Virus record (IMG/VR): IMGVR_UViG_3300032283_000551
Location: 1 to 64,000 of that record
Origin: a virus
Taxonomy: Duplodnaviria; Caudoviricetes
Length of the DNA stretch: 64,000 nt
Strand: one strand, 5' to 3'
Shown: one piece after another, positions 1 to 64,000 of the stretch
Layout: every line of letters starts with the position of its first letter
How positions within the stretch are numbered: the first letter of the stretch is position 1
Notes under the pieces: generated by a model
Seen by the model: only the letters and a program-made list of their open reading frames with translations
The model's database searches: none
Told to the model about the DNA's origin: nothing
Translations under genes and position numbers: made by a program

Positions 1-2847
1 AATAGTGCTGCCAATGGTTATGCAAATGGCGAATATATTAGAGTGGGTGCAAATACTACCAGTAATATTCGAAGAGTAATTAATAATGTCAATACAACTG
101 TTATTGCAGTTGATTTTCCGTTCAGTAATTCGTTTTCTGCAACAGGTTCATTAGCCACTATTAGTTTTAGTGGTGGTACCGCATCTGGTTATAACAACAA
201 TGATATTATAATTATAAAATCGCCAATAGTTGGATCAACAAATGCTAGAGCTACATTTACAACAAATTCAACCGGCGGAAGCTTGACTCTTACAATTGCA
301 AATACCGGTTCTGGTTTCCTTTTAGGAAATGTTCCTGTATCAAATATAGCTATTACTAATTCAACGGGTGGGACAGCTACAGGCAATTCGGCTGTGACAT
401 ATTTTGTTGCAAATGTAGATTCTGCCAATTCCCACTATAAAATGCCTGTTGTTGCAGAACCAACGCTAGTATTTGATTATAATGTCTCGGGTTATATTTC
501 AAATACAAATTTAAATTCGGTAAAAATTGCTTTAACTAATTCATCATTGTCCGGTGTATATTTTACAGTTGGTGAAAAAGTTAATATGGTCGATTCAAGC
601 CTTGTTAACCAAGGCGCTAATGGTATCATTGCTTATGCTAATTCATCAACTGCAATTTTATCAGGTGTACTTGGAACTTGGCTTGCTAATAGCGGTGGCA
701 ATCAATTTTATGTGAGTGGTGAATCATCACTGCAACGTTCACAAATAGTATCAATAGAAACCAATCCGAATATAACAATTAATAATCCAGTGGGTGATTA
801 TAAGCTTGGTTATCCCATTTTCTTTAAAGATTCATTTGGTTTTGTTTCTAATGCAATGATTGTAGCAAAGATGGATTTGCCAAATGATCAAACAGAATAT
901 CAAATTGGTCCGACTGTAAAAATAACTGGTGATGGTTCCAATGCTGCTGCTATTGCAATTGTTAATACAGCAGCAAATTCTGTTTATGATATTGTAGGAG
1001 TTGATATTATTAACCCAGGATCCGGATATACACGTGCTAATATCAGTATATATTCAAATACCGGATTTGGCCTGGTTGGAGGTGCAACCGCTAGACCAAT
1101 AATTTCACCCGTTTATGGCCACGGTTACGATGCTGTTTCTGAACTTGGTGGTAGATATGTAGGCATTAATGCTAAATTTGATACTATTTCAAATGAGAGT
1201 TATGAATTTTTACCATATGGTTCTTACAGAAAAGTAGGTATCCTTCAAAATCCTCAGTTTAAAGATATTCGTGTTACACTTACGGATTTCGATAGGGTTA
1301 ATCTCAACTTAACAAATAAAATTACAACTAATCCGAATACAAGTATTAATAATTGGATCCCCAATGAGGCTGTATATCAGACAACATCAAATACGACTCT
1401 AGCAATTAATTATAGTCTTTCTAATGGGACATTTAATATAGGTGATTCCGTTTATAATAACGTGGCGCCTACTGTAAACGGAACTGTTACTTTTGCAAAT
1501 AGCACAACCGTAATTTTGACTCTTTCCAACACACTGCCAGCTTCAGTAACGGCTTCATTTAACGCGAATACTGATGTTATTGGTGCTGTCGCAAATATAT
1601 CTAATAATACCATTCAAATAGGTTCGAATGCAACTTATCTATCTACAAATAATCTTATAACTTATAAAGTTTCTACAGGTAATACAGCAATAGGCGGTCT
1701 TAGTAATAATGGACAATATTATATTCAATTTGCAAATGCTACACATATAGCACTCAAATCATCCATTTCGAGTAATACAAGACTTACACTAGTCCCAAGT
1801 TCAATATCAGAAACTGGGCATATCTTTACTGCAGGATATTTGATTGGTAATCGTTTAATATCAAGCACAGCAAATGCTAATATTGATGCTGCATATCCGA
1901 TCATATCTTTATCTAATGTATCGGCATCTGGTATTGTTGTTTATGGCAATTCTTCTTTCCTACAATTGAAAAGTGTTAAGGGTTCATTTACTCAAAATTC
2001 GGCATTTAATGGGATTGTTGGTGTTTATTCAAATACTGCAGCATTTGTTACAAGTGCAAATACAATATATTTTCCCGTCGGCAATTCCGCCGAAATTATT
2101 ACACAATCAAATTCAGGTTCAATAGGTGTTATAACTTCTATTGTAAATAATACTGTATATTTTATGAGTAATGTTGTCGGACAATTTGCCGATGGTGATG
2201 TAATGTATGATAGTATTGTAAATGCTTATGCAACAGTAGCGGACATTTACACAGCAAATGGGACAAAGGATGTATCTGCAAGTTTTGGTAATAGATTCAA
2301 TCAAACTGCAAGAATAACTCTTACTGCAAATACCCGTGCATTTATTGATAATGAATATGTTAAACAAGATATTACCTTGGCTACCGCCAGAGTCGTTTCA
2401 TCTACGTATGAAAAAGATTTAGTAGTTTCATCGATGAGTCCGGCAAATTCATTTGTGATTGGCCAAACAGTTACAGATACTACAACAAATGCTAACGGTA
2501 TTTGCACTTTTGCTAATTCAACATATTTAAAATTGACGGCAGTCAGTCAAAATTTATCATTTAGTAATACCCATACTATAAATAATGGATCAGGATCAAC
2601 AGCTACAATCAATAATGTTTTTCCTGTTCTTATTCTTAATGACGTATCGGATATAAACAATTTTCAAGTTGCAAATGCTATTGTTGGTAGTATTTCTGGT
2701 GCATCTGGTATAAGTAATAATTATCTACTATTTAAATATCCAGATTTGGTCAGAGATTCAGGTAAATTGATATATTCAGAAAGTTTTGCACCAGTAACCC
2801 GTTCTCCTTCTACTAAGGAAGAATTTAAATTAGTCATAAAATTTTAA
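1..2847 (+). CDS. Baseplate wedge subunit, gp8-like, greatly expanded (5' truncated by window edge)
   Basis: Frame is open from base 1. C-terminus YPDLVRDSGKLIYSESFAPVTRSPSTKEEFKLVIKF matches the conserved gp8 C-terminal motif of T4-like phages; internal YRKVGILQNP and GHGYDAVSELGG motifs; lies directly before the VrlC-like gene. Confidence 0.75.
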   Translation, partial: NSAANGYANGEYIRVGANTTSNIRRVINNVNTTVIAVDFPFSNSFSATGSLATISFSGGTASGYNNNDIIIIKSPIVGSTNARATFTTNSTGGSLTLTIANTGSGFLLGNVPVSNIAITNSTGGTATGNSAVTYFVANVDSANSHYKMPVVAEPTLVFDYNVSGYISNTNLNSVKIALTNSSLSGVYFTVGEKVNMVDSSLVNQGANGIIAYANSSTAILSGVLGTWLANSGGNQFYVSGESSLQRSQIVSIETNPNITINNPVGDYKLGYPIFFKDSFGFVSNAMIVAKMDLPNDQTEYQIGPTVKITGDGSNAAAIAIVNTAANSVYDIVGVDIINPGSGYTRANISIYSNTGFGLVGGATARPIISPVYGHGYDAVSELGGRYVGINAKFDTISNESYEFLPYGSYRKVGILQNPQFKDIRVTLTDFDRVNLNLTNKITTNPNTSINNWIPNEAVYQTTSNTTLAINYSLSNGTFNIGDSVYNNVAPTVNGTVTFANSTTVILTLSNTLPASVTASFNANTDVIGAVANISNNTIQIGSNATYLSTNNLITYKVSTGNTAIGGLSNNGQYYIQFANATHIALKSSISSNTRLTLVPSSISETGHIFTAGYLIGNRLISSTANANIDAAYPIISLSNVSASGIVVYGNSSFLQLKSVKGSFTQNSAFNGIVGVYSNTAAFVTSANTIYFPVGNSAEIITQSNSGSIGVITSIVNNTVYFMSNVVGQFADGDVMYDSIVNAYATVADIYTANGTKDVSASFGNRFNQTARITLTANTRAFIDNEYVKQDITLATARVVSSTYEKDLVVSSMSPANSFVIGQTVTDTTTNANGICTFANSTYLKLTAVSQNLSFSNTHTINNGSGSTATINNVFPVLILNDVSDINNFQVANAIVGSISGASGISNNYLLFKYPDLVRDSGKLIYSESFAPVTRSPSTKEEFKLVIKF

Positions 2848-2856
2848 GAGGATAGA

Positions 2857-5800
2857 ATGGCACTAGACACAGATCTTTCACGTAAGCCGTATTTTGACGA
2901 TTATGATGTAACAAAGAATTTTTATCGTGTACTATACAGACCAGCTGCGGCGGTCCAAGCACGCGAACTCAATCAAATGCAAACCATTATGCAAGACCAA
3001 ATTGATAAATTTGGTCGACACATTTTTAAAGAAGGTTCAGTTATTGAAGGTTGTGCCTTTACATTTGATAACTCATATAACTATGTAAAAATTAAAGATA
3101 ATTATGCAAATAATTCGGCTATTTCAAATATCAGTGATTTTATTGGTAAAACAGTTATTAATACAAATGGTTTACAAGCTAGAGTCATTAATTCTGTTAA
3201 TGGTTATGAATCAAACAATATAAATTTAAATTCTCTTTATCTAAAATATTTAAATTCATCAACATATGCAAACGGTTTACAGCAAAGCACCTTCTCCAAT
3301 GGTGAAGTAATTCAAATAAGAACCTCTGCAAATGTAAATATTGGAAATGTTGTTGTTGCTACTGTTACAAATTCTACTGGTAAAGGTTATGCTTTTACCA
3401 CTACAGAAGGTGTAATTTTCAAGAAAGGTTTCTTTATTAGAGTAGAACCTCAAACTCTAATAGTGTCAAAATATGATAACATACCCGATGGTATCTCAGT
3501 TGGTTTTGAAGCCGATGAACAAATTATAACACCTGAAATTGATACTTCACTTCTCGATAATGCGGCTGGATCACCAAATTATGATGCTCCCGGAGCGCAT
3601 CGTTTGAAACTTGTGCCTACTTTGGTTACAAGAGCATCAAATTCCATATCCAATACATCAACATTCTTTTCGCTATGCGACTTTAAAAATGGATTGCCTA
3701 TCTCGGTCAAAAATGACCCACAATATGCCGCTTTAGCCAAAGATACAGCACGTAGAACATATGAAACAAATGGTGATTATGTTGTAAATCCTTTTCTTTT
3801 AAGTACCTCAAATAAGATTACTAATAGTATTGCAAATTCTTCATACAATAGTATTGTTGCCTCACCAGGTATTGGCTATGTAAAAGGATATAGAGTTGAG
3901 TTTGTTAACAATAATACGGCCGATTTAAGAAAGGGTCTTGATTATGTAACTGTCAATAATCAAATTGTAACAGCTACTTTTGGTTATTACTTCAATGTGA
4001 ATGAATTTTGTGGTGATTTTAATAATAAAAATGCTGCGCAAGTTGATCTTCATAGCGTTGCCAAAACTGCTATTTCGAACAATACATTTTTAACCACGTC
4101 ATATTCATCTACCACAAAAATTGGTACTGCTTATGTTCGCGGTGTGAGTTATTCATCTGGAACACCCGGTGTTGATGCTGTATATGAAATCTATGTTTTT
4201 AATATTCAAATGTCGGCAGGTCAAAAACTTTCCGATGTACGAAGTGTGATTTATTATAGTGGTAGTTTAAAAGCAGTAGCAGATATTATTCTTGATAAAG
4301 ATTTCAGCGGTGTAAATATTGCCAAGGTTCAGGCTTCTAATACAGAACTGATGATTTATCCATTTGGCCAAAATGCAATAAGACCAGAAGGATTTTCAAC
4401 TACAGCACAATACATCTATAGAAATAGAGTTAATTCAAGTTTTGCGGCATTTAGTGGATCGTTGGCATTGACTATGCCATCCGTATTCGGTCAAGGTTCG
4501 GAGCTTTTTAATTATGGGACCGGTGTTCTTTCTCAATCTGCAAAAAATTCTTTTATTGTGATACCAACTGCAAATGGCTATAGCCCTAATAAGTCTGGCA
4601 CTGTTTCTGTAAATACTACATCAGTAAACGTTGTCGGTTCTTCTACCACGTTTTTATCTCAGTATCAGGTTGGCGATTATTTTTATTGTAATACGGATAC
4701 AAAAAAAATTGTATCAATTACAACTAATACTTCAATGGCCGTAGATTCTGTATTTAATTTTGCCTCTTCTGGTCTTACGCACCAAAAAACTTGGCCTGCA
4801 GGTGTTCCTATTAATTTTTCTTTACCTTCAAGAACAATTAATATCACATCTCCAACTACCGCAACAATTTCCTTAGAGGAAGCAAGTAATACAGACTTTG
4901 GTGCAGCAGTTTATTTTGATACTTTGCGTGCAAATACAATTCCTATTGCTAAGGAATTAAAAAATTCAACATATATTCGTATTCAAGCAAATACCCATCC
5001 TGCAGGCGCGGCAGGTCCGTGGTGTCTTGGTATACCTGATGTTTTTAGATTAAATGCCGTTTATATTGATGAAAGTGGTTCTAATACATATTCATCTAAC
5101 AATACAAATATAACAGGATCATTTAGACTGAATAATGGTCAACAGGATTCTTATTATGGTCTTGCATATATTTCTACAAGAAAACCAATAGCACCAAATT
5201 CAACTTTACTTATATCTGTAGATAATTTTGTAACTGCTAACGGTGGTGGTGGTGTAGGATTCTTTACCGCAGCTTCATATCCTATAGATGATGTTAATAT
5301 ATCAGATACCACAAAAATTAGAACTCATCAAATACCGCAATATACCTCAACGATAGGGACAACGATTGATCTAAGAAATAGTATTGATTTTAGACCATAT
5401 GCTGTAAATACTGCAATCGATAATGGTAGTACTGAAAATACGGCAACAATTAATCCTTCAAATACTTTTATTTTAAAAACTTATGGTTCCGGAAGTGCCA
5501 ATGGCGTTTATTTGGTAGCACCTGATTCAAATTATCAATCGGTGGTGCAATATTATTTACCTAGAAAAGACCGAATTGCTCTGACCACATCAGGTGAAAT
5601 GCTTGTGACGGAAGGTGAGTCATCGTTGACGCCAGTACCGCCAAATGAAATACCGGGCACAATGACTATTGGTTTTGCCACGGTACCGCCATATCCTTCG
5701 CTTACACCTACTGAATCCAAAATCAGTAATCGTTATGATTATTCTGTTCAAACAACGTTGTTTCAAACAAAACGTTATACAATGGCTGATATCAATAAAC

Positions 5801-7665
5801 TTTCAAAGCGTATTGAAAGACTTGAATATTATACATCCTTATCATTATTGGAACAAGCTACAAATTCGTTAACAGTTCGTAGTGATGCTACCGGTCAGAA
5901 TCGTTTCAAAAACGGTATTTTGGTTGATCCGTTTAAAGATCACTCAATTGGTAATACAAATGATGGCACATATAATATTGCAATTGATAGAAATACCGCC
6001 GAGGCTAGACCTTTATTTAATCAAATGACATCTGGTCTTGAATTTGATTCTTCAAAATCTACCGCACAAAAAGCTGGTGATTTAATTTTATTGCCTCATA
6101 CCTCAAATAATTTAAATCAGAGCCAAATATTTGCTTCCAAATATAGAAATTGCATTGAAGGTAATATTTATAATTATCGTGGTACGCTTAAACTAACTCC
6201 ACCTGGTATTACAACCGCGGATCTTTTGCAAAAACCATTAATTAATGGAAGTATTGACAATTATACCAATTTTGTAAAGGGTGGTTCCAGTAATCTTAAC
6301 ACGGAGTGGGGTAATTGGACAGATGCAGGTAGTCCATCGATCACCGGTCAAGATACTCAAACAAATCTAACTGCAGCTTCACAAACATCTCAAACGTTTA
6401 GAACTACGACTACAACAACTCTAGCTCAACAACAATCGCGTACCGGTAAAAAATTTACAACACAACCTACTGAATCTACTGTTGATGTGGGTGATTATGT
6501 TACAGATGTTTCAATACAAACATATATACCATCCACCGATGTGTATTTTACAGCTAAAGGTATGAAACCTAATACAAATCTTTATGTATATTTTGATAAT
6601 ATAAATGTAAGTGTTTATTGTTTAAATCTAACGCCATATGTAGGATCGTGGACAAAATCTGGTGGTAATTATATTGCAACAAATGGATCTTATGTGTATA
6701 TTGCGCATGATGGTACTGTTTATTCACATTCGAATTACTGGGGTGCTCAAATAACTAGTGATAGTTATGGAAACGTTTATGGTATATTTAAAATACCGCC
6801 GAATATTTTTAAAAGCGGTCAACTAGAGTTTAAACTTACAGATATTGCATATTTGGAACAAGGTGAGAGTGCTGTATCAACTCAAGCAACTTATAGTATG
6901 TTTTGTTCACCTCTTTCAATACAGAAGCAAAAATCACTTTTAACAATTAGATCACCACAAATAGTAACTGAAGAAGTTACAGAATCACAAGTAATATATA
7001 AAAATACATCAGATTATACAGAGTGGGTTAAAGATCTTCCTCCAATTGTTAAACCACCTGTAACACCCACGTTTCCGGAACGTGAAACGCCGATATCGCC
7101 ACCACCGGTATCACCACCACCTGTAGTACAACCGCCGATAACACCAACACCAACACCGGTAACACCAACTCAACCGGTAAATCCACAACCAGAAACCCAA
7201 CCACCGATAACACCAACGCCGGTAACCGTTGTGGACGTACCAGTTGCGTGTTATCCGATATTACCGCCTCCACAGGATCATGTGCCATGGCTACCACCAT
7301 TTGCTTTCATACAGGATCCGGCCGGAGAATATTTAATTCCACTACAACATACTGATTTTGGTTTTGATTTATATATTCCACTTCCACCACCACCTTCACC
7401 AGTGGTTCCTGCTGATGATATATGCGCGCTGCCTCTGACGCCTGCAGGACAACCGGATCCAGTTCAACCGCCGACAGTAGCTATAGAACCTGCTGCTCCT
7501 GTTATAACAGGATGGACCGAACATTGGTCTGGTGATGGTACATGTTGGCCGGAACCTATCTATGATAATTCAAGTCCAGGATTATCACAATATGGAGGAG
7601 AAGGAGGAGAAGGGGGATGGTATAGTTCGGATTATTATTGGGATCCGGGCTCTCCAGGAAATTGA
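2857..7665 (+). CDS. VrlC/DUF4815-like large virion (baseplate-associated) protein, N-terminal part with Pro-rich C-terminal tail
   Basis: N-terminus PYFDDYD..KNFYRVLYRP..AVQARELNQMQTI.QDQI..FG.HIFKEGS and internal RFKNGILVDPF are characteristic of the family in T4-like phages. Confidence 0.8.
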   Translation: MALDTDLSRKPYFDDYDVTKNFYRVLYRPAAAVQARELNQMQTIMQDQIDKFGRHIFKEGSVIEGCAFTFDNSYNYVKIKDNYANNSAISNISDFIGKTVINTNGLQARVINSVNGYESNNINLNSLYLKYLNSSTYANGLQQSTFSNGEVIQIRTSANVNIGNVVVATVTNSTGKGYAFTTTEGVIFKKGFFIRVEPQTLIVSKYDNIPDGISVGFEADEQIITPEIDTSLLDNAAGSPNYDAPGAHRLKLVPTLVTRASNSISNTSTFFSLCDFKNGLPISVKNDPQYAALAKDTARRTYETNGDYVVNPFLLSTSNKITNSIANSSYNSIVASPGIGYVKGYRVEFVNNNTADLRKGLDYVTVNNQIVTATFGYYFNVNEFCGDFNNKNAAQVDLHSVAKTAISNNTFLTTSYSSTTKIGTAYVRGVSYSSGTPGVDAVYEIYVFNIQMSAGQKLSDVRSVIYYSGSLKAVADIILDKDFSGVNIAKVQASNTELMIYPFGQNAIRPEGFSTTAQYIYRNRVNSSFAAFSGSLALTMPSVFGQGSELFNYGTGVLSQSAKNSFIVIPTANGYSPNKSGTVSVNTTSVNVVGSSTTFLSQYQVGDYFYCNTDTKKIVSITTNTSMAVDSVFNFASSGLTHQKTWPAGVPINFSLPSRTINITSPTTATISLEEASNTDFGAAVYFDTLRANTIPIAKELKNSTYIRIQANTHPAGAAGPWCLGIPDVFRLNAVYIDESGSNTYSSNNTNITGSFRLNNGQQDSYYGLAYISTRKPIAPNSTLLISVDNFVTANGGGGVGFFTAASYPIDDVNISDTTKIRTHQIPQYTSTIGTTIDLRNSIDFRPYAVNTAIDNGSTENTATINPSNTFILKTYGSGSANGVYLVAPDSNYQSVVQYYLPRKDRIALTTSGEMLVTEGESSLTPVPPNEIPGTMTIGFATVPPYPSLTPTESKISNRYDYSVQTTLFQTKRYTMADINKLSKRIERLEYYTSLSLLEQATNSLTVRSDATGQNRFKNGILVDPFKDHSIGNTNDGTYNIAIDRNTAEARPLFNQMTSGLEFDSSKSTAQKAGDLILLPHTSNNLNQSQIFASKYRNCIEGNIYNYRGTLKLTPPGITTADLLQKPLINGSIDNYTNFVKGGSSNLNTEWGNWTDAGSPSITGQDTQTNLTAASQTSQTFRTTTTTTLAQQQSRTGKKFTTQPTESTVDVGDYVTDVSIQTYIPSTDVYFTAKGMKPNTNLYVYFDNINVSVYCLNLTPYVGSWTKSGGNYIATNGSYVYIAHDGTVYSHSNYWGAQITSDSYGNVYGIFKIPPNIFKSGQLEFKLTDIAYLEQGESAVSTQATYSMFCSPLSIQKQKSLLTIRSPQIVTEEVTESQVIYKNTSDYTEWVKDLPPIVKPPVTPTFPERETPISPPPVSPPPVVQPPITPTPTPVTPTQPVNPQPETQPPITPTPVTVVDVPVACYPILPPPQDHVPWLPPFAFIQDPAGEYLIPLQHTDFGFDLYIPLPPPPSPVVPADDICALPLTPAGQPDPVQPPTVAIEPAAPVITGWTEHWSGDGTCWPEPIYDNSSPGLSQYGGEGGEGGWYSSDYYWDPGSPGN

Positions 7666-7678
7666 TCTTATAATTGTG

Positions 7679-7686
7679 AATAAATA
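7679..7686 (+). promoter_or_regulatory. Late promoter variant AATAAATA upstream of the VrlC C-terminal gene
   Basis: Intergenic match to the T4 gp55-type -10 element. Confidence 0.55.
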
Positions 7687-7709
7687 TTAAAAAACGGAAT
7701 GAGAAGTAA

Positions 7710-10199
7710 ATGACGAAGCCGATTGCTCAAACTTTCATTATTAACGAACCTGACAGAGGTGTTGATATTATTTTCCTTACAAAAGTAGATTTGTTTTTTC
7801 AGAGCAAATCTAGTACTTTTGGTGTGGAATTACAGATAAGAGAAACCGTTAATGGTTATCCTTCAAGTAAAGTAGTACCATATGGTACTAAAACTCTTTA
7901 TTCATCACAAGTAAAAACAAGTTCGGATGCATCCACTCCAACAACATTTACTTTTGATACTCCTGTAGTTTTAAGAACAAATGAACAATATGCTTTGGTT
8001 ATTGTACCTGATGGCGGTAATCCTGATTATAATGTATGGATTGGTGCATTAAATGGTATTGATATTGTAACAAAAACTCCAATTTTTACAAATAATCAAC
8101 TAGGATCTTTGTTCATATCATCAAACGATTTGAATTTTACACCTATTCAAAATGAAAGTATTAAATATAATCTTTATACCGCCGAATTTACTAATGCATC
8201 GGCAACAGCCGTATTTAAAAATACTTCAGTTGATAAATTCTCGATTAATAAATCTGCTGGTGCGTTTTCAAAAGGTGAACAGATTGTTGTTTCAAATAAT
8301 GCATTAAAATTGTCATCATTGACTATAAGCGGTTCTAATACGTTCACCGTCGGTGAAACTGTATTTCAACCGGCTGGATCTAATGTTGCTAATTTATCCG
8401 TTGCAACGACTTATGGTACGGTATTGTTTGCAAACACAACAGCTGTTGTTATAGGCAACACATATGGTATTTTTACTACCGCCAATACAAGAGGTGCTAC
8501 ATCAAATAATGTTTCAACTGCAATCTCTGCAGATCAAAATGTAGCAACATCTTCTGCGTGTAATGTCATAACAGTACCAAATGCAAATTCAAGTTTAATT
8601 ACAGATTTTGTGGCAAACAATTATATTTACGTCGGAGCTAATACAGGCGCTAATGTAAATGTAAGAAAAATTATTTCTGTTTCGGCTAGTGCTAGAACCT
8701 TAACACTAGATTCAAATGTTAATTTTACATCCAATACTGCAATTATTGGTAGAGTAAAAGCTGATGCAGATCTTAGAGGTTATTTTAGTGCAATAACACC
8801 TGGTTATAATGGCATTCTCAGTATATACGGCGTTTCTTCAAATGGAACACAAAATTTTGCCAGTAGTAATGGTCAACTTTTAATTGGCGTAACATCTGGC
8901 GCATCTGCACAAATTAATAAAATTCTTGACTCAGAATATCAAAGCATAACAAGTCAAATTTCAAATATATATCCAAATCAAACTGATATACTTTGGTCTT
9001 TCAAAGGTACTGATACTGATAGAGTTGTTGATACTCTTTATAACAGTATTGATAGCGATATACCATACGAGTTTAATGATAAACCTAGAATGATGATGTC
9101 TAGAAGTAATGAATATCAATATTCAGGTGGTAATAATTCATTGTCTGTTTTTGCGTCCTTAGGTACATTTAATAAAAAAATTAGTCCATACATTGATACT
9201 TTACGTAATGTAGCAACCCTAACAGATAACGTTATCTGTAAAGAATCTGAATTATCTGGTTATAGAATTGCTTATAGTAATACAAATGGAAATTTCTATG
9301 AGGGCGATATAATCCAACAAGCTAATTCTACTGTAACTGCAAATGGAACTGTATTTTCATCCAATTCTAGCACGATTTATGTGGTTAATGTTGTATCTTC
9401 AAATACATCATCGGTAACTAAATTTGCAATTTCGAATACAACGGTATATAATGCAACTCAAGCAGTAAGTGCTAATATTACCGGTGTATCTAGTTTTAGT
9501 GAAGTTACAGGTGCTGCTCAAAAATACGCCTCTAGATATATTTCAAAGAATGTTGTTCTTGCCGATCAGCAAGATGCAGAAGATATGGTTTGTTATATTA
9601 CTGCATATAGACCACCGGGATCCAATTTCAAAGTCTATGGTAAATTTCTAGCGGGTGCCGATTCGGATAGCATTACAAATAAAGATTGGTCTGCTATGAT
9701 TGAATTGTCAGATCCTTCTCTTACAAGTAGTCTTGTGAACAAAGATGATTTTGTTGAATTGATCTATGATCTTCCGACTTCACAAGTAGTTATTGCTAGT
9801 AATGCATCAGTAAATGCAACATCAGCAAATATTACTGTAAGTTCTACATTTGATTTTACCCCAGGTGGTTTTGTATATGTTGCCGCGAACACTTCCTCAA
9901 ATACTATTGGATTTAACGTCAGACAAGTTATTGCAATACCAAATTCAACTGTATTGACTGTTTCATCTAATCTATCATTAGTATCAACAAATGCTACGGT
10001 TGGTATAATTCCTGGTTTAGAGTCTCAATATGGGGCGTTTACATATGCTAATAATAACAACATAGTTCGATATACCACACCTGCTGATGGTGTATTTGAA
10101 ACATTTAAAACATTTGCAACCAAGATTGTCTTGGTCACAGACACACCTCAGATTATACCTAGAATGGCAGATATGCGTTGCCTTGCTTTACAGATTTAA
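7710..10199 (+). CDS. VrlC/DUF4815-like protein, C-terminal part encoded as a separate gene
   Basis: Starts with PIAQTF..IFLTKVDLFFQSK..VELQIRETVNGYP (the DPLAQTF segment) and ends with ..PRMADMRCLALQI, which normally form the C-terminal portion of one VrlC-like polypeptide; own AATAAATA at 7679. Confidence 0.7.
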   Translation: MTKPIAQTFIINEPDRGVDIIFLTKVDLFFQSKSSTFGVELQIRETVNGYPSSKVVPYGTKTLYSSQVKTSSDASTPTTFTFDTPVVLRTNEQYALVIVPDGGNPDYNVWIGALNGIDIVTKTPIFTNNQLGSLFISSNDLNFTPIQNESIKYNLYTAEFTNASATAVFKNTSVDKFSINKSAGAFSKGEQIVVSNNALKLSSLTISGSNTFTVGETVFQPAGSNVANLSVATTYGTVLFANTTAVVIGNTYGIFTTANTRGATSNNVSTAISADQNVATSSACNVITVPNANSSLITDFVANNYIYVGANTGANVNVRKIISVSASARTLTLDSNVNFTSNTAIIGRVKADADLRGYFSAITPGYNGILSIYGVSSNGTQNFASSNGQLLIGVTSGASAQINKILDSEYQSITSQISNIYPNQTDILWSFKGTDTDRVVDTLYNSIDSDIPYEFNDKPRMMMSRSNEYQYSGGNNSLSVFASLGTFNKKISPYIDTLRNVATLTDNVICKESELSGYRIAYSNTNGNFYEGDIIQQANSTVTANGTVFSSNSSTIYVVNVVSSNTSSVTKFAISNTTVYNATQAVSANITGVSSFSEVTGAAQKYASRYISKNVVLADQQDAEDMVCYITAYRPPGSNFKVYGKFLAGADSDSITNKDWSAMIELSDPSLTSSLVNKDDFVELIYDLPTSQVVIASNASVNATSANITVSSTFDFTPGGFVYVAANTSSNTIGFNVRQVIAIPNSTVLTVSSNLSLVSTNATVGIIPGLESQYGAFTYANNNNIVRYTTPADGVFETFKTFATKIVLVTDTPQIIPRMADMRCLALQI

Positions 10200-10203
10200 T
10201 AAT

Positions 10204-10419
10204 ATGTCTGAAATTTTAAAAGTAAAAGATAATAAAGATCTTGTAAGACAGAAAGATAGTAAAGCTATCCTAAATGTCAATACAAGAGAGCTTGATAAAT
10301 ATAAAAAAGAGCGTGAAGAAAAATTTAGATTGCAAAAGTTATTTGAAGAAAATGATCAACTTAAGAATGATGTAGAAGAAATCAAGTCTTTATTAAGACA
10401 ATTGATAGGGCAGAAATAA
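10204..10419 (+). CDS. Small conserved T4-like virion-region protein with C-terminal coiled coil (71 aa)
   Basis: ATG at 10204 follows the previous stop (the ORF-track start at 10087 overlaps the upstream gene); KVKDNKDLVR..SKAILNVN motif typical of the ORF after VrlC. Confidence 0.65.
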   Translation: MSEILKVKDNKDLVRQKDSKAILNVNTRELDKYKKEREEKFRLQKLFEENDQLKNDVEEIKSLLRQLIGQK

Positions 10420-10422
10420 AAT

Positions 10423-11940
10423 ATGACTATTTCAGTAGCTAATATAGCAACTTCAGATACTTTTGGCACTTGGTTATCAAGAACTAATGATCTTGCTACT
10501 ATTGCATCTCAAAATGCCGTTACTGTTGATTCAACTGTGGGTGGATCTCTTTCAACGGGCAATGGTTTTGTAAATGGTTATTTTGGTGCAAATACACTCA
10601 TAGCCCGCGATGGTATTGCAGGTGGTAACCTTTCATCTTTTGGTACTCTTAATCTTATTGCAAATATTGCTTTTATCTACAGTAGTTCAAATTTAGTTTC
10701 TGTTACTGCAAATTCTTCATCTTCGAACTTGACTATTACAACAAATGTGGTAAGTATTACATCTTCCGGTGGTAATACATCGATTAACAGTAGTAATTTA
10801 AATATTAATGCAACCGCTATTAATGCAAACGGTATTGCCACTATTACAGGTAATACTACATTAAAAGCAAATAGTACATTTAATATTCTTACTTTAACCG
10901 GGAATAGTACTGTTACAAGAATTATGGCTAATACATCTAATACCACTATTGTAGGAGATGTTTTTCTTTCAAATACAATTTCTGTAAATGGTTATGCAAG
11001 TTTTAGTAATAATCTAAATTTGGTAGGTTCTGCAAATATCCAGTCATCTGCTAATATTGGTAGTAATTTAGGTGTTATAAGTAACGCTAATGTTGGCGGT
11101 AATTTATATGTTGGTGGCAATACCAATATTGTAGGTAATTTAGGCGTCGGTGGTAATACAAATATTACTGGCAATCTAGGTGTTTCAACTAATGCTAATA
11201 TTGCCGGAAATGTTAGTATTGGCGGAAATCTTAATATTTCGGGAAATATTGTTTCCGGTGGTGCAGGTACTGGTAATCTTATTCCAGACTCAACAAGTTC
11301 TTATTATTTGGGTAACAGTACTGCTACTTGGTTGTACGGATATTTTAATTATATTGTGTCCTCAAATACCATAACAACCGCAAATTTAGTATCAACCGGC
11401 ACATCAACTCTTAATGTGATTAATGCTAATACCATTACCATATCAGGTACTACCACTTTCTCTAATACAATTACAGTGACAGGCAATGCTACTTTCTCTA
11501 ATGCAGTTACGGTATCAGGTAATGCTACTTTCTCTAATACTGCGGTATCATTTAATGGTTTGACGTCATCATCAAATGTTGCTATAAATAGTGGAATAAT
11601 ACTTAATTCAATTGGTCATCAATTTGCAAATAGTTATACATTTACAAATAGTTCAGTTGCTGCTAATATTGACCTAGTTTCTTCATCAACTTATCGTTCA
11701 TTTGAATATCTAGTTCAACTTTCAGATTCTACAGTTACACCTAATCCTTATTATCATTCAACAAAAATTGCAATTATACATGATGGTACAAATCCATATG
11801 TAACCGAATATGGTACATTATTTAATAGTGTATCTCTTGGTACATTTAATGTCATTATTAATGGCGGTAATATTGCATTGCAGCTTACACCGACTACCGC
11901 TAATGTTGTTGCTAAATTTATTAGAACTTCAATAGTTTAA
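10423..11940 (+). CDS. Tail fibre-like virion structural protein
   Basis: N-terminal DTFGTW..RTN motif, 12-residue GNL.V..NANI repeats, C-terminal domain ..IIHDGTNPYVTEYG.. common in T4-like fibre proteins. Confidence 0.6.
   Translation: MTISVANIATSDTFGTWLSRTNDLATIASQNAVTVDSTVGGSLSTGNGFVNGYFGANTLIARDGIAGGNLSSFGTLNLIANIAFIYSSSNLVSVTANSSSSNLTITTNVVSITSSGGNTSINSSNLNINATAINANGIATITGNTTLKANSTFNILTLTGNSTVTRIMANTSNTTIVGDVFLSNTISVNGYASFSNNLNLVGSANIQSSANIGSNLGVISNANVGGNLYVGGNTNIVGNLGVGGNTNITGNLGVSTNANIAGNVSIGGNLNISGNIVSGGAGTGNLIPDSTSSYYLGNSTATWLYGYFNYIVSSNTITTANLVSTGTSTLNVINANTITISGTTTFSNTITVTGNATFSNAVTVSGNATFSNTAVSFNGLTSSSNVAINSGIILNSIGHQFANSYTFTNSSVAANIDLVSSSTYRSFEYLVQLSDSTVTPNPYYHSTKIAIIHDGTNPYVTEYGTLFNSVSLGTFNVIINGGNIALQLTPTTANVVAKFIRTSIV
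11455..11538 (+). repeat. Three 36-nt in-frame repeats (TFSN.ITV.GNA)
   Basis: ACTTTCTCTAAT at 11455, 11491 and 11527. Confidence 0.85.
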
Positions 11941-11952
11941 TAAGGGGTTAAA

Positions 11953-12279
11953 ATGGCCGCAAAAGTAAATATTGTTATTGATCAAGGAACTACGTTTAAT
12001 ACAACGTATACTATCCATGATGCCATTGATGAGCCGATCGATTTTACTGGTTTTACAGCTAACTCACAGATTAGAAAATCGTATTCTTCGTCAAACTCTT
12101 ATGTGTTTGATGTAAGTTTAAGTAATGCTGGATTGGTTACTCTTTCTATGAATGCAGCTACAACTAGTAGTATTACTGCAGGACGCTATGTTTATGATGT
12201 CGAAGTTCAAAGTGTTTCAGGTATTCGATCACGTATTGTTGAAGGAATTGTAACAGTTACTCCACAGGTCACCAAGTAA
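11953..12279 (+). CDS. Small beta-sandwich virion adaptor protein (BppU-N-like)
   Basis: IDQGTTF..DFTGFTANSQIRK..AGRYVYDVEV..RIVEGIVTVTPQVT, a widespread T4-like virion protein pattern. Confidence 0.65.
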   Translation: MAAKVNIVIDQGTTFNTTYTIHDAIDEPIDFTGFTANSQIRKSYSSSNSYVFDVSLSNAGLVTLSMNAATTSSITAGRYVYDVEVQSVSGIRSRIVEGIVTVTPQVTK

Positions 12280-12280
12280 T

Positions 12281-12640
12281 ATGTCTTATGTAGTTAAATC
12301 TGTAACGACCAATAAATATAAAGTCAAAGTAGTGAATCAGAACGGCTCACTTCTGACGATGCCTGCTAGCGTTCCTGTTGTTACTGCTGCGGCTATTTCG
12401 GATCTTACTAAATTTTCAAATACTTCCGCCATGTTGGCCAATGATGCTACGACGTACGCAAATGCTATAGCTTATGCGTCAAATCTTGTGTCCAATAGCG
12501 TAACAAATATTGCCGTAGCTTCGATTTCTGATGTTCAGCTTTCACAAAATCCTCCGGCAAATAATAGTACACTTGTATTCAATACAACAAATAATAAATA
12601 TGTCGTTAGACAAATGGACCTAGACGGGGGCAGCTTTTAA
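12281..12640 (+). CDS. Virion structural protein ending in DLDGGSF
   Basis: Tightly packed ORF; C-terminal DGGxF motif shared with the next gene. Confidence 0.5.
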   Translation: MSYVVKSVTTNKYKVKVVNQNGSLLTMPASVPVVTAAAISDLTKFSNTSAMLANDATTYANAIAYASNLVSNSVTNIAVASISDVQLSQNPPANNSTLVFNTTNNKYVVRQMDLDGGSF

Positions 12641-14346
12641 TGGCTAATCAGATTCAAATCAAGCGTAGTACAACCAATGCTAATCCAACCGGATTAGCTA
12701 GTGGTGAACTTGCGTATACATCAAATGGTGACGTTCTCTACATTGGTAGTCCAAACGGCAGTGTTGTTGCAATTGGTGGTGTAAGAGTCCCAGGATTTCT
12801 TACTGCAAATCAAGCACTTGTAGCAAATACCACTGGCTATCTTAATGAGATTAGAGCCGCAAACCTTGTAGCAACGAAAGTTTATGCAAATGGGGCTTTC
12901 GGTACCAATGGACAAGTTATAACATCCAATTCAACTGGTGGAATTTATTGGAACACACCTCTACCTGGTGTTGTCGGTTCTAATACGCAAGTTCAATTCA
13001 ATAATAGTGGAGCTCTTGGTGCTAATGCAAATCTAACATTCGATCAAGCAACTGAGACTTTAACAACTGTCAATGTTAGAGCTAATACAGTAAATGCAGC
13101 CACGTATACAATCGGTTCAGATTTTATTGCTAATACTACAGGCACATTTTTAACTGGGACTGTTAATGCTTCTGTAGTTTCTCTAGGAAGTAATTTTGTT
13201 GCTAATGGCACTGGTGTGTTTGTAGCTAATAGCGTAAATGCCGCAATACTATCTGTCGGATCTAGTTTTGTTGCAAATTCAACTCGGGTTGTTATTGGAT
13301 CTGGTGTTGGCCTTCAAGCTAATGGTGGTATAGGTACTGTAGGACAAGTACTTCTTTCAAATGCTTCATCTGTTTATTGGGGTGATAGAGTCTCGTCTGT
13401 TGCCACTTCAAACGGTCTTACTGGTGGGACTATCACCACAACTGGTACTCTTTCGGTTCTTGCAAATAATGGCATTATTGCTAATACAACCGGCGTATTT
13501 GTAAATCCAGGTACTGGTGTCACTGTAAATGCTACCGGTGTTCATATCGGTCAGCCTGTTGCTATTACTGATAGTGTTACATTCGACTCAATCAGCGCTA
13601 CCGGTAACGTTGTTATTGGTAACAACGTTGTAGATAATATCAGTTTCCTTGGCAGAGCCAATACTAACTTTAATCCAGCTGCGAATGTTACTTTTAATAT
13701 CGGTACATTTGATCAGCGCTGGAATTATATTTACGCTGCAAACGTTCATAGCACTCGAGGTTACATTGAAGGTAATCTTGAGGTAGGCGGGGACCTTATT
13801 ATTAGTGGTAATCTTGTAACAACAAATGTTAGTTCGGTTAGTATTTCTGACCCTCTGATCTTTTTGGCTTCAAATAATACTATCGGCGATCTTGTGGACA
13901 TTGGTTTTATCGGTGGATATAATGACGGTGCTACAGGAAGACATACAGGTGTTATAAGGCACGCTGCTACAGATGCTTATTATCTGTTCAAGAATTATAC
14001 CCCAGACACAAATAATAATATTGTCGATATCAATCATGCTTCTTTCAAATTATCATCAGCATATCTGTATTTGAATTCGAGTGGTTTAGTAACAAATGCA
14101 ACTACTGTAGCAATCACCGGTAACTCTACCGTAAACGTTGCAATTACGGCTAACTCGATTACAATTTCATCACCTCTTCAAGCAAATAGTGGTGGTACTG
14201 GTATAAGTACTGTAACAAATAACGCTATCCTGTTTGGTAATTCTACTAACGGATTCAGTCAGTTGTCATTGGGAACTTCTGGATACGTATTGCAGTCAAA
14301 TGGAACTGCACTGGTTTATGATATACTTGATGGCGGAACGTTCTAA
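12640..14346 (+). CDS. Tail fibre protein with Mtd-N-like N-terminal head
   Basis: N-terminus IQIKRS..P..L..GELAY; G/N/S/T-rich beta repeats; ends DILDGGTF. Confidence 0.65.
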   Translation: MANQIQIKRSTTNANPTGLASGELAYTSNGDVLYIGSPNGSVVAIGGVRVPGFLTANQALVANTTGYLNEIRAANLVATKVYANGAFGTNGQVITSNSTGGIYWNTPLPGVVGSNTQVQFNNSGALGANANLTFDQATETLTTVNVRANTVNAATYTIGSDFIANTTGTFLTGTVNASVVSLGSNFVANGTGVFVANSVNAAILSVGSSFVANSTRVVIGSGVGLQANGGIGTVGQVLLSNASSVYWGDRVSSVATSNGLTGGTITTTGTLSVLANNGIIANTTGVFVNPGTGVTVNATGVHIGQPVAITDSVTFDSISATGNVVIGNNVVDNISFLGRANTNFNPAANVTFNIGTFDQRWNYIYAANVHSTRGYIEGNLEVGGDLIISGNLVTTNVSSVSISDPLIFLASNNTIGDLVDIGFIGGYNDGATGRHTGVIRHAATDAYYLFKNYTPDTNNNIVDINHASFKLSSAYLYLNSSGLVTNATTVAITGNSTVNVAITANSITISSPLQANSGGTGISTVTNNAILFGNSTNGFSQLSLGTSGYVLQSNGTALVYDILDGGTF

Positions 14347-14361
14347 AGGAGAACTTTTATT

Positions 14362-15018
14362 ATGAGTGAAAATGATAACGATTTCTTTGTTGAAACATAT
14401 ATAAAGAAACAAGAGTCTCTTTTTCTTGAACAAATGCGTAGGCTACTACAGGCTGATACCAAGTCGACTGTATTAGAGATAGCTCTAAACGAGCGCAATG
14501 CAACTGTTTCGGAATTAGAAGAACAAGTAAGACAACTCAATACTGCTATTAGTCAGGCTGTTAATGGTTTGCAGTCGATTACTATTGAAAGAGATACTCT
14601 AAAGAAAAAACTTTTAGAGGCAGAAGAAAGAATTGAATATCTAACAGATTTTCAAAACAAATACAAAATTGTAGAAAATGAACTCGCTAATAAATCTGTA
14701 ATAGTAGATAAGCTTAGTAATCAACTTCAAACATATCAACAAGATATGGATCATATAAGAAATAATTACAATAAAGTAAATGATGTTTATAAAACAGTAG
14801 AAAATGAACTCGCTAATAAATCTGTAATTGTTGAAAAACTTAGTACCAAAGTTGAAACATATCAAAAAGATATGGATCAGATAAAAGAAAATTATAATAA
14901 AGTAAGTGATGCATTAGAAGAAGCTAATGGTAAACTTTCAAAACTCAGCAATATTAAAAATAATAAAAAGAAATTAACGCCTACTAACTCAGAGTGGACT
15001 GATGGCAACCAAGTTTAA
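14362..15018 (+). CDS. Coiled-coil protein with internal 42-aa duplication (possible fibre chaperone)
   Basis: Heptad-rich K/E/L/N composition unlike the neighbours; 126-nt duplication at 14671 and 14797. Confidence 0.55.
   Translation: MSENDNDFFVETYIKKQESLFLEQMRRLLQADTKSTVLEIALNERNATVSELEEQVRQLNTAISQAVNGLQSITIERDTLKKKLLEAEERIEYLTDFQNKYKIVENELANKSVIVDKLSNQLQTYQQDMDHIRNNYNKVNDVYKTVENELANKSVIVEKLSTKVETYQKDMDQIKENYNKVSDALEEANGKLSKLSNIKNNKKKLTPTNSEWTDGNQV
14671..14900 (+). repeat. 126-nt in-frame tandem duplication
   Basis: GTAGAAAATGAACTCGCTAATAAATCTGTAAT at 14671 and 14797. Confidence 0.85.
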
Positions 15019-15949
15019 GGTAAAAAGAAGTGTAATTAGTGGCGTAATACCCACAACCCTAGATCTTGATCTTGGTGAATTGGCTATCAACATAGCTGAT
15101 AAGAAGGTATACACTTCTAATGGCAGTTCTGTATTTGAATTAAGTTCAAACGTATCTAATATTTCGATAACCGGTAATTTGACTTTCGGTACCGGGAGAT
15201 TCGTTGCAAATGGTGGTCCAGGTATTGCCGGTCAAGTTCTTACTAGCAATGGTAATACGGTTTATTGGGCGACCGCTACTGCACAAGCTTCGGTACAAAT
15301 TAGCAGTATTGCTCCATCATCACCACCACCTAATGATGGAGATCTTTGGTGGAATAGCACTACTCTAACTCTCTACATTTACAGAAATTTTCAATGGGTT
15401 GTTGCCATAGCAAATGGTGGATCCAATACTAATATTCAGTTCAATGATTCGTCTTTACTTGGTGGTTCTAATAACTTTACTTACAATAAGACAACAGGAA
15501 CAATGTCTGTTGGTAATGTAACCATCAATTCAACTTCAATCAGCACTAACACCGCAAATATTGTTCTGGGTAATACATCTGTTATTGTTGCTAATGGTGG
15601 TTTTGGTTCAAATGGGCAGGTTCTTACCAGTAATGGTTCTGGTATGTTCTGGGGATTCGGTGGTGGTGGGCCATATGTAAGACTAACATCTAACACTACA
15701 TTGACTCCATACAGATCATTTCTTGCTGATACCTCTAATGGATCTGTTTATCTTACACTTCCGGCATCACCAAGTGAAGGGCAAAGATTATCAATTGCAG
15801 ATGGTGGTGGTGATAAGATAATCAATCCTGCTGTAATTTTAAGAAATGGATCAACTATTGGTGGTAGCTCGAATGATTTATCATTTGATGTGCCTGATAC
15901 AATTGCCGAATTTGTTTATACAGGAACCACTTGGAAAGTATTTACATGA
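15002..15949 (+). CDS. Tail fibre protein with Mtd-N-like head
   Basis: MATKFKVKRS...GELAINIADKKVYT; P.DGDLWWNSTT.TLYI motif; C-terminal DTS.G...TLPASP..G..I.IAD domain typical of phage fibres. Confidence 0.65.
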   Translation: MATKFKVKRSVISGVIPTTLDLDLGELAINIADKKVYTSNGSSVFELSSNVSNISITGNLTFGTGRFVANGGPGIAGQVLTSNGNTVYWATATAQASVQISSIAPSSPPPNDGDLWWNSTTLTLYIYRNFQWVVAIANGGSNTNIQFNDSSLLGGSNNFTYNKTTGTMSVGNVTINSTSISTNTANIVLGNTSVIVANGGFGSNGQVLTSNGSGMFWGFGGGGPYVRLTSNTTLTPYRSFLADTSNGSVYLTLPASPSEGQRLSIADGGGDKIINPAVILRNGSTIGGSSNDLSFDVPDTIAEFVYTGTTWKVFT

Positions 15950-16455
15950 CATCACCAAAAGTAGTATTATACAAAGGTAATAATGATATTAATGCATTGT
16001 ATACCGGTAAGGTGGGAGAATTAACGTATAATACAAATCTTAATACGGTACATGTTCATGACGGTACTACGACGGGTGGTATTAAATTAGTAACTTTAAA
16101 CCCAAATAATACGATTGTATCTACAAATTTGGTTATTGGTTCCACGATAACCACAAATAATATTACCACTAATATATTTACGGCTAATTCTGCAAATGTA
16201 AATTCATTGACAGGCGGTTCAATTAATGCTAATTCTGCAAATGTAAATTCATTTACAGCTGGTTCAATTAATGCTAATTCTGCAAATGTAAATTCATTCA
16301 CAGCTAATACGGTTAGTGCTAATTCAGTCTCTGGGAATACAGCAAATTTTACATCAGTCACTGTTAATAATGCGCCAACATCTAATACACAATTAGCAAA
16401 TAAATTATATGTAGATAAAAAATTAAGATTGGCAATTGCCATCTCTGGAGTTTAA
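15946..16455 (+). CDS. Short fibre/adaptor protein with Mtd-N-like head and 15-aa repeats
   Basis: ATGA overlap with the upstream stop; GELTYNT..TVHVHDGTTTGG; hydrophobic C-terminus LAIAISGV. Confidence 0.6.
   Translation: MTSPKVVLYKGNNDINALYTGKVGELTYNTNLNTVHVHDGTTTGGIKLVTLNPNNTIVSTNLVIGSTITTNNITTNIFTANSANVNSLTGGSINANSANVNSFTAGSINANSANVNSFTANTVSANSVSGNTANFTSVTVNNAPTSNTQLANKLYVDKKLRLAIAISGV
16183..16310 (+). repeat. Three 45-nt tandem repeats (ANSANVNSxT.GSIN)
   Basis: GCTAATTCTGCAAATGTAAATTCATT at 16183, 16228 and 16273. Confidence 0.9.
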
Positions 16456-16457
16456 AA

Positions 16458-19322
16458 ATGTCAAAAAAATTGATCAGTAAGTATACATTTACACCTGGCA
16501 TAGCAAATGTCGGTACAATCAAAGTGCCTGGTAAAGTTGCTTTGGAGCAATTTATTTTAATTACTAATTCTACAACGAATGATGTAATTTTTAATTTTCT
16601 AGAAATTGGTTTTGGTGCTTCTGTATCATATAATGCATCTGATTCAACTACTTTTGCAAATGTTCTTAATGGTGTAACAACTCTTACATTGCAATTAAAT
16701 ACTTCTACTATGAATGCAGCTGATAAATTAAACATCATGGTTGATGATATTGATTTAAAAGTTAGACCATATGATTTCGGTACCGATGCTATTGAAAGAA
16801 TGCGTGTAGCCAATCCACAATCACTTATTGATGCTGACTTTGAATATGGATTACAGCCAACAAAATGGATGGGACTTAATTTAATAAGAAATTATCCATC
16901 CATTTATGAAATACCAGGCGCAGATTTAACGGTTACTAGTATTACAACCGATGGCGCAAATCCAAGTTTAATAACGATCAATACAACAGAAACTCATGGA
17001 TTGACCACAAATAACCCAATTACTGTGCAAGGTTTGTTACGAATTAGTGGTTATAGTAGAGCACAAGGATCATTTATTCTTTTGGATGCTCCAACATCAA
17101 CATCAATGAGATTTTATGCAAAGGGTGTCGTTGGGACGAACGCAGAAAGTTTATTTTCAGATGGTGTAGTTGTTAGAAAAGGTGCGTTTTATACAGCATC
17201 GTCATTGAATGTTTCCTCGTTTACTACCAATCTTGCAACACCGTCCATTATAACAGTAACAACGAGTACAAATCATGGATTATTTCCAGGTTCACCGATA
17301 ACTGTTACTATTAGTTCGGCTGGTACGAATCACCAATTAGCCGCTGGTACTTTTTTTGTTGAACAAGTTATAAGCGCCACTTCATTCTCATATACTGCAA
17401 GATCAGGTGGTGCAGTAGCCACTAGTTTAACAGGTGCTTTATATACAGTAGGTGATGGTTTCTTTATTCATAGATCATTTGATGGTGGTGTTTTGATGGG
17501 TACTGGAGCTCCAACTATAGGAGCTCATGCAATTCGTGCAAGTAAAAAATATTTTAGATACCAATCGGGAAAAGGTATATTCTTTAGCACAGGCACTATA
17601 TTTAAACCTAACTATGATGTGCAGAGTGTAACGTCTACCGACACCACAATTGGATCAACAATTACAATTACAACCGATGGCGTTGAGCATGGACTACAGA
17701 TTAATTCCCAAGTGGAACTAGCTGGTATTTTAACAAGCGGCTATAATGGAACATATAATGTTGTTGGTGTTGATACTGATACGAGTTTTCAAGTATTGGC
17801 AACCTCAGTACTCGGTTCAACAACAGCATCTTTAGATTTACGTCCAAGAGTTTACGTAAAAACTTGGCACGGTTCAAGTGTTAGAATAGGACCTCACGAC
17901 GATCAGAATGGTATGTTTTGGGAATTTGATGGCATTAATCTTAATGCAGTAATTAGAAATTCAGTTTTACAAATAGCAGGAACTGCAGCTGCAACAGCCG
18001 ATAGTAATGTTATAACTGGTACGAATACCAGATTTCAGGATCAATTGAGAGTAGGTGATGAAATTGTTATTCGTGGTATGGTACATACAATTACAAATAT
18101 AGCAAGCCAAACTAGTTTATCGGTTACACCTGATTTTAGAGGTGTATCAAACGTATCCGGTGTTAGAATTTGTCTTATTAGAGAAACAAAAACTTCTTCT
18201 TCTAATTTTAATTTAGATACATTAGATGGTAATGGTCCTTCAGGATTTGTTATTGATTTAAATAAAATGCAAATGATGGCAATCCAGTATTCCTGGTATG
18301 GCGCTGGATTTGTTGATTTTATGATAAGAGGACCAGACGGCAATTTTGTTACAGCGCACAGAGTAAAAAATAACAATGTTAATGATGAAGCTTTTATGCG
18401 TTCTGGTAACTTGCCTGTTAGGTATAGCGTCAGTAATGACGGCGCAAGAACACAGCTAACACAATCAATCAATGCTACAGCAACAAATTCCATTACTGTG
18501 GCTGATGCATCACGTTATCCTTCTAATGGTTCAATTTATATCAATAATGAAATTATTAATTATACCGGTAAAGCAAATAATACAACATTGACTGGATTGA
18601 CAAGAGCGGGCACCTTCAGTTTATTCACTGGTGGTAGTTCCAGAACATTTTCTGCAGGCAGTGCTAGTTCATATGTCGCAAATGATAGTGTATTTTTAAC
18701 CGGTGTTACATGTTCTCCAACATTGAGTCATTGGGGTTCGGCATTAATTATGGATGGTAATTTCGATCAGGACCGTGGTTATATTTTTAATACACAAAGA
18801 TTAAACGTTTCATTAACCACGACGTTCCAAACCGCTTTTATGATTAGATTAAGTCCGAGTGTTTCTAATGGACTTGTTGGTGATCTTGGGATTAAAGATC
18901 TATTGAATAGAGCTCAACTTTTATTGAATGCCATAGAAGTCACGGCTGCCACTTCAGCGCCTATCGTAATAGAAGGTATTTTGAATGCGGCTAACTATCC
19001 AACAAATCCTGCATCTGTTACATGGTTCAGTCTTTCACCAACAGCAAGTTCAGGTCAGCCGAGTTTAACACAAATTGCAACGACATACACATTCAGTTCA
19101 GGTACTTTTGCATCGCCAGGCGAAACCATCTTTTCTTTTGTTGCCGGTGGTACTGATACAAAATCTCTTGATTTATCTGGACTAAAAGAACTAACATCAA
19201 CGCCAATTGGTGGTAGAGGAACATTTCCAAATGGTCCGGATGTATTAGCTATTAATGTTCGAACTATAACGGGTACTGCAAATGCTCATCTAGTATTACG
19301 ATGGTCTGAAGCTCAGGCATAA
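16458..19322 (+). CDS. Large virion structural protein (T4-like fibre-associated)
   Basis: N-terminal KKLI..YTFTP, PQSLIDADFEYGLQPTKW, SKKYFRYQSGKG, SHWGSALIMDG.FD.DRGY and C-terminal GPDVL...LRWSEAQA, typical of this family. Confidence 0.7.
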   Translation: MSKKLISKYTFTPGIANVGTIKVPGKVALEQFILITNSTTNDVIFNFLEIGFGASVSYNASDSTTFANVLNGVTTLTLQLNTSTMNAADKLNIMVDDIDLKVRPYDFGTDAIERMRVANPQSLIDADFEYGLQPTKWMGLNLIRNYPSIYEIPGADLTVTSITTDGANPSLITINTTETHGLTTNNPITVQGLLRISGYSRAQGSFILLDAPTSTSMRFYAKGVVGTNAESLFSDGVVVRKGAFYTASSLNVSSFTTNLATPSIITVTTSTNHGLFPGSPITVTISSAGTNHQLAAGTFFVEQVISATSFSYTARSGGAVATSLTGALYTVGDGFFIHRSFDGGVLMGTGAPTIGAHAIRASKKYFRYQSGKGIFFSTGTIFKPNYDVQSVTSTDTTIGSTITITTDGVEHGLQINSQVELAGILTSGYNGTYNVVGVDTDTSFQVLATSVLGSTTASLDLRPRVYVKTWHGSSVRIGPHDDQNGMFWEFDGINLNAVIRNSVLQIAGTAAATADSNVITGTNTRFQDQLRVGDEIVIRGMVHTITNIASQTSLSVTPDFRGVSNVSGVRICLIRETKTSSSNFNLDTLDGNGPSGFVIDLNKMQMMAIQYSWYGAGFVDFMIRGPDGNFVTAHRVKNNNVNDEAFMRSGNLPVRYSVSNDGARTQLTQSINATATNSITVADASRYPSNGSIYINNEIINYTGKANNTTLTGLTRAGTFSLFTGGSSRTFSAGSASSYVANDSVFLTGVTCSPTLSHWGSALIMDGNFDQDRGYIFNTQRLNVSLTTTFQTAFMIRLSPSVSNGLVGDLGIKDLLNRAQLLLNAIEVTAATSAPIVIEGILNAANYPTNPASVTWFSLSPTASSGQPSLTQIATTYTFSSGTFASPGETIFSFVAGGTDTKSLDLSGLKELTSTPIGGRGTFPNGPDVLAINVRTITGTANAHLVLRWSEAQA

Positions 19323-19328
19323 TAAATA
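19321..19328 (+). promoter_or_regulatory. Late promoter variant AATAAATA
   Basis: Intergenic, at the head of the 19.3-28.3 kb fibre/hemO/pcyX block. Confidence 0.6.
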
Positions 19329-19356
19329 GTAAAAACATAAGGTAACGGGAATCCCA

Positions 19357-20133
19357 ATGCTTAAACTCTCAAACTTAATTCAGACGACTGGCGCGATAAC
19401 AGACGCAGCTGCACCGTCGCAGTTTGCAATGCATGCATTGAATAGAGATTCTGAAGGTCTTCTTACATATACTAAAGTTCTCTGGGCTAATACCAGTGAA
19501 ACAGTGGATATGACGAATGGTGATGGATTGGCATATAATGGTATTGAGGAATTTATTTCTGGCGTTAGTATTGGTAATACAGATTTCAATCTAACACGGG
19601 AATACGATTCTCAATCTGGCACTGGTGATTTACTAGCTAACACCTTTATAGTTAGATTTGTAACATCCGAAAGTAATTCTGCAATCAGAATTAACGGTGA
19701 TACAGCTAACAATCCAGTACTTGAAATGTATAGAGGTTCCACCTATAAATTTACAACAGATGATCCATCAACTTTGAATCATCCTATTTTTATTTCGACC
19801 ACACCAAGTAGTGGTTCATATACAAATGAATATCTCAAAGGTGTGCAGTATTCTAGATCAGCATATGATGGCAACGGTTATATAACTGTAAATGCAAATG
19901 TTGCCACTTCAGATGCTTTGATTATTAATGTCCCAATGGATGCACCAGATCAACTGTATTATGCTTCAGGACAAGATGCTAATTGCTATGGTATTCTGAA
20001 AATCACATCTGAATTAACGAATACAAAATATAGAAAATATGAACAAGTTAGATTTGATAATCTTCAACTATCATACTATATAAATAGCAATGGCTTCTTG
20101 GTAGCAAGATATGGTGCAGATTACTCATATTAA
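19357..20133 (+). CDS. Virion protein with inserted cupredoxin-like domain
   Basis: MHALNRD.EGLLTYTKV and C-terminal YEQ.RFD...YYIN..GFLVARY; internal L..YRG.TY.F..HP..I..VP.DAPD.LYY segment. Confidence 0.55.
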   Translation: MLKLSNLIQTTGAITDAAAPSQFAMHALNRDSEGLLTYTKVLWANTSETVDMTNGDGLAYNGIEEFISGVSIGNTDFNLTREYDSQSGTGDLLANTFIVRFVTSESNSAIRINGDTANNPVLEMYRGSTYKFTTDDPSTLNHPIFISTTPSSGSYTNEYLKGVQYSRSAYDGNGYITVNANVATSDALIINVPMDAPDQLYYASGQDANCYGILKITSELTNTKYRKYEQVRFDNLQLSYYINSNGFLVARYGADYSY

Positions 20134-20162
20134 ATAAAAAGAAGAATCAGGAGTAATAGTAT

Positions 20163-23100
20163 ATGGTCGATTTTGTATTAGGTAGATTGAAGTTTGTCTA
20201 TAAAGGCAACTGGTCGACCTCTACTGCGTTTATTAAAGATGACATCGTAACTTATGGTGGTCGTTCGTATGTCTGTGTGGCTAATCACACTTCAAATGCT
20301 TCTGCTTCAGGTGGTTTCTATACAGATTCTGCTAACTGGAATCTTATTAATGATGGTGTAGCTAATCGTGGTGTGTGGTCGACCTCAACATACTATAAGA
20401 TAAATGATATTGCTAAGTACGGAGGCAAAATTTACATTGCAACAAGCGGTCACACATCAAACGCAACAGCTAATGGTGGCTTCTACTCTGATTCTTCGAA
20501 CTGGCAACTACTGAATGATGGTGTTGAGAACAGAAGCACTTGGTCAACATCTTCTTACTATAAGATCAACGATATTGTAAAGTACGGTGGTAAGACCTAT
20601 ATCGCTACGTCTGGTCATACATCGAATGCTACTGCTAATGGCGGGTTTTATTCAGACTCAAGTAACTGGCAACTACTGAATGATGGTGTTGAGAACAGAA
20701 GCACTTGGTCAACTTCCACTTACTATAAGATTGGTGATGTTGTAAAGTATGGCGCTCGCACATACATCGCTATCACAGGTCATACATCTAGTGCGACTGC
20801 CGCAGGCGGTTTCTACACTAATATTGCTAACTGGTCTTTGCTCAACGATGGTATTGAGAATAAAGGTACTTGGGCAAGTGGCACCTACTATAAGATTAAC
20901 GACATTGTCAAATGGGGCGCAGATCTCTACATTTGTAATACTGGTCACACTGCTGGTACAAATTGGGTAGATACAGAAGCAAACTTCACACTTTTTGTTG
21001 GTGGTCTAGAATTTGAAAATACATGGATAAATTCAACCCTTTACCAACCAGGTGATGTTGTAAGATATGGTGGTTATCAATTTGTAGCTACAAACGAATC
21101 CACAAACGCTATTCCTACAAATACTTCTTTCTGGAGTGTATTCTCAACAGGATTTTCTGTTCAGGGTGCATACAGTAATTCCACTCCTTATAAGCCAGGT
21201 GATGTCGTCCAGTTTGGTGGTTATGTTTATTCTGCTCGTGTAGACACTACAGGTATACTACCATCAAACACTACTAATTGGGATCTGGTAAGCTACGGTG
21301 CAAAGTGGAATGATAATTGGTCAAATACCACTACTTACTATAAAGGTGATACCGTCAGATATGGCGGATCATCCTATATCTCAATAACGCATGCTAACGC
21401 AAATAATGAACCAGATCCAGGCAATACTTCTAACTGGAATTTGTTATCTCAGGGCGCTAACGCCACTATCAATCTGACTAATACAGGTGATATACTTTTC
21501 TTAAATACCGGTGGTTTAGACGGGGTTGCAATCGGCTCGAACGGGTACGTTTTAACAACCAATACTTCAGGTCTTCCACAGTGGCAGAGTGGTGCATCAA
21601 ATAATGTTTACTATGTAAGCACTGATGGTGTTGACGCTTCTGATGCCGGTAGATCTCTGATTAGACCATTCAGAACAATCAAGTATGCTACTCAGAATGT
21701 TCCAAACAATTCTGTTATTATGGTCAAGGCTGGTTCTTATCAAGAAATTCTACCTATCACAGTACAATCTGGTGTTTCTGTTATCGGTGATAGCCAAAGA
21801 ACAGTTACAGTAACTCCAGCTGGTGGATACTCCGGTGCTGGTAACACTATGTGGTTGCTATCTAATGGTTCATTGATTAAGCAAATGACATTTACTGGTA
21901 TGACTGGATTTATTCCCGGTGGTACCGCTGATGACATTACAACCGCAACTATAGGTGGTGTATTCATCAGATTGAATCCCGCAAGTCCAATTACAACTAA
22001 AAGTCCTTATGTTGTAGAATGTTCTGCAATATCAACAGGCGGAACAGGTGTAATCGTCGACGGATCTGTGCATGCTTCCGGAAATCGAAGTATGCTTTTC
22101 CATGCTTATACTAACATCAATGATGGTGGTATTGGGTATTGGATAAGCAATAATGCCAGAGCTGAAACCGTTTCTTGCTTCACATACTTCTGTTATTTTG
22201 GTTTTGCCGCAACTGGTGGTGGCTTCATAAGAGGTCTAAACAACAATAACTCTTACGGTAACTACGGTGCGGTATCTAGAGGCTTCGATGCTACCGAAAC
22301 TGTTGTTACAGCTAGAGTGTCAGGCGAACAACTTCAGCTTACCGCTAATTCGGCAATGACTTATACTGTTGGTGAAACAATCACTGGTGCCACTTCAGGC
22401 GCTACGGGAACAATCAATAATATTCAAGCAGCTGCCAACAAGTTATACTACTCGAGAACAAATGCTAACACTTTTGCCAATAGTGAAAGTATCGTAGGTG
22501 CTACTTCAGGTATTACCGGTATAGTCACGGGCAGTGGCGTTACGGGACAGAAGGGATTTGTTGTAGTAGCAAATAACTTTACTGTTGATCCGACTTTGTT
22601 TTCTGGTAGAAGTATTGAATTCTCAGGAGATTCCAGTGCATACGTCGTTCAGACGGTAAGCGGTACTTATACCAATACTCAGAGCAAGATGATTTTTGTT
22701 CTTGCACAAGAAAAAACAACTGCATCGAGCAATAGCGCAAACGTCGTATTCAGACAAAACTATTCACAGATTCGTTTAACCGGTCACGACTTCTTGGATA
22801 TTGGTACTGGTAATACGGTAACTACAAATTATCCAAATGCGCCTGTCACAATGCCTTCACAAACAAATGAAGTTGTTGAAGGTCGTCCGGGTCGCGTTTA
22901 CTACGTATCAACTGATCAAAATGGTAATTTCCGTGTTGGCGATTACTTCCGAATTGAACAGGCTACAGGTAAAGCAACTCTTGATGCATCAGCGTTCAAT
23001 CTTTCAGGTCTGTCAGAACTAAGACTTGGTTCGATTGGTGCCCAGCTCGGTGAATCAATTAATGAATTCTCGGCTGACGGTACTCTTGCTGGTAATTCGA

Positions 23101-23207
23101 ATGTTGCAGTTCCAACCGAACAAGCCGTAAAGACGTATGTTGATACAAATGCAATAACACTAATAAATGGTGCTCAAATAATAGCATATATAAATCTACA
23201 GGTATAG
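20163..23207 (+). CDS. Virion fibre protein with CBM5/12-like W-x-Y-x-D-V-x-YGG repeats
   Basis: Four to five 55-aa repeats; then a YYVS..G.D...G.S...PF.TIKYA beta-helix-like region; C-terminal VPTEQAVKTYVD. Confidence 0.7.
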   Translation: MVDFVLGRLKFVYKGNWSTSTAFIKDDIVTYGGRSYVCVANHTSNASASGGFYTDSANWNLINDGVANRGVWSTSTYYKINDIAKYGGKIYIATSGHTSNATANGGFYSDSSNWQLLNDGVENRSTWSTSSYYKINDIVKYGGKTYIATSGHTSNATANGGFYSDSSNWQLLNDGVENRSTWSTSTYYKIGDVVKYGARTYIAITGHTSSATAAGGFYTNIANWSLLNDGIENKGTWASGTYYKINDIVKWGADLYICNTGHTAGTNWVDTEANFTLFVGGLEFENTWINSTLYQPGDVVRYGGYQFVATNESTNAIPTNTSFWSVFSTGFSVQGAYSNSTPYKPGDVVQFGGYVYSARVDTTGILPSNTTNWDLVSYGAKWNDNWSNTTTYYKGDTVRYGGSSYISITHANANNEPDPGNTSNWNLLSQGANATINLTNTGDILFLNTGGLDGVAIGSNGYVLTTNTSGLPQWQSGASNNVYYVSTDGVDASDAGRSLIRPFRTIKYATQNVPNNSVIMVKAGSYQEILPITVQSGVSVIGDSQRTVTVTPAGGYSGAGNTMWLLSNGSLIKQMTFTGMTGFIPGGTADDITTATIGGVFIRLNPASPITTKSPYVVECSAISTGGTGVIVDGSVHASGNRSMLFHAYTNINDGGIGYWISNNARAETVSCFTYFCYFGFAATGGGFIRGLNNNNSYGNYGAVSRGFDATETVVTARVSGEQLQLTANSAMTYTVGETITGATSGATGTINNIQAAANKLYYSRTNANTFANSESIVGATSGITGIVTGSGVTGQKGFVVVANNFTVDPTLFSGRSIEFSGDSSAYVVQTVSGTYTNTQSKMIFVLAQEKTTASSNSANVVFRQNYSQIRLTGHDFLDIGTGNTVTTNYPNAPVTMPSQTNEVVEGRPGRVYYVSTDQNGNFRVGDYFRIEQATGKATLDASAFNLSGLSELRLGSIGAQLGESINEFSADGTLAGNSNVAVPTEQAVKTYVDTNAITLINGAQIIAYINLQV
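20200..20960 (+). repeat. 165-nt (55-aa) tandem repeat array
   Basis: About 50 identical nt (AACTGGCAACTACTGAATGATGGTGTTGAGAACAGAAGCACTTGGTCAAC) at 20499 and 20664; the protein repeats continue on both sides. Confidence 0.9.
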
Positions 23208-23218
23208 GAATTATTTAA

Positions 23219-26062
23219 ATGACAACAGCAAGATCAATTATTCTTTCATCGGTTGCAAATACACTAACCACCGTCTATACAAATACGACTGGTAAGACAG
23301 CTGCATTGAAATCTATTAATATCAATGGTATTGGAAATCCTGAGACATTAACCACTACTACAGGTGGTGATGAATGGTTGTATTTCGGTACAAACATGGC
23401 ACCATTGATTCCAACTAATTTTGGTGCCAGTGCTAATTATGGATATAGTGTACCAGTATCCGTTCAGCTATCTGCAGATAGACTGCTTTTAATTTGGCAG
23501 CCAGATTTTATGCATAATATTGGTCAGAATGATCTTCCAACTACAGCTACTATTCATACGCAAATAGTTGAGTATACTGGAACAAAATATCGCGCAGGAC
23601 CAATTGTTAATGTAAATCTTGGTAGTTTCATATCGAGTTATATTGATGCTGCAGGTAATACATTACATACCATTCCTGCCAGTGGATTGACTAATGGATC
23701 TTCTCCAAGTTTTAAAGCAATTGCATTATCTGCCACAAAAGTTGCATGCACTATTCGTTTTGGTAGTCTTTTTCAACTTTTCCGTTTGTCTATTGTTGGT
23801 AACTCTGTTGAAATAAGCAGTTTGACTAATCTAGATATTACCACCTCTATGTTTGGCACTACTGCCCTTCATTATGATATAGCACCAGTAGCGAGTAGTA
23901 CAAGTCAAATTACTGTTCTTGGTACAGACGGTACCACATGGAAAATGAGAGCATTTAACGTGCCTGATAGCGGTTCAATAACTGCTTTAGGTACAATGTT
24001 TGACACAACAATTGCGCATTCAACATATATGGGTGCTATATCTGAGAACAACAAAACAGCCGTTGGTAATTTAACTTACTACACTGTTGCTTGCGCCACT
24101 GCAGCAACGACCGGCAGTATTAGACTTGTTTCATATGATAGCAGTACAAATACATTTACTAATGTTGGTGCAGCTGCAGCAATCACAGCTACTACCAATT
24201 GGCGATCAATTAAAGCAGAGTGTTTATCAGCTAATACGACATCTAATGCCGTAGTTGTAACAAATGATCCAAGTAATACTTCGACTATCAATGTCTATAG
24301 ACAAACTAGCACATCAGCTGCTTCAAATACAAATGCTGCCGGTACAACAAATACTGCAGTTGCTAATAGAACAATTTCATTCTCTTATAGATGGGGTGAT
24401 TCAAGAGCAGTATTCTTCGGCGACAATAGTCTTTTTATGGTTGACAGTTCCGGTACATTTACAGATCTGATTTCTTCTACACTTGATAGTTCGGCAACTA
24501 CAAACTATAGAAATCTTTGGTATAACTTCGAATCAAGACCGTTATATACGTTCTATGATCCAGGTACAATTCAGGCAGATCGTCCTTCACAATACTATTC
24601 CAGAACTGGTATGACATCAGTTACTAATCCTGGTATTAGAACAACAACAGGTAATTATTTTCCCTGGGGTCATGAATATGGCAATCATTATGATTGGTCT
24701 GAAGTTGCTGGTTGTTGGATGGTCGCACAGTATGGCAAAATTTATGCCATTAACACTGATGGCGTAATACTGGATGAAATTTCGTTGAATAATCTGTATC
24801 CAGATTTGACAACTAGTACGTATGCTTATGATATAAGAAATCTTATAGTGCTTCCTTCCGGAAGACTATTGATGTGTCTTGCTCCGTATACGATGACATA
24901 CCCAGTTTCAAATTATAGTGCTAGATATGCTGTTCAATGGAATACCACTGCAGCAGCCGGATATGCTATTAGTACACAACCAATTCTAAATCCAAAAGAC
25001 TTGAATAGAGCATCTGTCCAAACAACTCTATCTCTAAGTACTTTTGGATGCTCAGCTCACTTAACTAGCAATGTTGATTTCAATGGTGAAGAACGTGCAT
25101 ATCTACTATGGCATAATGGAGCTGCATCACCAGCAACACAGATTAGTCAGTATTTTGGTACCGGTTGGCAAACCACAACTGCTACTTCTTTCACTAATGC
25201 AGCTGCTGGAGCTTGGAATGTTGGTTATAATTCACCAGTAAAATTGATTCAAGATACTCCAGCAACAGCATTGTATCCACGTGGTCTTTGGCGTGTAGTT
25301 GGTTGTGATATCAGCACTCTTGTTGAAACTAGACGATTACGCGTAAGTGGACGCTGGGATATTTTATCACAGGCAAGTTCTTTAGCAACTACTGGCGGTG
25401 TTACACTGAATGCTGGTGGTTCAACATACAGTCGTTATGGTATGGCAGCTAAGAGATACAAAAATATTGCTGTAGTTGCGACTCACAATGCTAATACTAC
25501 GATAAGCACTCCTACGCATATTTGGTCTTCAATTGAAGGTAAATTGAATTCGCTTTATGGTTGGTACGCAGGATTATATACAACAGCCGTACCAACAACA
25601 AATTCTCAATATACATCACTAGCAGTAACAAGCCGTGGTTATGCTGCAGCACATAATAGCACTGCTGGTGTTGTCAATGCGGTTTCAGTTGCTTATGTAT
25701 TTGACAGCCTACAGACTATTACACCTAGAGTTACTTTTGCTAATACTTCAAACAGCGGATTCTACACTCTGAAGTCCACCGGTGATATTGTATTCCAAGT
25801 ATATAATGCAGCTAATGCTACCAATTCGGCAGTAGATGCAGTATATTCAATTACTGGTAATAACGATATAGCTAAATTTACATTGGCATTGTTTGATGGA
25901 AGTAATACCTTCTTTATTGCTAATCAAACATTTTCAACAAGTAATGCTACCTATGTTCGAACCAATGATACTTACTTGCTCGCTAATAACGGCAGTATTA
26001 AGATAGCAACTGATAAAACTAATGCTCTTTCTGCTCTATTAACAATTGTTGAAGAGGTATAA
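23219..26062 (+). CDS. Putative receptor-binding tail protein (large insertion in a small beta-sandwich domain)
   Basis: N-terminal LTTVYT..KTA.LKSINI and C-terminal L..NGSIKI.TD..ALSALLTIVEE match the two halves of a common ~120-aa phage domain; S/T/A-rich interior. Confidence 0.5.
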   Translation: MTTARSIILSSVANTLTTVYTNTTGKTAALKSININGIGNPETLTTTTGGDEWLYFGTNMAPLIPTNFGASANYGYSVPVSVQLSADRLLLIWQPDFMHNIGQNDLPTTATIHTQIVEYTGTKYRAGPIVNVNLGSFISSYIDAAGNTLHTIPASGLTNGSSPSFKAIALSATKVACTIRFGSLFQLFRLSIVGNSVEISSLTNLDITTSMFGTTALHYDIAPVASSTSQITVLGTDGTTWKMRAFNVPDSGSITALGTMFDTTIAHSTYMGAISENNKTAVGNLTYYTVACATAATTGSIRLVSYDSSTNTFTNVGAAAAITATTNWRSIKAECLSANTTSNAVVVTNDPSNTSTINVYRQTSTSAASNTNAAGTTNTAVANRTISFSYRWGDSRAVFFGDNSLFMVDSSGTFTDLISSTLDSSATTNYRNLWYNFESRPLYTFYDPGTIQADRPSQYYSRTGMTSVTNPGIRTTTGNYFPWGHEYGNHYDWSEVAGCWMVAQYGKIYAINTDGVILDEISLNNLYPDLTTSTYAYDIRNLIVLPSGRLLMCLAPYTMTYPVSNYSARYAVQWNTTAAAGYAISTQPILNPKDLNRASVQTTLSLSTFGCSAHLTSNVDFNGEERAYLLWHNGAASPATQISQYFGTGWQTTTATSFTNAAAGAWNVGYNSPVKLIQDTPATALYPRGLWRVVGCDISTLVETRRLRVSGRWDILSQASSLATTGGVTLNAGGSTYSRYGMAAKRYKNIAVVATHNANTTISTPTHIWSSIEGKLNSLYGWYAGLYTTAVPTTNSQYTSLAVTSRGYAAAHNSTAGVVNAVSVAYVFDSLQTITPRVTFANTSNSGFYTLKSTGDIVFQVYNAANATNSAVDAVYSITGNNDIAKFTLALFDGSNTFFIANQTFSTSNATYVRTNDTYLLANNGSIKIATDKTNALSALLTIVEEV

Positions 26063-26063
26063 T

Positions 26064-26741
26064 ATGTTATTTAAAAGTCCATTAGCAACAGATTATACTG
26101 GTGTTCCTATTATTCCTTCGACAGCGACACCTAGAGCTGCTGTCGAATTTATACAAACTATAAACATTGTTGATTTTTCTGTTTTAAGTCCTCTAGTTGC
26201 ATGGCAACCTACGAGCATTACAATTGATGCTCCTTCATGGGCTAATTTTGCTAGATACAAAAAAATTCAATTTTCAATAGGTTCTGTAGGTGGTAGTACT
26301 AATCCAATAATTACCAACTTACAAACAAGAAGAAACAATACCAACTACATTGCATCAAAACAATATACCATAGAATCTATAACTAGTACTAGTGTATTAG
26401 TATACACTCAAACAAGCTCCGCTACTGCAGTGCCGCTACATGTTGCTGTAGATTTTACTAGTAACTATATAAGACAAACTGATATCTTTATAACACAACT
26501 TGGTGGTTATTGTGAAACAATAATGGGGCGCCATAGCAGTACTATGCCTACTAATTCTATAATAAGAACTACGTTTTCAATTTTGAACTCAAGTTCAAAT
26601 TATATACCAGGTTATACTGAAACAGATACTATTGGAATACAACTTAATACTGATAGCGGCACCTTTAGACCGCCTGAAACCGGCTCTATTCAAATATCAG
26701 ATTATAGATTAGAATGTAACATTTACGGATGGTTGAGATAA
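26064..26741 (+). CDS. Hypothetical tail-fibre-associated protein
   Basis: ATG at 26064 just after the upstream stop; T/S/I-rich beta composition. Confidence 0.45.
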   Translation: MLFKSPLATDYTGVPIIPSTATPRAAVEFIQTINIVDFSVLSPLVAWQPTSITIDAPSWANFARYKKIQFSIGSVGGSTNPIITNLQTRRNNTNYIASKQYTIESITSTSVLVYTQTSSATAVPLHVAVDFTSNYIRQTDIFITQLGGYCETIMGRHSSTMPTNSIIRTTFSILNSSSNYIPGYTETDTIGIQLNTDSGTFRPPETGSIQISDYRLECNIYGWLR

Positions 26742-27088
26742 TGGAAATGACAGAAATGTATATTGTCGATAATGGTTTCTATCGTTTAATGACAGAGCAA
26801 GAAAAGCTCGAATATCTAAATGCTCAGGCTGAATCAGCAATTGAATTATCACCATCTTCTATCTCAATGAGACAATTCAAATTGCAATTATTGTCAGATG
26901 GCGCCTTAGATGATGTTGAATCGTCAATATCAACTAATACAGCCGATGATGCAAGAAAAATTCAAATTGAATGGGAATATGAAACCGTTGTTGCAAGAGC
27001 AAGCGAATTGTTTACCTTTGTTACAACATCTCTTTCCTTCAACGAAGAACAAGAAAATCAATTCCTGATTGCAGCAGGAAAACTATAA
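26741..27088 (+). CDS. Tail fibre assembly chaperone-like protein
   Basis: ISMRQFKLQLL..G.LDDVE..I...KIQIEWEY...V.R.S.L......L....E.Q...F.AA..L is a widespread tail-fibre-assembly family pattern. Confidence 0.65.
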   Translation: MEMTEMYIVDNGFYRLMTEQEKLEYLNAQAESAIELSPSSISMRQFKLQLLSDGALDDVESSISTNTADDARKIQIEWEYETVVARASELFTFVTTSLSFNEEQENQFLIAAGKL

Positions 27089-27092
27089 CATT

Positions 27093-27626
27093 GTGACACT
27101 TCGTGATCTAATTAAACAAAAGCATGATCAAGCAGAAAATCATGCTTTTGTTAAGACTCTTTTTGCCGGTAAACTCCCAACAAAAGTTTATGCAGAATTT
27201 CTTTATAATCAATTGTTCATATACAGAGCTCTTGAAGCAACTGCTACAAATGCCGGAGCTCTAAACGATATTGAAGATATTAAAAGAGTAAAAAATATTG
27301 AAAAAGATCTTGAATTCTTCAATTACACAGATTTAAAAATTCACTCCTCAACATATCAATACATCAGTTACGTAACAGAAATAACTGATGTCAATAAACT
27401 AGTATCCCATATATATGTTAGGCATATGGGTGATATGTTTGGTGGCTCGATGATTAAGAAGGTTACATCCGGTCCTGGCAATATGTATGAATTTGAGAAT
27501 AGAGTCGAACTCATACAGAAGCTTCGTTCAAAGTTATCACTAGACATGGCTGACGAAGCTAATATTGTTTTTGATTTTGCTATTAAATTATTTGAGGACT
27601 TAGCTAATGAGTATGATATTCAATAG
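27093..27626 (+). CDS. hemO: Heme oxygenase (phage HemO/Ho1 type)
   Basis: Proximal His motif K.KHD.AE, HIYVRHMGDMFGG distal-helix signature, EAN..FDFAI; probable GTG start at 27093. Confidence 0.9.
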   Translation: MTLRDLIKQKHDQAENHAFVKTLFAGKLPTKVYAEFLYNQLFIYRALEATATNAGALNDIEDIKRVKNIEKDLEFFNYTDLKIHSSTYQYISYVTEITDVNKLVSHIYVRHMGDMFGGSMIKKVTSGPGNMYEFENRVELIQKLRSKLSLDMADEANIVFDFAIKLFEDLANEYDIQ

Positions 27627-28266
27627 GCTCGTACGAGCATCAGACAATTTCCTGGATGTTCTAGCAAGAAAAGGAATTCCAGTTGAAGAAGATCATGACT
27701 TTGATTGGCCAAACTATGTTTTTAGATCCGGTTTATTTCGACGTGCACATCTTGATGTCGTGGATGCAAGAGATACAAAAAAACTCTACATGATGCATCT
27801 GTGCATCTTCCCGCATACGAACGATCCTGGTCCAATATACGGATTTGATCTGATAGCAGGTCCAAGTAAAGTCACCGGCGCTTTCCATGACTTCTCGCCA
27901 GGTTATGACAAAAAACATTACATGCTAGATTGGTTTCATGACAGAGTTGATGGCATGGAATGGTCTAAGAAAAGAGAACTACCTCAGTGGGCAAAGAACA
28001 TTTTCTCGGGTAGTATGGTCGCTGCAGGTAATATCAATACAATGGAAGAGCTTGACGAAGTGCTTTCATTAGCCAATCAAACTCTTTCTTATTATCTCAA
28101 TAACATAGGTAACTTGTCTGATATTGATTCAACAGATGCACAAAATTGGTACTGCCATAATCAAAGACAAAATCCACATACTCCAAAAGTGATGGAGTCT
28201 CTTGGATTTGATTCTGATATTGTTCAAAAATTTATATCTTCTTGTTTGTTCCCAACTGTTGAATAA
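27607..28266 (+). CDS. pcyX: Ferredoxin-dependent bilin reductase, PcyX-type
   Basis: RRAHLDVVD, MMHLCIFP, PIYGFDLIAG, GAFHDFSP, WAKNIFS..MVAAGN, NQRQNPHTPKVM..LG; Asp rather than Glu in the AHLD motif (PcyA has HLE); 20-nt overlap with hemO. Confidence 0.85.
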   Translation: MSMIFNRLVRASDNFLDVLARKGIPVEEDHDFDWPNYVFRSGLFRRAHLDVVDARDTKKLYMMHLCIFPHTNDPGPIYGFDLIAGPSKVTGAFHDFSPGYDKKHYMLDWFHDRVDGMEWSKKRELPQWAKNIFSGSMVAAGNINTMEELDEVLSLANQTLSYYLNNIGNLSDIDSTDAQNWYCHNQRQNPHTPKVMESLGFDSDIVQKFISSCLFPTVE

Positions 28267-28267
28267 A

Positions 28268-28275
28268 TATAAATA
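28268..28275 (+). promoter_or_regulatory. Late promoter TATAAATA
   Basis: Upstream of the S74 tail fibre gene; overlapping AATAAATA at 28262. Confidence 0.75.
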
Positions 28276-28306
28276 GAAAAAACAATCTCAAGGATAGGGA
28301 ACTGAG

Positions 28307-30268
28307 ATGGCAAATAATAATTTCGTAGTAAAGAACGGGTTAACCGTCAACGGAAGCTTCACAGCCAATTCTACTGTAGTAAATGCATCTGCTATTACAG
28401 CGACTTCTGTCAATGCAGCGACTCTTAGTATTTCCGGTGTTTCTGTTGCAACTCTGATAACAAGTAATGCAACCACTGCTTACACCAACGCTATATCTTA
28501 TGCTGATACTAAATCCAGTGCAGCATATACCAATGCGGTATCGTTGGTAGGAGATGCAACAAATATTACAACCGGTACTCTACCAAATGCGAGACTTAGC
28601 TCGGCTATCGTCAATACATCAGGATCGTTTACTATAGGTGGACTTATTAATTTTTCTAATGGTGTTACGTTTTCAAATACAATCACAGCTAATGGTTCTA
28701 ATGGTACAGCCGGGCAAGTATTGACTTCTTCCGGTCCATCAGGGAACGTTTTTTGGTCATCGGCAGCGTCCGGCGTTAATACTGCTGCAACATTTAGTTG
28801 GACCAATGCGCATATATTCTCTAATACATTAACGGTAAATAATTCGACACTGAGTGTTGGTAATACTACAACAAACACCTCAATTACGCTCGGAACAATT
28901 ACATTAAGTAATGGTGCTGCTGTTTCAACGGTAAATGCAACTGTTTATAGTGGAACTGCTAATAATGCAGCTGCATTGAGTGGTGTATCTTTAACAACCA
29001 TTCAAGGCCAGATTACAGCCAATGCAGCAACTGCTTACTCGAATGCAGTAGCAAACGCAGCTGCTATATATAAAACTGCATCCGACTTAGCTACTAGCTC
29101 TGGTACCGCTTATTCTAATGCAATTGCGTATTCTGCTGTTGCAACAAATTTAAGCAGTGGTACCGTTCCAACTGCGCGGCTTGCCTCTGGCACCGCCAAC
29201 AATACTACTTTTCTCCGTGGCGATCAAACGTGGGCAACAACTGGTAGCGTAACTTCCGTAGCCACTGGAACTGGTCTCACCGGCGGACCTGTAACTGGTT
29301 CCGGCACAATATCATTAGCCACTGCCGGCGCTGGTGCTGCCACTTATTCTAGTGGTGTATCAGCAATTACAGTTGATGCCTACGGTCGAGTAACTTCCGT
29401 TTCTGGTTCTGCCGGTTACGTGACTTCTTCCGGTGTGACTTCTGTTGCGACTGGAACCGGTCTTACCGGTGGAACTATCACCAGTACTGGTACGGTGTCA
29501 TTAGCTACTGCCGGTGCTGGTGCTGCCACCTATTCTAGTGGTATTTCTTCGATTACTGTTGATGCTTATGGTCGAGTAACTTCTGTTACCGGTTCTGCTA
29601 GTTATACGCCTCTCAATAGTAGTGTGACTTTTAATGCTATAACGGGTACGGGTCAAATTAAAGGTCTTTCATTAGTAACCACAGGTGGTGCTGTTTATTT
29701 GGCCAACGATTTACAAACGTATATGGCTTGGGACGGCACTAACATTGTATTTAATAAAAAGACATTATGCACCAGTGATGTAGGCACCAATGGAAAATTT
29801 TTTGGATCGGGCGGCGGGGCTGCTGTACTTGCTGCCGGTTCTACTAACGTTCTCTACTTTTCATGGAATGGTTCAGATCTTGTATATGATATTAACAGCG
29901 GCGCCGTCTCGCGCGCTATATATTACTTTGGTGCGTCTGATCAAAGACTAAAAACAAATATTTCCAATACAGATGTTAATTCATTATCAATTATTAATTC
30001 TATAGGTTTAAAGAAATTTGATTGGACGGATGAAGGATTAAAATATAATCTTTTACAAGAAAAAGATAAATCTGTAAAAATTGGTGTTATTGCACAAGAG
30101 CTCTCTCAGGTAATTCCCGAAGCCGTAATAAAAATTAAAAATAAAGAAGAAGTTGAAACGCAGCTACTTAAAGGCGAAGCTATAATACCATATCTGATTG
30201 GTGCTATTCAAGAACAACAAAAACAAATTGCTGATTTACAAACTCAAATCAATTTGTTAAAGAAATAA
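28307..30268 (+). CDS. Long tail fibre with C-terminal intramolecular chaperone (peptidase S74)
   Basis: C-terminal SDQRLKTNI..GVIAQEL..VIPEAV..PYLIGAIQEQQKQI..L; internal 62-aa duplication; own late promoter at 28268. Confidence 0.85.
   Translation: MANNNFVVKNGLTVNGSFTANSTVVNASAITATSVNAATLSISGVSVATLITSNATTAYTNAISYADTKSSAAYTNAVSLVGDATNITTGTLPNARLSSAIVNTSGSFTIGGLINFSNGVTFSNTITANGSNGTAGQVLTSSGPSGNVFWSSAASGVNTAATFSWTNAHIFSNTLTVNNSTLSVGNTTTNTSITLGTITLSNGAAVSTVNATVYSGTANNAAALSGVSLTTIQGQITANAATAYSNAVANAAAIYKTASDLATSSGTAYSNAIAYSAVATNLSSGTVPTARLASGTANNTTFLRGDQTWATTGSVTSVATGTGLTGGPVTGSGTISLATAGAGAATYSSGVSAITVDAYGRVTSVSGSAGYVTSSGVTSVATGTGLTGGTITSTGTVSLATAGAGAATYSSGISSITVDAYGRVTSVTGSASYTPLNSSVTFNAITGTGQIKGLSLVTTGGAVYLANDLQTYMAWDGTNIVFNKKTLCTSDVGTNGKFFGSGGGAAVLAAGSTNVLYFSWNGSDLVYDINSGAVSRAIYYFGASDQRLKTNISNTDVNSLSIINSIGLKKFDWTDEGLKYNLLQEKDKSVKIGVIAQELSQVIPEAVIKIKNKEEVETQLLKGEAIIPYLIGAIQEQQKQIADLQTQINLLKK
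29249..29600 (+). repeat. 186-nt (62-aa) in-frame duplication, visibly GC-richer than its surroundings
   Basis: VTSVATGTGLTGG..SLATAGAGAATYSSG..ITVDAYGRVTSV starting at 29249 and 29435. Confidence 0.85.
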
Positions 30269-30283
30269 TATAGGACAACTCTT

Positions 30284-31024
30284 ATGGCAACACCTACAAC
30301 AAAAGATCAGTTTAAAGAGTATTGCCTAAGAGCTCTTGGTAAACCTGTAATCGAAATCAATGTCGATGACGATCAAGTTGATGATCGTATTGATGATGCC
30401 TTAAAATATTACTGGGACTACCATTTTGATGGTTCTGAAAAAACTTATTACAAGTATCAGATTACAGATGCCGATAAAGCAAACAAATATATTACCATGC
30501 CGGAAAATATCATCGGTGCTGTTAATTTGTTCCCAATCGGTCAAGGCCTGAATACAAATAATTTATTCAATATTCGTTATCAGATTGCCTTGAATGATCT
30601 TTATACACTGACATCTGTATCCATGGTCCCATATTATATGGCTTTGACACATATTCAGTTTCTTGAACAAATGTTAGTTGGTCAACAACCAATTCGTTAT
30701 AATAGAAACGTAAATCGTCTTCATATTGATATGGACTGGCAGATTATTAATACAGGTGATTTTATTGTCGTAGAGGCTTATCAAATTGTTGATCCTGCAA
30801 CATATGTGGATGTGTGGAAAGATCGTTGGCTTATTCGTTATGCCACATGTTTGATTAAACAACAATGGGGCGCAAATCTAACCAAGTTTGTTGGTATGAC
30901 ATTACCAGGTGGTATTAAGTTCAATGGTGAAAAGCTCTATAATGATGCCACTTCTGAACGTGCTGAACTTGAAAAAGAAATGATTTATTCATATTCACTT
31001 CCTGTAACTGATATGATTGGTTGA
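30284..31024 (+). CDS. gp13: Neck protein gp13
   Basis: EYCLRALGKPVIEINVDDDQVDDRIDDAL..DYHFDG; YA..LIK.QWG.NL.KF.G..LPGG..NG. Confidence 0.93.
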   Translation: MATPTTKDQFKEYCLRALGKPVIEINVDDDQVDDRIDDALKYYWDYHFDGSEKTYYKYQITDADKANKYITMPENIIGAVNLFPIGQGLNTNNLFNIRYQIALNDLYTLTSVSMVPYYMALTHIQFLEQMLVGQQPIRYNRNVNRLHIDMDWQIINTGDFIVVEAYQIVDPATYVDVWKDRWLIRYATCLIKQQWGANLTKFVGMTLPGGIKFNGEKLYNDATSERAELEKEMIYSYSLPVTDMIG

Positions 31025-31038
31025 GAATATACCTTTTA

Positions 31039-31046
31039 TATAAATA
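31039..31046 (+). promoter_or_regulatory. Late promoter TATAAATA of the homing endonuclease gene
   Basis: Exact T4 late consensus. Confidence 0.75.
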
Positions 31047-31073
31047 CATCCATGACAAACAAAGGAGAAAGTC

Positions 31074-31805
31074 ATGGAAAAATATGGATTTGTATATATC
31101 TGGTTTGATCGCAAACACAAACGCTATTATATCGGAGCTCATTGGGGTAGAGAAGATGATGGCTATATTTGCTCTTCACCGTGGATGAAAAAAGCATATA
31201 AAAGAAGGCCTAATGATTTTAAAAGACGTATATTGGAACGAATTTATACTAATAGAAAACAAACGTTTATTGCTGAAGAAAAATATCTTGATTTAATACG
31301 ACAAGAAGAATTTGGTAAAAAATATTATAATCTACGAAATATAAAAGGTCATTGGTCAACTGATGATGAAAAAATAAAATCTATTGCAGAAAAAATTTCA
31401 GCTACAGCAAAAAAGAATGCTCAGGATCCAATTTATAGAGCAAAATATCTTGAAGGATTAAAAACACGTGATACTAAAGCATCTAATCCAGATGTTTGTG
31501 AAAAAAGACGTAAATCAATGATAGGTAAAAATGCCGGAAAGATTACAGCTAAAGATGAAAGCGATAATATTTTTCACACTACAAAAGATGATCCAAGATG
31601 GATTTCCGGTGAAATATGGGCAGCATCAAAAGGTGTTAAACGTTCAGCCTTATCAGAAGATCATAAGATTAAAATAAAAGAAGCAGGTATTTTTAAAACA
31701 ATAAATAGCAAAAGGATTTCTTGCATACATTGTGGTACTGAAGGAAACGCAGGTCAGATAGGAAGATATCACAATGATCGTTGTAAGAAAATTCAAATAG
31801 TTTAA
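31074..31805 (+). mobile_element. Free-standing GIY-YIG (Seg-like) homing endonuclease gene
   Basis: YGFVYIW.D....YYIGAH.G...DGYICSS; FKRRILE; C-terminal CxHC..RYH..C; own TATAAATA at 31039 and AAGGAG RBS. Confidence 0.8.
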
Positions 31806-31821
31806 TAGAGGTTATACTAAA

Positions 31822-32397
31822 ATGCTTACATATAAAACATTCTGTGAAGCTTGGATTAATGGTATTGGTTCTAAAGGTATTAATGCTACCAAAGATAAAG
31901 CAGTTACATCTTCTACCAAATATGATTCACCTACAGATTATGAACGAAATGCCAAAAAAGTTGGTGAGGTTGGTGGTTTAGAACTTCATTCATCCGAAAC
32001 TGCTGGTGGTGGAATTAAACATTTTACCTGGCATCCAAAAGATAAAAAAATTCACCATGTAGTTTATGCGGCTCAATCAACACCAATTCAAGGTGGCCAT
32101 AGACTACAATTTCTAAGTGCTCATAGAAGATCATCATCTGATGTTAATATGGGACATGTTTATAAGAAAATTTTACAGAACGGCAATCAAATGGTTGGCA
32201 CAAGTCACTCACCTGGTGCTAAGAAAATGTGGGATCGTATGAGAAATGATCCTGATATTCATGTACATGGTGAACACCCGGATGGCACAAAACAAGAATT
32301 AAAACATGATGATGAAACACATGCAGCATATGGTGATAAATCTAAAGAAGGTATACGAATTGGTAAAATGAAACTTGTAGCCGGCGCTAGAAAATAG
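31822..32397 (+). CDS. Hypothetical protein with capsid-targeting-like N-terminus
   Basis: MLTYKTFCEA resembles the T4 internal-protein capsid-targeting sequence (MKTYQEFIAE). Confidence 0.5.
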   Translation: MLTYKTFCEAWINGIGSKGINATKDKAVTSSTKYDSPTDYERNAKKVGEVGGLELHSSETAGGGIKHFTWHPKDKKIHHVVYAAQSTPIQGGHRLQFLSAHRRSSSDVNMGHVYKKILQNGNQMVGTSHSPGAKKMWDRMRNDPDIHVHGEHPDGTKQELKHDDETHAAYGDKSKEGIRIGKMKLVAGARK

Positions 32398-32411
32398 GAG
32401 ATGTAATTTAA

Positions 32412-33155
32412 GTGGCTACAAATTTCTATTTCCGCAACTACGATTCATCTAATGAACAGAATCTCTATGAAGATCTAATCATAGAGTCAATTCGTATGTA
32501 CGGGGAGGATATGTATTATATACCTCGTGTTATCACCAACTACGATGGTCTTCTTGGCGAGGATGCATCCTCACAGTATAATCACGCAATTTTAGTAGAA
32601 CTTTATATTAAATCCATCGATGGTTTTACTGGTGATGGTAATTTTATGTCTAAGTTTGGTTTACAAATTAGAGACCAAGTTGTATTCAGTATAGCACAAA
32701 GAACTTTTAATCAAGAAGTTGCTATTGTAACAGATCAAATAAGACCTAATGAAGGTGATCTAATCTATTTCCCACTTAACCGCAAATGCTTTCAAATCAA
32801 GTTTGTTAATAAGTTTGAAATGTTCTATCAGTTTGGCGCATTACAAACTTGGGAATTGACATGTGAATTGTTTGAATATAGCAATGAACAATTCAATACA
32901 GGAATTCCTGAAATTGATAATCTACAAACAAATTATTCTGTCAATATTCTTGATTATGCCATTATGGATGAGGAAGGTGTAAATCTAACCGATGAGGACA
33001 ATAATTATCTAGTTGTTGAACAATATAACCCAGACGTTATTAATCCAGCATCACAGAATGATTTAATTCAAAATGGCTCAAATAATTTTCCTCTAGGATC
33101 AAATGATTTTATTGACTTTAGTGAAATAGATCCTTTTAGTGAAGGCACTCTGTAA
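32412..33155 (+). CDS. gp14: Neck protein gp14
   Basis: EQNLYEDLIIESI..YG.D.YYIPR; SKFGLQIRDQ; RPNEGDLIYFPL; ELFEYS.E...TG..EID. Confidence 0.93.
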   Translation: MATNFYFRNYDSSNEQNLYEDLIIESIRMYGEDMYYIPRVITNYDGLLGEDASSQYNHAILVELYIKSIDGFTGDGNFMSKFGLQIRDQVVFSIAQRTFNQEVAIVTDQIRPNEGDLIYFPLNRKCFQIKFVNKFEMFYQFGALQTWELTCELFEYSNEQFNTGIPEIDNLQTNYSVNILDYAIMDEEGVNLTDEDNNYLVVEQYNPDVINPASQNDLIQNGSNNFPLGSNDFIDFSEIDPFSEGTL

Positions 33156-33976
33156 TGTTCTCTACTACACCTTTTTACTTTTCATTAATTCGTAAGTATA
33201 TTATACTATTCGGAACTTTGTTTAATAACATTCGTATCTCTAGAACAGATAAGGATGGCAATGTTACTATGATTGAGCGTGTGCCAATCACCTATGGACC
33301 AAAAGATAAAATGTTAGCCCGTGTAATTCAGGATCCAAATATTGATCGACCAACGGCCACATATCCATTGCCTATGATGGCTTTTGAAATGACTAGTTTT
33401 GATTATGATGGAACAAGAAAACTACAGACAATCAATCGAATTGCTGTAGTAAATCCTGATGATAAATCCAAGAATAAATATCAGTATAATCCAGTACCAT
33501 ATAATATTGGATTCCGTCTAAGTATTCTAGTAAAAAATGCCGAGGATGGCAATAAAATTGTAGAACAAATTCTACCGTATTTTACACCAGATTGGACAAC
33601 TACTGTGCATCTTATTCCAGAGATGAATGTAACGATGGATATTCCTGTTGTACTTAATAATATCAGTCTAGAAGATGTTTATGACGGTGAATTTGACAAA
33701 CGTAGATCGTTAGTTTGGAATCTTGATTTTACGCTCAAGGGTTATATTTACGGACCAGTTAAATCTACTAAGATTATTAAATTTACAAATACCGAATTTT
33801 TTGTAGCTACCGGTGATAATATTCGAGAAGCTAATGCGGCCGCAGCATATGTACAAGTTCAACCAGGACTTACAGCAAATGGCAAACCAACATCAAATGC
33901 TAGTTTGTCGATACCAGTTGCAAATATTGTAGCTACTGACACATTTGGATATGTGACTTCTATTACGGAACCTTAA
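33155..33976 (+). CDS. gp15: Tail sheath terminator/stabilizer gp15
   Basis: IRKYI.LFGTLFNNI; VPI.YGPK.K; PVPYNI.F.L; EQILPYF.P; FTLKGYIYGP. Confidence 0.93.
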   Translation: MFSTTPFYFSLIRKYIILFGTLFNNIRISRTDKDGNVTMIERVPITYGPKDKMLARVIQDPNIDRPTATYPLPMMAFEMTSFDYDGTRKLQTINRIAVVNPDDKSKNKYQYNPVPYNIGFRLSILVKNAEDGNKIVEQILPYFTPDWTTTVHLIPEMNVTMDIPVVLNNISLEDVYDGEFDKRRSLVWNLDFTLKGYIYGPVKSTKIIKFTNTEFFVATGDNIREANAAAAYVQVQPGLTANGKPTSNASLSIPVANIVATDTFGYVTSITEP

Positions 33977-33977
33977 T

Positions 33978-34427
33978 ATGAATGATGATGACATTAATGA
34001 TGATGATAACGAAAATCCAATTGATAGAGCTTTGAATTTAGGGCCAATTAATCAAACTTATGGTAAAACAATATCATCAATTATTAGCCAAGCACGTGAT
34101 GATTCTGCTGATGAAGACTTTACATTTGCTAGAGCAAATATCCGTGAGGTTATTGAAAATGGTACCGATGCCATATCCAAACTTACTATAATTGCTCAAC
34201 AGTCACAGAATCCTAGGGCATATGAAGTATTAGCTAAATTGATGGATACTGTTGCAAATGCCTCAAGAGAATTGCTTGAACTTCAGGAAAAGATCCGATC
34301 AATTGATAAATCAGACATACCTCGTGATGAAGAGGCAAAGAGTCAGGTCACCAACAATTTGTTTGTTGGCTCAACTCATGAATTACAAAAGATGATTGAA
34401 AATATGAGAAATAGATCTATTAAATAA
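33978..34427 (+). CDS. gp16: Terminase small subunit gp16
   Basis: D.TFARANI; PRAYEVLA.L; VTNNLFVGST.ELQKM. Confidence 0.93.
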   Translation: MNDDDINDDDNENPIDRALNLGPINQTYGKTISSIISQARDDSADEDFTFARANIREVIENGTDAISKLTIIAQQSQNPRAYEVLAKLMDTVANASRELLELQEKIRSIDKSDIPRDEEAKSQVTNNLFVGSTHELQKMIENMRNRSIK

Positions 34428-34447
34428 TTCATATTATGTCATAGACT

Positions 34448-34476
34448 ATTATAACACAGTACAAGAATGTTGTCAA
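34448..34476 (-). promoter_or_regulatory. Consensus sigma70-type promoter, antisense to gp16
   Basis: Minus strand TTGACA-17 nt-TATAAT in the gp16/gp17 spacer. Confidence 0.75.
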
Positions 34477-34481
34477 CAAAA

Positions 34482-36152
34482 ATGAATACTAATGCAGAAA
34501 TAATTCCAAATTTTAAAGCTTATATGGGCAATCCTAATTTAAAACGAGCAGGGATTGACGTAAATTGGACACCGACCATGATCGAAGAGATGGTCAAGTG
34601 TTCACAAGATGTTGTATATTTTGTTAGTAATTATATGAAGATTGTCAACGTTGATAAAGGTTTAATTCCTTTTACACCGTATGATTATCAGATTGAAATG
34701 CTTAAAGCCATGGCCGAAAATCGCTATAATATTATGGCGACCTCACGACAGGCTGGTAAATCTACCACAACATGTGCTTTTATTTTATGGTATATTCTTT
34801 TCAATAATGATAAAAACGTGGCTCTGCTTGCTAACAAAGCGGATACGGCACGTGAAATTCTAGGTAAAATTCAATTAGCGTATCAGCATCTTCCAAAATG
34901 GATGCAACATGGTATTCTTGAATGGAACAAAGGTTCGTTTGTTCTTGAAAATAATAGTAGAGTTCTTGCTACCGCCACATCAGCCGATAACATTCGTGGT
35001 TTCAGTATTAATCTTCTATTCATTGACGAAGCCGCATTCATTGATAACTGGGATGAATTCTTTACCTCAGTTTATCCTACGATTTCATCTGGTAATACAT
35101 CACAGGTTATTCTTGTTTCAACACCAAATGGTTTAAATCACTTTTATGCCATTTGGCAAAATGCATTAGAAAATAAGAATAATTATAAACCTATTTTGGT
35201 GAAATGGGATAGAGTTCCGGGACGTGACGAAAAATGGAGAAAAGACACATTAGCGGGTATTAACTTTGATACTGAAAAGTTTGCACAGGAATTTGAAGTA
35301 GAATTTCAAGGATCATCTGGTACTCTTATTGCCGGTTGGAAGTTAAAAGAACTTGTTTATAAAACACCTCTTCATGCCAAGGATGGGTTGAAACTTTATG
35401 ATTCGCCTGAAAAGAATAAACAATATGTTTGTGTGGCTGACGTTTCGCGTGGTAAAGGTCTAGATTATTCGGCATTTAGTGTATTTGATATAAGTGCGAT
35501 GCCATATAAACAAGTATGTGTTTTTAAAAGTAATATGATGACCCCGATAGATTATGCCGATGTAATCCATAGGGTTTCCAAATCTTATAATAATGCCGGT
35601 ATTCTTGTTGAAATTAATGATATTGGTGGGCAGGTAGCAGATTCATTACATTTTGATTTTGAATATGATAATGTATTATCTACAACTGCCGGTGGTGGTA
35701 GATCGGGAAAACAAGTTACGTCAGGTTTTAGTGGTGGTAGTACCGATAAAGGTGTTCGAACTACAAAAATTGTAAAACAAACCGGTTGTTCAATATTAAA
35801 ACTTTTAATTGAAGGCAATCAGTTAATCATTAATGATCTAAGTACAATCAATGAATTATCAACTTTTTCCAAAAAAGGTAATACATATGAAGCAGAACCA
35901 GGTAAACATGATGACCTGGTAATGGGTCTTGTACTGTTTGCTTGGTTATCAGATCAACTTTATTTTAAAGAACTCACATCTATAAATACATTAGCAAATT
36001 TGCGTGAAAAAAATGACGACGAAGTTATGCAAGATCTTGCACCGTTTGGTTTTATTCAAGATGGGACCGAGGAAAGAATCATTATCGAAGTTTCAGGTGA
36101 TCGTTGGGTGGTCGTTGATACATATAATGAGCCAGAGAACATTATTTTATAA
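34482..36152 (+). CDS. gp17: Terminase large subunit gp17
   Basis: SRQAGKST Walker A, LLFIDEAAFI Walker B, VSTPNG.NHFY, ADVSRG.G.DYSAF and HDDLVM nuclease motifs. The start may be ATG 34482 or TTG 34467. Confidence 0.96.
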   Translation: MNTNAEIIPNFKAYMGNPNLKRAGIDVNWTPTMIEEMVKCSQDVVYFVSNYMKIVNVDKGLIPFTPYDYQIEMLKAMAENRYNIMATSRQAGKSTTTCAFILWYILFNNDKNVALLANKADTAREILGKIQLAYQHLPKWMQHGILEWNKGSFVLENNSRVLATATSADNIRGFSINLLFIDEAAFIDNWDEFFTSVYPTISSGNTSQVILVSTPNGLNHFYAIWQNALENKNNYKPILVKWDRVPGRDEKWRKDTLAGINFDTEKFAQEFEVEFQGSSGTLIAGWKLKELVYKTPLHAKDGLKLYDSPEKNKQYVCVADVSRGKGLDYSAFSVFDISAMPYKQVCVFKSNMMTPIDYADVIHRVSKSYNNAGILVEINDIGGQVADSLHFDFEYDNVLSTTAGGGRSGKQVTSGFSGGSTDKGVRTTKIVKQTGCSILKLLIEGNQLIINDLSTINELSTFSKKGNTYEAEPGKHDDLVMGLVLFAWLSDQLYFKELTSINTLANLREKNDDEVMQDLAPFGFIQDGTEERIIIEVSGDRWVVVDTYNEPENIIL

Positions 36153-36155
36153 ATA
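36148..36155 (+). promoter_or_regulatory. Late promoter TATAAATA upstream of gp18
   Basis: Exact consensus overlapping the gp17 stop. Confidence 0.8.
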
Positions 36156-36202
36156 AACATGAGTTTTGAAATACATTTTTTATAAAAAAAGGAGAGATAA
36201 CT

Positions 36203-38314
36203 ATGGCATTTCAAGTAAGTCCAGGTGTAAATGTTACCGAGATTGATCTTACAACGATCGTCCCTGGTGTTTCCACCACAACCGGTGCTATCGCAGGTGT
36301 TTTTAAGTGGGGTCCCGTAGGTGAACGCGTTTTAATCACCAATGAAACAAATCTTGTTAATACATTTGGTAAGCCAAATGCTAATAACTTTGAAACATTT
36401 TTTACTGCTGCCAATTTCCTAGCATATAGTAGTGCATTATATGTTGTTCGTGCAGCAAATACAACAAATTCAACTGCAACATCAGGTGCAATGAATGCCG
36501 TTGCTAATACAAATACAGTTACTGTTCTAAACAACGTAGTCAAGAACAGAAACGATTATCTGGCTATTCGTGACGGTAATACGTCTTCAAATGCTATGTA
36601 TATTGCTAAATATCCTGGCGATCTTGGTAACAGTCTTCGTATTTCTGTTTGCAGTAGTGTCAATGCATATAGTTCAAATTTAGCGCTTGTTGGAAACGTT
36701 ACAAGTAATACTATTACCGGTTCATTTGCACTAAGTGTTGGATCTAATACTGGCACATTCACATTCGTTTCTGATGGTGTTGTTAGTAATGCCAATACAT
36801 ATGCTAATACAATTGCTAATGCAATTACTGTGGGTGATTCGATTACGGTTGGTAACACATCAATCGGCACACAAAATATGACAGTTAAAACAATTGGTTC
36901 TGTAACTGCAAACGCTTCTGTGGCTACATTTACTCTTGGTTTTGATTCATTATATAAACTATCAACAGATTATACTGCAAGCAATACCGTAAATGGTAAT
37001 ACAAGTGTTATTAATGTAACAAGATCTTGGCAGTTTGCAAATCGTACGAATGGTGCACCTACAACTTCTTATTATGTTTCAAACTTTGGTAATTCAGCAG
37101 CTGTTGATACCTTACACGTAGTGGTAGTTGACCAAGATGGTCAATTCACTGGTGCACCTGGAGCTGTACTTGAAGTATACCAAAATCTATCACGTGCAAC
37201 TGATGCAAAATCAGAAAATGGTGCTTCTCTTTACTATAAGACAGTAATCAATGATACTTCTGCTTATGTATGGTGGGCAAATGACCGTTCAGGTGCACTA
37301 TCAAATACAGCATTGAACATTACTTCATCAACAAATTCATCACCTCTTACATTGGATTTTGCTGGTGGTACCGACGGATTCTCCGAAAGTACTATTCCTA
37401 TGAGTTCTCTTGCAACAGCGTATGATCTGTTTAATTCTACTGAACAAGTTGATATTTCATTGGTTCTTCAAGGTAAGCCAACTGGTGGTTCTACCACTGT
37501 AAATGGTCAGACCGTTGCTAATTTCCAACTTGCTAACTATATTATCCAAAATATTTGTGAAACACGTAAAGATTGTATCGCATTTATTTCACCGGATGAT
37601 GCAACTGCTCGTTCAAACCCAGGCGCTGAGGCAACTTCAATTGTTAATTGGTTTGGCGCTGTAGCTGATTCAACATACTATGTTTCAGATAGTTCATATA
37701 AGTACATGTATGACCGTTACAATGATGTATATCGTTATGTTCCACTCAATGGTGATATTGCCGGTCTATGTGCAAGAACAGAAACAACAAATGATGCTTG
37801 GTTTTCGCCAGCTGGATTCAATCGTGGTCAGATCAAGAATATCGTAAAGCTGCGCTATAATCCAACACTACCTAACAGAGATCTCCTCTATAAAAACTCT
37901 GTAAATCCAATTGTAACATTCCCTGGTCAAGGTACTGTTCTATTTGGTGATAAAACTGGTACCAAAAAGCCTTCCGCATTTGATCGCATTAACGTACGTC
38001 GTCTATTCATCACTCTTGAAAAAGCTATTTCTAATTCTTCAAGATTCTCATTGTTTGAATTTAACGATGAGTTTACAAGATCACAATTCAAAAATCTAGT
38101 TATTCCTTTTCTGCGTGACGTTCAAGCTCGACGTGGTATTACAGACTTCCTTGTTGTTTGTGATGCTACAAATAATACACCTGAAAGAATTGATCGCAAT
38201 GAATTCTGGGGTGATATTTACATCAAGCCAAATCGTTCAATTAACTTCATTCAGTTGAACTTTGTTGCTGTTAGAACCGGTGTTCAATTCTCAACAATCG
38301 TTGGTCAATTCTAA
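36203..38314 (+). CDS. gp18: Tail sheath protein gp18
   Basis: MAFQVSPGVNVTEIDLT; WFSPAGFNRG; FDRINVRRLFI; IKP.RSINFIQLNFVAVRTGV.F. Confidence 0.96.
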   Translation: MAFQVSPGVNVTEIDLTTIVPGVSTTTGAIAGVFKWGPVGERVLITNETNLVNTFGKPNANNFETFFTAANFLAYSSALYVVRAANTTNSTATSGAMNAVANTNTVTVLNNVVKNRNDYLAIRDGNTSSNAMYIAKYPGDLGNSLRISVCSSVNAYSSNLALVGNVTSNTITGSFALSVGSNTGTFTFVSDGVVSNANTYANTIANAITVGDSITVGNTSIGTQNMTVKTIGSVTANASVATFTLGFDSLYKLSTDYTASNTVNGNTSVINVTRSWQFANRTNGAPTTSYYVSNFGNSAAVDTLHVVVVDQDGQFTGAPGAVLEVYQNLSRATDAKSENGASLYYKTVINDTSAYVWWANDRSGALSNTALNITSSTNSSPLTLDFAGGTDGFSESTIPMSSLATAYDLFNSTEQVDISLVLQGKPTGGSTTVNGQTVANFQLANYIIQNICETRKDCIAFISPDDATARSNPGAEATSIVNWFGAVADSTYYVSDSSYKYMYDRYNDVYRYVPLNGDIAGLCARTETTNDAWFSPAGFNRGQIKNIVKLRYNPTLPNRDLLYKNSVNPIVTFPGQGTVLFGDKTGTKKPSAFDRINVRRLFITLEKAISNSSRFSLFEFNDEFTRSQFKNLVIPFLRDVQARRGITDFLVVCDATNNTPERIDRNEFWGDIYIKPNRSINFIQLNFVAVRTGVQFSTIVGQF

Positions 38315-38320
38315 TAAATA
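38313..38320 (+). promoter_or_regulatory. Late promoter variant upstream of gp19
   Basis: AATAAATA overlapping the gp18 stop. Confidence 0.65.
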
Positions 38321-38339
38321 AAGAATAGGAGTTAAATAA

Positions 38340-38930
38340 ATGGCATTCAATATTGAAGAATTTCGTAGTAAAGGCCTTACAGGGGGTGGTGCAAGACCAT
38401 CCCTATTTGAGGTTGAAATTGTTGATTTTCCAATACAAGTAAATACAAATGTTTCAGAAAAATTTAAATTTACGTGTAGCGCTTCTGAAATACCTGCATC
38501 AACAATTGGGACAGTTGATGTTAGTTATTTTGGTCGTCAAATTAAATTAGCAGGCGATCGTACATTTGCTGATTGGACTGTAACTATTCAAAATGATGAA
38601 GATTTTGCAATAAGAGCTATGTTTGAAGCCTGGTCAAACCAAATTAACCAATTGGTTGCTAATAAACAACTACCTTTTGAAGGATCAGTTCCTGGTAATA
38701 ACGGTTATAAAGCCAGTGCTCTCGTAAGACAATATGGAAGATCTGGCAAAGAAAACATTCTTAGAGAATATGAATTTGTTGGAATATTTCCAACAAGTAT
38801 TGCAAATATGGCTCTTGATTGGGATGCAACAAATCGTATCCAAACATTTGACGTAACATTCTCATATGATTTTTGGATACCAACTTTACAAAACGGTATT
38901 AATATCACACCTGTTAATCCAGGATTTTAA
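38340..38930 (+). CDS. gp19: Tail tube protein gp19
   Basis: GGARPSLFEV; YFGRQIKLAGDRTF..WTVTI.NDEDF; L.WD...I..F.VTF.YD.W. Confidence 0.95.
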   Translation: MAFNIEEFRSKGLTGGGARPSLFEVEIVDFPIQVNTNVSEKFKFTCSASEIPASTIGTVDVSYFGRQIKLAGDRTFADWTVTIQNDEDFAIRAMFEAWSNQINQLVANKQLPFEGSVPGNNGYKASALVRQYGRSGKENILREYEFVGIFPTSIANMALDWDATNRIQTFDVTFSYDFWIPTLQNGINITPVNPGF

Positions 38931-38952
38931 TATATAATGATGTAATGTTTAC

Positions 38953-38982
38953 TTTAGAGGGGGTTATTCCCCTCTAAATTTT
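38953..38982 (+). terminator. Hairpin between gp19 and gp20 (terminator or translational attenuator)
   Basis: Perfect 10-bp stem TTTAGAGGGG/CCCCTCTAAA, loop GTTATT, followed by TTTT. Confidence 0.65.
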
Positions 38983-38992
38983 GGAAAATAAA

Positions 38993-40735
38993 ATGAAACT
39001 ATTCGGCTTTGAATTTAAAAGAGATATTCCTGTAGATACAGCACCATCGTTTGCTCCTCTAGAGTCTGATGATGGTGCTGTTGTTGTTGCTGCTGGTGGT
39101 TCTTATGGTACATATATTGATCTTGATGGTACTGTAAGAACTGAAGCCGAATTAGTCACTAAGTATAGAGAAATGTCACTGCAGCCAGAAATTGATGCTG
39201 CAGTAGATGAAATTGTCAATGAATCGATTGATATTGATGAAGAAACAATAGTTGATATTGATCTTGATGATATAGAAATATCCGATAAACTTAAAAAAGT
39301 TATCCGTGAAGAATTTCAAAATGTTCTTAGTCTATTAGATTTTAATAGAAGAGCATATGAAACATATCGTCGTTGGTATATTGATGGTAGACTTTATTAT
39401 CACGTTGTAATCGATGAAACTGATACGAAAGCCGGTATTAAAGAACTTCGGTATGTTGATCCACGAAAGATCAGAAAAATTCGTGAAGTTGCTAAACGAA
39501 AAGTTCCAGGTGGTGATGGTGGTGTTGCAGTAATACCAAAAACTCAAAATGAATATTTTATTTTTAATGACAAAGGTTTTAATTACGGTAATAAAGTTGT
39601 TGGACCTTCGACTACCGGTTTAAAGATTGCTAAAGATTCTATTGTACATGTGATGTCTGGTTTGACGGATACACAAGGTACAATGGTTCTTTCATATATG
39701 CATAAAGCAATTAAGGCGTTAAATCAATTACGCACACTAGAAGACGCATTGGTCATTTATCGTCTTGCTCGTGCTCCAGAACGTCGTATTTGGTATATTG
39801 ATGTCGGTAATCTGCCTAAGATGAAGGCAGAACAATATGTTCGCGATATTATGGTCAAGCACAAGAATCGTTTGATTTATGATGGTTCTACCGGTGAAGT
39901 TCGTGATGATAGAAAATTCATGACAATGCTTGAAGATTACTGGCTACCTCGTAGAGAAGGTGGTCGTGGTACTGAAGTCACTACACTTCCTGGCGGTCAA
40001 ACTCTTGGTGAAATGGATGACGTTTTATATTTCCAAAAGAAATTATATCAAACATTAAATGTACCAGTCAATCGTTTAAACTCTGATGCTTTATTCTCAA
40101 TTGGCAGAGCAACAGAAGTTACAAGAGATGAAGTGAAGTTCTCCAAATTTATTACTCGTTTGCGTTCCAGATTTTCCACATTATTCACTCATGTATTGGA
40201 AAAACAATTAGTACTCAAACAAATCATGAGTATTGAAGATTGGGAACAAATTGAAACCAAAATTAAATATAAATTTGCTAAAGATAATTATTTTACAGAA
40301 CTAAAAGATGCCGAAGTACTTCAAAATAGAACTCAGTTAATGATGACTATGGAACAAGGTGGATTAATTGGTAAATATTATTCACATCAATGGACTCGTA
40401 GAAATATTCTGCAACAATCTGATGATGATATTGAAGAACAAGATAAAGAAATAAATATTGAGATTGAATCAGGCGATCCTCGTTGGATGAGTCCGGAACA
40501 GCAACAACAAGAAATGATGGATCAACAAAATCAACAAACCATGATGGGTCAGCAACAATCTGATGGTGCTGCCGATACTGATGCTGGATCTTCAACTGAT
40601 CCAGATAAAGCTGAAAAACTACGCCAAGCAGAATTGACTATTAAGCAAATGAAAGAAAGGGGTGCTGATAACCGTTCTATTCAAGATGAATCTAAATATA
40701 AATCAGCTCTCCAAATTGTAGCAAGAAATAAATAG
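38993..40735 (+). CDS. gp20: Portal protein gp20
   Basis: WYIDGR.YYH; YRLARAPERRIWYIDVGNLPKMKAEQY; MLEDYWLPRREGGRGTE..TLPGGQ.LG. Confidence 0.96.
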   Translation: MKLFGFEFKRDIPVDTAPSFAPLESDDGAVVVAAGGSYGTYIDLDGTVRTEAELVTKYREMSLQPEIDAAVDEIVNESIDIDEETIVDIDLDDIEISDKLKKVIREEFQNVLSLLDFNRRAYETYRRWYIDGRLYYHVVIDETDTKAGIKELRYVDPRKIRKIREVAKRKVPGGDGGVAVIPKTQNEYFIFNDKGFNYGNKVVGPSTTGLKIAKDSIVHVMSGLTDTQGTMVLSYMHKAIKALNQLRTLEDALVIYRLARAPERRIWYIDVGNLPKMKAEQYVRDIMVKHKNRLIYDGSTGEVRDDRKFMTMLEDYWLPRREGGRGTEVTTLPGGQTLGEMDDVLYFQKKLYQTLNVPVNRLNSDALFSIGRATEVTRDEVKFSKFITRLRSRFSTLFTHVLEKQLVLKQIMSIEDWEQIETKIKYKFAKDNYFTELKDAEVLQNRTQLMMTMEQGGLIGKYYSHQWTRRNILQQSDDDIEEQDKEINIEIESGDPRWMSPEQQQQEMMDQQNQQTMMGQQQSDGAADTDAGSSTDPDKAEKLRQAELTIKQMKERGADNRSIQDESKYKSALQIVARNK

Positions 40736-40744
40736 GAGTGAATA

Positions 40745-40975
40745 ATGACAGAGATTGAATATAGACTGGCGGATCTTATTAACTTTAGTTCTAGCCAAAA
40801 GCCTATTGAATTTGCAGATGCATTTAAGTCTATTATAACAGATAGAATTTCATCAGCAATTGAAGCTCAAAAAGCCGATATTGCAAAATCAATATTTAAT
40901 AATGATGGCCCTGAAGATGACGAAGATGATGAAGACTTTTTTGATGATGAAGACGATTTTGATTCAGAAGAGTAA
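40745..40975 (+). CDS. Prohead core protein, gp67-like
   Basis: Position after portal; short helix followed by an acidic tail. Confidence 0.6.
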   Translation: MTEIEYRLADLINFSSSQKPIEFADAFKSIITDRISSAIEAQKADIAKSIFNNDGPEDDEDDEDFFDDEDDFDSEE

Positions 40976-40986
40976 GGAAAACCAAA

Positions 40987-41790
40987 ATGCCTAAGTTATT
41001 AAAAGATATTCTAAACGGCGTAAAGAAATCAAAGATAGTTCCAGGTTCTACTGGTTCAGATCCTGGTGTAGACTATGCTCCAAAAGCTCCAAACGAACAA
41101 GAGTTTGTAAAGAAGCATGAGCGTGAAAAACACGAAGATCGTGTTGGAAATGGTGACGACATTTATCAAGCCACTAATATTAAACATTCCCAAAACGATG
41201 AACCAAAGCATGGTTACAAGAAGCCACAAGATAAAAATGTAAATGAAGCCGCAAAGTGCAACATGACCGAGGAAGGTGTTTCTTGTCCAGTACATGAAAT
41301 GGCCGATTGCTCTAAGGCGACAAAGACTCTTAGAGAAGTTGCTAAGAATCCATATGCTATTGGTATGGCAGTTGCTATGAAAAGTACAGGTGATAAACCA
41401 CCTCTTGCAAAATCAACAATTGTAAAAGCACATGATATTGCTAAGTCAATTAAAAAGGAAGATCTAGCTGCTCCTCTACTTGGTGGTAAAGATGATGATG
41501 AATCTGCTGAAATGGCCAAGACACAACTTCGTGCACTTGCAAATAAAGCACTTCATCTTGCTATGCAGCTAGGTGATGAACAAGTAGTTGAACCATGGGT
41601 CCAAGCAAAGATTGCAGTAGCTAAGGATAACGTGACTGCAGTTCATGATTATATGGTCTATGGCGAACATTCAAAAAACAAAGAAAATGAACAAACTGCC
41701 CCATATGAAGGTGGTATCGATATGTCCGGCGCACCTAGAAATTCATATCCGGATTTTTCAGCGGATGTAAATACAGGAAGAGTAGTTTAA
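40987..41790 (+). CDS. Prohead core/internal head protein (gp68-region)
   Basis: Lies between portal and protease; K/E-rich; NPYAIGMA.A and EPWVQAKIA motifs seen in T4-like head-region proteins. Confidence 0.5.
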   Translation: MPKLLKDILNGVKKSKIVPGSTGSDPGVDYAPKAPNEQEFVKKHEREKHEDRVGNGDDIYQATNIKHSQNDEPKHGYKKPQDKNVNEAAKCNMTEEGVSCPVHEMADCSKATKTLREVAKNPYAIGMAVAMKSTGDKPPLAKSTIVKAHDIAKSIKKEDLAAPLLGGKDDDESAEMAKTQLRALANKALHLAMQLGDEQVVEPWVQAKIAVAKDNVTAVHDYMVYGEHSKNKENEQTAPYEGGIDMSGAPRNSYPDFSADVNTGRVV

Positions 41791-42032
41791 TGAATATTAT
41801 CAAGCCAACATCTAGTCAAATTTCATTAACAACTGCCAATACAATTAGCAATTCTCAAATTGTTTATATTAGTGCAACCGCAGCTGCTGTAATTACTGTA
41901 GCAAATAGTGGTGGTACTATTGGCACATTTACACTACCTGCAAACCAATATATCTGGGTTGCTAAAACTCCTTCTGATACAATTGCTGCTAACGTTGCAG
42001 TATTTGCTACAGCTGCGGCATATAGAGGGTAA
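41790..42032 (+). CDS. Small hypothetical head-region protein
   Basis: TAATG coupling with the upstream gene; 80 aa, beta-rich. Confidence 0.55.
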   Translation: MNIIKPTSSQISLTTANTISNSQIVYISATAAAVITVANSGGTIGTFTLPANQYIWVAKTPSDTIAANVAVFATAAAYRG

Positions 42033-42033
42033 G

Positions 42034-42717
42034 ATGAAACTTATTACCGAACTAACAGAAGCAATTGATTTTGAAACTCAACTTGATGAAGCAACTGGTA
42101 GAAAGCAACATCATATTCACGGTCGCTTTCTTGTTGCTGAAGAACAAAATAAAAATGGCCGTGTATATCCAATGTCTGTATTGGAAAATGCAGTAAATAA
42201 ATATAATGAAAGCCATATTAAAACAAATCGTGGTTACGGTGAATTAGGTCACCCTGCCGGTCCACAGATTAATTTAGATCGTGTATCCCATCTTATTGTT
42301 GAATTAAAGAGAGATGGTAAGAGTAATTATTTTATTGGTAAAGCAAAGTTGACTGATACTCCTATGGGTAACATTGCTAGAGGTCTTCTTGATTCTGGTG
42401 CTAATTTAGGTGTTTCTTCTCGTGGTATGGGAAGTCTTCAATCAGAAAATGGGGTGATGATTGTACAACCTGATTTTCATCTTGCAACTGCAGCTGATAT
42501 TGTAGCTGATCCATCTGCACCTAATGCTTTTGTAAAAGGTGTTATGGAAAATGTTGATTGGGTTTATGATGCGACTAATGATTCTTGGTATCAAGAGAAA
42601 CTACATGAAACACGTAAACAATTAAGAACTATGCGTATGGACGAAATTGAACATAATAAACTTGCTATTTTTGAAGGTTTCGTCAAGTCTTTATCGTCAA
42701 AAACAAATTTGTTATAA
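42034..42717 (+). CDS. gp21: Prohead protease gp21
   Basis: MKLITE start at 42034; NGRVYP, GELGHP, GVSSRG.GSL, ADIVADPSAP.AFV.G.ME. Confidence 0.95.
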   Translation: MKLITELTEAIDFETQLDEATGRKQHHIHGRFLVAEEQNKNGRVYPMSVLENAVNKYNESHIKTNRGYGELGHPAGPQINLDRVSHLIVELKRDGKSNYFIGKAKLTDTPMGNIARGLLDSGANLGVSSRGMGSLQSENGVMIVQPDFHLATAADIVADPSAPNAFVKGVMENVDWVYDATNDSWYQEKLHETRKQLRTMRMDEIEHNKLAIFEGFVKSLSSKTNLL

Positions 42718-42720
42718 ATA
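42713..42720 (+). promoter_or_regulatory. Late promoter TATAAATA upstream of gp22
   Basis: Exact consensus. Confidence 0.8.
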
Positions 42721-42751
42721 AAACAAATAGAATGTAAGGGAGACCTTTTTA

Positions 42752-44005
42752 ATGTCAACAGAAAATAACGATCAATTTGAAGAACTTGATGAAGGTAAGT
42801 GGGATTATCCTAAGAGTATGACCCAAACCAAAACGACTTCTGACGCGGGTTCTACCAACGCTGCGGATAATAGAGAAAGACGTAAAGCTTTTAGAAAGAA
42901 AATGAAAGCCATACAGCATAAAGAACTAATGAGTGGTAAGCAAAAGCAACCGGTTGAAGAATCAATTGCCTCAGAAACTTTGAAGGCAGATTCACGCTCT
43001 GATGATTCAAATCCAAAGTCAAAGATTGCAGCTATTAATGCGGTCATTGGTTCGATGAATGCTATGAGTAGTGATGAACTTACAAAGTGGTATACAAGTG
43101 CTATGGCTCTTATTGGTAAGGAAGCTTCTGCTCTACCAGGATCAGCAAATTCAGATTCAAATAAAAGTTCATTGAATATGAAAGATTCAGCTGCTGTTGG
43201 TAGTGGTGGTGCATCTGCCGCCGATCCAATGCCAAAGTTAGACCATAAAAATAATCCTCTTGCTTCGATGAAGGAAGATGTAGAAGAAATGTTTGTTGGT
43301 ACAGACCTATCCGAAGAGTTCAAGGATAAGGCAACAACTCTATTTGAAGCAGCAGTAAATGCACGTGCAACACTTGAAATTGCTCGTCTTGAAGAAGAAT
43401 TTGAAACTGCATATGAAGAAAGACTTGAGGAAGAAGTTGCCTCAATTGTTGAAAATGTAGAAACTAATCTTGATACTTACCTAGATTATATTGTAGAAAA
43501 GTGGATGGAAGATAATCAAGTTGCTATTGAATCTTCTCTTCGCAATGAAATTATGGAAGAATTTATTGGTGGTCTAAAAGGCCTATTTGCTGAACATTAC
43601 ATCAATGTCCCTGAAGAAAAAATCGATGTAATTGAAGCTATGGCACAAAAGATTGAAACTCTAGAAAATGCATTAAACGAATCTATCAATGATGCCAATG
43701 AGCTTAAATCAGTACTTGCTGAAGCTAAAATGTCATCATTGGTTGATGAATTGTCAGAAGGTTTAACAATGTCTCAAGCAGAGAAGTTTGCTGCTCTTGC
43801 TGAAGGTGTGAGCTTTGATGGCAATTTTAACTCTTACAAATCAAAACTTGAAATGGTTAAAGAGACATATTTCTCAATGAAGCCAAAGACTTCAAATATT
43901 GAGGAAGAAACTTTTGAAAGTGATGATGAAAGTGTGAATACCGTAAGTATGGATCCACATGTAAGTAATTATGTCCGTGCAATTGCTAGAACAACTAAGA
44001 AATAA
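42752..44005 (+). CDS. gp22: Prohead scaffolding protein gp22
   Basis: LSEEFKDKA.T.FEAAV; YLDY.VE.WM..N..AIE..LR.EI.EEFI.GLK.LF.EHYI..PEEK. Confidence 0.92.
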   Translation: MSTENNDQFEELDEGKWDYPKSMTQTKTTSDAGSTNAADNRERRKAFRKKMKAIQHKELMSGKQKQPVEESIASETLKADSRSDDSNPKSKIAAINAVIGSMNAMSSDELTKWYTSAMALIGKEASALPGSANSDSNKSSLNMKDSAAVGSGGASAADPMPKLDHKNNPLASMKEDVEEMFVGTDLSEEFKDKATTLFEAAVNARATLEIARLEEEFETAYEERLEEEVASIVENVETNLDTYLDYIVEKWMEDNQVAIESSLRNEIMEEFIGGLKGLFAEHYINVPEEKIDVIEAMAQKIETLENALNESINDANELKSVLAEAKMSSLVDELSEGLTMSQAEKFAALAEGVSFDGNFNSYKSKLEMVKETYFSMKPKTSNIEEETFESDDESVNTVSMDPHVSNYVRAIARTTKK

Positions 44006-44010
44006 TTTTA

Positions 44011-44018
44011 TATAAATA
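44011..44018 (+). promoter_or_regulatory. Late promoter TATAAATA upstream of gp23
   Basis: Exact consensus. Confidence 0.85.
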
Positions 44019-44047
44019 AACTAAACCTACAAAGAAAGGGAAATAAA

Positions 44048-45445
44048 ATGTTTTTACAAGAAGAAATTCAGAAGAAGTGGTCACCAATTCTTGACCATGC
44101 CGATCTTCCATCAATCAAGGACTCACACCGCCGTTCCGTAACAGCTGTTGTTCTTGAAAATACAGAAAGAGCTCTCCGTGAAGCTTCATCTCATGGTCAA
44201 TTCCAGACCCTGACTGAAACAGCTTCAACTGGTGCATTCAATGCTATGGGTGCTTCTAGTTCAACTGCAGGCGCCGGTCCAATTGATACATTCGATCCAG
44301 TACTTATCTCACTGGTTCGTCGTTCAATGCCTAATCTAATTGCCTATGACATCTGCGGCACACAGCCAATGACTGGACCAACAGGCTTGATCTTTGCTAT
44401 GCGCTCACGTTATGGTAACTCTGCTGCTCTTGGTAATACATCTGCTGTTGGTAATACTAAGGCTGCCGGTGAAACATTCTATAACGAAGTTGATACCACA
44501 TTCTCTTCTGTAACATCTGGTGCTAACTCATTTGGCCAGAAGTTCGTTGGTACAATCCCAGGTGATACTAATACTTCTATCATGTCTGCCGTTAACGGTT
44601 ATAACACCGGTTCAGGCATGTCAACAGCTCAGGCTGAAGTACTTGGTGCCGATGGCAACACTGCTTTTGCTCAAATGGGCTTCTCAATCGAAAAGGTCAC
44701 CGTAACTGCTAAGTCACGTGCCCTCAAGGCTGAGTACACAATGGAACTGGCTCAAGACCTTAAGGCTATCCATGGTCTCGATGCCGAAACTGAACTTGCT
44801 AACATTCTTGCCGCTGAAATCCTTGCCGAAATCAACCGTGAAGTTGTTCGCACAATCAACATCACTGCCGTAACCGGCGCACAAGACAATACAACAACTG
44901 CTGGTGTATTCGATCTTGACACCGATTCAAACGGCCGTTGGTCTGTTGAAAAGTTCAAGGGTCTTATGTTCCAACTAGAACGCGAAGCTAACTACATTGC
45001 TCGTACAACCCGCCGTGGTAAGGGCAACATTGTTATCTGCTCTTCAGATGTTGCTTCTGCTCTTCAAATGGCCGGTGTTCTTGACTACGCTCCTGCCCTG
45101 AACTCAAACAACTTGCAAGTTGACGATACAGGCAATACTTTTGCTGGTGTTCTCAATGGTCGCCTAAAGGTTTATATCGACCCATATGCTCTCGGTGGTA
45201 ACTATCTGACCGTTGGTTATAAGGGTTCATCTGCCTTTGATGCCGGTCTGTTCTATTGCCCATATGTTCCACTACAAATGGTAAGAGCTAATGATCAGTC
45301 AACATTCCAACCAAAGATTGGCTTCAAGACACGTTATGGTATGGTTGCCAACCCATTCGCTCAAGGTGGTACTGTTGGTTCGGGCGCTCTGACATTCAAT
45401 ACTAACTTCTACTACCGTCGTGTGGTTGTTAACAACCTCATGTAA
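44048..45445 (+). CDS. gp23: Major capsid protein gp23
   Basis: DPVLISLVRR.MPNLIAYDICG.QPM.GPTGLIFAMR; SRALKAEYTMELAQDLKAIHGLDAE; FQPKIGFKTRYG. Confidence 0.98.
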   Translation: MFLQEEIQKKWSPILDHADLPSIKDSHRRSVTAVVLENTERALREASSHGQFQTLTETASTGAFNAMGASSSTAGAGPIDTFDPVLISLVRRSMPNLIAYDICGTQPMTGPTGLIFAMRSRYGNSAALGNTSAVGNTKAAGETFYNEVDTTFSSVTSGANSFGQKFVGTIPGDTNTSIMSAVNGYNTGSGMSTAQAEVLGADGNTAFAQMGFSIEKVTVTAKSRALKAEYTMELAQDLKAIHGLDAETELANILAAEILAEINREVVRTINITAVTGAQDNTTTAGVFDLDTDSNGRWSVEKFKGLMFQLEREANYIARTTRRGKGNIVICSSDVASALQMAGVLDYAPALNSNNLQVDDTGNTFAGVLNGRLKVYIDPYALGGNYLTVGYKGSSAFDAGLFYCPYVPLQMVRANDQSTFQPKIGFKTRYGMVANPFAQGGTVGSGALTFNTNFYYRRVVVNNLM

Positions 45446-45476
45446 TAACGAGACTGGATCCAACCAGTCCAACTAG

Positions 45477-45503
45477 AAAAGGGAGCTTCGGCTCCCTTTT
45501 TTT
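45477..45503 (+). terminator. Rho-independent terminator after gp23
   Basis: AAAAGGGAGC-TTCG-GCTCCC-TTTTTTT with a C(UUCG)G tetraloop; a second hairpin GACTGG/CCAGTC at 45452-45469 lies just upstream. Confidence 0.92.
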
Positions 45504-45509
45504 ATGTTT

Positions 45510-45517
45510 AATAAATA
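45510..45517 (+). promoter_or_regulatory. Late promoter variant upstream of gp3
   Basis: AATAAATA right after the gp23 terminator. Confidence 0.65.
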
Positions 45518-45540
45518 GATAGGTATTTTGGGAGTGTATT

Positions 45541-46062
45541 ATGACTGCAATTGATAATTCAATAGCCAATGGAAATTTTCTTTCACCGCTCAATTTTAAA
45601 TTTCAATTGAAGCGTGCTCCACATATTAACTTTTTTATTCAGACAGTTAATATACCTGGGCTTTCATTACAAGCAATTGATGTAAATAATCCATTAATTC
45701 GCGTACCATATGCTGGCGATCACTTGATGTATGATGAACTTGATATTTCGTTTAGAGTCGATGAAGATCTTCAGAATTATATGGAAATGCATGAATGGAT
45801 TCGCGCACATGGTAAACGTAGTTTTGAAGAATTTGCTGCATTAAAAAATCAACCAAAATATTCAGGTGAAGGTTTATACTCTGATATTGTTCTGACGATT
45901 TTAAAAAGCAATAAAAATCCAAATTATAGCATAGTATTTCAAGATGCATTCCCTATTTCACTATCAGGCATTGATTTTAATACAACTTTAGAGGATGTTA
46001 ATTATCTAGAAGCATCAGCAAAGTTTAGATATACTGCTTACGATATTACTAAAGTCACCTAA
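45541..46062 (+). CDS. gp3: Tail completion protein gp3
   Basis: NFLSP.NFKF...P...FF.Q..NIPG.SL; F.VDEDL.NY.E.H.W; FP.SLS.I.F. Confidence 0.88.
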   Translation: MTAIDNSIANGNFLSPLNFKFQLKRAPHINFFIQTVNIPGLSLQAIDVNNPLIRVPYAGDHLMYDELDISFRVDEDLQNYMEMHEWIRAHGKRSFEEFAALKNQPKYSGEGLYSDIVLTILKSNKNPNYSIVFQDAFPISLSGIDFNTTLEDVNYLEASAKFRYTAYDITKVT

Positions 46063-46085
46063 GTTATTAAAAAGAAATATTTTGG

Positions 46086-46114
46086 TTGACATCTTATTAA
46101 AAGTAAGATATATT
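46086..46114 (+). promoter_or_regulatory. sigma70-type promoter upstream of uvsY
   Basis: TTTGG-TTGACA-17-TATATT. Confidence 0.75.
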
Positions 46115-46140
46115 ACTAGTAATAATTGATAGGTGTTGTT

Positions 46141-46575
46141 ATGAAATTTGAAGACATATTTGAAGAATGGAAAAAAGACAGTGACATTGATAGGACCGAA
46201 TTGGGTCTAGAGAGTCTTAAAATCCCCAAACTTCACCATAAGTATTATACATATCTAGTTACCGAAAAAACAATACTAAGAAAACAAGAATCTCAATTTA
46301 AACAACTTAAACTTGCAAAGTATGAATTCTTTACACAAGGTCATACGGAAGAAACAAAGACTTTAGGGTGGGAATTACCACCTAGGGGTATAATATTAAA
46401 ACCCGATATTCCAATGTATATAGAAGCTGATAAAGACATTGTAGAACTTTCACTAAAGATTGGCGGACAACAAGAAAAAGTTGAATTTTTAGAATCAATT
46501 ATTAAGTCATTTCAGACAAGAGGCTACATCATAAAGAATGCTATTGATTTTGTGAAGTTTACAATGGGTGGATAA
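46141..46575 (+). CDS. uvsY: Recombination mediator UvsY
   Basis: IPKLHHKY; K.EF..G; I..RGY.IKNAIDF.KF..G; adjacent to uvsW. Confidence 0.88.
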   Translation: MKFEDIFEEWKKDSDIDRTELGLESLKIPKLHHKYYTYLVTEKTILRKQESQFKQLKLAKYEFFTQGHTEETKTLGWELPPRGIILKPDIPMYIEADKDIVELSLKIGGQQEKVEFLESIIKSFQTRGYIIKNAIDFVKFTMGG

Positions 46576-48014
46576 TGGAAATAGTTACAATAAAATATTA
46601 CGATGAAACTTATATCAAAGTAGATTGTGAACCATCTACAGCAATGGAAATATCAGAGTATTTCACGTTTGATGTTCCAGGCGCTAAGTTTAGTCCTGCA
46701 TATAAGAACAGAGTCTGGGATGGCAAAATTAGATTATTCAACCCCATGGCTTGTTTACTCTATGCAGGTCTCAAAGATCAACTTATAACTTTTTGTAATA
46801 GTAGACAATATACAATAGAATTTGATGGACCATTTGGTGATACCGAATTTTCATTATATGAAGCCAATCAATTTATAGAAAAACTACAAACCAAATACCC
46901 ACCAAGAGAATATCAAGTCGAAGCATTTATGCATGCCGTAAGAAAACGTAGAGGTGTTTTATTATCACCTACCGGATCCGGCAAATCACTCATCATCTAT
47001 ATGCTTTCTTGTTTTTATAGATCAAAAACACTTATTATTGTCCCGACCACTTCACTTGTTCATCAGATGGCATCTGACTTTGAAGACTATGGATTACCTA
47101 AAGGAATGATCCATAAGATCATGTCTGGCCAGGAGAAACAAACGGATCAGCCATTTGTAATTTCAACATGGCAATCAATTTTTAAATTACCTAAGCAATG
47201 GTTTCAACAGTTTGATGTAGTCATCGGTGATGAAGCACACTTATTTAAAGCTAAATCACTGACCTCAATATTAACAAAACTAAATCAATGTAAATATAGA
47301 TTTGGTTTTACCGGTACACTTGATGGTACACAAACACATAAATTAGTACTAGAAGGTTTATTTGGACCTGTTCGTAAGATCACTACAACTGCTGAACTTA
47401 TGGAACAAAAACATCTAGCGGAATTGACTATTAAAGCTTTAGTACTTAAATATCCTGATGATATTAGAAAACTTATGACTGGCGCCGATTATCAAGCAGA
47501 AATGGATTTCCTGGTAAAACACACACCTAGAAATAAGTTTATCAAAAATCTAGCATTATCACTTACTGGTAATACATTATTATTGTTCCAATATGTTGAT
47601 AAACATGGTAAAGTATTATTTGATATGATTTCCCAAGAAGTTGTTGATCGTAAAGTATTTTTTATATCGGGATCCGTGGATGGAGAGAAACGTGAAGAGA
47701 TTCGTAAGATTATTGAAACAGAAGAGAATGCTATTGTGGTTGCTAGCTATGGAACTAGCTCCACAGGTATCAACATTCGTAATTTGTCTAATGTTTTATT
47801 TGCTAGTCCTTCAAAATCTAGGGTAAGAAATCTGCAGTCTATTGGTCGTGGTCTCCGTTTGTCTGATACAAAGTCTACCGCCACACTATATGATATTGCC
47901 GATGATTTATCGTGGAAAACCAAAAAGAATCATACAATACTTCACTTCATTGAACGTATTAGAATATACAATGAAGAGAAATTTAAATACAAAACCTACA
48001 ATATAGACCTATAA
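46575..48014 (+). CDS. uvsW: SF2 DNA helicase UvsW
   Basis: SPTGSGKSLIIY, IVPTTSLV.QM, GDEAHLFKAKSL, GFTGTLDG, QSIGRGLR. Confidence 0.95.
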   Translation: MEIVTIKYYDETYIKVDCEPSTAMEISEYFTFDVPGAKFSPAYKNRVWDGKIRLFNPMACLLYAGLKDQLITFCNSRQYTIEFDGPFGDTEFSLYEANQFIEKLQTKYPPREYQVEAFMHAVRKRRGVLLSPTGSGKSLIIYMLSCFYRSKTLIIVPTTSLVHQMASDFEDYGLPKGMIHKIMSGQEKQTDQPFVISTWQSIFKLPKQWFQQFDVVIGDEAHLFKAKSLTSILTKLNQCKYRFGFTGTLDGTQTHKLVLEGLFGPVRKITTTAELMEQKHLAELTIKALVLKYPDDIRKLMTGADYQAEMDFLVKHTPRNKFIKNLALSLTGNTLLLFQYVDKHGKVLFDMISQEVVDRKVFFISGSVDGEKREEIRKIIETEENAIVVASYGTSSTGINIRNLSNVLFASPSKSRVRNLQSIGRGLRLSDTKSTATLYDIADDLSWKTKKNHTILHFIERIRIYNEEKFKYKTYNIDL

Positions 48015-48034
48015 TTATTGTTTCCTCACTACTG

Positions 48035-48062
48035 ATTATATACACATTTGAAAAAATGTCAA
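48035..48062 (-). promoter_or_regulatory. sigma70-type promoter antisense to uvsW
   Basis: Minus strand TTTTTTGG-TTGACA-16-TATAAT. Confidence 0.6.
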
Positions 48063-48083
48063 CCAAAAAAATGGAGATATACC

Positions 48084-48653
48084 TTGGCACGTAATTATGT
48101 TAATAACCGTGATTTTTATGAAGCTATTAAAATGTATAAGGAAAAGATTGCTATTAATCCTGATACTAAAATTCCAGATTATATTGGTATGTGCATATTA
48201 AAGATTTGTGAGCGCTTGTCCACAAAACCAAATTTTATTGGTTATTCATTCCGTGATGAGATGATTGCTGATGGTGTTGAAAATTGTATTCATTCGGTTT
48301 TACTTTTTAATATCGAACGATCTGATAATCCGTTTGCTTATTTTACACAAATTGCATGGAATGCATTCTTGCGCCGAATTGCTAAGGAAAAGAAAGAGCA
48401 ATATATAAAGTATAAGAATATGCAAAATTCATTTCTCCAAAGTGATTATCTTGATGAATCTCTTTATGGTGATAGTGGTGGTGTTATCCATACAAAGAAT
48501 AATGATGTTGCAAATGAAATTATTGGTTCTTTTGAAAAAAAGATGTTGACAAAACCTAAGAAAGTTGTTAAAATAGGTCTTGAAAAGTTCTGTGAAGGAG
48601 CACAAATGAATGGAAATGAAACACAAGTATCTAGTCCCACAATCAGTAATTGA
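48084..48653 (+). CDS. gp55: Late-transcription sigma factor gp55
   Basis: YVNN.DF; NF.GYSFRDEMI.DG.ENC; NPFAYFTQI.WNAFLRRI.KEKK..YIK; probable TTG start at 48084 after GGAG. Confidence 0.93.
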   Translation: MARNYVNNRDFYEAIKMYKEKIAINPDTKIPDYIGMCILKICERLSTKPNFIGYSFRDEMIADGVENCIHSVLLFNIERSDNPFAYFTQIAWNAFLRRIAKEKKEQYIKYKNMQNSFLQSDYLDESLYGDSGGVIHTKNNDVANEIIGSFEKKMLTKPKKVVKIGLEKFCEGAQMNGNETQVSSPTISN

Positions 48654-48786
48654 TTGTGCTGAGGCTATGTTGAATGAAAAGAATTTAAATGTTCGTAGTA
48701 CATATGAACAAAGACTTGAAGCCACACTTAAGTATTGTGAAAATGCTTTAAAACAAAATCAGCTCACACCTAAAAGAATGCGTTGA
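48616..48786 (+). CDS. Small hypothetical protein (56 aa, not in ORF track)
   Basis: MKHKYLVPQSVIDCAEAMLNEKNLNVRSTYEQRLEATLKYCENALKQNQLTPKRMR; its stop abuts the gp47 ATG. Confidence 0.55.
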   Translation: MKHKYLVPQSVIDCAEAMLNEKNLNVRSTYEQRLEATLKYCENALKQNQLTPKRMR

Positions 48787-49854
48787 ATGAAAGTTGCTGT
48801 GATCGCTGACACTCATTGGGGTGTCAGAAATGATAATGTTGCATTTATGAATATGTCAAAGAATTTTCTTGATAACATATTCTTTCCTGAACTAGAAAAA
48901 CAAAATATTAAAACTGTCATCCATTTAGGTGATTTAGTCGATCGTCGCAAGCATATAAGTTATCTTACGGCGAGTCGACTTCGTGCTGATTTCCTTGAAC
49001 CACTTGCAATTAAAGGTATTGAACTTATACCTATTGCCGGTAATCATGATGTATATTTTAAGAATACAAATCAAGTAAATGCTTTGACTGAATTGATTGA
49101 AGGTAAGTATGGAAATTGTAATAAACTCCATATTGATCCTTCAGAAATTATTCTTGATAATAAAAAGATCCTATTGCTTCCATGGATTTGCGCCGATAAT
49201 CGTGAGCAGAGTATGCGAATGATTAAGGAATCCAAGGCACAATATTGTATGGGTCATTTAGAACTTGCTGGTTTTGAAATGTATAAAGGGAGTATTAATA
49301 CACATGGCGACGATCGTACAAACTTTGATAAATTTTCTCTCACGCTGTCTGGCCATTATCACCATCGTTCTTTTGATGGCACCATTTGTTATACTGGTTC
49401 CCATGGTCAGTTTACTTGGTCTGATTACGGTGATGCTCGCGGCTTCCATATTTTGGATCTCGGAAAAAATGGATTAGAATTTATTAAAAATCCATATGAG
49501 ATGTTTGGTAAGGTCTGGTATGATGATACCGATAAGGATCTTAACGAACTTTTAAATTATGATTTTAGTCAATTTACAAATAAGTTTGTAAAGCTAATTG
49601 TAACCAAGAAGAATAATCCATATTGGTTTGATTTGTTTTGTGAAAAGCTAGAAAAAGCAACCCCCATTGATTTTCAGATAGTCGAAGATCATAAGAATTT
49701 GATAATGGAAGATGAAAATATAATAAATGAAGCAGAATCTACTATTGATATTTTCAAGCGTCACATCGATCAAATCGGGTCATCAAATGTTAATAAAAAT
49801 AAGTTGACCAACGTCATAACCGATTTGTATACTCAAGCACTTTCAATCGAATAG
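48787..49854 (+). CDS. gp47: Recombination endonuclease subunit gp47 (Mre11/SbcD-like)
   Basis: DTHWGVR, HLGDLVDRRK, GNHDVYFKN, GHLEL.GF, SGHYH, YTGS. Confidence 0.95.
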   Translation: MKVAVIADTHWGVRNDNVAFMNMSKNFLDNIFFPELEKQNIKTVIHLGDLVDRRKHISYLTASRLRADFLEPLAIKGIELIPIAGNHDVYFKNTNQVNALTELIEGKYGNCNKLHIDPSEIILDNKKILLLPWICADNREQSMRMIKESKAQYCMGHLELAGFEMYKGSINTHGDDRTNFDKFSLTLSGHYHHRSFDGTICYTGSHGQFTWSDYGDARGFHILDLGKNGLEFIKNPYEMFGKVWYDDTDKDLNELLNYDFSQFTNKFVKLIVTKKNNPYWFDLFCEKLEKATPIDFQIVEDHKNLIMEDENIINEAESTIDIFKRHIDQIGSSNVNKNKLTNVITDLYTQALSIE

Positions 49855-49861
49855 GATTACT

Positions 49862-51574
49862 ATGTCAATAGTATTTTCAAAACTTAGATGGAAGAATTTT
49901 CTTTCAACAGGTAATCAGTATACTGAAATTGATTTATCCACTAGTGGAACAACTCTTATCGTTGGCCAAAATGGTGCTGGTAAATCAACCTGTCTTGATG
50001 CATTAACTTTTGCATTATTTGGTAAGCCATTTCGTAATATTAATAAGCCACAACTTATTAATTCAATTACAAAAAAGGATATGATTGTTGAGATTGAATT
50101 CAATATAGGTTCAAACTCATACAAGGTAATTCGAGGTGTCAAACCAACTGTATTTGAAGTATATTGCAATAATACACTTCTAAATCAGTCTGCTGAAATG
50201 CGTGATTATCAAGAAATACTTGAGAAACAAATTCTTCGTATTAACTACAAGTCTTTTTGTCAAGTAGTTATTCTTGGTAGTGCTTCATTTGTTCCATTTA
50301 TGCAATTGCCAGCTGGTCAGCGCAGAGGAATTATTGAAGACCTTTTGGATCTTCAAGTATTCACTACCATGAATACTCTACTAAAAGAAAAGATTCAAAC
50401 AAATAACGATGATATATTACAGAATAGTAATGACCAAAAGTTAGTCAAAGAAAAAATAAAGATGCTCAAAGGGCATCTACAAGATCTTCAGAATCGAAAT
50501 GAGGAATTTGTAAAAAGAAAACAAGAACAACTAACTTCGATTGAACATAGTATACTTTCATCATACAATCAACAAACTAAATTTATTGAGGAAGCTGGAT
50601 TATCATTTTCTTATGCTATTGATGAAAAAACTAAGCTTTTTAAGAAGCTAAATCAATATGAACTACTTCTTATTCAAATGAGAGGTAAAATAGAAATTAT
50701 ATCAAAGGAGATTAAGTTTTTTAATAACTCAGATAATTGTCCGACATGTACACAACAAATTGACAAAACTTTTAGTTGTGATATAGTATCCACAAAGGAA
50801 CAAGAAATATCAGAACTGAATGAAGGTATTTCAAAGTTATTAACTATTAAAGAATCTGTTGGAGAAAAATATAATAAAGTTTTATCTGATGAAGCAGAAT
50901 ATAAGAGATTAATGAATGAAGCTTCAAATGAAAAACTAAGTATTAAAATTTTTACTCAACAAAAAGAACAAATAATCAATGAAATCAACAGTGTTGTTTC
51001 GGAGGTGAAAGAAACATCCGACTATAAAATTTCAGATTTGGAAGCAGAACTGACATCTTTGAGTGAAAAGTATAATGAACTTCAAGACGATAAGTTGACT
51101 CTAGGTGCTGCGTCTGTAATGCTTAAGGATGGTGGCATTAAGACCAAAATCATTAATCAATACATACCGATTATCAATAAGCTAATTAATAAGTACTTAT
51201 CTGAATTTGATCTGTTCGTTGAATTTGAACTTGATGAACAATTTAATGAAAAGATCAAGTCTAGATATAGAGATGAATTTAGTTATTCATCATTTAGTGA
51301 AGGTGAAAAGCAAAAGATTGATCTCGCTATTCTTTTTACATGGAGAGCAGTTGCCAAACTTCGTAATTCATTGAATACTAACTTACTTATTCTTGATGAA
51401 ATATTTGACTCGAGTCTTGATGGTAATGCCGCTGACGATCTTTTAAAGATTCTTCAGAATATAAGTCAGGATTCAAATATCTTTATTATTTCTCATAGAG
51501 AAAATCTCCATGACAAATTTGAGAATGTTATTAAATTTATAAAACATAAAAACTTTTCAAGGATTTCAGAATGA
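49862..51574 (+). CDS. gp46: Recombination ATPase subunit gp46 (Rad50/SbcC-like)
   Basis: WKNFLSTGN, G.NGAGKST, CPTC zinc hook, FSEGEK..IDL, LILDE.FDSSLD. Confidence 0.95.
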   Translation: MSIVFSKLRWKNFLSTGNQYTEIDLSTSGTTLIVGQNGAGKSTCLDALTFALFGKPFRNINKPQLINSITKKDMIVEIEFNIGSNSYKVIRGVKPTVFEVYCNNTLLNQSAEMRDYQEILEKQILRINYKSFCQVVILGSASFVPFMQLPAGQRRGIIEDLLDLQVFTTMNTLLKEKIQTNNDDILQNSNDQKLVKEKIKMLKGHLQDLQNRNEEFVKRKQEQLTSIEHSILSSYNQQTKFIEEAGLSFSYAIDEKTKLFKKLNQYELLLIQMRGKIEIISKEIKFFNNSDNCPTCTQQIDKTFSCDIVSTKEQEISELNEGISKLLTIKESVGEKYNKVLSDEAEYKRLMNEASNEKLSIKIFTQQKEQIINEINSVVSEVKETSDYKISDLEAELTSLSEKYNELQDDKLTLGAASVMLKDGGIKTKIINQYIPIINKLINKYLSEFDLFVEFELDEQFNEKIKSRYRDEFSYSSFSEGEKQKIDLAILFTWRAVAKLRNSLNTNLLILDEIFDSSLDGNAADDLLKILQNISQDSNIFIISHRENLHDKFENVIKFIKHKNFSRISE

Positions 51575-52047
51575 AATTAGTTGATTATAAAGATCCTGTT
51601 TTAAAAGAAGTTTCAGAAAAGTTCGACTTTTCTAATCCACCTTTTGAACCTATTGAGTTTGCACAAGAACTTGTAAAATTTATGTATGATAACAATGGTA
51701 TATGTGTAAGTGCACCACAAGTTGGTATACCATATAGGATATTTGCTATGCGTGGACTACCTGAGAACTTTGTTTGTTATAATCCAAAGATTGTAATGCC
51801 AGGCGAAGAAGAAATTCGTATGGAAGAAATATCGTTGACATATCCGGGATTATGTGTTAAAATAAAAAGGCCAAGGCATTGCAAAGTTCGTTTTGCTACG
51901 CCCAATGGTGAAATTAGAACGGAAACATATACGGGTATGACCGCTCGTGCATTTTTTCATTGTATGGATTTCCTTGACGGTGAAGTTTTCTATACAAAAG
52001 CAAATCCAATCCACCGTCAACAAGCTTTTAAGAAATGGAAACGATGA
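51571..52047 (+). CDS. Peptide deformylase homolog with degenerate catalytic motifs (pseudo-PDF)
   Basis: PDF layout is clear, but GxGxAAxQ reads GICVSAPQ, EGCLS reads EISLT and QHExDH reads FHCMDF. Confidence 0.85.
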   Translation: MKLVDYKDPVLKEVSEKFDFSNPPFEPIEFAQELVKFMYDNNGICVSAPQVGIPYRIFAMRGLPENFVCYNPKIVMPGEEEIRMEEISLTYPGLCVKIKRPRHCKVRFATPNGEIRTETYTGMTARAFFHCMDFLDGEVFYTKANPIHRQQAFKKWKR

Positions 52048-52583
52048 ATATTTTCTATCTGTCTACCGATGCACGCCAAGCGGCTCAATGGATGGTTGAT
52101 AAACATGTTGTTAAAATGATTTTGGAATCGGCACAATTGCTGTCCACCGCACATCGTGTATTGGATGGTATTGAATCGGTTGGTAAATCACCAACTGGTC
52201 GTAAACAAAAGACCTGGACTCTTGGTGATGCTCGTGACTCTGTACTATATAAAGCTACCCATATTAATCACCCGTCTGCAATCTGGACTCGCAAGTCGGT
52301 TGAAAACTATAACTGGCTAGTAGATCATTTTTATGCACTTGGTGACGAATATACATATCGTTATGGTAAGACTCATAAATCTTTTACCGGTGATTTGGCT
52401 TATATGCTTCAGTCGCCGCCAAAGAACCTGACCGAATATGATATGACAGTTATGCCATCTGCAATGGCCGATGAATTTGTTGTGGATGAAGATCCTATTA
52501 TTAATTACCGTAATTACTACAAGATCGGGAAAGCAAGAATGCATTCCTGGAAAAACCGTCAACCACCTGAATGGATTATCTAA
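52044..52583 (+). CDS. Pyrimidine-dimer DNA glycosylase (DenV/endonuclease V-like family)
   Basis: MNIFYL..D...AAQ...DKHVVKMILESAQLLSTAH; HINHPS.IW; EY..RYGK.H. Confidence 0.75.
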   Translation: MNIFYLSTDARQAAQWMVDKHVVKMILESAQLLSTAHRVLDGIESVGKSPTGRKQKTWTLGDARDSVLYKATHINHPSAIWTRKSVENYNWLVDHFYALGDEYTYRYGKTHKSFTGDLAYMLQSPPKNLTEYDMTVMPSAMADEFVVDEDPIINYRNYYKIGKARMHSWKNRQPPEWII

Positions 52584-52585
52584 AT

Positions 52586-52951
52586 ATGACATACGAAATT
52601 ACAGAATCAGAAATTACCGTTATCCGTAATATTCAAGACAAGCTTTACGGACAAGCAAGTGCTATGGGTTGGCATGATAAGCCCCGTGAAATCGGGACTT
52701 TTATTGCTCTAGCTCATTCGGAACTTTCCGAAGCACTTGAAGGCGCTCGTAAGGATCTTATGGATGACCACTTGACAAATAGATCAATGCTTGAAGTGGA
52801 ACTTGCTGATTGTATTATCCGCATTCTCGACATGGCTGGTCATTATAAGTTGGATGTTGCAGGTGCTCTGGCAGAAAAGCATCAATATAATGCTAATCGT
52901 GCAGATCATAAGCGTGAAAATCGTGCCGCAGCTGGTGGTAAGAAATTCTAA
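52586..52951 (+). CDS. MazG-like nucleotide pyrophosphohydrolase
   Basis: IAL.HSELSEALEG.RK; E.ELAD..IRILD; EK..YN..R. Confidence 0.8.
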   Translation: MTYEITESEITVIRNIQDKLYGQASAMGWHDKPREIGTFIALAHSELSEALEGARKDLMDDHLTNRSMLEVELADCIIRILDMAGHYKLDVAGALAEKHQYNANRADHKRENRAAAGGKKF

Positions 52952-52973
52952 ATAACATTTGGGAGATAACCTA

Positions 52974-53282
52974 ATGACAATAGAAGTACGGGATACCTCC
53001 CAAGACTATGATGATATGGTTTCCTATAAAGCCAAAGAAAATATTCGGACTGATTTGTCTGTATTCTTTGGTGAGGAAACCGATCAAAAGCCAATTGTTC
53101 CACCCAAGAAAATTGATCCAGATTTTCCTGAACAATGGCAATCTTTATTTGTAAATTTTAGATCACATGATGATTTTGTCAAGTTCATGAAATTGATTGA
53201 TGAAGTCCCATCACCTAAAACTAAAGATCTTATTTTTAAAGCAAATAAAGATAATGGTATTTTGAATTTTTTTGGAGATTAA
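52974..53282 (+). CDS. Small glycosyltransferase-associated protein (paralog 1)
   Basis: V.F....D...F..LI.....KT motif shared with the next ORF. Confidence 0.55.
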   Translation: MTIEVRDTSQDYDDMVSYKAKENIRTDLSVFFGEETDQKPIVPPKKIDPDFPEQWQSLFVNFRSHDDFVKFMKLIDEVPSPKTKDLIFKANKDNGILNFFGD

Positions 53283-53283
53283 A

Positions 53284-53547
53284 ATGAATCTACATAAAAC
53301 GATCGAAGATTTGGAAACGGATTGGCGAAATCCGTATGCACAATGGTATGCAGCAGGTATGCCAGCATTTGTTACTAAAAATCTTGAGCCGTGGAAACAA
53401 ATTTCAATTAAATTTCCTACCATGGAAGATCGTAAGAAATTTGCTGAAATCACCGGTTATTCTTTGACAGAAAAGACAAATGTTATTTGGTATCCCGATA
53501 AGGGCCGTGAGCGAAACAATATGAATAGAGTTATTGAAGATGAGTAA
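53284..53547 (+). CDS. Small glycosyltransferase-associated protein (paralog 2)
   Basis: W..GMPAF....LEPW..I.I.F....D...FA...G...TEKT..IWYP, a motif I recall as adjacent or fused to GREB1/TET-associated glycosyltransferases. Confidence 0.6.
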   Translation: MNLHKTIEDLETDWRNPYAQWYAAGMPAFVTKNLEPWKQISIKFPTMEDRKKFAEITGYSLTEKTNVIWYPDKGRERNNMNRVIEDE

Positions 53548-54478
53548 AGCAAGCCGTTATCCGATTTACATTATCAGTAAAGGTCGATGGGATTCTAGAT
53601 ATACTAGTAAAGCCCTAGAGCGTATGGGTGTTCCATATTATATTGCGGTTGAACCTCAAGAATATGATAATTATGCCGCTGTAATTGATCCAAAGAAAGT
53701 ACTTACTTTACCTTTCAGTAATCATGGTAAAGGTTCAGGCCCTGCCCGTAACTGGTGCTGGGAACACTCACAAGCAAATGGATTTAAGCGTCACTGGCTT
53801 ATGGATGATAATATCTATGAGTTTTGGCGCTTTCACCAGAATAAGCGTTATCGTGTGGAGAAAGGTTCTGGTATCTTTAGAGCAACCGAAGATTTTGTGG
53901 ATCGGTATGAAAATATTGCCCTAGCAGGTCTCCAATATAAGTTTTTCTGTGTGGATGATTATCCATACCCACCGTATATTCTTAACACTCGTATCATGTC
54001 ATGTTTCTTAATTGACAATGATTGTCCACATAAGTGGCGTGGTCGCTATAATGAAGACGTTGATTTGTCCATCCGTGTTCTCAAGGAAGGCCTTTGCACC
54101 ATGTTATTCTATGCTTTCCTTTGTGGTAAAGCAAGAACTGGTACTGTTAAGGGTGGTAATACATCGGAAGTTTATAATAACTATGCTGAAGATGCTTCAT
54201 TAAAGAAGTCACAAATGCTTGTTGAGATGCATCCAGATGTAGTTACTCTTGACCAGCGCTACGGTCGAGTGCATCATCATGTCGACCTTAATGCTATTAT
54301 TAATAAGAATGGTCAACCTGCTAGAGATAATCGACCAATCCTGAAAAAAGATGTTGACATTTTCAACAAAGTGGATAATTATGGTATGAGACTTATTCGT
54401 GAATGGGACACACCTGAAGCGTATGAAGATCTGGAATATTCCAGTGATGTATATCCACAAGGACGGAAAAATTATTAA
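53540..54478 (+). CDS. GT-A glycosyltransferase of GREB1-like / TET-associated (TAGT) type
   Basis: YPIYIISKGR, VEPQEYD.Y, G.GPARNW.W.H, HW.MDDNI, WRGRYNED.DLS.R.LK.G.CT, T...KGGNT. Confidence 0.8.
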   Translation: MSKASRYPIYIISKGRWDSRYTSKALERMGVPYYIAVEPQEYDNYAAVIDPKKVLTLPFSNHGKGSGPARNWCWEHSQANGFKRHWLMDDNIYEFWRFHQNKRYRVEKGSGIFRATEDFVDRYENIALAGLQYKFFCVDDYPYPPYILNTRIMSCFLIDNDCPHKWRGRYNEDVDLSIRVLKEGLCTMLFYAFLCGKARTGTVKGGNTSEVYNNYAEDASLKKSQMLVEMHPDVVTLDQRYGRVHHHVDLNAIINKNGQPARDNRPILKKDVDIFNKVDNYGMRLIREWDTPEAYEDLEYSSDVYPQGRKNY

Positions 54479-55437
54479 TGGCTAAAATTTTAATTACCGG
54501 TGGGGCAGGCTTCATCGGTTTTCATCTTGCGCAAAAACTTATTAATAATGAAGATACCATTCATATTATTGATAATTTTAATGATTATTATGATGTCGAG
54601 TTGAAGCATGCTCGTGCAAAAATCCTATTTGATACTAACAAGGTTGAAATTTTTGGTCATGATCTGAACGACTCTAAGGTCTTACAGAAATATTTTATTA
54701 CAAATAGGCCTGATATTGTAATCCATCTTGCTGCTCATGCTGGTGTCCGACATTCACTTGACCATACGATGGATTATATTCAAAATAATATTGTAGCGAC
54801 TCAAAATCTTATCGCTATGTGTGAGATTTATGGTGTAAAGAAAGTAATTTATGCTTCAACTTCATGTGTTATGGCAGGTAATCCATTACCGTGGCGTGAA
54901 GATGTTGCAGTTGGTCATCAATTAAATCCATATGGATATACCAAGCGCACAAATGAATGTCAGTTTATGACTTCTAAGATTCCAAATACTATTGGTCTTA
55001 GGTTCTTTACTGTTTATGGACCATACGGTCGACCCGACATGGCTCTATTTCAGTTTGCAAATGCGGCCGTCACTGGTGCACCAATCAATGTTTTTAACTA
55101 TGGTGACATGAAGCGTGACTTTACCTATGTAGATGATATCATCAATGGCATTATTATTGTTCTAGATCGCATTATATGTATTGACAAACCATTGGATGAG
55201 ATATATAATATAGGGAGAGGTGAACAAATCCAACTTATGGATTTTATCTCCGAGATCGAAACTAATTTTGATCGAATTATTACCAAGAATTTTGTCCCAA
55301 AGCACCCTGCCGATACATTGGAGACTTGGTCCGATACGACCAAGTTACAGGCTCTTGGATGGAAACCTTCGGTTTCTGTTCCTGAAGGTGTTGCAAAATT
55401 CTGTGAATGGTATAAATCATATTATGGGGTAAATTGA
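54478..55437 (+). CDS. NAD-dependent epimerase, UDP-glucuronate 4-epimerase-like
   Basis: ITGGAGFIGFH, HLAA.AGVR.S, Y..TK, LRFFTVYGP.GRPDMA, MKRDFTYVDDI. Confidence 0.85.
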   Translation: MAKILITGGAGFIGFHLAQKLINNEDTIHIIDNFNDYYDVELKHARAKILFDTNKVEIFGHDLNDSKVLQKYFITNRPDIVIHLAAHAGVRHSLDHTMDYIQNNIVATQNLIAMCEIYGVKKVIYASTSCVMAGNPLPWREDVAVGHQLNPYGYTKRTNECQFMTSKIPNTIGLRFFTVYGPYGRPDMALFQFANAAVTGAPINVFNYGDMKRDFTYVDDIINGIIIVLDRIICIDKPLDEIYNIGRGEQIQLMDFISEIETNFDRIITKNFVPKHPADTLETWSDTTKLQALGWKPSVSVPEGVAKFCEWYKSYYGVN

Positions 55438-56295
55438 ATGAAAATTGCTATTATTGGACATGGATTTGTTGGAAAGGCCGTTGATTATGGCTTTCCCGAT
55501 ATTATGTGTGAAAAGTTTATTTTTGATCCACTGCTTAATAACCCAGTCGAAAATATATCCTCAGTCGATAATATAGATTTTTCATTCGTCTGTGTCCCCA
55601 CCCCTATGGGTATTAATGGCAGTATTGATTCTTCTATTATTGAAAATGTTTTGGCCGTATTAAAGAAAAATACAAGTGGAACAATTATCATTAAATCTAC
55701 AATCACTCCTGATATTATCAGTAAAATTTTCCGAGGACCTCACCGCGATCGAATTGTTTATAACCCGGAGTTTTTAACCGAAAAAAGTGCCAATGAGGAT
55801 TTTGTAAATCCTTTCATGCATATTTTTGGTGGTAATCCGGACTATACTAGTAAGGTTGAGGAATTATATAAGTATTATAGTCTTTGCAAGCCTTGTCCAG
55901 TATATCATATGTCTGCGGTGGATGCCAGTTTTGTCAAGTATGGTGTTAATAGTTATCTGGCATCTAAGGTTCTTTGGTTTAATCAATTCTATGATATTGT
56001 TAATTCCGAGGGTGCAAATTTCGGTAAGGTAATCAGTGCTATTACTGCTGATTCACGTGTGGGTAGATCACATACAACTGTCCCTGGCTTTGATGGAAAG
56101 AGAGGCTTTGGTGGTGCATGTTTCCCTAAAGACACCATGGCATTCCTGAATTATTCTAAGAAGAATAAGCAAAATTTTTCTGTCCTGGAGACTGTTATTA
56201 GGGAAAATAATAACTATCGTAAGGGGTATGAAAAGGATACTAGGGAAATTGAACAGAATATTAATTTTGATATGGGAGTAACTAATGCCACCTGA
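55438..56295 (+). CDS. UDP-glucose 6-dehydrogenase-like (short form without C-terminal domain)
   Basis: IIG.GFVG, VCVPTP, IKST..P, NPEFL.E, KY..N..LA.KV, GFGGACFPKD with the catalytic Cys. Confidence 0.85.
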   Translation: MKIAIIGHGFVGKAVDYGFPDIMCEKFIFDPLLNNPVENISSVDNIDFSFVCVPTPMGINGSIDSSIIENVLAVLKKNTSGTIIIKSTITPDIISKIFRGPHRDRIVYNPEFLTEKSANEDFVNPFMHIFGGNPDYTSKVEELYKYYSLCKPCPVYHMSAVDASFVKYGVNSYLASKVLWFNQFYDIVNSEGANFGKVISAITADSRVGRSHTTVPGFDGKRGFGGACFPKDTMAFLNYSKKNKQNFSVLETVIRENNNYRKGYEKDTREIEQNINFDMGVTNAT

Positions 56296-56575
56296 AAAAT
56301 TTTTGTTTAAGTATAACGAAGGTCAAATACTAGACGAGCTATATGCATATATAATGAAGACATATGGAAGTCATTACGGAGATAGAGTCCAAGCACAAGA
56401 TCTGATAATTTCATCTGGTCACGCCGAAGGTTTCTATATTGGAAATGTTATTAAGTATGCTTCTCGCTATGGAAAAAAGAATGGTAAAAATAAAGATGAT
56501 CTGATGAAGGTTCTTCACTATACTGTTCTTGCTCTAAATTATCACTACATTGAAAATGAAAATAAGGAAAATTAA
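56285..56575 (+). CDS. DUF3310-like protein
   Basis: Y..HY, F..GNVIKY..RYGKK.G...DL.K..HY. Confidence 0.7.
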   Translation: MPPEKFLFKYNEGQILDELYAYIMKTYGSHYGDRVQAQDLIISSGHAEGFYIGNVIKYASRYGKKNGKNKDDLMKVLHYTVLALNYHYIENENKEN

Positions 56576-56577
56576 TC

Positions 56578-57426
56578 ATGGAAATCTCGATTCAAATTGA
56601 AGAACTTCGTAAGCGTAAGATCTTTTTGGCAACCCCTATGTATGGTGGTCAATGTGCAGGTATGTTTGCTAAGTCTGTTGCTGACTTGACATCTCTTTGT
56701 ACATCTAATGGTATTGAACTACGTTCATATTTTTTGTTTAATGAATCTCTTATCACTCGTGCACGCAATTATTGCGTAGATGAGTTTATGCGGTCCGATT
56801 GTACCCACATGATGTTTATTGACTCGGATATCGGATTTGATCCTCGTGATGTTCTTGCAATGCTTGCACTCCAAAGTGATGATTCTGAATATGATGTTCT
56901 TGCAGGGCCTTATCCTAAGAAGTGCATCAGTTGGGAAAAGATCAAGCTTGCTGTCGACAAGGGTATTGCTGACGAAGATCCCAATGTTCTTGAAAAGTTT
57001 GTTGGTGATTATGTTTTTAATCCAAAGGGCGGTGGTGGAAACATCCGTATTGATATCCCGGTAGAAGTATCTGAAATTGGTACCGGATTTATGATGACTC
57101 GCCGTTCCGCTTTTGAAAAGTTTGAAAAGGCATTCCCTCATTATAGTTATAAGCCAGATCATGTTCGCACTGAACAGTTTGATGGTTCTCGTGAAATCAT
57201 GCAATACTTCCAGGCTGAAATTGATCCTGCCTCTAAGCGCTATCTTTCGGAAGACTATTGGTTCTGTCAGAAACTTATTGAAATCGGTGGTAAGGTTTGG
57301 TATTGCCCATGGATGAAGCTCCAACACGTTGGTAGTTATATCTTTGGTGGATCATTGATTGATCTAGCTTCTATCGGTGCACCTGCTACCGCTGACCCTG
57401 GTCTATTGAAGAAGACCAAGAAGTAA
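56578..57426 (+). CDS. Second GT-A fold glycosyltransferase (GT2-like)
   Basis: IFLATPMYGG, ESLITRARN, THMMFIDSDI (DxD), YLSEDY.FC, L.H.G. Confidence 0.8.
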   Translation: MEISIQIEELRKRKIFLATPMYGGQCAGMFAKSVADLTSLCTSNGIELRSYFLFNESLITRARNYCVDEFMRSDCTHMMFIDSDIGFDPRDVLAMLALQSDDSEYDVLAGPYPKKCISWEKIKLAVDKGIADEDPNVLEKFVGDYVFNPKGGGGNIRIDIPVEVSEIGTGFMMTRRSAFEKFEKAFPHYSYKPDHVRTEQFDGSREIMQYFQAEIDPASKRYLSEDYWFCQKLIEIGGKVWYCPWMKLQHVGSYIFGGSLIDLASIGAPATADPGLLKKTKK

Positions 57427-57454
57427 TTTTTATATTTTATAATGGAGAATGTGA

Positions 57455-58108
57455 ATGAAGATTAATAATAAGACCCTGAATATTCTTAAGAACTTTGCAA
57501 CTATTAATCCCTCAATTATTGTAAAGCCTGGAAATATTCTAAAGACAATCTCCTCGAGCAAGACCATTCTTGCTCGGGCTGAGGTTCCCGATACATTTGA
57601 ATACCCATTTGCAATTTACAATCTGTCTCAGTTTATTGGTTGTATTTCAATGTTTACGGATCCGGATCTTGACTTTGATGAAAGTTCTGTGACCATCAGC
57701 GATGGGAAGAATAAGATCGTATATCACTATGCTGATTCCTCGATCATTCTTGCGCCACCTGATAAAGATATTAATATTCCATCGGTTGATGCAGAATTTA
57801 AGATTTCAGCAACTGATATTCCTAGTGTTGCCAAGGCACTCAGTATTCTTGAACTTACTGAAATTGCATTTGTCGGCGATGGTGATAATATCCTTATTCA
57901 AGCTATTGACAGTAAAAACCCATCCTCAAATCAATATAGTGTAAAGGTTGGTGCTACCGATAAGGTTTTTAAGGCTATTTTCAAGCCTGATAATCTTAAG
58001 ATGGTTCCTGATGACTATGTTGTCACACTTTCTTCTAAGGGCCTTTCAAAGTTTGTTGGTACTGAGGCTACATACTACGTAGCTATTGAGGCAACAAGCA
58101 CTTTTTGA
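57455..58108 (+). CDS. gp45: Sliding clamp gp45
   Basis: TL.ILKNFATIN.SI; FAIYNL.QF; F....K..NLK..P.DY.V; Y.VA.E. Confidence 0.92.
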   Translation: MKINNKTLNILKNFATINPSIIVKPGNILKTISSSKTILARAEVPDTFEYPFAIYNLSQFIGCISMFTDPDLDFDESSVTISDGKNKIVYHYADSSIILAPPDKDINIPSVDAEFKISATDIPSVAKALSILELTEIAFVGDGDNILIQAIDSKNPSSNQYSVKVGATDKVFKAIFKPDNLKMVPDDYVVTLSSKGLSKFVGTEATYYVAIEATSTF

Positions 58109-58137
58109 TTTACAATATAGTATTATTGGTGTATAAT
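58109..58137 (+). promoter_or_regulatory. sigma70-type promoter upstream of gp44
   Basis: TTTACA-17-TATAAT. Confidence 0.7.
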
Positions 58138-58167
58138 AGGGTAGGGTGTATAACTCTACCCTTTTTT
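58138..58167 (+). terminator. Terminator-like hairpin between gp45 and gp44
   Basis: AGGGTAGGG-TGTATAA-CTCTACCCT followed by a T run. Confidence 0.65.
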
Positions 58168-58183
58168 ATGATGGAGAATTTAA

Positions 58184-59122
58184 ATGCTTGAGCAATTTTT
58201 GTGGGTGGAAAAGTATCGTCCAAAGAAGATTAGTGATACTATTCTTCCGATCGAACTAAAGAAAACGTTTCAGCAATTTGTAGATCAAAAGAATATTCCA
58301 AATCTACTCCTCACCGGTTCGGCAGGTGTTGGTAAGACTACCGTAGCTAAGGCCATGCTCGAAGAACTTGGTTGTGATTATATTGTCATTAACGGCTCGA
58401 TGAATGGTAACATCGATACGCTTCGTAATGAAATCCAAAACTTTGCTTCTACCGTATCGTTCGCTGGTGGTCGTAAATATGTAATTCTTGATGAGGCGGA
58501 TTATCTAAATCCTAACTCTACACAACCTGCTCTCCGTAATTTTATGGAAGAGTTCAGTCGTAATTGTGGGTTTATTCTTACATGTAATTATAAGAATCGA
58601 ATCATTGCACCTCTACATTCCAGATGTTCGGTCGTTGATTTTAGTATTCCTAAGGATTGTAAGCCCAAGTTGGCATCGCAATTCTTTAAGCGTGTAATTG
58701 GTATTCTTGATTCCGAAAAAATTTCATACGATCAAGCCGTTGTTGCAAATGTTATCCAAAAGCACTTTCCCGACTGGAGGCGTGTGCTTAATGAATTGCA
58801 GCGCTATAGTGCTATCGGTTCTATTGACTCAGGTATTCTGACCAATTTCCAGGACCTATCAGTCAAGCAAATCTTTGATGCATGCAAGAAGAAGGATTTT
58901 GATGGAGTTCGGAAATGGGTTCATGATAATAGTGATCAAGATCAGGTTGCCGTATTTCGTTCGGTCTACGAAAATTCATTTGAATATGTTTCAAAGAAGT
59001 CTATCCCTGAACTGATTGTTATTATTGCTGATTATCAATACAAAGCGGCATTTGTGGTCAACCATGAAATTAATATGTTGGCATTCTTTGTAGAACTCAT
59101 GATGCGTCTGGAGTGGCAATAA
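58184..59122 (+). CDS. gp44: Clamp loader large subunit gp44
   Basis: LWVEKYRP, G.AGVGKTT, ILDEADYL, Q.ALR.F.EEFS.NC.FILTCN, LHSRC. Confidence 0.96.
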   Translation: MLEQFLWVEKYRPKKISDTILPIELKKTFQQFVDQKNIPNLLLTGSAGVGKTTVAKAMLEELGCDYIVINGSMNGNIDTLRNEIQNFASTVSFAGGRKYVILDEADYLNPNSTQPALRNFMEEFSRNCGFILTCNYKNRIIAPLHSRCSVVDFSIPKDCKPKLASQFFKRVIGILDSEKISYDQAVVANVIQKHFPDWRRVLNELQRYSAIGSIDSGILTNFQDLSVKQIFDACKKKDFDGVRKWVHDNSDQDQVAVFRSVYENSFEYVSKKSIPELIVIIADYQYKAAFVVNHEINMLAFFVELMMRLEWQ

Positions 59123-59643
59123 TGGCTGTTAAGCCCAAGCGTGGTAAACAAGCCGAAAAGGTAGATCCTAATTCTATATCTACCATTTTCGGCAGGGTAG
59201 TGAAACACGAAGAGAAGGAAGAAAAGGGCGCCAACATTAATCCATTTTCGTTTATCAACGATATTAATTTTGGTAAAGAATATATCTACAGCGATGAAAC
59301 AAAGTCATCGTTTGAGCCCTATATCGTCACCAAGGCCATGTCTATCTTTCCAGACACTCTTTCTGATGCTATCTTTTTAAACTCAAATTTTCATCTCGAT
59401 GAAAAGATGCAACATGACTACCTATTCTATAAGGTAGCCAAGCGCAAGAGATTCAAAAAGGATGCATGGTTTAAAAAGACAGAGGATGAAAAAAAGGAAT
59501 TAAAAATCCTCAAGGATATTGGTAAAATCATTAATTATAATCTAAATGAAACAAAACGATTCTGGAATATGCTTACAGAAGTACAAAGGAAAGACTTCCT
59601 GGAACAATATGTCTATCCAGACTCAAAGAATAAAACTAAATAA
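59122..59643 (+). CDS. gp62: Clamp loader small subunit gp62
   Basis: PF.FINDI; YI..KA.S.FPDT..A..LN; Q.DYL...V.KRKRF..W.K; between gp44 and regA. Confidence 0.85.
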   Translation: MAVKPKRGKQAEKVDPNSISTIFGRVVKHEEKEEKGANINPFSFINDINFGKEYIYSDETKSSFEPYIVTKAMSIFPDTLSDAIFLNSNFHLDEKMQHDYLFYKVAKRKRFKKDAWFKKTEDEKKELKILKDIGKIINYNLNETKRFWNMLTEVQRKDFLEQYVYPDSKNKTK

Positions 59644-59675
59644 ATAAAGGAAAATAATAATGAGGTACTGCTGTT

Positions 59676-60074
59676 ATGTCTATAATGGAAACATTCCTGG
59701 AAGTGAAACTTGCTGAGGAAGAAGATTTCTTAAAAATTAAAGAAACTCTTACTCGTATTGGTATAGCTTCCCATAAAGAGAAGAAGCTATACCAATCTTG
59801 TCATATTTTGCATAATCGCGGTAGATATTTCATAGTTCATTTTAAAGAACTATTTCTACTTGATGGTAAAGAATCTGATTTTACTGAAGATGATATTGGT
59901 CGTCGTAATACCATAGCAAGTCTTGTAGAGCAGTGGGGTTTATTCCGAATCGTTGACTATAAACGATTTGAGGAACCAAAAACACCTCTAAATAAGATTA
60001 AGGTTCTACCTTTTAAAGATAAAGATGAATGGACTCTTGTATCCAAATATACGGTGGGCAAGAAAAAGCGATAA
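59676..60074 (+). CDS. regA: Translational repressor RegA
   Basis: DFLKIKETLTRIGIAS...KLYQSCHILH..GRYFIVHFKELF.LDG. Confidence 0.96.
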   Translation: MSIMETFLEVKLAEEEDFLKIKETLTRIGIASHKEKKLYQSCHILHNRGRYFIVHFKELFLLDGKESDFTEDDIGRRNTIASLVEQWGLFRIVDYKRFEEPKTPLNKIKVLPFKDKDEWTLVSKYTVGKKKR

Positions 60075-60088
60075 GGATATATTTTGTA

Positions 60089-60439
60089 ATGTTTAAGTGG
60101 TTATTTAAGCCTAAAGAAGTGAAAATTATTATACGCGATAGAGAACTTCAAAGACTAACAGATCTTCTATTCCCACCTCTCGAGCGAATTGAACGTGACG
60201 GTGATCTTTACCAGGTGGATTATTCAGTCGATATGAACCTGGATTCAGCACTTCAAGATCTTAAGGATGGTTCAAACGACAAAACCACCCAAGAGACCAT
60301 CTCAAGGGTGTTGGATCGACTGATTGAAGCTAGAAAAATACTAAATGCTTATCCGGTGTTAGATGAGAATACCAAGTTTCTCATCGTGGATAATCTACCT
60401 AACGAAAAAGAAAGAGAGATTAATCCTTCTCGGGACTAA
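60089..60439 (+). CDS. Hypothetical protein
   Basis: ATG at 60089 after AGGA; 116 aa; converges with the minus-strand island. Confidence 0.55.
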   Translation: MFKWLFKPKEVKIIIRDRELQRLTDLLFPPLERIERDGDLYQVDYSVDMNLDSALQDLKDGSNDKTTQETISRVLDRLIEARKILNAYPVLDENTKFLIVDNLPNEKEREINPSRD

Positions 60440-60557
60440 CCTTCTCTTTACTTCGCTTATAAATCTTTTTAGACTCGACGACTCGTTTTCTGAACAAAGG
60501 TGTGTGCAGAGCCCGAGCAATTGGATTCCGCTTTTTGGGAACCGGGCGCTTTTGCAT
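60420..60557 (-). CDS. ArfA-like small basic protein (45 aa)
   Basis: AAGGAG RBS before ATG at 60557; MQKRPVPKKRNPIARALHTPLFRKRVVESKKIYKRSKEKVSPEKD aligns with the E. coli ArfA core [23 protein letters not shown].RK. Confidence 0.55.
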   Translation of the reverse strand: MQKRPVPKKRNPIARALHTPLFRKRVVESKKIYKRSKEKVSPEKD

Positions 60558-61017
60558 AACTTTTCTCCTTCTTATGTTTATTAAAACCAAGATAAAGTTC
60601 TGATTCCATACCGTGAGCCTCAACCTCCCATGGCCAGGTGAAATAACCCCCATCATTTTTTGAGTGATGGATATTATGCCAGGAACACACAGAAGAGTCT
60701 CTTAGGTAATCTTTAAGTTGACCTAGCGCATATTGTTTCACATGGACCATCTCATGCGCTAGCGCCAGCAAAGTCCGTTTTTTACCCATATCACCATCAA
60801 TGCGGATCGTAAACTCACGTGGTCGGATATTAATATCTTCCCACACACAATCCGCATCAATTTTATCTTTACGAACAAGTCCTTTCACAACCACAACTCG
60901 GATTTCGATATTCCTCAGCAGTCGTTTGCTCATCATGGTTTCCCCATAATGGACCAGCGACTCAAAGATCATATTCGGATCAACCTTTGACGGCCGATCA
61001 ATGAGTGTGATATGCAT
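60469..61017 (-). CDS. Zincin-like metallopeptidase (HExxH)
   Basis: LAHEMVHVKQY...PWEVEA. Confidence 0.75.
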   Translation of the reverse strand: MHITLIDRPSKVDPNMIFESLVHYGETMMSKRLLRNIEIRVVVVKGLVRKDKIDADCVWEDINIRPREFTIRIDGDMGKKRTLLALAHEMVHVKQYALGQLKDYLRDSSVCSWHNIHHSKNDGGYFTWPWEVEAHGMESELYLGFNKHKKEKSYAKAPGSQKAESNCSGSAHTFVQKTSRRV

Positions 61018-61226
61018 TAAAACTTATTCTTAGAAATATGATTCTTAGCATCCTTTTGAGTCTTAAAGTAAAGGATCGAACCATCACGGGCCCGGAGGTT
61101 ATTTTGCATGGTGGAATCCCACACAAAGAATTCACGGGTCAATGTGGATTCCATGACCTGGAAACGATTTTTGATCAGTTCCGAGACATAGTATCCTGGC
61201 AAGTTAATCTGAAGTATGACTGTCAT
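61017..61226 (-). CDS. Small hypothetical early protein
   Basis: First ORF downstream of the minus-strand promoter at 61279-61251; RBS-like GAGGATAG. Confidence 0.6.
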   Translation of the reverse strand: MTVILQINLPGYYVSELIKNRFQVMESTLTREFFVWDSTMQNNLRARDGSILYFKTQKDAKNHISKNKF

Positions 61227-61250
61227 ATATCTATCCTCAATTTATAAGTT

Positions 61251-61279
61251 ATTATAACAAACTTTCGGGGTAAAGTCAA
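61251..61279 (-). promoter_or_regulatory. sigma70-type promoter of the minus-strand island
   Basis: TTTTG-TTGACT-17-TATAAT. Confidence 0.75.
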
Positions 61280-61325
61280 CAAAAGTTTTGTTAACATTTT
61301 GTAATCCGATTCGACGATTTTTTGG

Positions 61326-61354
61326 TTGACATACCCCTCGAAATGGGATATATT
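61326..61354 (+). promoter_or_regulatory. sigma70-type promoter, divergent partner
   Basis: TTTTTGG-TTGACA-17-TATATT. Confidence 0.78.
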
Positions 61355-61382
61355 ACATATATAAACAAGGGAATACCTAAAT

Positions 61383-61601
61383 ATGCTAACAGTCACTATC
61401 GATGTAGAACAAGCCGATAAAATTGTTATTTCACATTTGACCAATACTGTTGGTGTTCTTATTGATATTATTGAGTTGAATAACAAGAATCCGAATGAAG
61501 ACACCAATTCATATAATCAAGAATTGATGAATGAGATTCAATCCATCAATAAAGTTATTGAATATTTTGGTGGAACTAAGGTTAAGGTACCTTTTAGCTA
61601 A
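61383..61601 (+). CDS. Small hypothetical early protein
   Basis: Downstream of the TTGACA-17-TATATT promoter; AAGGG RBS. Confidence 0.6.
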   Translation: MLTVTIDVEQADKIVISHLTNTVGVLIDIIELNNKNPNEDTNSYNQELMNEIQSINKVIEYFGGTKVKVPFS

Positions 61602-61609
61602 TAAGTTTT

Positions 61610-61694
61610 GCGGGCTTGGTGAAATGGTAGACACAAGAGACTTAAAATCTCTCGGCTAAAAGCTGTACCGGTTCGAGTCCGGTAGCCCGCACCA
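61610..61694 (+). tRNA. tRNA-Leu(UAA)
   Basis: GCGGGCT/AGCCCGC acceptor, AGAGA-CT TAA AA-TCTCT, long variable arm, encoded CCA. Confidence 0.93.
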
Positions 61695-61737
61695 ACTACC
61701 TAAGATTAAAAATTACTAAATGTTAATACTTTTTTGG

Positions 61738-61766
61738 TTGACAGACATTCAAATCTATGGTATAAT
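61738..61766 (+). promoter_or_regulatory. sigma70-type promoter in the tRNA array
   Basis: TTTTTGG-TTGACA-17-TATAAT upstream of tRNA-Lys(UUU). Confidence 0.82.
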
Positions 61767-61785
61767 CCACATATAAACAAATTGA

Positions 61786-61860
61786 GGATCCTTAGTTCAG
61801 CGGTAGAACACCGGACTTTTAATCCGTATGCCCTGGGTTCAAATCCCAGAGGATCCTCCA
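61786..61860 (+). tRNA. tRNA-Lys(UUU)
   Basis: GGATCCT/AGGATCC acceptor, loop CT TTT AA, TTCAAAT T-loop, U73, CCA. Confidence 0.88.
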
Positions 61861-61893
61861 TTTGTTTGACCTTTATTATGAAAGATATATATT

Positions 61894-62073
61894 ATGTCGG
61901 AAGATTATAGGATTCAATTTTTGGATAATTCAGGTTGGCGTACTTGTGTTACCTTTACTTCCCGAGCCGATGGTGCTATGGTAATGAGGGAAATGCAACA
62001 AGCCCAGGTGTATTATCCGGAATACCGAATTCGATGTGTTGACCACAATGATCGACTGATTGATATGCTATAA
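61894..62073 (+). CDS. Small hypothetical protein (59 aa) within the tRNA array
   Basis: MSEDYRIQFLDNSGWRTCVT...YRIRCVDHNDRLIDML fills the gap between tRNA-Lys and tRNA-Trp. Confidence 0.55.
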   Translation: MSEDYRIQFLDNSGWRTCVTFTSRADGAMVMREMQQAQVYYPEYRIRCVDHNDRLIDML

Positions 62074-62083
62074 ATAAGTCTGT

Positions 62084-62157
62084 GTCGGTGAAGTGTTATG
62101 GTAGCACGTAAGTCTCCAAAACTTGAGGCGAGGGTTCGACTCCTTCCACCGATGCCA
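62084..62157 (+). tRNA. tRNA-Trp(CCA)
   Basis: TAAGT-CT CCA AA-ACTTG, G73, CCA. Confidence 0.9.
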
Positions 62158-62166
62158 ATAAGTTTA

Positions 62167-62244
62167 GGGCCAGTCTTCTAATTGGACTAGGAATCCAGAT
62201 TTTCAATCTGTTCAATGCGGGTTCGAGTCCCGTCTGGCCTACCA
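62167..62244 (+). tRNA. tRNA-Glu(UUC)
   Basis: CAGA-TT TTC AA-TCTG, TTCGAGT T-loop, CCA. Confidence 0.88.
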
Positions 62245-62281
62245 AGTTTTCTGTTGTTTGACAATTTGAATGTATAAATAA

Positions 62282-62353
62282 GAACGGGTAGCTCAGAGGA
62301 AGAGCGGATGCCTCTTAAGCATCGGGTCGAGATTTCGAAATTCTCCCTGTTCA
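62282..62353 (+). tRNA. tRNA-Lys(CUU), CCA not encoded
   Basis: GAACGGG/CCTGTTC acceptor, GATGC-CT CTT AA-GCATC. Confidence 0.88.
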
Positions 62354-62358
62354 TATTT

Positions 62359-62433
62359 GGATCCTTGGTCGAGTGGCTTAGGCAGAGGTCTGCAAAACCT
62401 TTTACAGTGGTTCAATTCCACTAGGATCCTCCA
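62359..62433 (+). tRNA. tRNA-Cys(GCA)
   Basis: GAGGT-CT GCA AA-ACCTT, U73, CCA. Confidence 0.92.
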
Positions 62434-62439
62434 GAGTTT

Positions 62440-62514
62440 TGGTTAGTAGCTCAATGGTAGAGCAGGTGACTGTTAATCACCCGGTTACAGGTTCGAGTCC
62501 TGTCTAGCCAGCCA
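62440..62514 (+). tRNA. tRNA-Asn(GUU)
   Basis: GGTGA-CT GTT AA-TCACC, G73, CCA. Confidence 0.93.
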
Positions 62515-62518
62515 GGTC

Positions 62519-62637
62519 GCACAAAAACTGTTCCTATCCGGTTTTGTGCATTTTGTAGATAGGATACGCTCTTACTGTCTGGGGGTAAGAGAAGAGATAA
62601 ACTTGCTATTGAAATCAATGGTGGGTTAGCCCAGACC
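62519..62637 (+). ncRNA. Candidate double-pseudoknot ncRNA between tRNA-Asn and tRNA-Ile
   Basis: Stem GCACAAAA/TTTTGTGC with loop TCCTATC pairing with GATAGGA; stem CTCTTAC/GTAAGAG with loop GTCTGGG pairing with CCCAGAC. Confidence 0.55.
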
Positions 62638-62643
62638 AAATTT

Positions 62644-62719
62644 GCTTCCTTAGCTCAGCTGGTAGAGCATTCGGTTGATAACCGAAAGGTCGATGGGTCG
62701 GGACCATCAGGAAGCACCA
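62644..62719 (+). tRNA. tRNA-Ile(GAU) with non-canonical T-loop
   Basis: TTCGG-TT GAT AA-CCGAA; T-loop GTCGGGA; A73, CCA. Confidence 0.88.
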
Positions 62720-62724
62720 AGTTT

Positions 62725-62799
62725 GCCGGATTAGCACAGCGGTAGTGCAATCGCCTTGTAAGCGATAGGTCGGGAGTTCAATCCTCTCATCCGGCACCA
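62725..62799 (+). tRNA. tRNA-Thr(UGU)
   Basis: ATCGC-CT TGT AA-GCGAT, CCA. Confidence 0.93.
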
Positions 62800-62805
62800 T
62801 ATTTT

Positions 62806-62895
62806 GGACGTGACATCGGGTGATGACAAGGGCCTTATATTCCCTTTGCAGCTGATTACTGCTTGGATAGGATTCGAATTCCTACACGTCTACCA
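62806..62895 (+). tRNA. Atypical tRNA-like RNA, probable UAU anticodon, tiny D-arm, long variable arm
   Basis: GGACGTG/CACGTCT-A-CCA acceptor; TAGGA-TTCGAAT-TCCTA T-arm; CATC-GGGT-GATG; AAGGG-CCTTATATT-CCCTT; GCAG-CTGATTA-CTGC. Confidence 0.65.
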
Positions 62896-62898
62896 AAC

Positions 62899-62995
62899 TC
62901 AAAGACTACCAGGATTAAATGGGCTCTCCTGGTTCAAGATGACTGCTAGTAAAACTGATAACCCCACCCATGGTTTGCAGGGCTCTGGTCTTTGA
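62899..62995 (+). ncRNA. Candidate structured ncRNA (closed multibranch with loop-loop pairing)
   Basis: 10-bp closing stem TCAAAGACTA/TGGTCTTTGA; CCAGGA/TCCTGG hairpin whose loop ATGGG complements CCCAT in a second loop. Confidence 0.5.
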
Positions 62996-63003
62996 TACTT
63001 TTT

Positions 63004-63077
63004 GCGGGATTAGTATAATGGTATTATCACAGCCTTCCAAGCTGAGGACAGGGGTTCGATTCCCCTATCCCGCTCCA
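63004..63077 (+). tRNA. tRNA-Gly(UCC)
   Basis: CAGC-CT TCC AA-GCTG, U73, CCA. Confidence 0.93.
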
Positions 63078-63080
63078 TTA

Positions 63081-63211
63081 TTAAGTGTTAGACATGCGTA
63101 ATGACCTACGGCTGGTCATCCCGGGAAACTGGGTTGCATCTTTGATTTGGGAAGAATCCGGATTCGACCCAAAATATCAATGATGTGGGTTCGAATCCCG
63201 CTAACACTTAA
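63081..63211 (+). ncRNA. 131-nt tRNA-like ncRNA with T-arm and extended terminal stem
   Basis: 10-bp TTAAGTGTTA/TAACACTTAA stem next to GTGGG-TTCGAAT-CCCGC; internal hairpins ATGACC/GGTCAT, CCCGG-GAAA-CTGGG and TTGAT..TTTGGG/CCCAAA..ATCAA. Confidence 0.65.
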
Positions 63212-63220
63212 CATTATTAT

Positions 63221-63293
63221 AGCAGAGAGGATTGGTATCCCATCTAGGCTCATAACCTAGACCACGGTTGTTCGATTCAACCCTCTGTTACCA
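63221..63293 (+). tRNA. tRNA(CAU) (Met/fMet/Ile2 undetermined) with minimal D-arm
   Basis: AGCAGAG/CTCTGTT-A-CCA; GGAT-TGGT-ATCC D-arm; TCTAGG-CT CAT AA-CCTAGA. Confidence 0.8.
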
Positions 63294-63297
63294 CTAT

Positions 63298-63366
63298 GGC
63301 GCTAGAACAGGTGTTCCGGTCGATCTCATAAGTCGACTTGTGTTGGATCGTTACCAACTAGCGCCT
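63298..63366 (+). tRNA. Atypical tRNA(CAU), minimal D-arm, ATCGTTA T-loop, no CCA
   Basis: GGCGCTA/TAGCGCC; GAAC-AGGT-GTTC; GTCGAT-CT CAT AA-GTCGAC; GTTGG-ATCGTTA-CCAAC. Confidence 0.65.
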
Positions 63367-63374
63367 TATAAATA
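63367..63374 (+). promoter_or_regulatory. Late promoter TATAAATA upstream of the tRNA-Ser pair
   Basis: Exact consensus; further copies at 62069 and 62273. Confidence 0.6.
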
Positions 63375-63386
63375 AGTTACTAATAT

Positions 63387-63477
63387 GGATAGGTGGCCGA
63401 GTGGTTGAAGGCTCTAGTCTTGAAAACTAGCGAGGGTTAAGAGCCCTCCGTGGGTTCGAATCCCACCCTATCCTCCA
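63387..63477 (+). tRNA. tRNA-Ser(UGA)
   Basis: CTAGT-CT TGA AA-ACTAG, long variable arm, U73, CCA. Confidence 0.92.
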
Positions 63478-63485
63478 GTTTATTT

Positions 63486-63575
63486 GGAATGGTGGCCGAG
63501 TGGTTTAAGGCTGCGGTTTACTAAACCGCCGAGGGTTTATCCCCTCCGTGGGTTCGAATCCCACCTATTCCTCCA
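63486..63575 (+). tRNA. tRNA-Ser(ACU) (A34 anticodon)
   Basis: GCGGT-TT ACT AA-ACCGC; D-, V- and T-arms nearly identical to the adjacent tRNA-Ser(UGA); CCA. Confidence 0.85.
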
Positions 63576-63598
63576 GTTTTATAAAAAGGATATAAAAC

Positions 63599-63763
63599 AT
63601 GTCTGGTTACTCTATTGATGTCTTTAAAAAAGCGGCATTTAATCATGAACTAGATAATGTATTATCATCTGAAGAACTAAAACAAAAGTTAGGATCCAAC
63701 CACACTATATTGGTTTCCTATCTTAAAGAACGTGTTAAAGAGATAGATAAACAATACAGTTAA
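63599..63763 (+). CDS. Small hypothetical protein (54 aa) within the tRNA array
   Basis: AAAGGA RBS; MSGYSIDVFKKAAFNHELD...KEIDKQYS; its stop abuts tRNA-Pro. Confidence 0.55.
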   Translation: MSGYSIDVFKKAAFNHELDNVLSSEELKQKLGSNHTILVSYLKERVKEIDKQYS

Positions 63764-63840
63764 CAGGGAATAGCTCAATCTGGTAGAGCGCTGCGTTTGG
63801 GACGCAAAGGTTGCAGGTTCGATTCCTGTTTCCCTGACCA
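63764..63840 (+). tRNA. tRNA-Pro(UGG)
   Basis: CAGGGAA/TTCCCTG-A-CCA; TGCG-TT TGG GA-CGCA. Confidence 0.93.
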
Positions 63841-63844
63841 TTTT

Positions 63845-63920
63845 GGGAGGTTAGCTCAGTTGGTAGAGCGTCACGTTTACACCGTGAATGTCATCGGTTC
63901 AAACCCGGTACCTCCTACCA
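63845..63920 (+). tRNA. tRNA-Val(UAC)
   Basis: TCACG-TT TAC AC-CGTGA, A73, CCA. Confidence 0.93.
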
Positions 63921-63927
63921 TTTTTAT

Positions 63928-64000
63928 TGCCTGATAGTTTAACGGTAGAACGCCGGTTTTTGGTGCCGGCTGTGTTGGTTCAAATCCAGCTCGGGCATCC
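63928..64000 (+). tRNA. tRNA-Gln(UUG), 3' end at window edge
   Basis: TGCCTGA/TCGGGCA-T-CC; CCGGT-TT TTG GT-GCCGG. Confidence 0.9.

What the first reader, a model, noticed from the sequence alone, without database searches (positions are those of the whole stretch)
51571..52047. Intact but catalytically dead peptide deformylase (pseudo-PDF)
Seen: all three PDF motifs are altered: GICVSAPQ (second Gly to Cys), EISLT (metal-ligand Cys to Ser) and FHCMDF (catalytic Glu to Cys, second His ligand to Phe). The ORF is nevertheless full length, ATGA-coupled on both sides, and keeps a basic C-terminal helix (PIHRQQAFKKWKR). Knowledge: active PDFs need Cys + HExxH, and the E. coli-type C-terminal helix docks PDF at the ribosomal exit near uL22; phage PDFs described so far that I know of are active enzymes. 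Inference: a repurposed decoy that occupies the exit-tunnel site or binds formyl-Met N-termini and so alters N-terminal processing, protein stability or sensing by defence systems.
Basis: partly seen in the sequence, partly recalled or inferred. Interest (0 to 1): 0.75.

Follow-up and report, generated by a model that had tools for sequence, protein, structure and literature searches.

The report
Conserved catalytically dead phage deformylase
An uncultured T4-like phage carries a full-length peptide deformylase that has lost its metal-binding and catalytic residues but is conserved as tightly as active relatives, so it is a working non-enzyme, probably acting at the ribosome, not a decaying gene.

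Summary
ORF 51571-52047 (158 aa) is a full-length PDF-fold protein (Pfam E=1e-29; AF2 pLDDT 94.6; TM 0.9 to type 1B PDFs). The metal Cys is Ser, the catalytic Glu is Cys, the second metal His is Phe, and motif I Gly45 is Cys.

It is not decay. It belongs to a large uncultured T4-like phage group where the gene always sits between gp46 and a DenV-like gene. No copy in about 140 loci has a stop. About 40% of distinct copies are dead. dN/dS among dead copies (median 0.09) equals that among live ones (0.08).

Dead and live copies differ almost only at active-site columns. The basic C-terminal helix is conserved in both. Catalytic residues were lost several times independently: non-overlapping partial states, two Ser codon families, and an AU test on gp46 (p=1e-6).

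An 85%-complete dead-PDF genome and the cultured Rhizobium phage RHph_I1_18 carry no second PDF.

How it works is inferred only. Most likely it docks at the ribosome exit without catalysis (about 0.4).

I found no published description. This scan flagged the same kind of gene before on other DNA (e.g. e1-5706505).

The parts
51571..52047 (+). Intact 158-aa PDF-fold ORF lacking the metal ligands and the catalytic Glu (pseudo-PDF)
51559..51563 (+). Shine-Dalgarno-like AAGGA, 7 nt upstream of the ATG
   Evidence: read from the sequence
51571..51574 (+). ATGA start/stop overlap with the gp46 (SbcC-like) gene
51697..51720 (+). Motif I codons GICVSAPQ (E. coli Gly45 to Cys; Gln50 kept)
   Evidence: nearest relatives have Tyr at the Cys position
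51826..51840 (+). Motif II codons EISLT (Gly89 to Ile, metal ligand Cys90 to Ser, codon TCG)
51955..51972 (+). Motif III codons FHCMDF (Glu133 to Cys, His136 to Phe; His132 kept)
52006..52044 (+). Basic C-terminal helix PIHRQQAFKKWKR, homologous to E. coli PDF helix alpha3
   Evidence: AF2 helix 146-155; alignment to E. coli; H148, R149, A152, K155 and W156 are at least 96% conserved in dead copies
52044..52047 (+). ATGA overlap with the probable start of the downstream DenV-like gene (alternative ATG at 52035)
49862..51574 (+). gp46 / SbcC-like recombination nuclease subunit, conserved upstream neighbour
   Evidence: phrog_77 E=8.5e-166; synteny
52044..52583 (+). DenV-like / phrog_624 gene, conserved downstream neighbour

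Best explanation
The gene encodes a folded, expressed-looking peptide-deformylase homologue that can no longer bind the catalytic metal or activate water. Selection nevertheless keeps it, so it is a pseudoenzyme; I put that part at about 0.9. It is the orthologue, at the same place, of the active PDF that sister phages carry between gp46 and the DenV-like gene. In this phage group the catalytic residues have been lost repeatedly while the rest of the protein stayed constrained. What is kept in every dead lineage is the scaffold and the short basic C-terminal helix, which aligns with the E. coli PDF helix that docks at the ribosomal exit next to uL22. The most likely mode of action (inferred, about 0.4) is therefore non-catalytic docking at the ribosome exit site. 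There it would either compete with host PDF and Met-aminopeptidase for nascent chains or act as a passive exit-site factor for phage proteins. The former active-site pocket appears to be filled in, not used. Shown: loss of catalytic residues, retained fold, purifying selection, recurrence, absence of a second PDF. Inferred: ribosome binding and its consequence.
For: Fold and domain:
- Pfam E=1e-29.
- AF2 pLDDT 94.6, pTM 0.88, C-terminal helix 146-155.
- Foldseek TM 0.90 to type 1B PDFs.

Loss of catalysis:
- Cys90 to Ser, Glu133 to Cys, His136 to Phe.
- The query scores 78.8 bits against the TIGR00079 equivalog cut-off of 103.95. A live sister scores 133.5.

Selection:
- All 64 full-length PDF-anchored copies and all 74 copies anchored on the neighbouring gene are free of stops.
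- Median dN/dS is 0.088 for dead-dead pairs and 0.083 for live-live pairs.
- The PDF is more conserved than the adjacent gp46 and gp47 (73-81% against 55-65%).

Orthology:
- The order helicase-gp55-gp47-gp46-PDF-DenV-like holds in both live and dead lineages.

Differences confined to the active site:
- Live-only conserved columns are G43, G45, A47, N49, G89, C90, E133 and H136, plus family positions 15 and 120.
- The helix residues H148, R149, A152, K155 and W156 are conserved in both classes.

Recurrence:
- Partial states share no substitution: SHEH, CHEF, SHEY, CHQY, CHEL.
- Ser88 uses both AGY and TCN codons.
- Starred branches of the gp46 tree force at least 3 changes, and the AU test rejects one dead clade (p=1.1e-6).
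- About 31 of 150 clusters at 50% identity around the query are dead in many different ways. They still carry a basic tail with median net charge +6.

No back-up enzyme:
- There is a single PDF hit in an 85%-complete dead-PDF genome.
- There is a single PDF hit in the complete genome of Rhizobium phage RHph_I1_18, and that PDF is also dead.
Against:
- Ribosome docking is not shown.
- The helix ends 8 residues before the E. coli one.
- Of the six E. coli contact residues listed in PMC12690207 (L149, K150, R153, K157, K160, R163), only K157 is identical here. L149 and K160 are conservatively replaced, K150 is His, R153 is Gln and R163 is missing.
- The host and its ribosome are unknown.
- The PDF tree alone does not reject a single origin of dead forms (AU p=0.086).
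- Recombination could decouple gp46 from the PDF gene.
- Conservation of the helix in dead forms could serve another partner.
Confidence: 0.45

Rival explanations
1. The PDF fold has been reused as a binding module for a partner other than the ribosome. The partner could be a phage or host protein or a nucleic acid, with the basic tail and conserved surfaces such as the family-specific FDFxNPPxDP loop serving that contact.
For: Strong constraint extends over the whole scaffold, not only the helix. The N-terminal FDF-NPP-DP motif (residues 18-27) is specific to this phage family and absent from E. coli PDF. Only part of the E. coli ribosome contacts are kept. The gene lies in a DNA replication and repair block.
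Against: No partner is identified. The same conserved features occur in live sisters that presumably act on nascent chains. Placement after gp46 falls in the variable region between T4 core genes, so it is weak evidence for a functional link.
Confidence: 0.28
2. It is a reader or sequestering factor for formyl-Met N-termini. The substrate groove would still bind fMet peptides without cleaving them, protecting or masking N-termini.
For: Gln50, Glu88, Leu91 and most hydrophobic S1' positions (I44, L84, M123) remain conserved in the window's clade.
Against: Gly45 is replaced by Cys, Tyr, Asn, Ser or Thr. Gly89 is replaced by Ile, Thr, Val or Lys. His136 is replaced by Phe or Tyr. These put bulky side chains where the metal and formyl group sit. 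The identity of these residues varies even at 97% overall identity (Cys against Tyr). More diverged dead lineages also lose Gln50.
Confidence: 0.1
3. It is not dead. A rewired active site would give residual or different hydrolase activity, for example His130 with Cys131 and Cys45 as a new metal or thiol centre.
For: His132 is kept, and two new Cys residues flank the old site in the window's protein. Some motif-divergent type 3 PDFs of Trypanosoma are reported to be active (PMC12690207).
Against: No alternative ligand set is conserved. Position 45 is Cys, Tyr, Asn, Ser, Thr or Gly. Position 130 is His or Gln. Position 131 is Cys, Ser, Asn, Gln, Met, Thr or Ala. Position 134 is Phe, Tyr, Asn, Val or Leu. 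This variation occurs among close relatives that are all under purifying selection. The nearest relatives at 97% identity have Tyr instead of Cys45. From my own knowledge of the E. coli mutagenesis literature (Meinnel et al. 1995), changes at Cys90, His136 and Glu133 abolish activity.
Confidence: 0.07
4. It is a decaying pseudogene that happens still to be open.
For: Catalytic residues are lost.
Against: There are no stops or frameshifts in about 140 loci. dN/dS is 0.03-0.25 within dead lineages. Dead clusters diverge down to about 35% identity with the fold signature kept. The gene is translationally coupled and has a Shine-Dalgarno sequence.
Confidence: 0.02

Closest known systems
Active phage peptide deformylases: Synechococcus phage S-SSM7 PDF (PDB 3uwa/3uwb; PMC3660681) and Vibrio phage Vp16 PDF (PDB 5mtc; PMC5591237)
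   Same: Phage-encoded, single-domain type-1-like PDF fold. S-SSM7 matches at E=5.8e-13 by sequence and TM 0.82 by structure.
   Different: Those enzymes keep all three motifs and are active, but lack the C-terminal ribosome-docking helix. The window's protein is the inverse: helix kept, catalytic centre gone.
Live PDFs of sister T4-like phages (e.g. L037, L027; cultured Stenotrophomonas phage DLP_6 at 45% identity, Caulobacter phage Cr30)
   Same: 57-65% identity (45% for DLP_6). In the uncultured sisters, same gene position after gp46 and before the DenV-like gene, same length and same HRxQAxKKWKR tail.
   Different: They keep GIGLAANQ / EGCLT / QHELDH and pass the TIGR00079 equivalog cut-off (133.5 bits), whereas the window's protein does not (78.8 bits).
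Inactive or weakly active 'type 3' accessory PDFs (second PDF of Staphylococcus aureus and Streptococcus pneumoniae; archaeal and trypanosomatid forms; Margolis 2000/2001 as cited in PMC12690207)
   Same: PDF homologues with substitutions in the conserved motifs, retained in genomes although inactive in the assays used.
   Different: Those are cellular paralogues that sit beside an active PDF. Here the dead copy is the only PDF of the phage. It arose inside a phage type-1B-like lineage, repeatedly, and keeps the type-1 C-terminal helix.
E. coli PDF (Def) docking at the ribosome exit through helix alpha3 (Bingel-Erlenmeyer 2008; contacts summarised in PMC12690207)
   Same: The C-terminal helix is homologous and basic. 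It aligns from Pro148, K157 is conserved, and a hydrophobic residue sits at position 149.
   Different: The helix is 8 residues shorter and has no equivalent of R163. K150 is His and R153 is Gln. The window's protein has no catalytic centre.
Rhizobium phage RHph_I1_18 'peptide deformylase protein' (MN988519.1, EVB91_063)
   Same: A cultured T4-like phage with the gene directly after gp46. Its motifs are also dead (EISPS; QQLIEI), and it is the only PDF hit in the complete genome.
   Different: Only 29% identical, with a long N-terminal extension. It is an independent loss, and it is annotated with deformylase activity in the record.

Membership tests
Peptide deformylase (EC 3.5.1.88; Pfam PF01327, TIGR00079) | PDF fold / Pfam domain over its full length | tested here: met
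   PF01327 E=1e-29, profile positions 3-155 of 156; AF2 pLDDT 94.6; TM 0.90 to PDB PDFs
Peptide deformylase (EC 3.5.1.88; Pfam PF01327, TIGR00079) | Motif I G-phi-G-phi-A-A-x-Q | tested here: not met
   GICVSAPQ: Gly45 to Cys and Ala47 to Ser; Gln50 kept
Peptide deformylase (EC 3.5.1.88; Pfam PF01327, TIGR00079) | Motif II EGCLS with the metal-ligand Cys | tested here: not met
   EISLT: Cys90 to Ser (codon TCG) and Gly89 to Ile
Peptide deformylase (EC 3.5.1.88; Pfam PF01327, TIGR00079) | Motif III HExxH (two metal His residues and the catalytic Glu) | tested here: not met
   HCMDF: Glu133 to Cys and His136 to Phe
Peptide deformylase (EC 3.5.1.88; Pfam PF01327, TIGR00079) | Score above the NCBIfam equivalog cut-off | tested here: not met
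   TIGR00079 78.8 bits against a cut-off of 103.95; live sister L037 scores 133.5
Peptide deformylase (EC 3.5.1.88; Pfam PF01327, TIGR00079) | Deformylase activity on fMet-peptides / complementation of def | not testable with these tools
   Needs an enzyme assay or a def-conditional strain
Type 1B PDF (ribosome-docking subclass) | C-terminal alpha-helix | tested here: met
   AF2 helix 146-155, aligned with E. coli alpha3 from Pro148; best structural matches are type 1B PDFs
Type 1B PDF (ribosome-docking subclass) | E. coli ribosome-contact residues L149, K150, R153, K157, K160, R163 | tested here: inconclusive
   The window has I147, H148, Q151, K155 and R158, and nothing at the R163 position (residue list from PMC12690207). 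The host ribosome is unknown.
Type 3 (inactive or weakly active) PDFs | Substitutions in the conserved motifs | tested here: met
Type 3 (inactive or weakly active) PDFs | Common descent with the archaeal, trypanosomatid or Gram-positive type 3 clade | tested here: inconclusive
   No type 3 sequences were put in a tree. Dead copies nest among live phage PDFs of 57-65% identity at the same locus, which points to an independent origin inside the phage lineage.

The most novel reading that the evidence does not exclude
In this large group of T4-like phages the selected job of the PDF gene is not deformylation at all. It is occupancy of the ribosomal exit site through the conserved basic helix. Catalysis is an expendable extra that has been dropped many times. 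The dead forms act as dominant blockers or gatekeepers of host N-terminal processing (PDF and MetAP access). That would change the fate of nascent host or phage proteins, for example through retained fMet as a degradation or protection signal.
Probability: 0.2. Interest if true: 0.85.

Novelty: new variant of a known kind. Interest (0 to 1): 0.62.

Why it matters
Phage PDFs are among the most abundant 'auxiliary metabolic genes' in viral metagenomes. They are uniformly annotated, and counted, as active deformylases.

Here about 40% of the distinct copies in one widespread T4-like group are catalytically dead yet strongly conserved. Roughly a fifth of the neighbouring sequence clusters are dead too. 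The same holds for one cultured phage whose record claims deformylase activity.

This means the annotation is wrong for many genes. It also points to a second, non-catalytic function of the PDF scaffold.

If that function is ribosome exit-site occupancy, it would be a new way for a virus to interfere with co-translational protein maturation. It is directly testable through ribosome binding, N-terminomics and a knockout in RHph_I1_18.

The repeated, convergent replacement (Cys to Ser, His to Phe or Tyr) is also a clean natural example of how an enzyme becomes a pseudoenzyme.

Tried and rejected
- Complex prediction of the pseudo-PDF with E. coli uL22 as a stand-in gave no verdict (score 0.16, mark 0.32). 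It counts neither for nor against binding.
No reads were laid, so expression is untested.
- PADLOC gave no hit for the PDF or its small neighbours, so a defence or counter-defence link has no support.
- The AU test on the PDF tree with catalytic columns removed did not reject a single dead clade (p=0.086). The claim of several origins therefore rests on the gp46 tree, the non-overlapping partial states and the Ser codon families.
- A second, active PDF elsewhere in dead-PDF genomes was sought and not found. Most of the metagenomic records are fragments.
- Literature searches for dead, inactive or pseudoenzyme phage PDFs found no description. The library lacks most subscription journals.
- Inhibitor sponge for natural PDF inhibitors (idea from PMC12157366): rejected as unlikely, because hydroxamate inhibitors need the metal that this protein cannot bind.
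- The host could not be identified. The closest cultured gp46 relatives are cyanophages at only 46-48% identity.
Full report
**1. The observation**

The window carries an intact 158-codon ORF at 51571-52047 on the + strand.
- It matches Pfam Pep_deformylase end to end (E=1e-29) and PHROG 2890.
They are GICVSAPQ, EISLT and FHCMDF.
- In E. coli numbering the changes are Gly45 to Cys, Gly89 to Ile, the metal ligand Cys90 to Ser, the catalytic Glu133 to Cys and the metal ligand His136 to Phe. His132 and Gln50 are kept.
- The start overlaps the gp46 stop (ATGA, 51571-51574) and follows an AAGGA.
- The stop overlaps a probable ATG of the next gene at 52044. Homologues of that gene mostly align from its residue 4.
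- An AlphaFold2 model built on 73 homologues is confident (pLDDT 94.6, pTM 0.88). It ends in a helix at 146-155.
- Foldseek gives TM 0.90 to type 1B PDFs.
- Against the NCBIfam equivalog TIGR00079 the protein scores 78.8 bits, under the cut-off of 103.95. A live sister scores 133.5.

**2. The surroundings**

The window is part of a 77-kb IMG/VR virus record rated 46% complete.
- It is a T4-like myophage. UvsW-type helicase, gp55 late sigma, gp47 and gp46 lie upstream. A DenV-like/phrog_624 gene, a MazG-like pyrophosphatase and a TAGT glycosyltransferase operon lie downstream.
- The closest cultured gp46 relatives are cyanophages at only 46-48% identity. The host is therefore unknown.

**3. A large family with live and dead members**

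- A protein search returned 688 relatives. Among the best 120 (63-97% identity) most have dead motifs and about 22 have canonical ones.
- Sixty-six IMG/VR loci were fetched with the PDF as query. Every copy not cut by a contig end is an open frame of at least 159 codons.
- Taking Cys90, His132, Glu133 and His136 in that order, the live state is CHEH. Dead states include SHCF (the window's clade), SQCF, SQSF, SHNF, SQQF and SQMN. Partial states are SHEH, CHEF, SHEY, CHQY and CHEL.
- The gene order helicase-gp55-gp47-gp46-PDF-DenV-like is the same in live and dead lineages. The dead gene is therefore the orthologue of the live one, not an extra paralogue.
- For a sample not biased by the PDF itself, I fetched 79 new loci through the DenV-like gene (80 kept, one already held from the PDF search). 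Of 76 with enough upstream DNA, 74 have a full-length PDF just upstream and none has a stop. Of 53 distinct proteins, 30 are live and 23 dead.

**4. Selection**

- Pairwise Nei-Gojobori dN/dS for pairs with dS between 0.03 and 1.2 has a median of 0.088 for dead-dead pairs (33 pairs). For example, the window against L006 gives dN 0.022, dS 0.65. The median is 0.083 for live-live pairs (14 pairs).
- Pairs inside a dead clade measure evolution after inactivation, so the constraint is current.
- The PDF is also better conserved than its essential neighbours. Against the window, main-clade relatives (about 73-81% identical) show 62-65% for gp46 and 55-61% for gp47.

**5. What changed and what did not**

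I compared 41 live and 122 dead sequences column by column.
- The columns conserved only in live copies are G43, G45, A47, N49, G89, C90, E133 and H136, plus two family-specific positions (15 and 120).
- Everything else is kept in both classes. This includes Gln50, Glu88, Asp135, Gly139, the family-specific FDFxNPPxDP loop and the helix residues H148, R149, A152, K155 and W156.
- The replacements are not random. Cys90 is Ser in 96% of dead copies and His136 is Phe in 86%.
- Residues at positions 45 and 89 become larger (Cys, Tyr or Asn; Ile, Thr, Val or Lys). This pattern suggests that the empty metal site is being filled in.
- The identities vary even among near-identical proteins. The window has Cys45 where its 97%-identical relatives have Tyr. 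That speaks against a rewired catalytic centre.

**6. Repeated loss**

- The partial states share no inactivating change. SHEH has lost only Cys, CHEF only the second His, and CHQY and CHEL still have Cys. At least two losses are therefore independent on logic alone.
- Ser88 is encoded by both AGY and TCN codons, even within one tight clade: L028 has AGT and L026 has TCC. These two codon families cannot interconvert in one step while staying Ser.
- On a tree of the adjacent gp46 protein (568 columns), well-supported branches force at least three live/dead changes and the best tree needs five. Forcing all dead-PDF phages into one clade costs 154.7 log-likelihood units (AU p=1.1e-6).
- On the short PDF alignment with catalytic columns removed, the best tree also needs five changes. 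There the AU test is not significant (p=0.086). Recombination between gp46 and the PDF gene cannot be excluded.

**7. Beyond this group**

- A full HMMER scan of 1.84 billion cluster representatives found 8470 relatives.
- Among the best 150 (35-62% identity), about 115 are live and about 31 dead. The dead ones are dead in many different ways: Cys to Ser, Asp, Thr or Asn, and the HExxH residues to almost anything.
- These dead representatives keep a basic tail (median net charge +6 over about 26 residues) and mostly an AN..H(R/K)xxAx(K/R)KWKK-like pattern. Several have lost even Gln50.
- Among cultured phages, the PDFs of DLP_6, Cr30 and Phosso are live. The 'peptide deformylase protein' of Rhizobium phage RHph_I1_18 is dead (EISPS; QQLIEI). 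It lies directly after gp46 and is the only PDF hit in that complete genome.
- The most complete dead-PDF metagenomic genome (141 kb, 85%) also has only the dead copy.

**8. Mechanism**

- Shown: the protein cannot be a canonical metallo-deformylase, it folds like one, and it is under selection.
- Inferred: what it does. The one functional element outside the active site with a known role is the C-terminal helix. In E. coli this helix docks PDF between uL22 and uL32 through L149, K150, R153 and K157, and contacts 23S rRNA through K160 and R163 (PMC12690207, citing Bingel-Erlenmeyer 2008).
- The window's helix aligns with it from the conserved Pro. It keeps K157 (K155 here, 96% conserved), a hydrophobic residue at 149 and a basic residue at 160. 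It has His for K150 and Gln for R153, and it stops before R163.
- Characterised phage PDFs show the opposite pattern. S-SSM7 and Vp16 are active but lack this helix (PMC3660681, PMC5591237).
- I therefore favour non-catalytic exit-site docking, at about 0.4. The rivals are another binding partner (about 0.28), an fMet-peptide reader (about 0.1, weakened by the filled-in pocket), residual or altered catalysis (about 0.07) and decay (about 0.02).
- A complex prediction with E. coli uL22 gave no verdict. No defence-system family matched.

**9. Comparison and novelty**

- Inactive PDF paralogues ('type 3') are known in S. aureus, S. pneumoniae, archaea and trypanosomatids (PMC12690207). Phage PDFs are known too, and are described as having conserved motifs (PMC5591237).
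- I found no paper describing catalytically dead phage PDFs, within the limits of the library.
- The case is best filed as a new variant of a known kind. It is a phage-borne, sole-copy pseudo-PDF that has arisen repeatedly and keeps the type-1 helix.
- Earlier notes of this scan flagged the same kind of gene in other genomes. One follow-up (e1-5706505) reached the same conclusion about conservation. I re-tested that claim here on independent loci.

Noticed in passing
L072:1381-1959 (Rhizobium phage RHph_I1_18, MN988519.1, EVB91_063): A cultured T4-like phage's gene annotated 'peptide deformylase protein' with GO deformylase activity has dead motifs (EISPS; QQLIEI). It is the only PDF hit in the complete genome. 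It is probably misannotated and is a ready experimental system.
   Followed up: partly
L027:3417-3998 (and the ~580-bp gaps between gp46 and the PDF in L024, L028, L030, L033, L041): Several relatives with live or partly inactivated PDFs carry an extra 193-aa ORF between gp46 and the PDF. By eye it has a 2OG-Fe(II)-oxygenase-like HxD...H pattern. The window's clade lacks it, and there the PDF overlaps gp46 directly.
   Followed up: no
window 51613-51615 (residue 15) and 51928-51930 (residue 120): Two positions outside the classical motifs follow catalytic status. Residue 15 is Cys in 90% of live copies but Ser or Ala in most dead ones. Residue 120 is Phe in all live copies and Tyr in half of the dead ones. 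These may be family-specific active-site neighbours.
   Followed up: no
window 52035-52583: The downstream gene is only a borderline Pyr_excise (DenV) match (23.2 bits against a cut-off of 23) but a strong phrog_624 'DNA binding protein' match. Its start is more likely 52044 than 52035. It is the most constant neighbour of the PDF.
   Followed up: partly
window 52959-54478: Two small overlapping ORFs without any family (107 and 91 aa) precede a TET-associated glycosyltransferase (PF20691, E=1.5e-49). The trio recurs in relatives (L002-L005, L023, L032). This suggests a DNA hypermodification module, which earlier scan notes also flagged.
   Followed up: no
window 60420-60557 and 62500-63600: Earlier notes of this scan report an ArfA-like peptide and unusual tRNA-like RNAs downstream of the PDF. 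I did not check them. If real, the phage carries several translation-related genes.
   Followed up: no
L135 and L150 (1-3000): Two relatives have the DenV-like gene without gp46 or a PDF within 3 kb upstream. These are the only informative loci of 76 where the PDF is not next to it, through rearrangement or loss.
   Followed up: no

What the first reader, a model, noticed from the sequence alone, without database searches (positions are those of the whole stretch)
52974..57426. Candidate uronic-acid hypermodification pathway (UDP-Glc to UDP-GlcA to UDP-GalA plus two glycosyltransferases)
Seen: a tightly coupled operon of two small paralogs, a GREB1/TAGT-type GT, a UDP-glucuronate-4-epimerase-like SDR, a UDP-glucose dehydrogenase, a DUF3310-like protein and a second GT-A, lying between MazG-like/DenV-like genes and the gp45-44-62 replisome genes. 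Knowledge: TAGT/GREB1-like GTs glycosylate hydroxymethyl-pyrimidines in phage DNA; Ugd plus this epimerase class make UDP-GlcA and UDP-GalA. Inference: the phage may decorate its DNA with an acidic sugar (glucuronate/galacturonate, possibly extended to a disaccharide by the second GT), which would be an unusual anti-restriction/anti-CRISPR mark. An alternative is glycosylation of the S/T/N-rich virion proteins or of host surface.
Basis: partly seen in the sequence, partly recalled or inferred. Interest (0 to 1): 0.8.

Follow-up and report, generated by a model that had tools for sequence, protein, structure and literature searches.

The report
Phage uronic-acid sugar-transfer cassette, target unknown
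An uncultured marine T4-like phage carries, next to its DNA sliding-clamp gene, genes that make activated sugar acids plus a DNA-type sugar transferase, so it probably coats its DNA with an acidic sugar, a chemistry already shown for other phage gene clusters; no gene for the modified base that such transferases normally decorate was found.

Summary
The genes are real and tightly packed (52959-57426, + strand) between gp46/PDF/DenV/MazG and gp45-44-62.

- **Sugar genes.** The epimerase is about 55% identical to PDB 5u4q, and next best to proven UDP-glucuronate 4-epimerases. The "Ugd" is a 285-aa form with every catalytic residue but no UDP-binding C-terminal domain. That domain is absent from all six related records searched.
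- **Transferase.** The two small proteins are distant paralogs. sB is the detached N-terminal domain of the TAGT transferase. sA ends in a tail like that of the phage's own DNA polymerase, which suggests clamp docking.
- **Second transferase.** It has a GT-A fold, but it is a lineage-wide neighbour of gp45 that also occurs without the sugar genes.
- **Sister lineage.** Related phages place the same Ugd-epimerase pair beside a T4-type dCMP hydroxymethylase.
- **Missing acceptor.** This lineage shows no thymidylate-synthase-family, TET or C5-methylase gene in about 110 kb from this phage plus a 93-96%-identical relative (genome about 154 kb), nor in a 170-kb relative.

Hexuronic acid on 5hmC has already been produced by reconstituted phage clusters (bioRxiv 2023). 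I read this as a new variant of a known kind with an unknown acceptor. This scan noted similar cassettes on other DNA.

The parts
52571..52951 (+). MazG-like NTP pyrophosphatase (context; possible nucleotide-pool role)
   Evidence: phrog_5658 pyrophosphatase, E 1.6e-51. Directly precedes sA. Generic in this phage group, so the link to the cassette is only positional.
52959..53282 (+). sA: small acidic protein, paralog of sB, with a gp43-like C-terminal tail (..GILNFFGD). Candidate adaptor that docks on the gp45 clamp.
   Evidence: No Pfam or PHROG family. The family is conserved in 11 loci with the terminal consensus NGxLDFF. hhalign to the sB family: 92.9%. The tail matches the gp43 tail ..TLESFFG. 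The motif picks only gp43 and sA in G000 and G006, and those two plus two small ORFs in G001. Likely ATG start at 52974.
53272..53547 (+). sB: detached N-terminal domain or subunit of the TAGT glycosyltransferase
   Evidence: Fused in frame to TAGT in G006 (408 aa) and L029 (416 aa). The sB profile matches residues 4-109 of the Aeromonas phage 65 TAGT protein: hhalign 94.8%, E 4.9e-8. A homing-endonuclease gene separates sB and TAGT in the 154-kb contigs, so they are separate genes.
53534..54478 (+). TAGT-family GT-A-like glycosyltransferase (catalytic subunit)
   Evidence: PF20691, E 1.5e-49. phrog_842 'beta-glucosyl-HMC-alpha-glucosyltransferase', E 4.1e-50. Invariant K16-G17-R18, D91-D92 and E174-D175-x-D177, matching the R..DDD..ED motifs described for phage DNA GT-A enzymes.
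54478..55437 (+). UDP-glucuronate 4-epimerase-like extended SDR
   Evidence: PF01370, E 4.7e-47. PDB best hits: 5u4q 2.5e-76 (about 55% identity), BcUGAepi 6zl6 6.4e-46, MoeE5 1.5e-31, all ahead of the GalE enzymes except 4zrm (ranked between 6zl6/6zlj and MoeE5). GxxGxxG and YxxxK are present.
55438..56295 (+). Short two-domain UDP-glucose 6-dehydrogenase-like enzyme (NAD-binding and central domains; no UDP-binding C-terminal domain)
   Evidence: PF03721 and PF00984 only. The GxGxxG motif, the Thr, both Glu, Lys, Asn, and the Cys-x-x-Lys-Asp motif align to 1dli and are invariant in 17 relatives. Model pLDDT 93; all top Foldseek hits are UGDHs, with TM 0.71-0.78 by query but 0.45-0.58 by target. 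All 120 listed best homologs (of 4107 hits) are 270-294 aa with the same two domains.
56285..56575 (+). DUF3310 protein (function unknown; its position in relatives is variable)
   Evidence: PF11753, E 2.5e-11; phrog_480, E 3.2e-28. In L034, L039 and L044 it lies 5-7 kb away from Ugd, so the link is weak.
56578..57426 (+). Second glycosyltransferase, GT-A fold (phrog_1574), a lineage-conserved neighbour of gp45
   Evidence: phrog_1574, E 1.5e-61. Model pLDDT 80.6. Foldseek hits: A197 of STIV 2.3e-8, LH3, Mimivirus R699, COLGALT1, ppGalNAc-Ts. Invariant D82-x-D84. 48-66% identical homologs lie upstream of gp45 in DLP6, Cr30 and phiM12 without Ugd, Epi or TAGT.
57455..58108 (+). gp45 sliding clamp (proposed docking platform), followed by the operon's only strong terminator at 58138-58162
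   Evidence: phrog_223, E 2.2e-72. Terminator with 10 pairs plus a T-run.

Best explanation
**Proposed mechanism**

The cassette supplies and transfers an acidic sugar, most likely onto the phage's own replicating DNA.

1. The short Ugd-like enzyme oxidises UDP-glucose to UDP-glucuronate.
2. The GAE-type SDR epimerises it to UDP-galacturonate.
3. A split TAGT-type GT-A transferase (sB plus the catalytic TAGT protein) transfers the sugar to a hydroxyl-bearing base.
4. The paralog sA, which ends in a tail like that of the phage DNA polymerase, tethers the transferase to the gp45 clamp. Modification would then follow the replication fork.

**Side components**

The second GT-A (phrog_1574) and DUF3310 are lineage-conserved neighbours. 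Their tie to the sugar pathway is weaker. The second GT-A may add a further sugar or act on something else.

**Shown versus inferred**

- Shown: gene content, domain content, residue conservation, fusions, synteny.
- Inferred: substrates, clamp docking, DNA as the acceptor.
- Unknown: the acceptor base and the enzyme that makes it.
For: **Sugar pathway**
- The epimerase is about 55% identical to PDB 5u4q. BcUGAepi ranks second and MoeE5 fifth, with one UDP-glucose 4-epimerase (4zrm) between them.
- The Ugd catalytic set is invariant across relatives of 37-74% identity.
- Two different classes of SDR that consume UDP-GlcA alternate beside the short Ugd: the 4-epimerase here, and a UXS-like SDR in L008, L029, L036 and G006.

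**Transferase**
- TAGT matches PF20691 at E 1.5e-49, with conserved R/DD/ED motifs.
- sB is fused to TAGT in G006 and L029, and equals the N-terminal domain of the Aeromonas phage 65 TAGT protein.
- sA and sB are paralogs.
- The sA tail resembles the gp43 tail, and the motif picks only these two proteins in G000 and G006, with two extra small ORFs in G001.

**Context**
- The cassette sits in the replication operon and ends at gp45. It is conserved in more than 20 contigs, with TAGT at 70-88% identity while gp45 is only 40-56% identical.
- The sister lineage places Ugd-Epi directly beside a T4 gp42-type dCMP hydroxymethylase (E 4.9e-68 to 1b49), a dCMP deaminase and, in L039, an AGT-like GT.

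**Precedent**
- A GT-A plus a partner epimerase from phage contigs put HexA on 5hmC in E. coli (bioRxiv 10.1101/2023.12.21.572611).
- SP-15 DNA carries a glucuronate derivative, and that phage encodes Ugd (PMC5977210).
Against: - No PF00303 (thymidylate synthase or hydroxymethylase) gene and no Tet_JBP gene in G000, G003, G001 or G006, and no C5-methylase in G000, G001 or G006.
- ThyX is present in G001, G003 and G006, so dTMP is made normally.
- The Ugd-Epi pair also occurs without TAGT: in L021, in L025, and in the complete 156-kb phage C48C1, which has neither TAGT nor a TS-family gene.
- phrog_1574 occurs without any of the sugar genes.
- The short Ugd lacks the domain that binds UDP in solved UGDHs. 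No activity has been reported for such a form, as far as I could find.
- The TAGT superfamily also includes the animal protein glycosyltransferase GREB1 (my own knowledge).
- The closely related record G003 has a second sugar cassette elsewhere. Marine phages often carry sugar genes of unknown role.
Confidence: 0.5

Rival explanations
1. The same sugar pathway feeds glycosylation of something other than DNA. The target would be virion proteins, as in chloroviruses and mycobacteriophages, or host envelope glycans, as an auxiliary metabolic function. TAGT and phrog_1574 would then be protein or glycan transferases.
For: - No enzyme for a hydroxyl-bearing base in 110 kb from this phage plus a 93-96%-identical relative, nor in a 170-kb relative.
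- The best structural matches of the second GT are protein or capsid glycosyltransferases: A197, LH3, COLGALT1, ppGalNAc-T, PBCV-1 A64R.
- Ugd-Epi occurs in the complete phage C48C1 without TAGT or a TS-family gene.
- A further sugar cassette with a GT-B lies near nrdAB in G003.
- 65% of contigs that hit the GT HMMs in the published survey had no neighbouring base-modification gene.
Against: - The cassette sits inside the early replication operon, not the late structural region.
- The sA tail mimics the clamp-binding tail of gp43.
- Every characterised phage TAGT or GT-A relative acts on DNA.
- The sister lineage couples Ugd-Epi to gp42.
Confidence: 0.3
2. Either the phrog_1574 GT-A uses the UDP-uronic acid while TAGT uses a host sugar such as UDP-glucose, or both GTs act in sequence to build a disaccharide.
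For: - Epi-Ugd-(DUF3310)-GT2 occurs as a block without sA-sB-TAGT in L021 and L025. L027 differs from L025 mainly by the inserted sA-sB-TAGT.
- T6 TAGT adds a second sugar to an existing one.
- G006 and Kuja each carry two TAGT paralogs.
Against: - phrog_1574 is kept at 48-66% identity in DLP6, Cr30 and phiM12, which have no Ugd or Epi.
- In the published clusters, the epimerase-dependent transferases were the TAGT/JGT-like GT-A enzymes.
Confidence: 0.15
3. The short Ugd-like enzyme does not act on UDP-glucose. Without the UDP-binding domain, it would oxidise a sugar already attached to its acceptor (for example glucosyl-DNA to glucuronosyl-DNA), or some other primary alcohol.
For: - The C-terminal UDP-binding domain is missing here, in all 120 listed best homologs (270-294 aa, of 4107 hits), and anywhere else in six related records.
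- L039 has the short Ugd without any adjacent SDR, next to an AGT-like GT and gp42.
Against: - In most loci it is paired with an SDR whose closest solved relatives all take UDP-GlcA: the 4-epimerase or the decarboxylase. This is hard to explain if UDP-GlcA is not made.
- Residues that contact the sugar and the catalytic set are those of UGDH.
Confidence: 0.08

Closest known systems
Metavirome 'subclass II' DNA sugar-hypermodification clusters (GT-A-like DNA glycosyltransferase plus partner sugar epimerase; contig 57 and contig 91 give hexuronic-acid-5hmC). Pyle, Lund, O'Toole, Saleh, bioRxiv 10.1101/2023.12.21.572611
   Same: An adjacent GT-A-type transferase and SDR epimerase. The R..DD..ED motifs are present. 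The predicted product is a hexuronic acid on a DNA base. The survey notes gp45/clamp and extra GTs among neighbouring genes.
   Different: - Those clusters sit beside a C5-methyltransferase and a TET-like 5mYOX that make 5hmC. None is found here.
- Here the phage brings its own, truncated, Ugd.
- The transferase is split into sB plus TAGT, with an extra paralog sA.
- I could not compare sequences with GT57 or GT91, which are not held here.
T-even glucosyl-hmC system (T4 gp42, gp56, alpha-GT and beta-GT; T2/T6 beta-glucosyl-HMC-alpha-glucosyltransferase, which is in the TAGT family)
   Same: A T4-like replication-module location. The same TAGT family as the T6 enzyme (phrog_842). The sister lineage has a true gp42 beside Ugd-Epi.
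   Different: No gp42 homolog in this lineage. The donor is predicted to be a UDP-uronic acid made by the phage, not host UDP-glucose. T6 TAGT adds a second glucose to an existing one.
Bacillus phage SP-15 (glucuronolactone-phosphate and glucose on 5-dihydroxypentyluracil; phage-encoded Ugd), PMC5977210
   Same: A phage-encoded UDP-glucose dehydrogenase linked to a uronic-acid decoration of DNA.
   Different: SP-15 uses a full-length Ugd, an hmU-derived base made by a TS-family enzyme, and a phosphodiester linkage. It has no TAGT.
Bacterial UDP-glucose 6-dehydrogenases (1dli, 4a7p, 7kws) and UDP-glucuronate 4-epimerases (BcUGAepi 6zl6, MoeE5 6kv9; also K. pneumoniae 5u4q, whose function I assign from memory)
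   Same: The catalytic residues and folds match.
   Different: The phage Ugd lacks the whole UDP-binding C-terminal domain, about 100 aa. It scores below the NCBIfam cut-off: 138 against 189.8 bits.
Vibrio phage vB_VchM_Kuja (cultured, Ackermannviridae)
   Same: It encodes tandem TAGT proteins with the sB-like N-terminal extension, Ugd followed by an SDR, and a TS-family gene. That makes it a culturable test case for the same idea.
   Different: Its Ugd is full length (413 aa). The genes are not in one cassette. The phage family is unrelated.

Membership tests
TAGT (PF20691, TET-associated glycosyltransferase / T6 beta-glucosyl-HMC-alpha-glucosyltransferase family) | Significant full-length match to the family profile | tested here: met
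   169.2 bits against a cut-off of 27.5, covering profile positions 1-205. phrog_842, E 4.1e-50.
TAGT (PF20691) | [quoted passage not shown] DD(D) ... ED | tested here: met
   K16-G17-R18, D91-D92 and E174-D175-x-D177 are invariant in 10 relatives. The motifs are as described.
TAGT (PF20691) | Genomic association with an enzyme that makes a hydroxymethyl- or hydroxy-pyrimidine (TET/5mYOX plus C5-MTase, or a TS-superfamily synthase) | tested here: not met
   No PF00303 and no PF12851 match in G000, G003, G001 (108 kb) or G006 (170 kb). No PF00145 match in G000, G001, G002 or G006 (G003 not searched). About 44 kb of this phage is unseen. The Tet_JBP control never rang over its cut-off, so that part is weak.
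TAGT (PF20691) | Transfers a sugar to DNA | not testable with these tools
   Needs biochemistry.
UDP-glucose/GDP-mannose 6-dehydrogenase | N-terminal NAD-binding Rossmann domain with GxGxxG | tested here: met
   PF03721, E 1.9e-14. GHGFVG at residues 7-12 is invariant.
UDP-glucose/GDP-mannose 6-dehydrogenase | Central domain with the catalytic Cys (GGxCxxKD) plus Lys, Asn, Thr and Glu residues | tested here: met
   PF00984, E 1e-15. C228, K231, D232, K167, N171, T88 and E111 are invariant and align to 1dli.
UDP-glucose/GDP-mannose 6-dehydrogenase | C-terminal UDP-sugar-binding domain (PF03720) | tested here: not met
   The protein ends about 55 aa after the catalytic Cys. There is no PF03720 match in the protein or anywhere in six related records, while the control rang in 14 of 14 genomes. 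Foldseek covers only 45-58% of full-length UGDHs. The score is below the TIGR03026 cut-off.
UDP-glucuronate 4-epimerase (GAE-type extended SDR) | Extended SDR fold with GxxGxxG and YxxxK; closest characterised relatives are UDP-GlcA 4-epimerases | tested here: met
   5u4q 260 bits, 6zl6 160 bits and MoeE5 113 bits, against 122 bits or less for GalE enzymes. That 5u4q is a GAE-type enzyme is my recollection; the entry's title says otherwise. No NCBIfam equivalog exists.
UDP-glucuronate 4-epimerase (GAE-type extended SDR) | Interconverts UDP-GlcA and UDP-GalA | not testable with these tools
   Needs an enzyme assay.
GT-A fold glycosyltransferase (second GT, phrog_1574) | Rossmann-like GT-A fold with a DxD metal/donor motif | tested here: met
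   Model pLDDT 80.6, pTM 0.79. 127 PDB hits at E <= 1e-3, and all those listed are GT-A enzymes. D82-S-D84 is invariant. TM-scores are modest (0.4-0.6).
'Subclass II' DNA hypermodification cluster (Pyle et al.) | GT-A next to a sugar epimerase AND next to a C5-MTase and 5mYOX | tested here: inconclusive
   The GT-A plus epimerase adjacency is met. The C5-MTase and 5mYOX adjacency is not met.
gp45 clamp-binding proteins of T4-like phages | Short hydrophobic and acidic C-terminal tail like that of gp43 | tested here: inconclusive
   sA ends ..GILNFFGD and gp43 ends ..TLESFFG. The motif picks only these two in G000 and G006, and these plus two small ORFs in G001, against 0.4-1.1 hits per proteome expected by chance. 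The pattern was written after seeing both tails.

The most novel reading that the evidence does not exclude
This widespread group of marine T4-like phages glycosylates its DNA without any known hydroxymethyl- or hydroxy-pyrimidine synthase. That would mean either an undescribed enzyme makes the acceptor base or the transferase attacks a new kind of acceptor. It would use a clamp-tethered, split TAGT transferase. The uronic-acid donor would come from a new two-domain class of UDP-glucose dehydrogenase that works without the canonical UDP-binding domain.
Probability: 0.2. Interest if true: 0.8.

Novelty: new variant of a known kind. Interest (0 to 1): 0.55.

Why it matters
**DNA sugar coats and defence.** Sugar coats on phage DNA decide whether restriction enzymes, CRISPR and type IV systems can cut it. 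A negatively charged sugar would also change DNA packaging and how proteins recognise the DNA.

**What is already known.** Hexuronic acid on 5hmC has been made from reconstituted phage clusters, so the chemistry itself is not new.

**Three open points here.**
1. An abundant marine T4-like lineage has the transferase and donor pathway but none of the known enzymes that make the acceptor base. The Krischvirus phage SAP shows that unknown routes to such bases exist (PMC13390438).
2. A very large family of Ugd-like enzymes lacks the UDP-binding domain yet keeps the full catalytic set.
3. The transferase appears to be tethered to the sliding clamp by a small paralogous subunit. That would be a simple way to couple modification to replication.

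Each point can be tested with standard expression and LC-MS.

Tried and rejected
**Searches that found nothing**
- Megablast of the region against phage records: no match.
- Sequence searches of TAGT and the second GT against PDB: no match.
- NCBIfam gave no specific names; every hit was below its cut-off.
- ESM Atlas search with the sB domain: only unnamed viral clusters, scores 0.80-0.82.
- PMC13326640 (glycosylated 5-hydroxycytosine) does not mention uronic acids or TAGT.
- Pfam on the remaining unknown ORFs of the 77-kb record gave only UvsY and weak hits.

**Reaching the unseen ~44 kb of this phage**
- Two contigs of about 154 kb carry a 99%-identical Ugd-like protein (ENA ERZ28593230 scaffold_38; JGI Ga0480394_0000020).
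- They are not held for whole-record search.
- Exact-protein walking from the window's left end stopped in a 21-kb contig.
- A metagenome scan with the first ORF found nothing.

**Complex prediction**
Nothing was folded, so clamp docking rests on sequence only.

**Ideas considered and dropped**
- The missing Ugd domain is encoded separately: rejected, since PF03720 is absent from six records.
- sB/TAGT is a frameshifted single gene: rejected. The split is conserved, and a homing endonuclease gene lies between them in near-identical contigs.
- DUF3310 as a dedicated nucleotide kinase of the pathway: not supported, because its position varies.
- TS-family co-occurrence in six cultured TAGT phages (5 of 6): mostly canonical ThyA-like scores, so uninformative.

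Full report
**What is there**

The window is 64 kb of a 77-kb IMG/VR record, G000, which CheckV rates 46% complete. It is a T4-like myovirus. The order is UvsW, gp55, gp47, gp46, a peptide deformylase, a DenV-like protein and a MazG-like pyrophosphatase, then seven tightly packed genes, then gp45, gp44, gp62 and regA.

The seven genes are:
- sA, 52959-53282 (first ATG at 52974)
- sB, 53272-53547
- a TAGT-family glycosyltransferase, 53534-54478
- an SDR epimerase, 54478-55437
- a Ugd-like dehydrogenase, 55438-56295
- a DUF3310 protein, 56285-56575
- a phrog_1574 protein, 56578-57426

Neighbouring genes overlap or lie within 0-13 nt of each other. The only convincing terminator follows gp45 (58138-58162). 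Promoter-like and terminator-like sites are no more frequent than in shuffled sequence.

**The donor half**

The epimerase is about 55% identical to PDB 5u4q (2.5e-76). It then matches Bacillus cereus UDP-glucuronate 4-epimerase (6zl6, 6.4e-46) and MoeE5 (1.5e-31). All three score ahead of the UDP-glucose 4-epimerases except 4zrm, which ranks between 6zl6/6zlj and MoeE5. GxxGxxG and YxxxK are intact. That 5u4q is a GAE-type enzyme is my recollection; the entry is titled differently.

The dehydrogenase is not an ordinary Ugd.
- It has 285 residues and matches only the NAD-binding and central domains.
- Its alignment to 1dli and 4a7p stops about 100 residues before their ends.
- GxGxxG and the Thr, Glu, Lys, Asn and Cys-x-x-Lys-Asp catalytic residues are all present. 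They are invariant across 17 relatives of 37-74% identity.
- A confident model (pLDDT 93) matches only UDP-glucose dehydrogenases. TM-score is 0.71-0.78 by the query but 0.45-0.58 by the target.
- The missing UDP-binding domain (PF03720) is not encoded anywhere in six related records, while the control genomes all rang.
- The short form is a large family. All 120 best database hits are 270-294 aa with the same two domains, among 4107 hits.

An independent argument says the short enzyme still makes UDP-glucuronate. In sister contigs (L008, L029, L036, G006) the epimerase is replaced, at the same position, by a different SDR. That SDR's best solved relatives are UDP-glucuronate decarboxylases (2.3e-28). 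Two classes of enzyme that both consume UDP-GlcA thus alternate beside the short Ugd.

**The transferase half**

TAGT matches PF20691 over the whole profile (169 bits) and keeps the R, DD and ED motifs. Those motifs are described for phage DNA GT-A enzymes and for trypanosome JGT.

sB is the detached N-terminal domain of this transferase.
- It is fused in frame to TAGT in G006 and L029.
- Its profile matches residues 4-109 of the 398-aa TAGT protein of Aeromonas phage 65, at 94.8% probability.
- The nearest cultured TAGT genes all carry about 100 extra N-terminal residues.
- The split is real. In two ~154-kb contigs that carry a 99%-identical Ugd-like protein, a homing-endonuclease gene lies between sB and TAGT.

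sA and sB show no BLASTP similarity, but their family profiles align at 92.9% probability, E 3.7e-7.

Following a lead in earlier notes of this scan, I compared C-termini.
- sA ends ..GILNFFGD, with the family consensus NGxLDFF.
- The phage's own DNA polymerase ends ..TLESFFG, and ..TLEDFFG in G001 and G006.
- A tail pattern written from these two picks only gp43 and sA in G000 and G006, and those two plus two small ORFs in G001. By chance, 0.4-1.1 hits per proteome are expected.
- In T4 and RB69 the polymerase tail is what binds the gp45 clamp. That is established knowledge, and I did not test it here.

I therefore infer that sA tethers the transferase to the clamp. The complex predictor was unavailable, so this remains a sequence-level inference.

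**The other two genes**

The last protein has a GT-A fold. The model has pLDDT 80.6. Foldseek hits include A197 of STIV (2.3e-8), LH3, Mimivirus R699, COLGALT1 and the ppGalNAc-transferases. D82-x-D84 is invariant.

However, homologs of 48-66% identity sit upstream of gp45 in Stenotrophomonas phage DLP6, Caulobacter phage Cr30 and Sinorhizobium phage phiM12. Those phages have no Ugd, epimerase or TAGT. This is therefore a lineage gene, not a dedicated part of the uronic-acid pathway.

DUF3310 is likewise mobile relative to Ugd in other contigs.

**Modularity**

The order sA-sB-TAGT-SDR-Ugd-(DUF3310)-GT2-gp45 recurs in more than 20 IMG/VR contigs. TAGT is 70-88% identical among them, while gp45 is only 40-56% identical.

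Epi-Ugd-GT2 also occurs without sA-sB-TAGT, in L021 and in L025 (compare L027). The complete genome of phage C48C1 has Epi-Ugd with neither TAGT nor a TS-family gene.

Variable inserts in relatives include a second TAGT, a GT-B, a cytidylyltransferase, a dCMP deaminase and a DexA-like exonuclease.

**Link to modified DNA**

In a sister T4-like lineage (L030, L034, L039-L043) the same short Ugd, with or without Epi, lies immediately beside several DNA-modification genes:
- a dCMP hydroxymethylase that matches T4 gp42 at 4.9e-68
- a dCMP deaminase
- in L039, an AGT-like GT, a cytidylyltransferase and a C5-methylase-like protein

This block sits just upstream of UvsX, which from my recollection of the T4 map is where T4 keeps gp42 and beta-GT.

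**The acceptor problem**

The window's own lineage shows none of the known acceptor-making enzymes.
- PF00303 and Tet_JBP are absent from G000; from G003, a 93-96%-identical relative that extends about 33 kb further and includes primase, ThyX, nrdA and nrdB; from G001 (108 kb); and from G006 (170 kb). PF00145 is absent from G000, G001 and G006; G003 was not searched for it.
- ThyX is present in G001, G003 and G006.
- The Tet_JBP control never rang over its cut-off, so that negative is weak.
- About 44 kb of the ~154-kb genome remains unseen, and my attempts to reach it failed.

**Comparison with what is known, and novelty**

- Pyle et al. (bioRxiv 10.1101/2023.12.21.572611) rebuilt phage clusters in E. 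coli. A GT-A-like transferase plus its partner epimerase (contig 57), or a GT alone (contig 91), put a hexuronic acid on 5hmC, giving a 433 amu species.
- SP-15 DNA carries a glucuronate derivative, and that phage encodes Ugd.
- T6 TAGT adds the second glucose of gentiobiosyl-hmC.

A uronic-acid DNA mark is therefore not new in kind. Four things differ here: the phage-encoded truncated Ugd, the split and apparently clamp-tethered transferase, the T4-like marine setting, and above all the lack of any known acceptor-making enzyme.

This scan has noted the same sort of cassette on other DNA, with the same open acceptor.

**Odds**

| Reading | Probability |
|---|---|
| DNA glycosylation with a uronic acid | about 0.5 |
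| A non-DNA acceptor | about 0.3 |
| Alternative wirings or another substrate for the short Ugd | the remainder |

Noticed in passing
L179:2287-6406 (G003 42287-46406, a 93-96%-identical relative, beyond the end of the window's record): A second sugar cassette lies near nrdAB and RNase H. It holds a TylF-like O-methyltransferase, a GalE-like SDR, a GT-B glycosyltransferase (Glycos_transf_1), a GHMP kinase and a SIS-domain isomerase. Relative G001 adds an HldE-like kinase/cytidylyltransferase. The set resembles the isomerase/epimerase/kinase/NTP-transferase cluster described for arabinosylating Mosigvirus phages (PMC13390438).
   Followed up: partly
L168:7388-8038 (-) in ENA and JGI contigs of about 154 kb: A NUMOD3-type homing-endonuclease gene is inserted between sB and TAGT in contigs that carry a 99%-identical Ugd-like protein. 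It is absent from the window.
   Followed up: partly
L034:1019-4752; L039:4661-10810: A sister T4-like lineage has a T4 gp42-type dCMP hydroxymethylase, a dCMP deaminase, a SAM-methyltransferase-like protein or an AGT-like GT, a capsule-type phosphatase, a cytidylyltransferase and a C5-methylase-like protein. All are packed with the short Ugd (with or without Epi) upstream of UvsX.
   Followed up: partly
L008:2767-3600; L147:2377-3285; L029:5313-6209; L036:5544-6416: In sister contigs the 4-epimerase is replaced by a shorter SDR closest to UDP-glucuronate decarboxylase (UXS1). This suggests that the same locus produces different sugars (xylose-type rather than galacturonate) in different phages.
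   Followed up: partly
protein family of window:55438-56295: Short Ugd-like proteins of about 250-290 aa, without the UDP-binding domain, also occur in Campylobacter phages (CP220, CP21, CPt10) and in cyanophages S-SSM7 and S-SSM6a. All 120 listed best metagenomic homologs (of 4107 hits) share the two-domain form. I found no report of their activity.
   Followed up: partly
L171 (Vibrio phage Kuja 94391-95632 and 93537-94391); L164:3590-6278: Cultured Vibrio phage Kuja has a full-length Ugd followed by an SDR, two tandem TAGT proteins with the sB-like N-terminal extension, and a TS-family gene. It is a culturable system in which a uronic-acid DNA mark could be tested.
   Followed up: no
L003:15383-17041 (G000 75383-77041) and L003:4766-5143: At the end of the record there is a large protein joining phrog_455 to a cytidylyltransferase-type domain. 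I guess it belongs to NAD salvage. An S-adenosylmethionine decarboxylase-like gene lies at 64766-65143.
   Followed up: no
window:43-2847: The first ORF of the window is the 3' part of a 1583-aa gp8-like baseplate or fibre protein, cut by the contig end. The full gene is seen in JGI contig Ga0480297_0000224.
   Followed up: partly

What the first reader, a model, noticed from the sequence alone, without database searches (positions are those of the whole stretch)
60420..60557. Phage-encoded ArfA-like ribosome-rescue peptide
Seen: a 45-aa basic ORF with a strong SD, missed by the ORF track start; core RNPIARALHTPLFRKRVVESKKIYKR vs E. coli ArfA [30 protein letters not shown] (shared N.I...LH.PLFR.RV...KK...Y.R). 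It lacks the GKGS of the ArfA KGKGS motif and is about the size of the active, truncated ArfA. Knowledge: ArfA recruits RF2 to ribosomes stalled on non-stop mRNA. Inference: the phage frees ribosomes stalled by host-mRNA degradation or by defence RNases/anticodon nucleases, or acts as a dominant inhibitor of rescue.
Basis: partly seen in the sequence, partly recalled or inferred. Interest (0 to 1): 0.75.

Follow-up and report, generated by a model that had tools for sequence, protein, structure and literature searches.

The report
Phage ArfA-like ribosome rescue peptide
A 45-codon gene in a freshwater T4-like phage encodes a stripped-down relative of bacterial ArfA, the factor that frees ribosomes stuck on broken messages; the kinship is solid, the function is untested, and similar phage genes have been noted before.

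Summary
The ORF is real. It lies at 60557..60420 on the minus strand and encodes 45 aa (pI 11.1), with an AAGGAG Shine-Dalgarno 7 nt upstream. It overlaps the tail of the upstream gene by 89 nt. In that overlap the small frame is under purifying selection (pN/pS 0.12) and the other frame is not (2.2).

Homology to ArfA is well supported:
- A profile of 146 relatives aligns to enterobacterial ArfA residues 8-48 (hhalign 93.9%, E 1.6e-7), with one 3-residue gap that removes GKG of the KGKGS motif.
- That profile's only hit in an E. coli genome is arfA.
- The only significant solved-structure hits are ArfA chains.
- Bridging members pass Pfam's ArfA cut-off.

The window protein itself passes neither Pfam ArfA nor DUF7230. 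It belongs to phrog_20887 and a large family (1208 clusters) found in phages and Alphaproteobacteria.

It is the last gene of a three-gene operon with a conserved early-type promoter. It ends inside a terminator hairpin that holds its stop codon. In a sister phage the homologous terminator lies in frame before the stop, as in arfA.

Rescue activity is inferred, not shown. Phage ArfA genes are already annotated in two papers, and this scan has noted them often. Verdict: a new member of a known kind, of moderate interest.

The parts
60420..60557 (-). ArfA-like gene, 45 codons plus TAA. Core N11-P-I-A-R-A-L-H-T-P-L-F-R-K-R-V-V27, followed by a basic tail (residues 28-45).
   Evidence: sequence; pN/pS 0.12 in this frame; phrog_20887, E 7.6e-9; homology to ArfA.
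60565..60570 (-). Shine-Dalgarno AAGGAG, 7 nt upstream of the ATG, inside the coding region of the upstream gene.
   Evidence: Conserved as (A)AGGAG in L001-L008.
60405..60449 (-). Hairpin 60449..60411 (about 17 bp, dG -20.7 kcal/mol, z -2.8) plus U-rich tract 60413..60405. The stop codon (60422..60420) lies in the 3' arm. The stop of the convergent + strand ORF (60437-60439) lies in the same hairpin. Probable bidirectional intrinsic terminator of the operon.
   Evidence: Homologous to a strong in-frame terminator in L136, with one compensatory pair and two wobble-to-Watson-Crick changes. Rebuilt from different sequence in L008, with UAA in the loop.
60469..61017 (-). Upstream gene for a zincin-fold metallohydrolase (HEMVH at residues 88-92; invariant P-W-E-x-E-A at 129-134). 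The conserved protein ends near 60565. The last 31 codons overlap the ArfA-like gene and are not conserved.
   Evidence: homologs are 145-160 aa; invariant columns; pLDDT 93.7; Z 10.7 to a YbeY-family protein, 9.6-9.7 to M1 catalytic domains; tail pN/pS 2.2.
61017..61226 (-). First gene of the operon, 69 aa, no known family. Its stop overlaps the start of the zincin-like gene (ATGA).
   Evidence: Conserved in L001-L008.
61251..61279 (-). Sigma-70/early-type promoter-like site, TTGACT-17-TATAAT with TG (11 of 12), preceded by an A/T-rich stretch.
   Evidence: The -35 and -10 hexamers are conserved in all close relatives, including the more divergent L001 and L002, where the spacer differs.

Best explanation
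The ORF is a genuine phage gene for a minimal homolog of the RF2-dependent alternative ribosome-rescue factor ArfA. It belongs to the branch that lacks the GKG loop (phrog_20887; Pfam DUF7230 neighbourhood).

Shown here:
- It is the selected reading frame in the overlap.
- It is homologous to ArfA over the whole part of ArfA that is ordered on the ribosome.
- The family's most conserved positions (N11, L17, P20, the aromatic residue at 22, R23, R25, V26, K30, Y33, R35, K36) coincide with E. coli ArfA N14, L20, P23, F25, R26, R28, V29, K33, Y39, R41 and K42.
- It is the last gene of an operon with a conserved early-type promoter.

Inferred mechanism, by analogy with the ArfA cryo-EM structures (PMC5378476, PMC8012679):
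- The basic tail (residues 28-45; 7 K/R of 18) threads into the vacant mRNA channel of a ribosome stalled at the 3' end of a truncated mRNA.
- H18-V27 lies in the A site. Pro20 corresponds to Pro23, which packs against A1492/A1493.
- This segment adds a strand to the domain-2 sheet of RF2.
- The L17/L21/F22 patch corresponds to L20/L24/F25 and would hold the RF2 switch loop open, so that GGQ hydrolyses the peptidyl-tRNA.

The gene carries its own stop at the position of the active truncated ArfA. Transcripts ending at the hairpin would keep that stop, so in this phage the factor is probably made unconditionally and early. That would keep ribosomes available while host and phage mRNAs are being cut.
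For: - Real gene: pN/pS 0.12 against 2.2 in the overlap, conserved SD and ATG, phrog_20887 at E 7.6e-9, and 1208 clusters at E<=1e-3 in 1.84 billion representatives.
- Homology, forward: PDB profile search gives ArfA chains as the six best hits, E 2.2e-4, improved from 0.012 with a more diverse profile. hhalign of A4 against ArfA gives 93.9%, E 1.6e-7.
- Homology, reciprocal: the A4 profile's only hit in an E. coli genome is arfA, E 9.8e-6. PF03889's only hit in the 77-kb phage record is this ORF.
- Bridging members: P0118 and L127 combine the phage-type core with KGKGS(Y/F) and pass Pfam ArfA's cut-off at 31.4 and 27.6 bits. L107, an ArfA above cut-off, has TPKFR and Arg at the A18 position.
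- Conservation profile.
- Structure: the AF2 model has a helix at 12-17 followed by extended chain (pLDDT 80.6), matching ArfA's short helix at 15-24 (PMC8012679).
- arfA-like wiring in a sister phage: in L136 (same operon, zincin 47% identical) a 14-bp terminator with a U-tract lies inside the frame, 38 nt before the stop. Its hairpin is homologous to the window's.
- Literature: ArfA-domain genes are annotated in phage RXM (PMC8953757) and in pelagiphage HTVC027P, where the gene is highly expressed (PMC12753301).
Against: - No activity, ribosome binding or RF2 binding was tested; the complex predictor was unavailable.
- The protein itself is below Pfam's cut-offs (ArfA 15.4 against 25.5 bits; DUF7230 19.5 against 27).
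- The KGKGS loop is shortened by three residues.
- The position of A18, where A18T blocks RF2 activation in E. coli, is Arg15 here and Lys or Arg in 80% of the family. The N-terminal minidomain may therefore pack differently.
- Most family members have K-Y in place of L24-F25, although the window keeps L-F.
- The host and its release factors are unknown. The nearest phages infect Methylophilales and Stenotrophomonas.
Confidence: 0.62

Rival explanations
1. ArfA-derived blocker. The peptide occupies the empty A site and mRNA channel, or binds RF2, without activating hydrolysis. It would compete with tmRNA-SmpB, ArfA or ArfB, and so shut down host rescue or tagging rather than perform rescue.
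For: Arg occupies the position where A18T makes E. coli ArfA bind but fail to activate RF2 (PMC8012679). The GKG loop is missing. Many family members have almost no N-terminal segment before the conserved Asn.
Against: L107, which passes Pfam ArfA's cut-off, also has Arg at that position. The window keeps the L-F hydrophobic patch and Pro that contact RF2 and the decoding centre. Free-living Alphaproteobacteria carry family members in ordinary chromosomal contexts, where a pure blocker would be harmful. A sister phage uses the arfA-type non-stop wiring, which makes sense for a back-up rescue factor rather than an inhibitor.
Confidence: 0.13
2. Targeting module for the neighbouring enzyme. The ArfA-like peptide works with the upstream zincin-fold metallohydrolase, bringing it to stalled ribosomes or being processed or controlled by it, rather than acting through a release factor.
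For: The small ORF overlaps or directly follows a homolog of this enzyme in several lineages where the enzyme is only 43-62% identical (L009-L014, L113, L136, L138). One contig carries an in-frame fusion of the two (P0129, L112). The enzyme's best structural match is the YbeY family (Z 10.7).
Against: All linked cases share the same T4-like RegA-gp62-gp44 neighbourhood, so inherited gene order explains them. Marine homologs of the enzyme have no ArfA-like ORF nearby. ArfA-like genes in Acinetobacter, Sinorhizobium and Agrobacterium phages and in Parvibaculum have other neighbours. The fusion is a single contig. The enzyme has a gluzincin-type HExxH...E site, not YbeY's HxxxHxxxxxH.
Confidence: 0.08
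3. A basic nucleic-acid-binding mini-protein whose likeness to ArfA reflects composition and short length, with a role unrelated to ribosomes.
For: The protein is short and 36% K/R. It is below both Pfam cut-offs. The Foldseek matches are not significant (E about 4).
Against: The shared positions include non-basic residues (N, I, L, H, P, L, F, V, Y). The profile-profile E-value is 1.6e-7. The genome-wide reciprocal searches each return a single, specific hit. A continuum of intermediates reaches sequences above Pfam ArfA's cut-off.
Confidence: 0.05
4. Not a separate gene. The region only encodes the C-terminal tail of the 182-aa upstream ORF, or a frameshift fusion product.
For: The upstream ORF is open across the region, and gene callers call it at 182-184 aa.
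Against: The tail frame has pN/pS 2.2, whereas the body of the same ORF has 0.13. Homologs end at 145-160 aa, and the phrog profile ends at residue 151. No slippery site or stop lies at the junction, and moving into the small frame would need a +1 shift.
Confidence: 0.02

Closest known systems
ArfA (YhdL) of E. coli and other Gamma- and Betaproteobacteria; Pfam PF03889; PDB 5MGP, 5MDV, 5U4I, 5H5U
   Same: Both are tiny basic proteins. 13 of 23 residues are identical over the A-site segment, including N, I, L, H, P, L, F, R, R, V and KK. Y-x-R-K is conserved in the tail. Both have a short helix followed by extended chain. The phage peptide's length equals the ribosome-ordered, active part of ArfA. 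Both genes lie 3' end to 3' end with a convergent gene and end in a hairpin.
   Different: The phage peptide has a three-residue deletion that removes GKG of KGKGS. It has Arg at the A18 position and a shorter N-terminus (10 residues before the Asn, against 13). It lacks the hydrophobic C-terminal extension. It has its own stop codon in place of the obligatory non-stop mRNA. It is phage-borne and sits in an early operon. It scores below Pfam's gathering score.
Pfam DUF7230 (PF23876) and PHROG phrog_20887, both listed as 'unknown function'
   Same: DUF7230 is the window protein's best Pfam match (19.5 bits), and phrog_20887 matches at E 7.6e-9. 63 of 146 relatives match DUF7230, with a best E of 3.4e-11. 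All share the GKG-less N-P-I-A-K-x-L-R-x-P-(K/L)-(Y/F)-R-x-R-V-V-x-S-K-K-x-Y-x-R-K core.
   Different: The window protein is below DUF7230's cut-off of 27 bits. It belongs to the minority (about a quarter) that keeps ArfA's P-L-F instead of P-K-Y. No paper in the held library mentions DUF7230.
Phage genes already annotated as ArfA: Citromicrobium phage RXM g10 (PMC8953757) and pelagiphage HTVC027P gp30 (PMC12753301); also JGI's name for homolog P0003
   Same: These are phage-borne small proteins with ArfA similarity. P0003 is 78% identical to the window protein and is named 'stalled ribosome alternative rescue factor ArfA' by JGI. HTVC027P gp30 is reported as highly expressed.
   Different: Those are annotations without functional tests, and I did not fetch their sequences. 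In GenBank the cultured-phage homologs (Acinetobacter ZZ1, Acj61 and Ac42; Sinorhizobium phiM12, phiM7 and phiN3; Agrobacterium OLIVR5) are labelled 'hypothetical protein'.
ArfT (Francisella) and BrfA (Bacillus subtilis)
   Same: Both are short release-factor-dependent rescue peptides with a basic tail that probes the mRNA channel. BrfA and ArfA are made from non-stop mRNAs (PMC6299226, PMC6881298, PMC8012679).
   Different: No sequence relationship to either was detected here. ArfT can use RF1 or RF2. Which release factor the phage peptide would use is unknown.

Membership tests
ArfA (Pfam PF03889) | Score above Pfam's gathering threshold (25.5 bits) | tested here: not met
   15.4 bits, E 0.013. 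13.6 bits in the six-frame search of the phage record.
ArfA (Pfam PF03889) | Profile-level homology to bona fide ArfA across the ribosome-ordered region | tested here: met
   hhalign 93.9%, E 1.6e-7, covering ArfA residues 8-48. PDB hmmsearch E 2.2e-4, with ArfA chains as the top six hits. The family profile hits only arfA in E. coli.
ArfA (Pfam PF03889) | Central A-site segment N-x-I-x3-L-H-x-P-L-F-R-x-R-V, including the hydrophobic patch L19/L24/F25 and Pro23 | tested here: met
   N11, I13, L17, H18, P20, L21, F22, R23, R25 and V26 are identical to ArfA. L19 is replaced by A16 (residue roles from PMC5378476).
ArfA (Pfam PF03889) | Conserved KGKGS motif in the tail | tested here: not met
   The tail reads KK-I-Y with a 3-residue gap where ArfA has KKGKGSY. 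According to PMC6299226, none of these residues is individually essential in E. coli ArfA.
ArfA (Pfam PF03889) | Basic C-terminal tail long enough to fill the mRNA channel (E. coli ArfA is active when truncated at N47 and inactive after M40) | tested here: inconclusive
   The tail runs to the equivalent of ArfA residue ~51 but is three residues shorter. It has 7 K/R among 18 residues (thresholds from PMC5378476). Whether it fits the channel was not tested.
ArfA (Pfam PF03889) | Small residue at A18 (A18T abolishes RF2 activation) | tested here: not met
   Arg15 aligns with A18. L107, which scores 38.9 bits against Pfam ArfA, also has Arg there, so this feature does not define the whole family.
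ArfA (Pfam PF03889) | Expression from a non-stop mRNA (a hairpin cleaved by RNase III, or a terminator before the stop) | tested here: not met
   The frame reaches TAA inside the 3' arm of the hairpin, so a transcript ending at the U-tract keeps its stop. In sister phage L136 the homologous terminator does lie in frame, 38 nt before the stop. Transcript 3' ends were not mapped.
ArfA (Pfam PF03889) | Binds non-stop 70S ribosomes and recruits or activates RF2 for peptidyl-tRNA hydrolysis | not testable with these tools
   The complex predictor was unavailable, and biochemistry is required.
DUF7230 (Pfam PF23876) | Score above the gathering threshold (27 bits) | tested here: not met
   19.5 bits, E 0.0011, the best Pfam hit. 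Relatives P0036 and P0037 pass at 28.4 and 30.8 bits.
phrog_20887 | Significant match to the PHROG profile | tested here: met
   E 7.6e-9, 36.4 bits, residues 8-37 on profile positions 2-31 of 46.

The most novel reading that the evidence does not exclude
The ArfA-like peptide and the overlapping zincin-fold metallohydrolase form one functional module. The peptide's mRNA-channel-probing tail would deliver the hydrolase to ribosomes stalled on truncated mRNA, as a complex or as the fusion seen in P0129. The enzyme would then cut a nascent chain, a factor or rRNA there. This would be a phage-made, ribosome-targeted enzyme rather than a simple release-factor adaptor.
Probability: 0.07. Interest if true: 0.8.

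Novelty: new member of a known kind. Interest (0 to 1): 0.4.

Why it matters
If the peptide works as inferred, T4-like phages of freshwater proteobacteria carry their own unregulated back-up for trans-translation. That would keep ribosomes usable while mRNAs are being destroyed by the phage or by host defence RNases.

At family level, the data tie more than a thousand sequence clusters now filed as 'unknown function' (DUF7230, phrog_20887, GenBank 'hypothetical protein') to ArfA. They also place ArfA relatives in about 9% of sampled genomes of an alphaproteobacterial class, a group in which a recent survey found no arfA.

The pair formed by this window (stop inside the terminator) and sister phage L136 (terminator in frame before the stop) offers a natural comparison of unregulated and tmRNA-gated versions of the same gene.

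None of this is new in kind. Phage ArfA has been annotated before, and this scan has flagged it on many other genomes.

Tried and rejected
- Complex prediction (peptide with E. coli RF2) was unavailable, so no binding test was made.
- The protein-atlas search could not read the sequence because the machine was busy.
- Foldseek with the peptide model returned only four rows, all ArfA chains on the 70S, but at E 3.6-5.4. These are not significant and are partly driven by sequence, so I do not count them.
- Metatranscriptome contigs of run X20 cover 60300-61163 at 90-95% likeness, including the small ORF. Contigs cannot show strand, ends or that the RNA is not contaminating DNA, so this is no evidence of expression.
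- The contig break at 60412/60417 in that run was considered as a transcript end and rejected for the same reason.
- Efforts to collect diverse ArfA sequences returned only Enterobacteriaceae. A six-frame Pfam ArfA search of 300 sampled genomes of the E. coli class found only 4, so the ArfA side of the hhalign comparison is shallow.
- tblastn of family member P0036 against phages found nothing.
- Programmed frameshifting from the zincin frame into the small frame was rejected. It would need a +1 shift, there is no slippery site or stop at the junction, and the ORF has its own SD and ATG.
- No tmRNA gene was found in the window by ARAGORN.
- NCBIfam gave no hit.

Full report
**Setting.** The window is part of a 77-kb IMG/VR virus record. 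Around the finding lie the T4-type clamp loader genes gp44 (58184-59122) and gp62 (59113-59643) and the translational repressor RegA (59676-60074, phrog_242 E 2.7e-57), all on the + strand. The nearest cultured phages by gp44 are Methylophilales phage Melnitz (61.5% identity) and Stenotrophomonas phage DLP_6 (59%). DNA holders of the stretch are mostly freshwater metagenomes. Sixteen tRNA genes start at 61610.

On the minus strand, 60557..60420 reads a 45-residue ORF ending in TAA. AAGGAG lies at 60570..60565, 7 nt before the ATG. The peptide has 16 K/R and 4 D/E, with pI 11.1.

The ORF overlaps the last 89 nt of the upstream 182-codon ORF (61017..60469). I compared the window with six distinct IMG/VR relatives that are 81-96% identical in DNA:
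- The small frame has pN/pS 0.12 in the overlap.
- The tail of the upstream ORF has 2.2, and the third frame 1.6.
- The body of the upstream ORF has 0.13.
- Variable columns by codon position of the small frame are 6/3/16.

Homologs of the upstream protein are typically 145-160 aa, and its PHROG profile ends at residue 151. The small ORF is therefore the selected frame, and the 31-residue tail of the upstream ORF carries no signal of its own. Gene callers miss the small ORF for this reason (L113).

**Homology to ArfA.**
- *The single sequence is weak against Pfam.* DUF7230 scores 19.5 bits (cut-off 27) and ArfA 15.4 bits (cut-off 25.5). It matches phrog_20887 at E 7.6e-9.
- *Profiles do better against solved structures.* A profile of four close relatives hit only ArfA chains at E 0.012. 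A profile of nine more diverse phage sequences improved this to 2.2e-4. ArfA took the six best places, and the alignment ran from ArfA K13 to K43 across a 3-residue gap.
- *The family is large.* That profile found 1208 clusters at E<=1e-3 among 1.84 billion representatives, mostly proteins of 40-70 aa.
- *Profile against profile.* An alignment of 146 of these compared with enterobacterial ArfA gives hhalign probability 93.9%, E 1.6e-7, over ArfA residues 8-48. The only gap removes G35-K36-G37.
- *Pfam scan of the family.* Of the 146 members, 63 match DUF7230 (best 3.4e-11) and 13 match ArfA (best 1.6e-9) at E<=0.01.
- *Reciprocal specificity.* The family profile searched in six frames over a whole E. 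coli genome hits one place, arfA, at E 9.8e-6. Pfam's ArfA model hits one place in the phage record, this ORF.
- *Intermediates exist.* P0118 and the alphaproteobacterial L127 combine the phage-type core with KGKGS(Y/F) and pass Pfam ArfA's cut-off at 31.4 and 27.6 bits. L107, an ArfA at 38.9 bits, has T-P-K-F-R and Arg at the A18 position.

I conclude that the GKG-less family and ArfA are one homologous group in which the GKG loop comes and goes.

**What is conserved.** In the family the near-invariant positions are N11 (95%), A14 (100%), L17 (99%), P20 (91%), an aromatic residue at 22 (100%), R/K23, R25 (92%), V/I26-27, K30, Y33 (99%), R35 (99%) and K36 (88%). Eleven of these carry the same or an equivalent residue in E. 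coli ArfA: N14, L20, P23, F25, R26, R28, V29, K33, Y39, R41 and K42.

According to the cryo-EM work (PMC5378476; review PMC8012679):
- ArfA residues 21-30 lie in the A site.
- Pro23 packs on A1492/A1493.
- L19/L24/F25 hold Trp319 of the RF2 switch loop.
- A strand pairs with RF2 domain 2.
- Residues 31-48 fill the mRNA tunnel.
- Truncation at N47 is tolerated, and truncation after M40 is not.

The window peptide keeps H, P, L and F exactly and reaches the equivalent of residue ~51. An AF2 model built on the family alignment gives a helix at 12-17 followed by extended chain (pLDDT 80.6), as in ArfA.

The differences are the missing GKG, Arg15 where A18T inactivates E. coli ArfA, and a shorter N-terminus.

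**Operon and 3' end.**
- *Promoter.* A TTGACT-17-TATAAT site with TG lies at 61279..61251. Both hexamers are conserved in all close relatives, even where the spacer differs.
- *Genes.* The promoter precedes a 69-codon ORF, the zincin-like gene and the ArfA-like gene.
- *Hairpin.* The ArfA-like gene ends in a hairpin at 60449..60411 (dG -20.7, z -2.8) followed by a U-rich tract. The TAA lies in the 3' arm, and the stop of the convergent + strand ORF lies in the same hairpin.
- *Conservation of the hairpin.* It recurs in L002 (z -4.8) and L004 (z -3.8). In L008 the last codons are unrelated, yet a 17-bp hairpin is rebuilt with UAA in its loop (z -4.3). More distant relatives with the same operon (L009, L013, L113, L138) lack it.
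- *Sister phage L136.* Following a lead from earlier notes of this scan, I examined L136, which has the same operon and a zincin 47% identical. Its ArfA-like frame (58 codons) runs through a strong 14-bp terminator with a U-tract at 2064-2099 and reaches its stop only at 2135-2137.
- *The two hairpins are homologous.* The L136 hairpin aligns with the window's and differs by one fully compensatory pair and two wobble-to-Watson-Crick changes. A 2-nt indel just upstream shifts the frame relative to the stem.

L136 thus has the arfA-type non-stop design, while the window clade has a stop inside the stem and should give a message with a usable stop. This is the main reason I favour a rescue factor over an inhibitor, and an unregulated version in this phage. 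Transcript ends were not measured.

**Distribution.**
- *Cultured phages.* Homologs lie in T4-like Acinetobacter phages, in Sinorhizobium, Rhizobium and Agrobacterium phages, and in Roseobacter and Pelagibacter phages. Nearly all are labelled hypothetical.
- *Bacterial chromosomes.* A Parvibaculum homolog sits in an ordinary chromosomal context. The family profile finds a match in 28 of 301 sampled genomes of that class. A published nhmmer survey found arfA in 0 of 2376 Alphaproteobacteria (PMC11633108).
- *Prior annotation.* Two papers annotate ArfA in phages without testing it (PMC8953757; PMC12753301, which reports high expression). JGI names a 78%-identical homolog ArfA. This scan holds 403 notes in at least 315 genomes that match a word search for 'ArfA ribosome rescue phage'. 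All eight notes shown describe ArfA-like phage peptides, and one reaches the same DUF7230-ArfA link.

**The neighbour.** The upstream protein has invariant H88-E-x-x-H92 and P129-W-E-x-E-A134. It folds confidently (pLDDT 93.7) into a zincin fold. VIA-align scores are Z 10.7 to the YbeY-family protein AQ_1354, 9.6-9.7 to M1 aminopeptidase catalytic domains, 8.9 to E. coli YbeY and 7.9 to Wss1. Foldseek is weak, with a best E of 3.5e-3.

The ArfA-like ORF overlaps or follows a homolog of this protein in L009-L014, L113, L136 and L138, and is fused to it in P0129. All these share the RegA-gp62-gp44 neighbourhood. Marine homologs of the enzyme lack the small ORF. Inherited gene order is enough to explain the link, and a functional link remains a low-probability possibility.

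**Verdict.** The gene is real and it is an ArfA homolog. It is most likely a release-factor-dependent rescue factor made early and without tmRNA gating (confidence about 0.6). It is a new member of a known kind, in a family that databases still list as unknown.

Noticed in passing
window 60469-61017 (-): The upstream gene encodes a small zincin-fold metallohydrolase (HEMVH; invariant P-W-E-x-E-A) with no Pfam family. Structural scores are Z 10.7 to a YbeY-family protein, 9.6-9.7 to M1 aminopeptidase catalytic domains and 7.9 to Wss1. Its last 31 codons are a non-conserved overprint on the ArfA-like gene.
   Followed up: partly
L112:1184-1774 (protein P0129): A 196-aa ORF on a phage-like contig is an in-frame fusion of the zincin-like protein and an ArfA-like peptide, with the internal Met retained.
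   Followed up: partly
L136:1961-2137, terminator at 2064-2099: In a sister phage the ArfA-like frame runs through a strong intrinsic terminator and reaches its stop 38 nt later, after a hydrophobic extension (G-L-T-F-F-S-I-G-S-C-G-G...). This is an arfA-style non-stop design. A second hairpin holding the UAG follows at about 2114-2150.
   Followed up: partly
L120-L131 (genomes G302-G603): ArfA-family ORFs were found in 28 of 301 sampled genomes of the class of a Parvibaculum MAG. Some carry KGKGSF and pass Pfam ArfA's cut-off (L127). A published survey reports arfA in 0 of 2376 Alphaproteobacteria. Prophage origin was excluded only for Parvibaculum.
   Followed up: partly
L024:5025-5650 (E. 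coli mscL/arfA) compared with window 60029-60557: E. coli arfA overlaps convergent mscL by 4 bp at the 3' ends. The phage gene overlaps a convergent ORF by 20 bp and shares a hairpin with it. The Parvibaculum homolog overlaps a convergent LysR gene by 28 bp. Convergent 3' overlap recurs across the family.
   Followed up: no
window 61251-61279 (-): A near-consensus sigma-70 promoter with an extended -10 and an A/T-rich upstream stretch is conserved in all close relatives. It probably serves as an early promoter for the three-gene operon.
   Followed up: partly
window 61610-64000 (+): ARAGORN finds an array of 16 tRNA genes starting about 330 nt beyond the operon's promoter, and no tmRNA.
   Followed up: no
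OX359470.1 13745-13840 (Ochrobactrum phage ORM_20): The homolog of the ArfA-like peptide lies under a feature annotated 'Rz-like spanin', which is probably a misannotation.
   Followed up: no
window 60029-60439 (+): A convergent ORF downstream of regA has no known family. Relatives start it at an internal Met (115-119 aa), so the 136-aa reading is probably too long.
   Followed up: no
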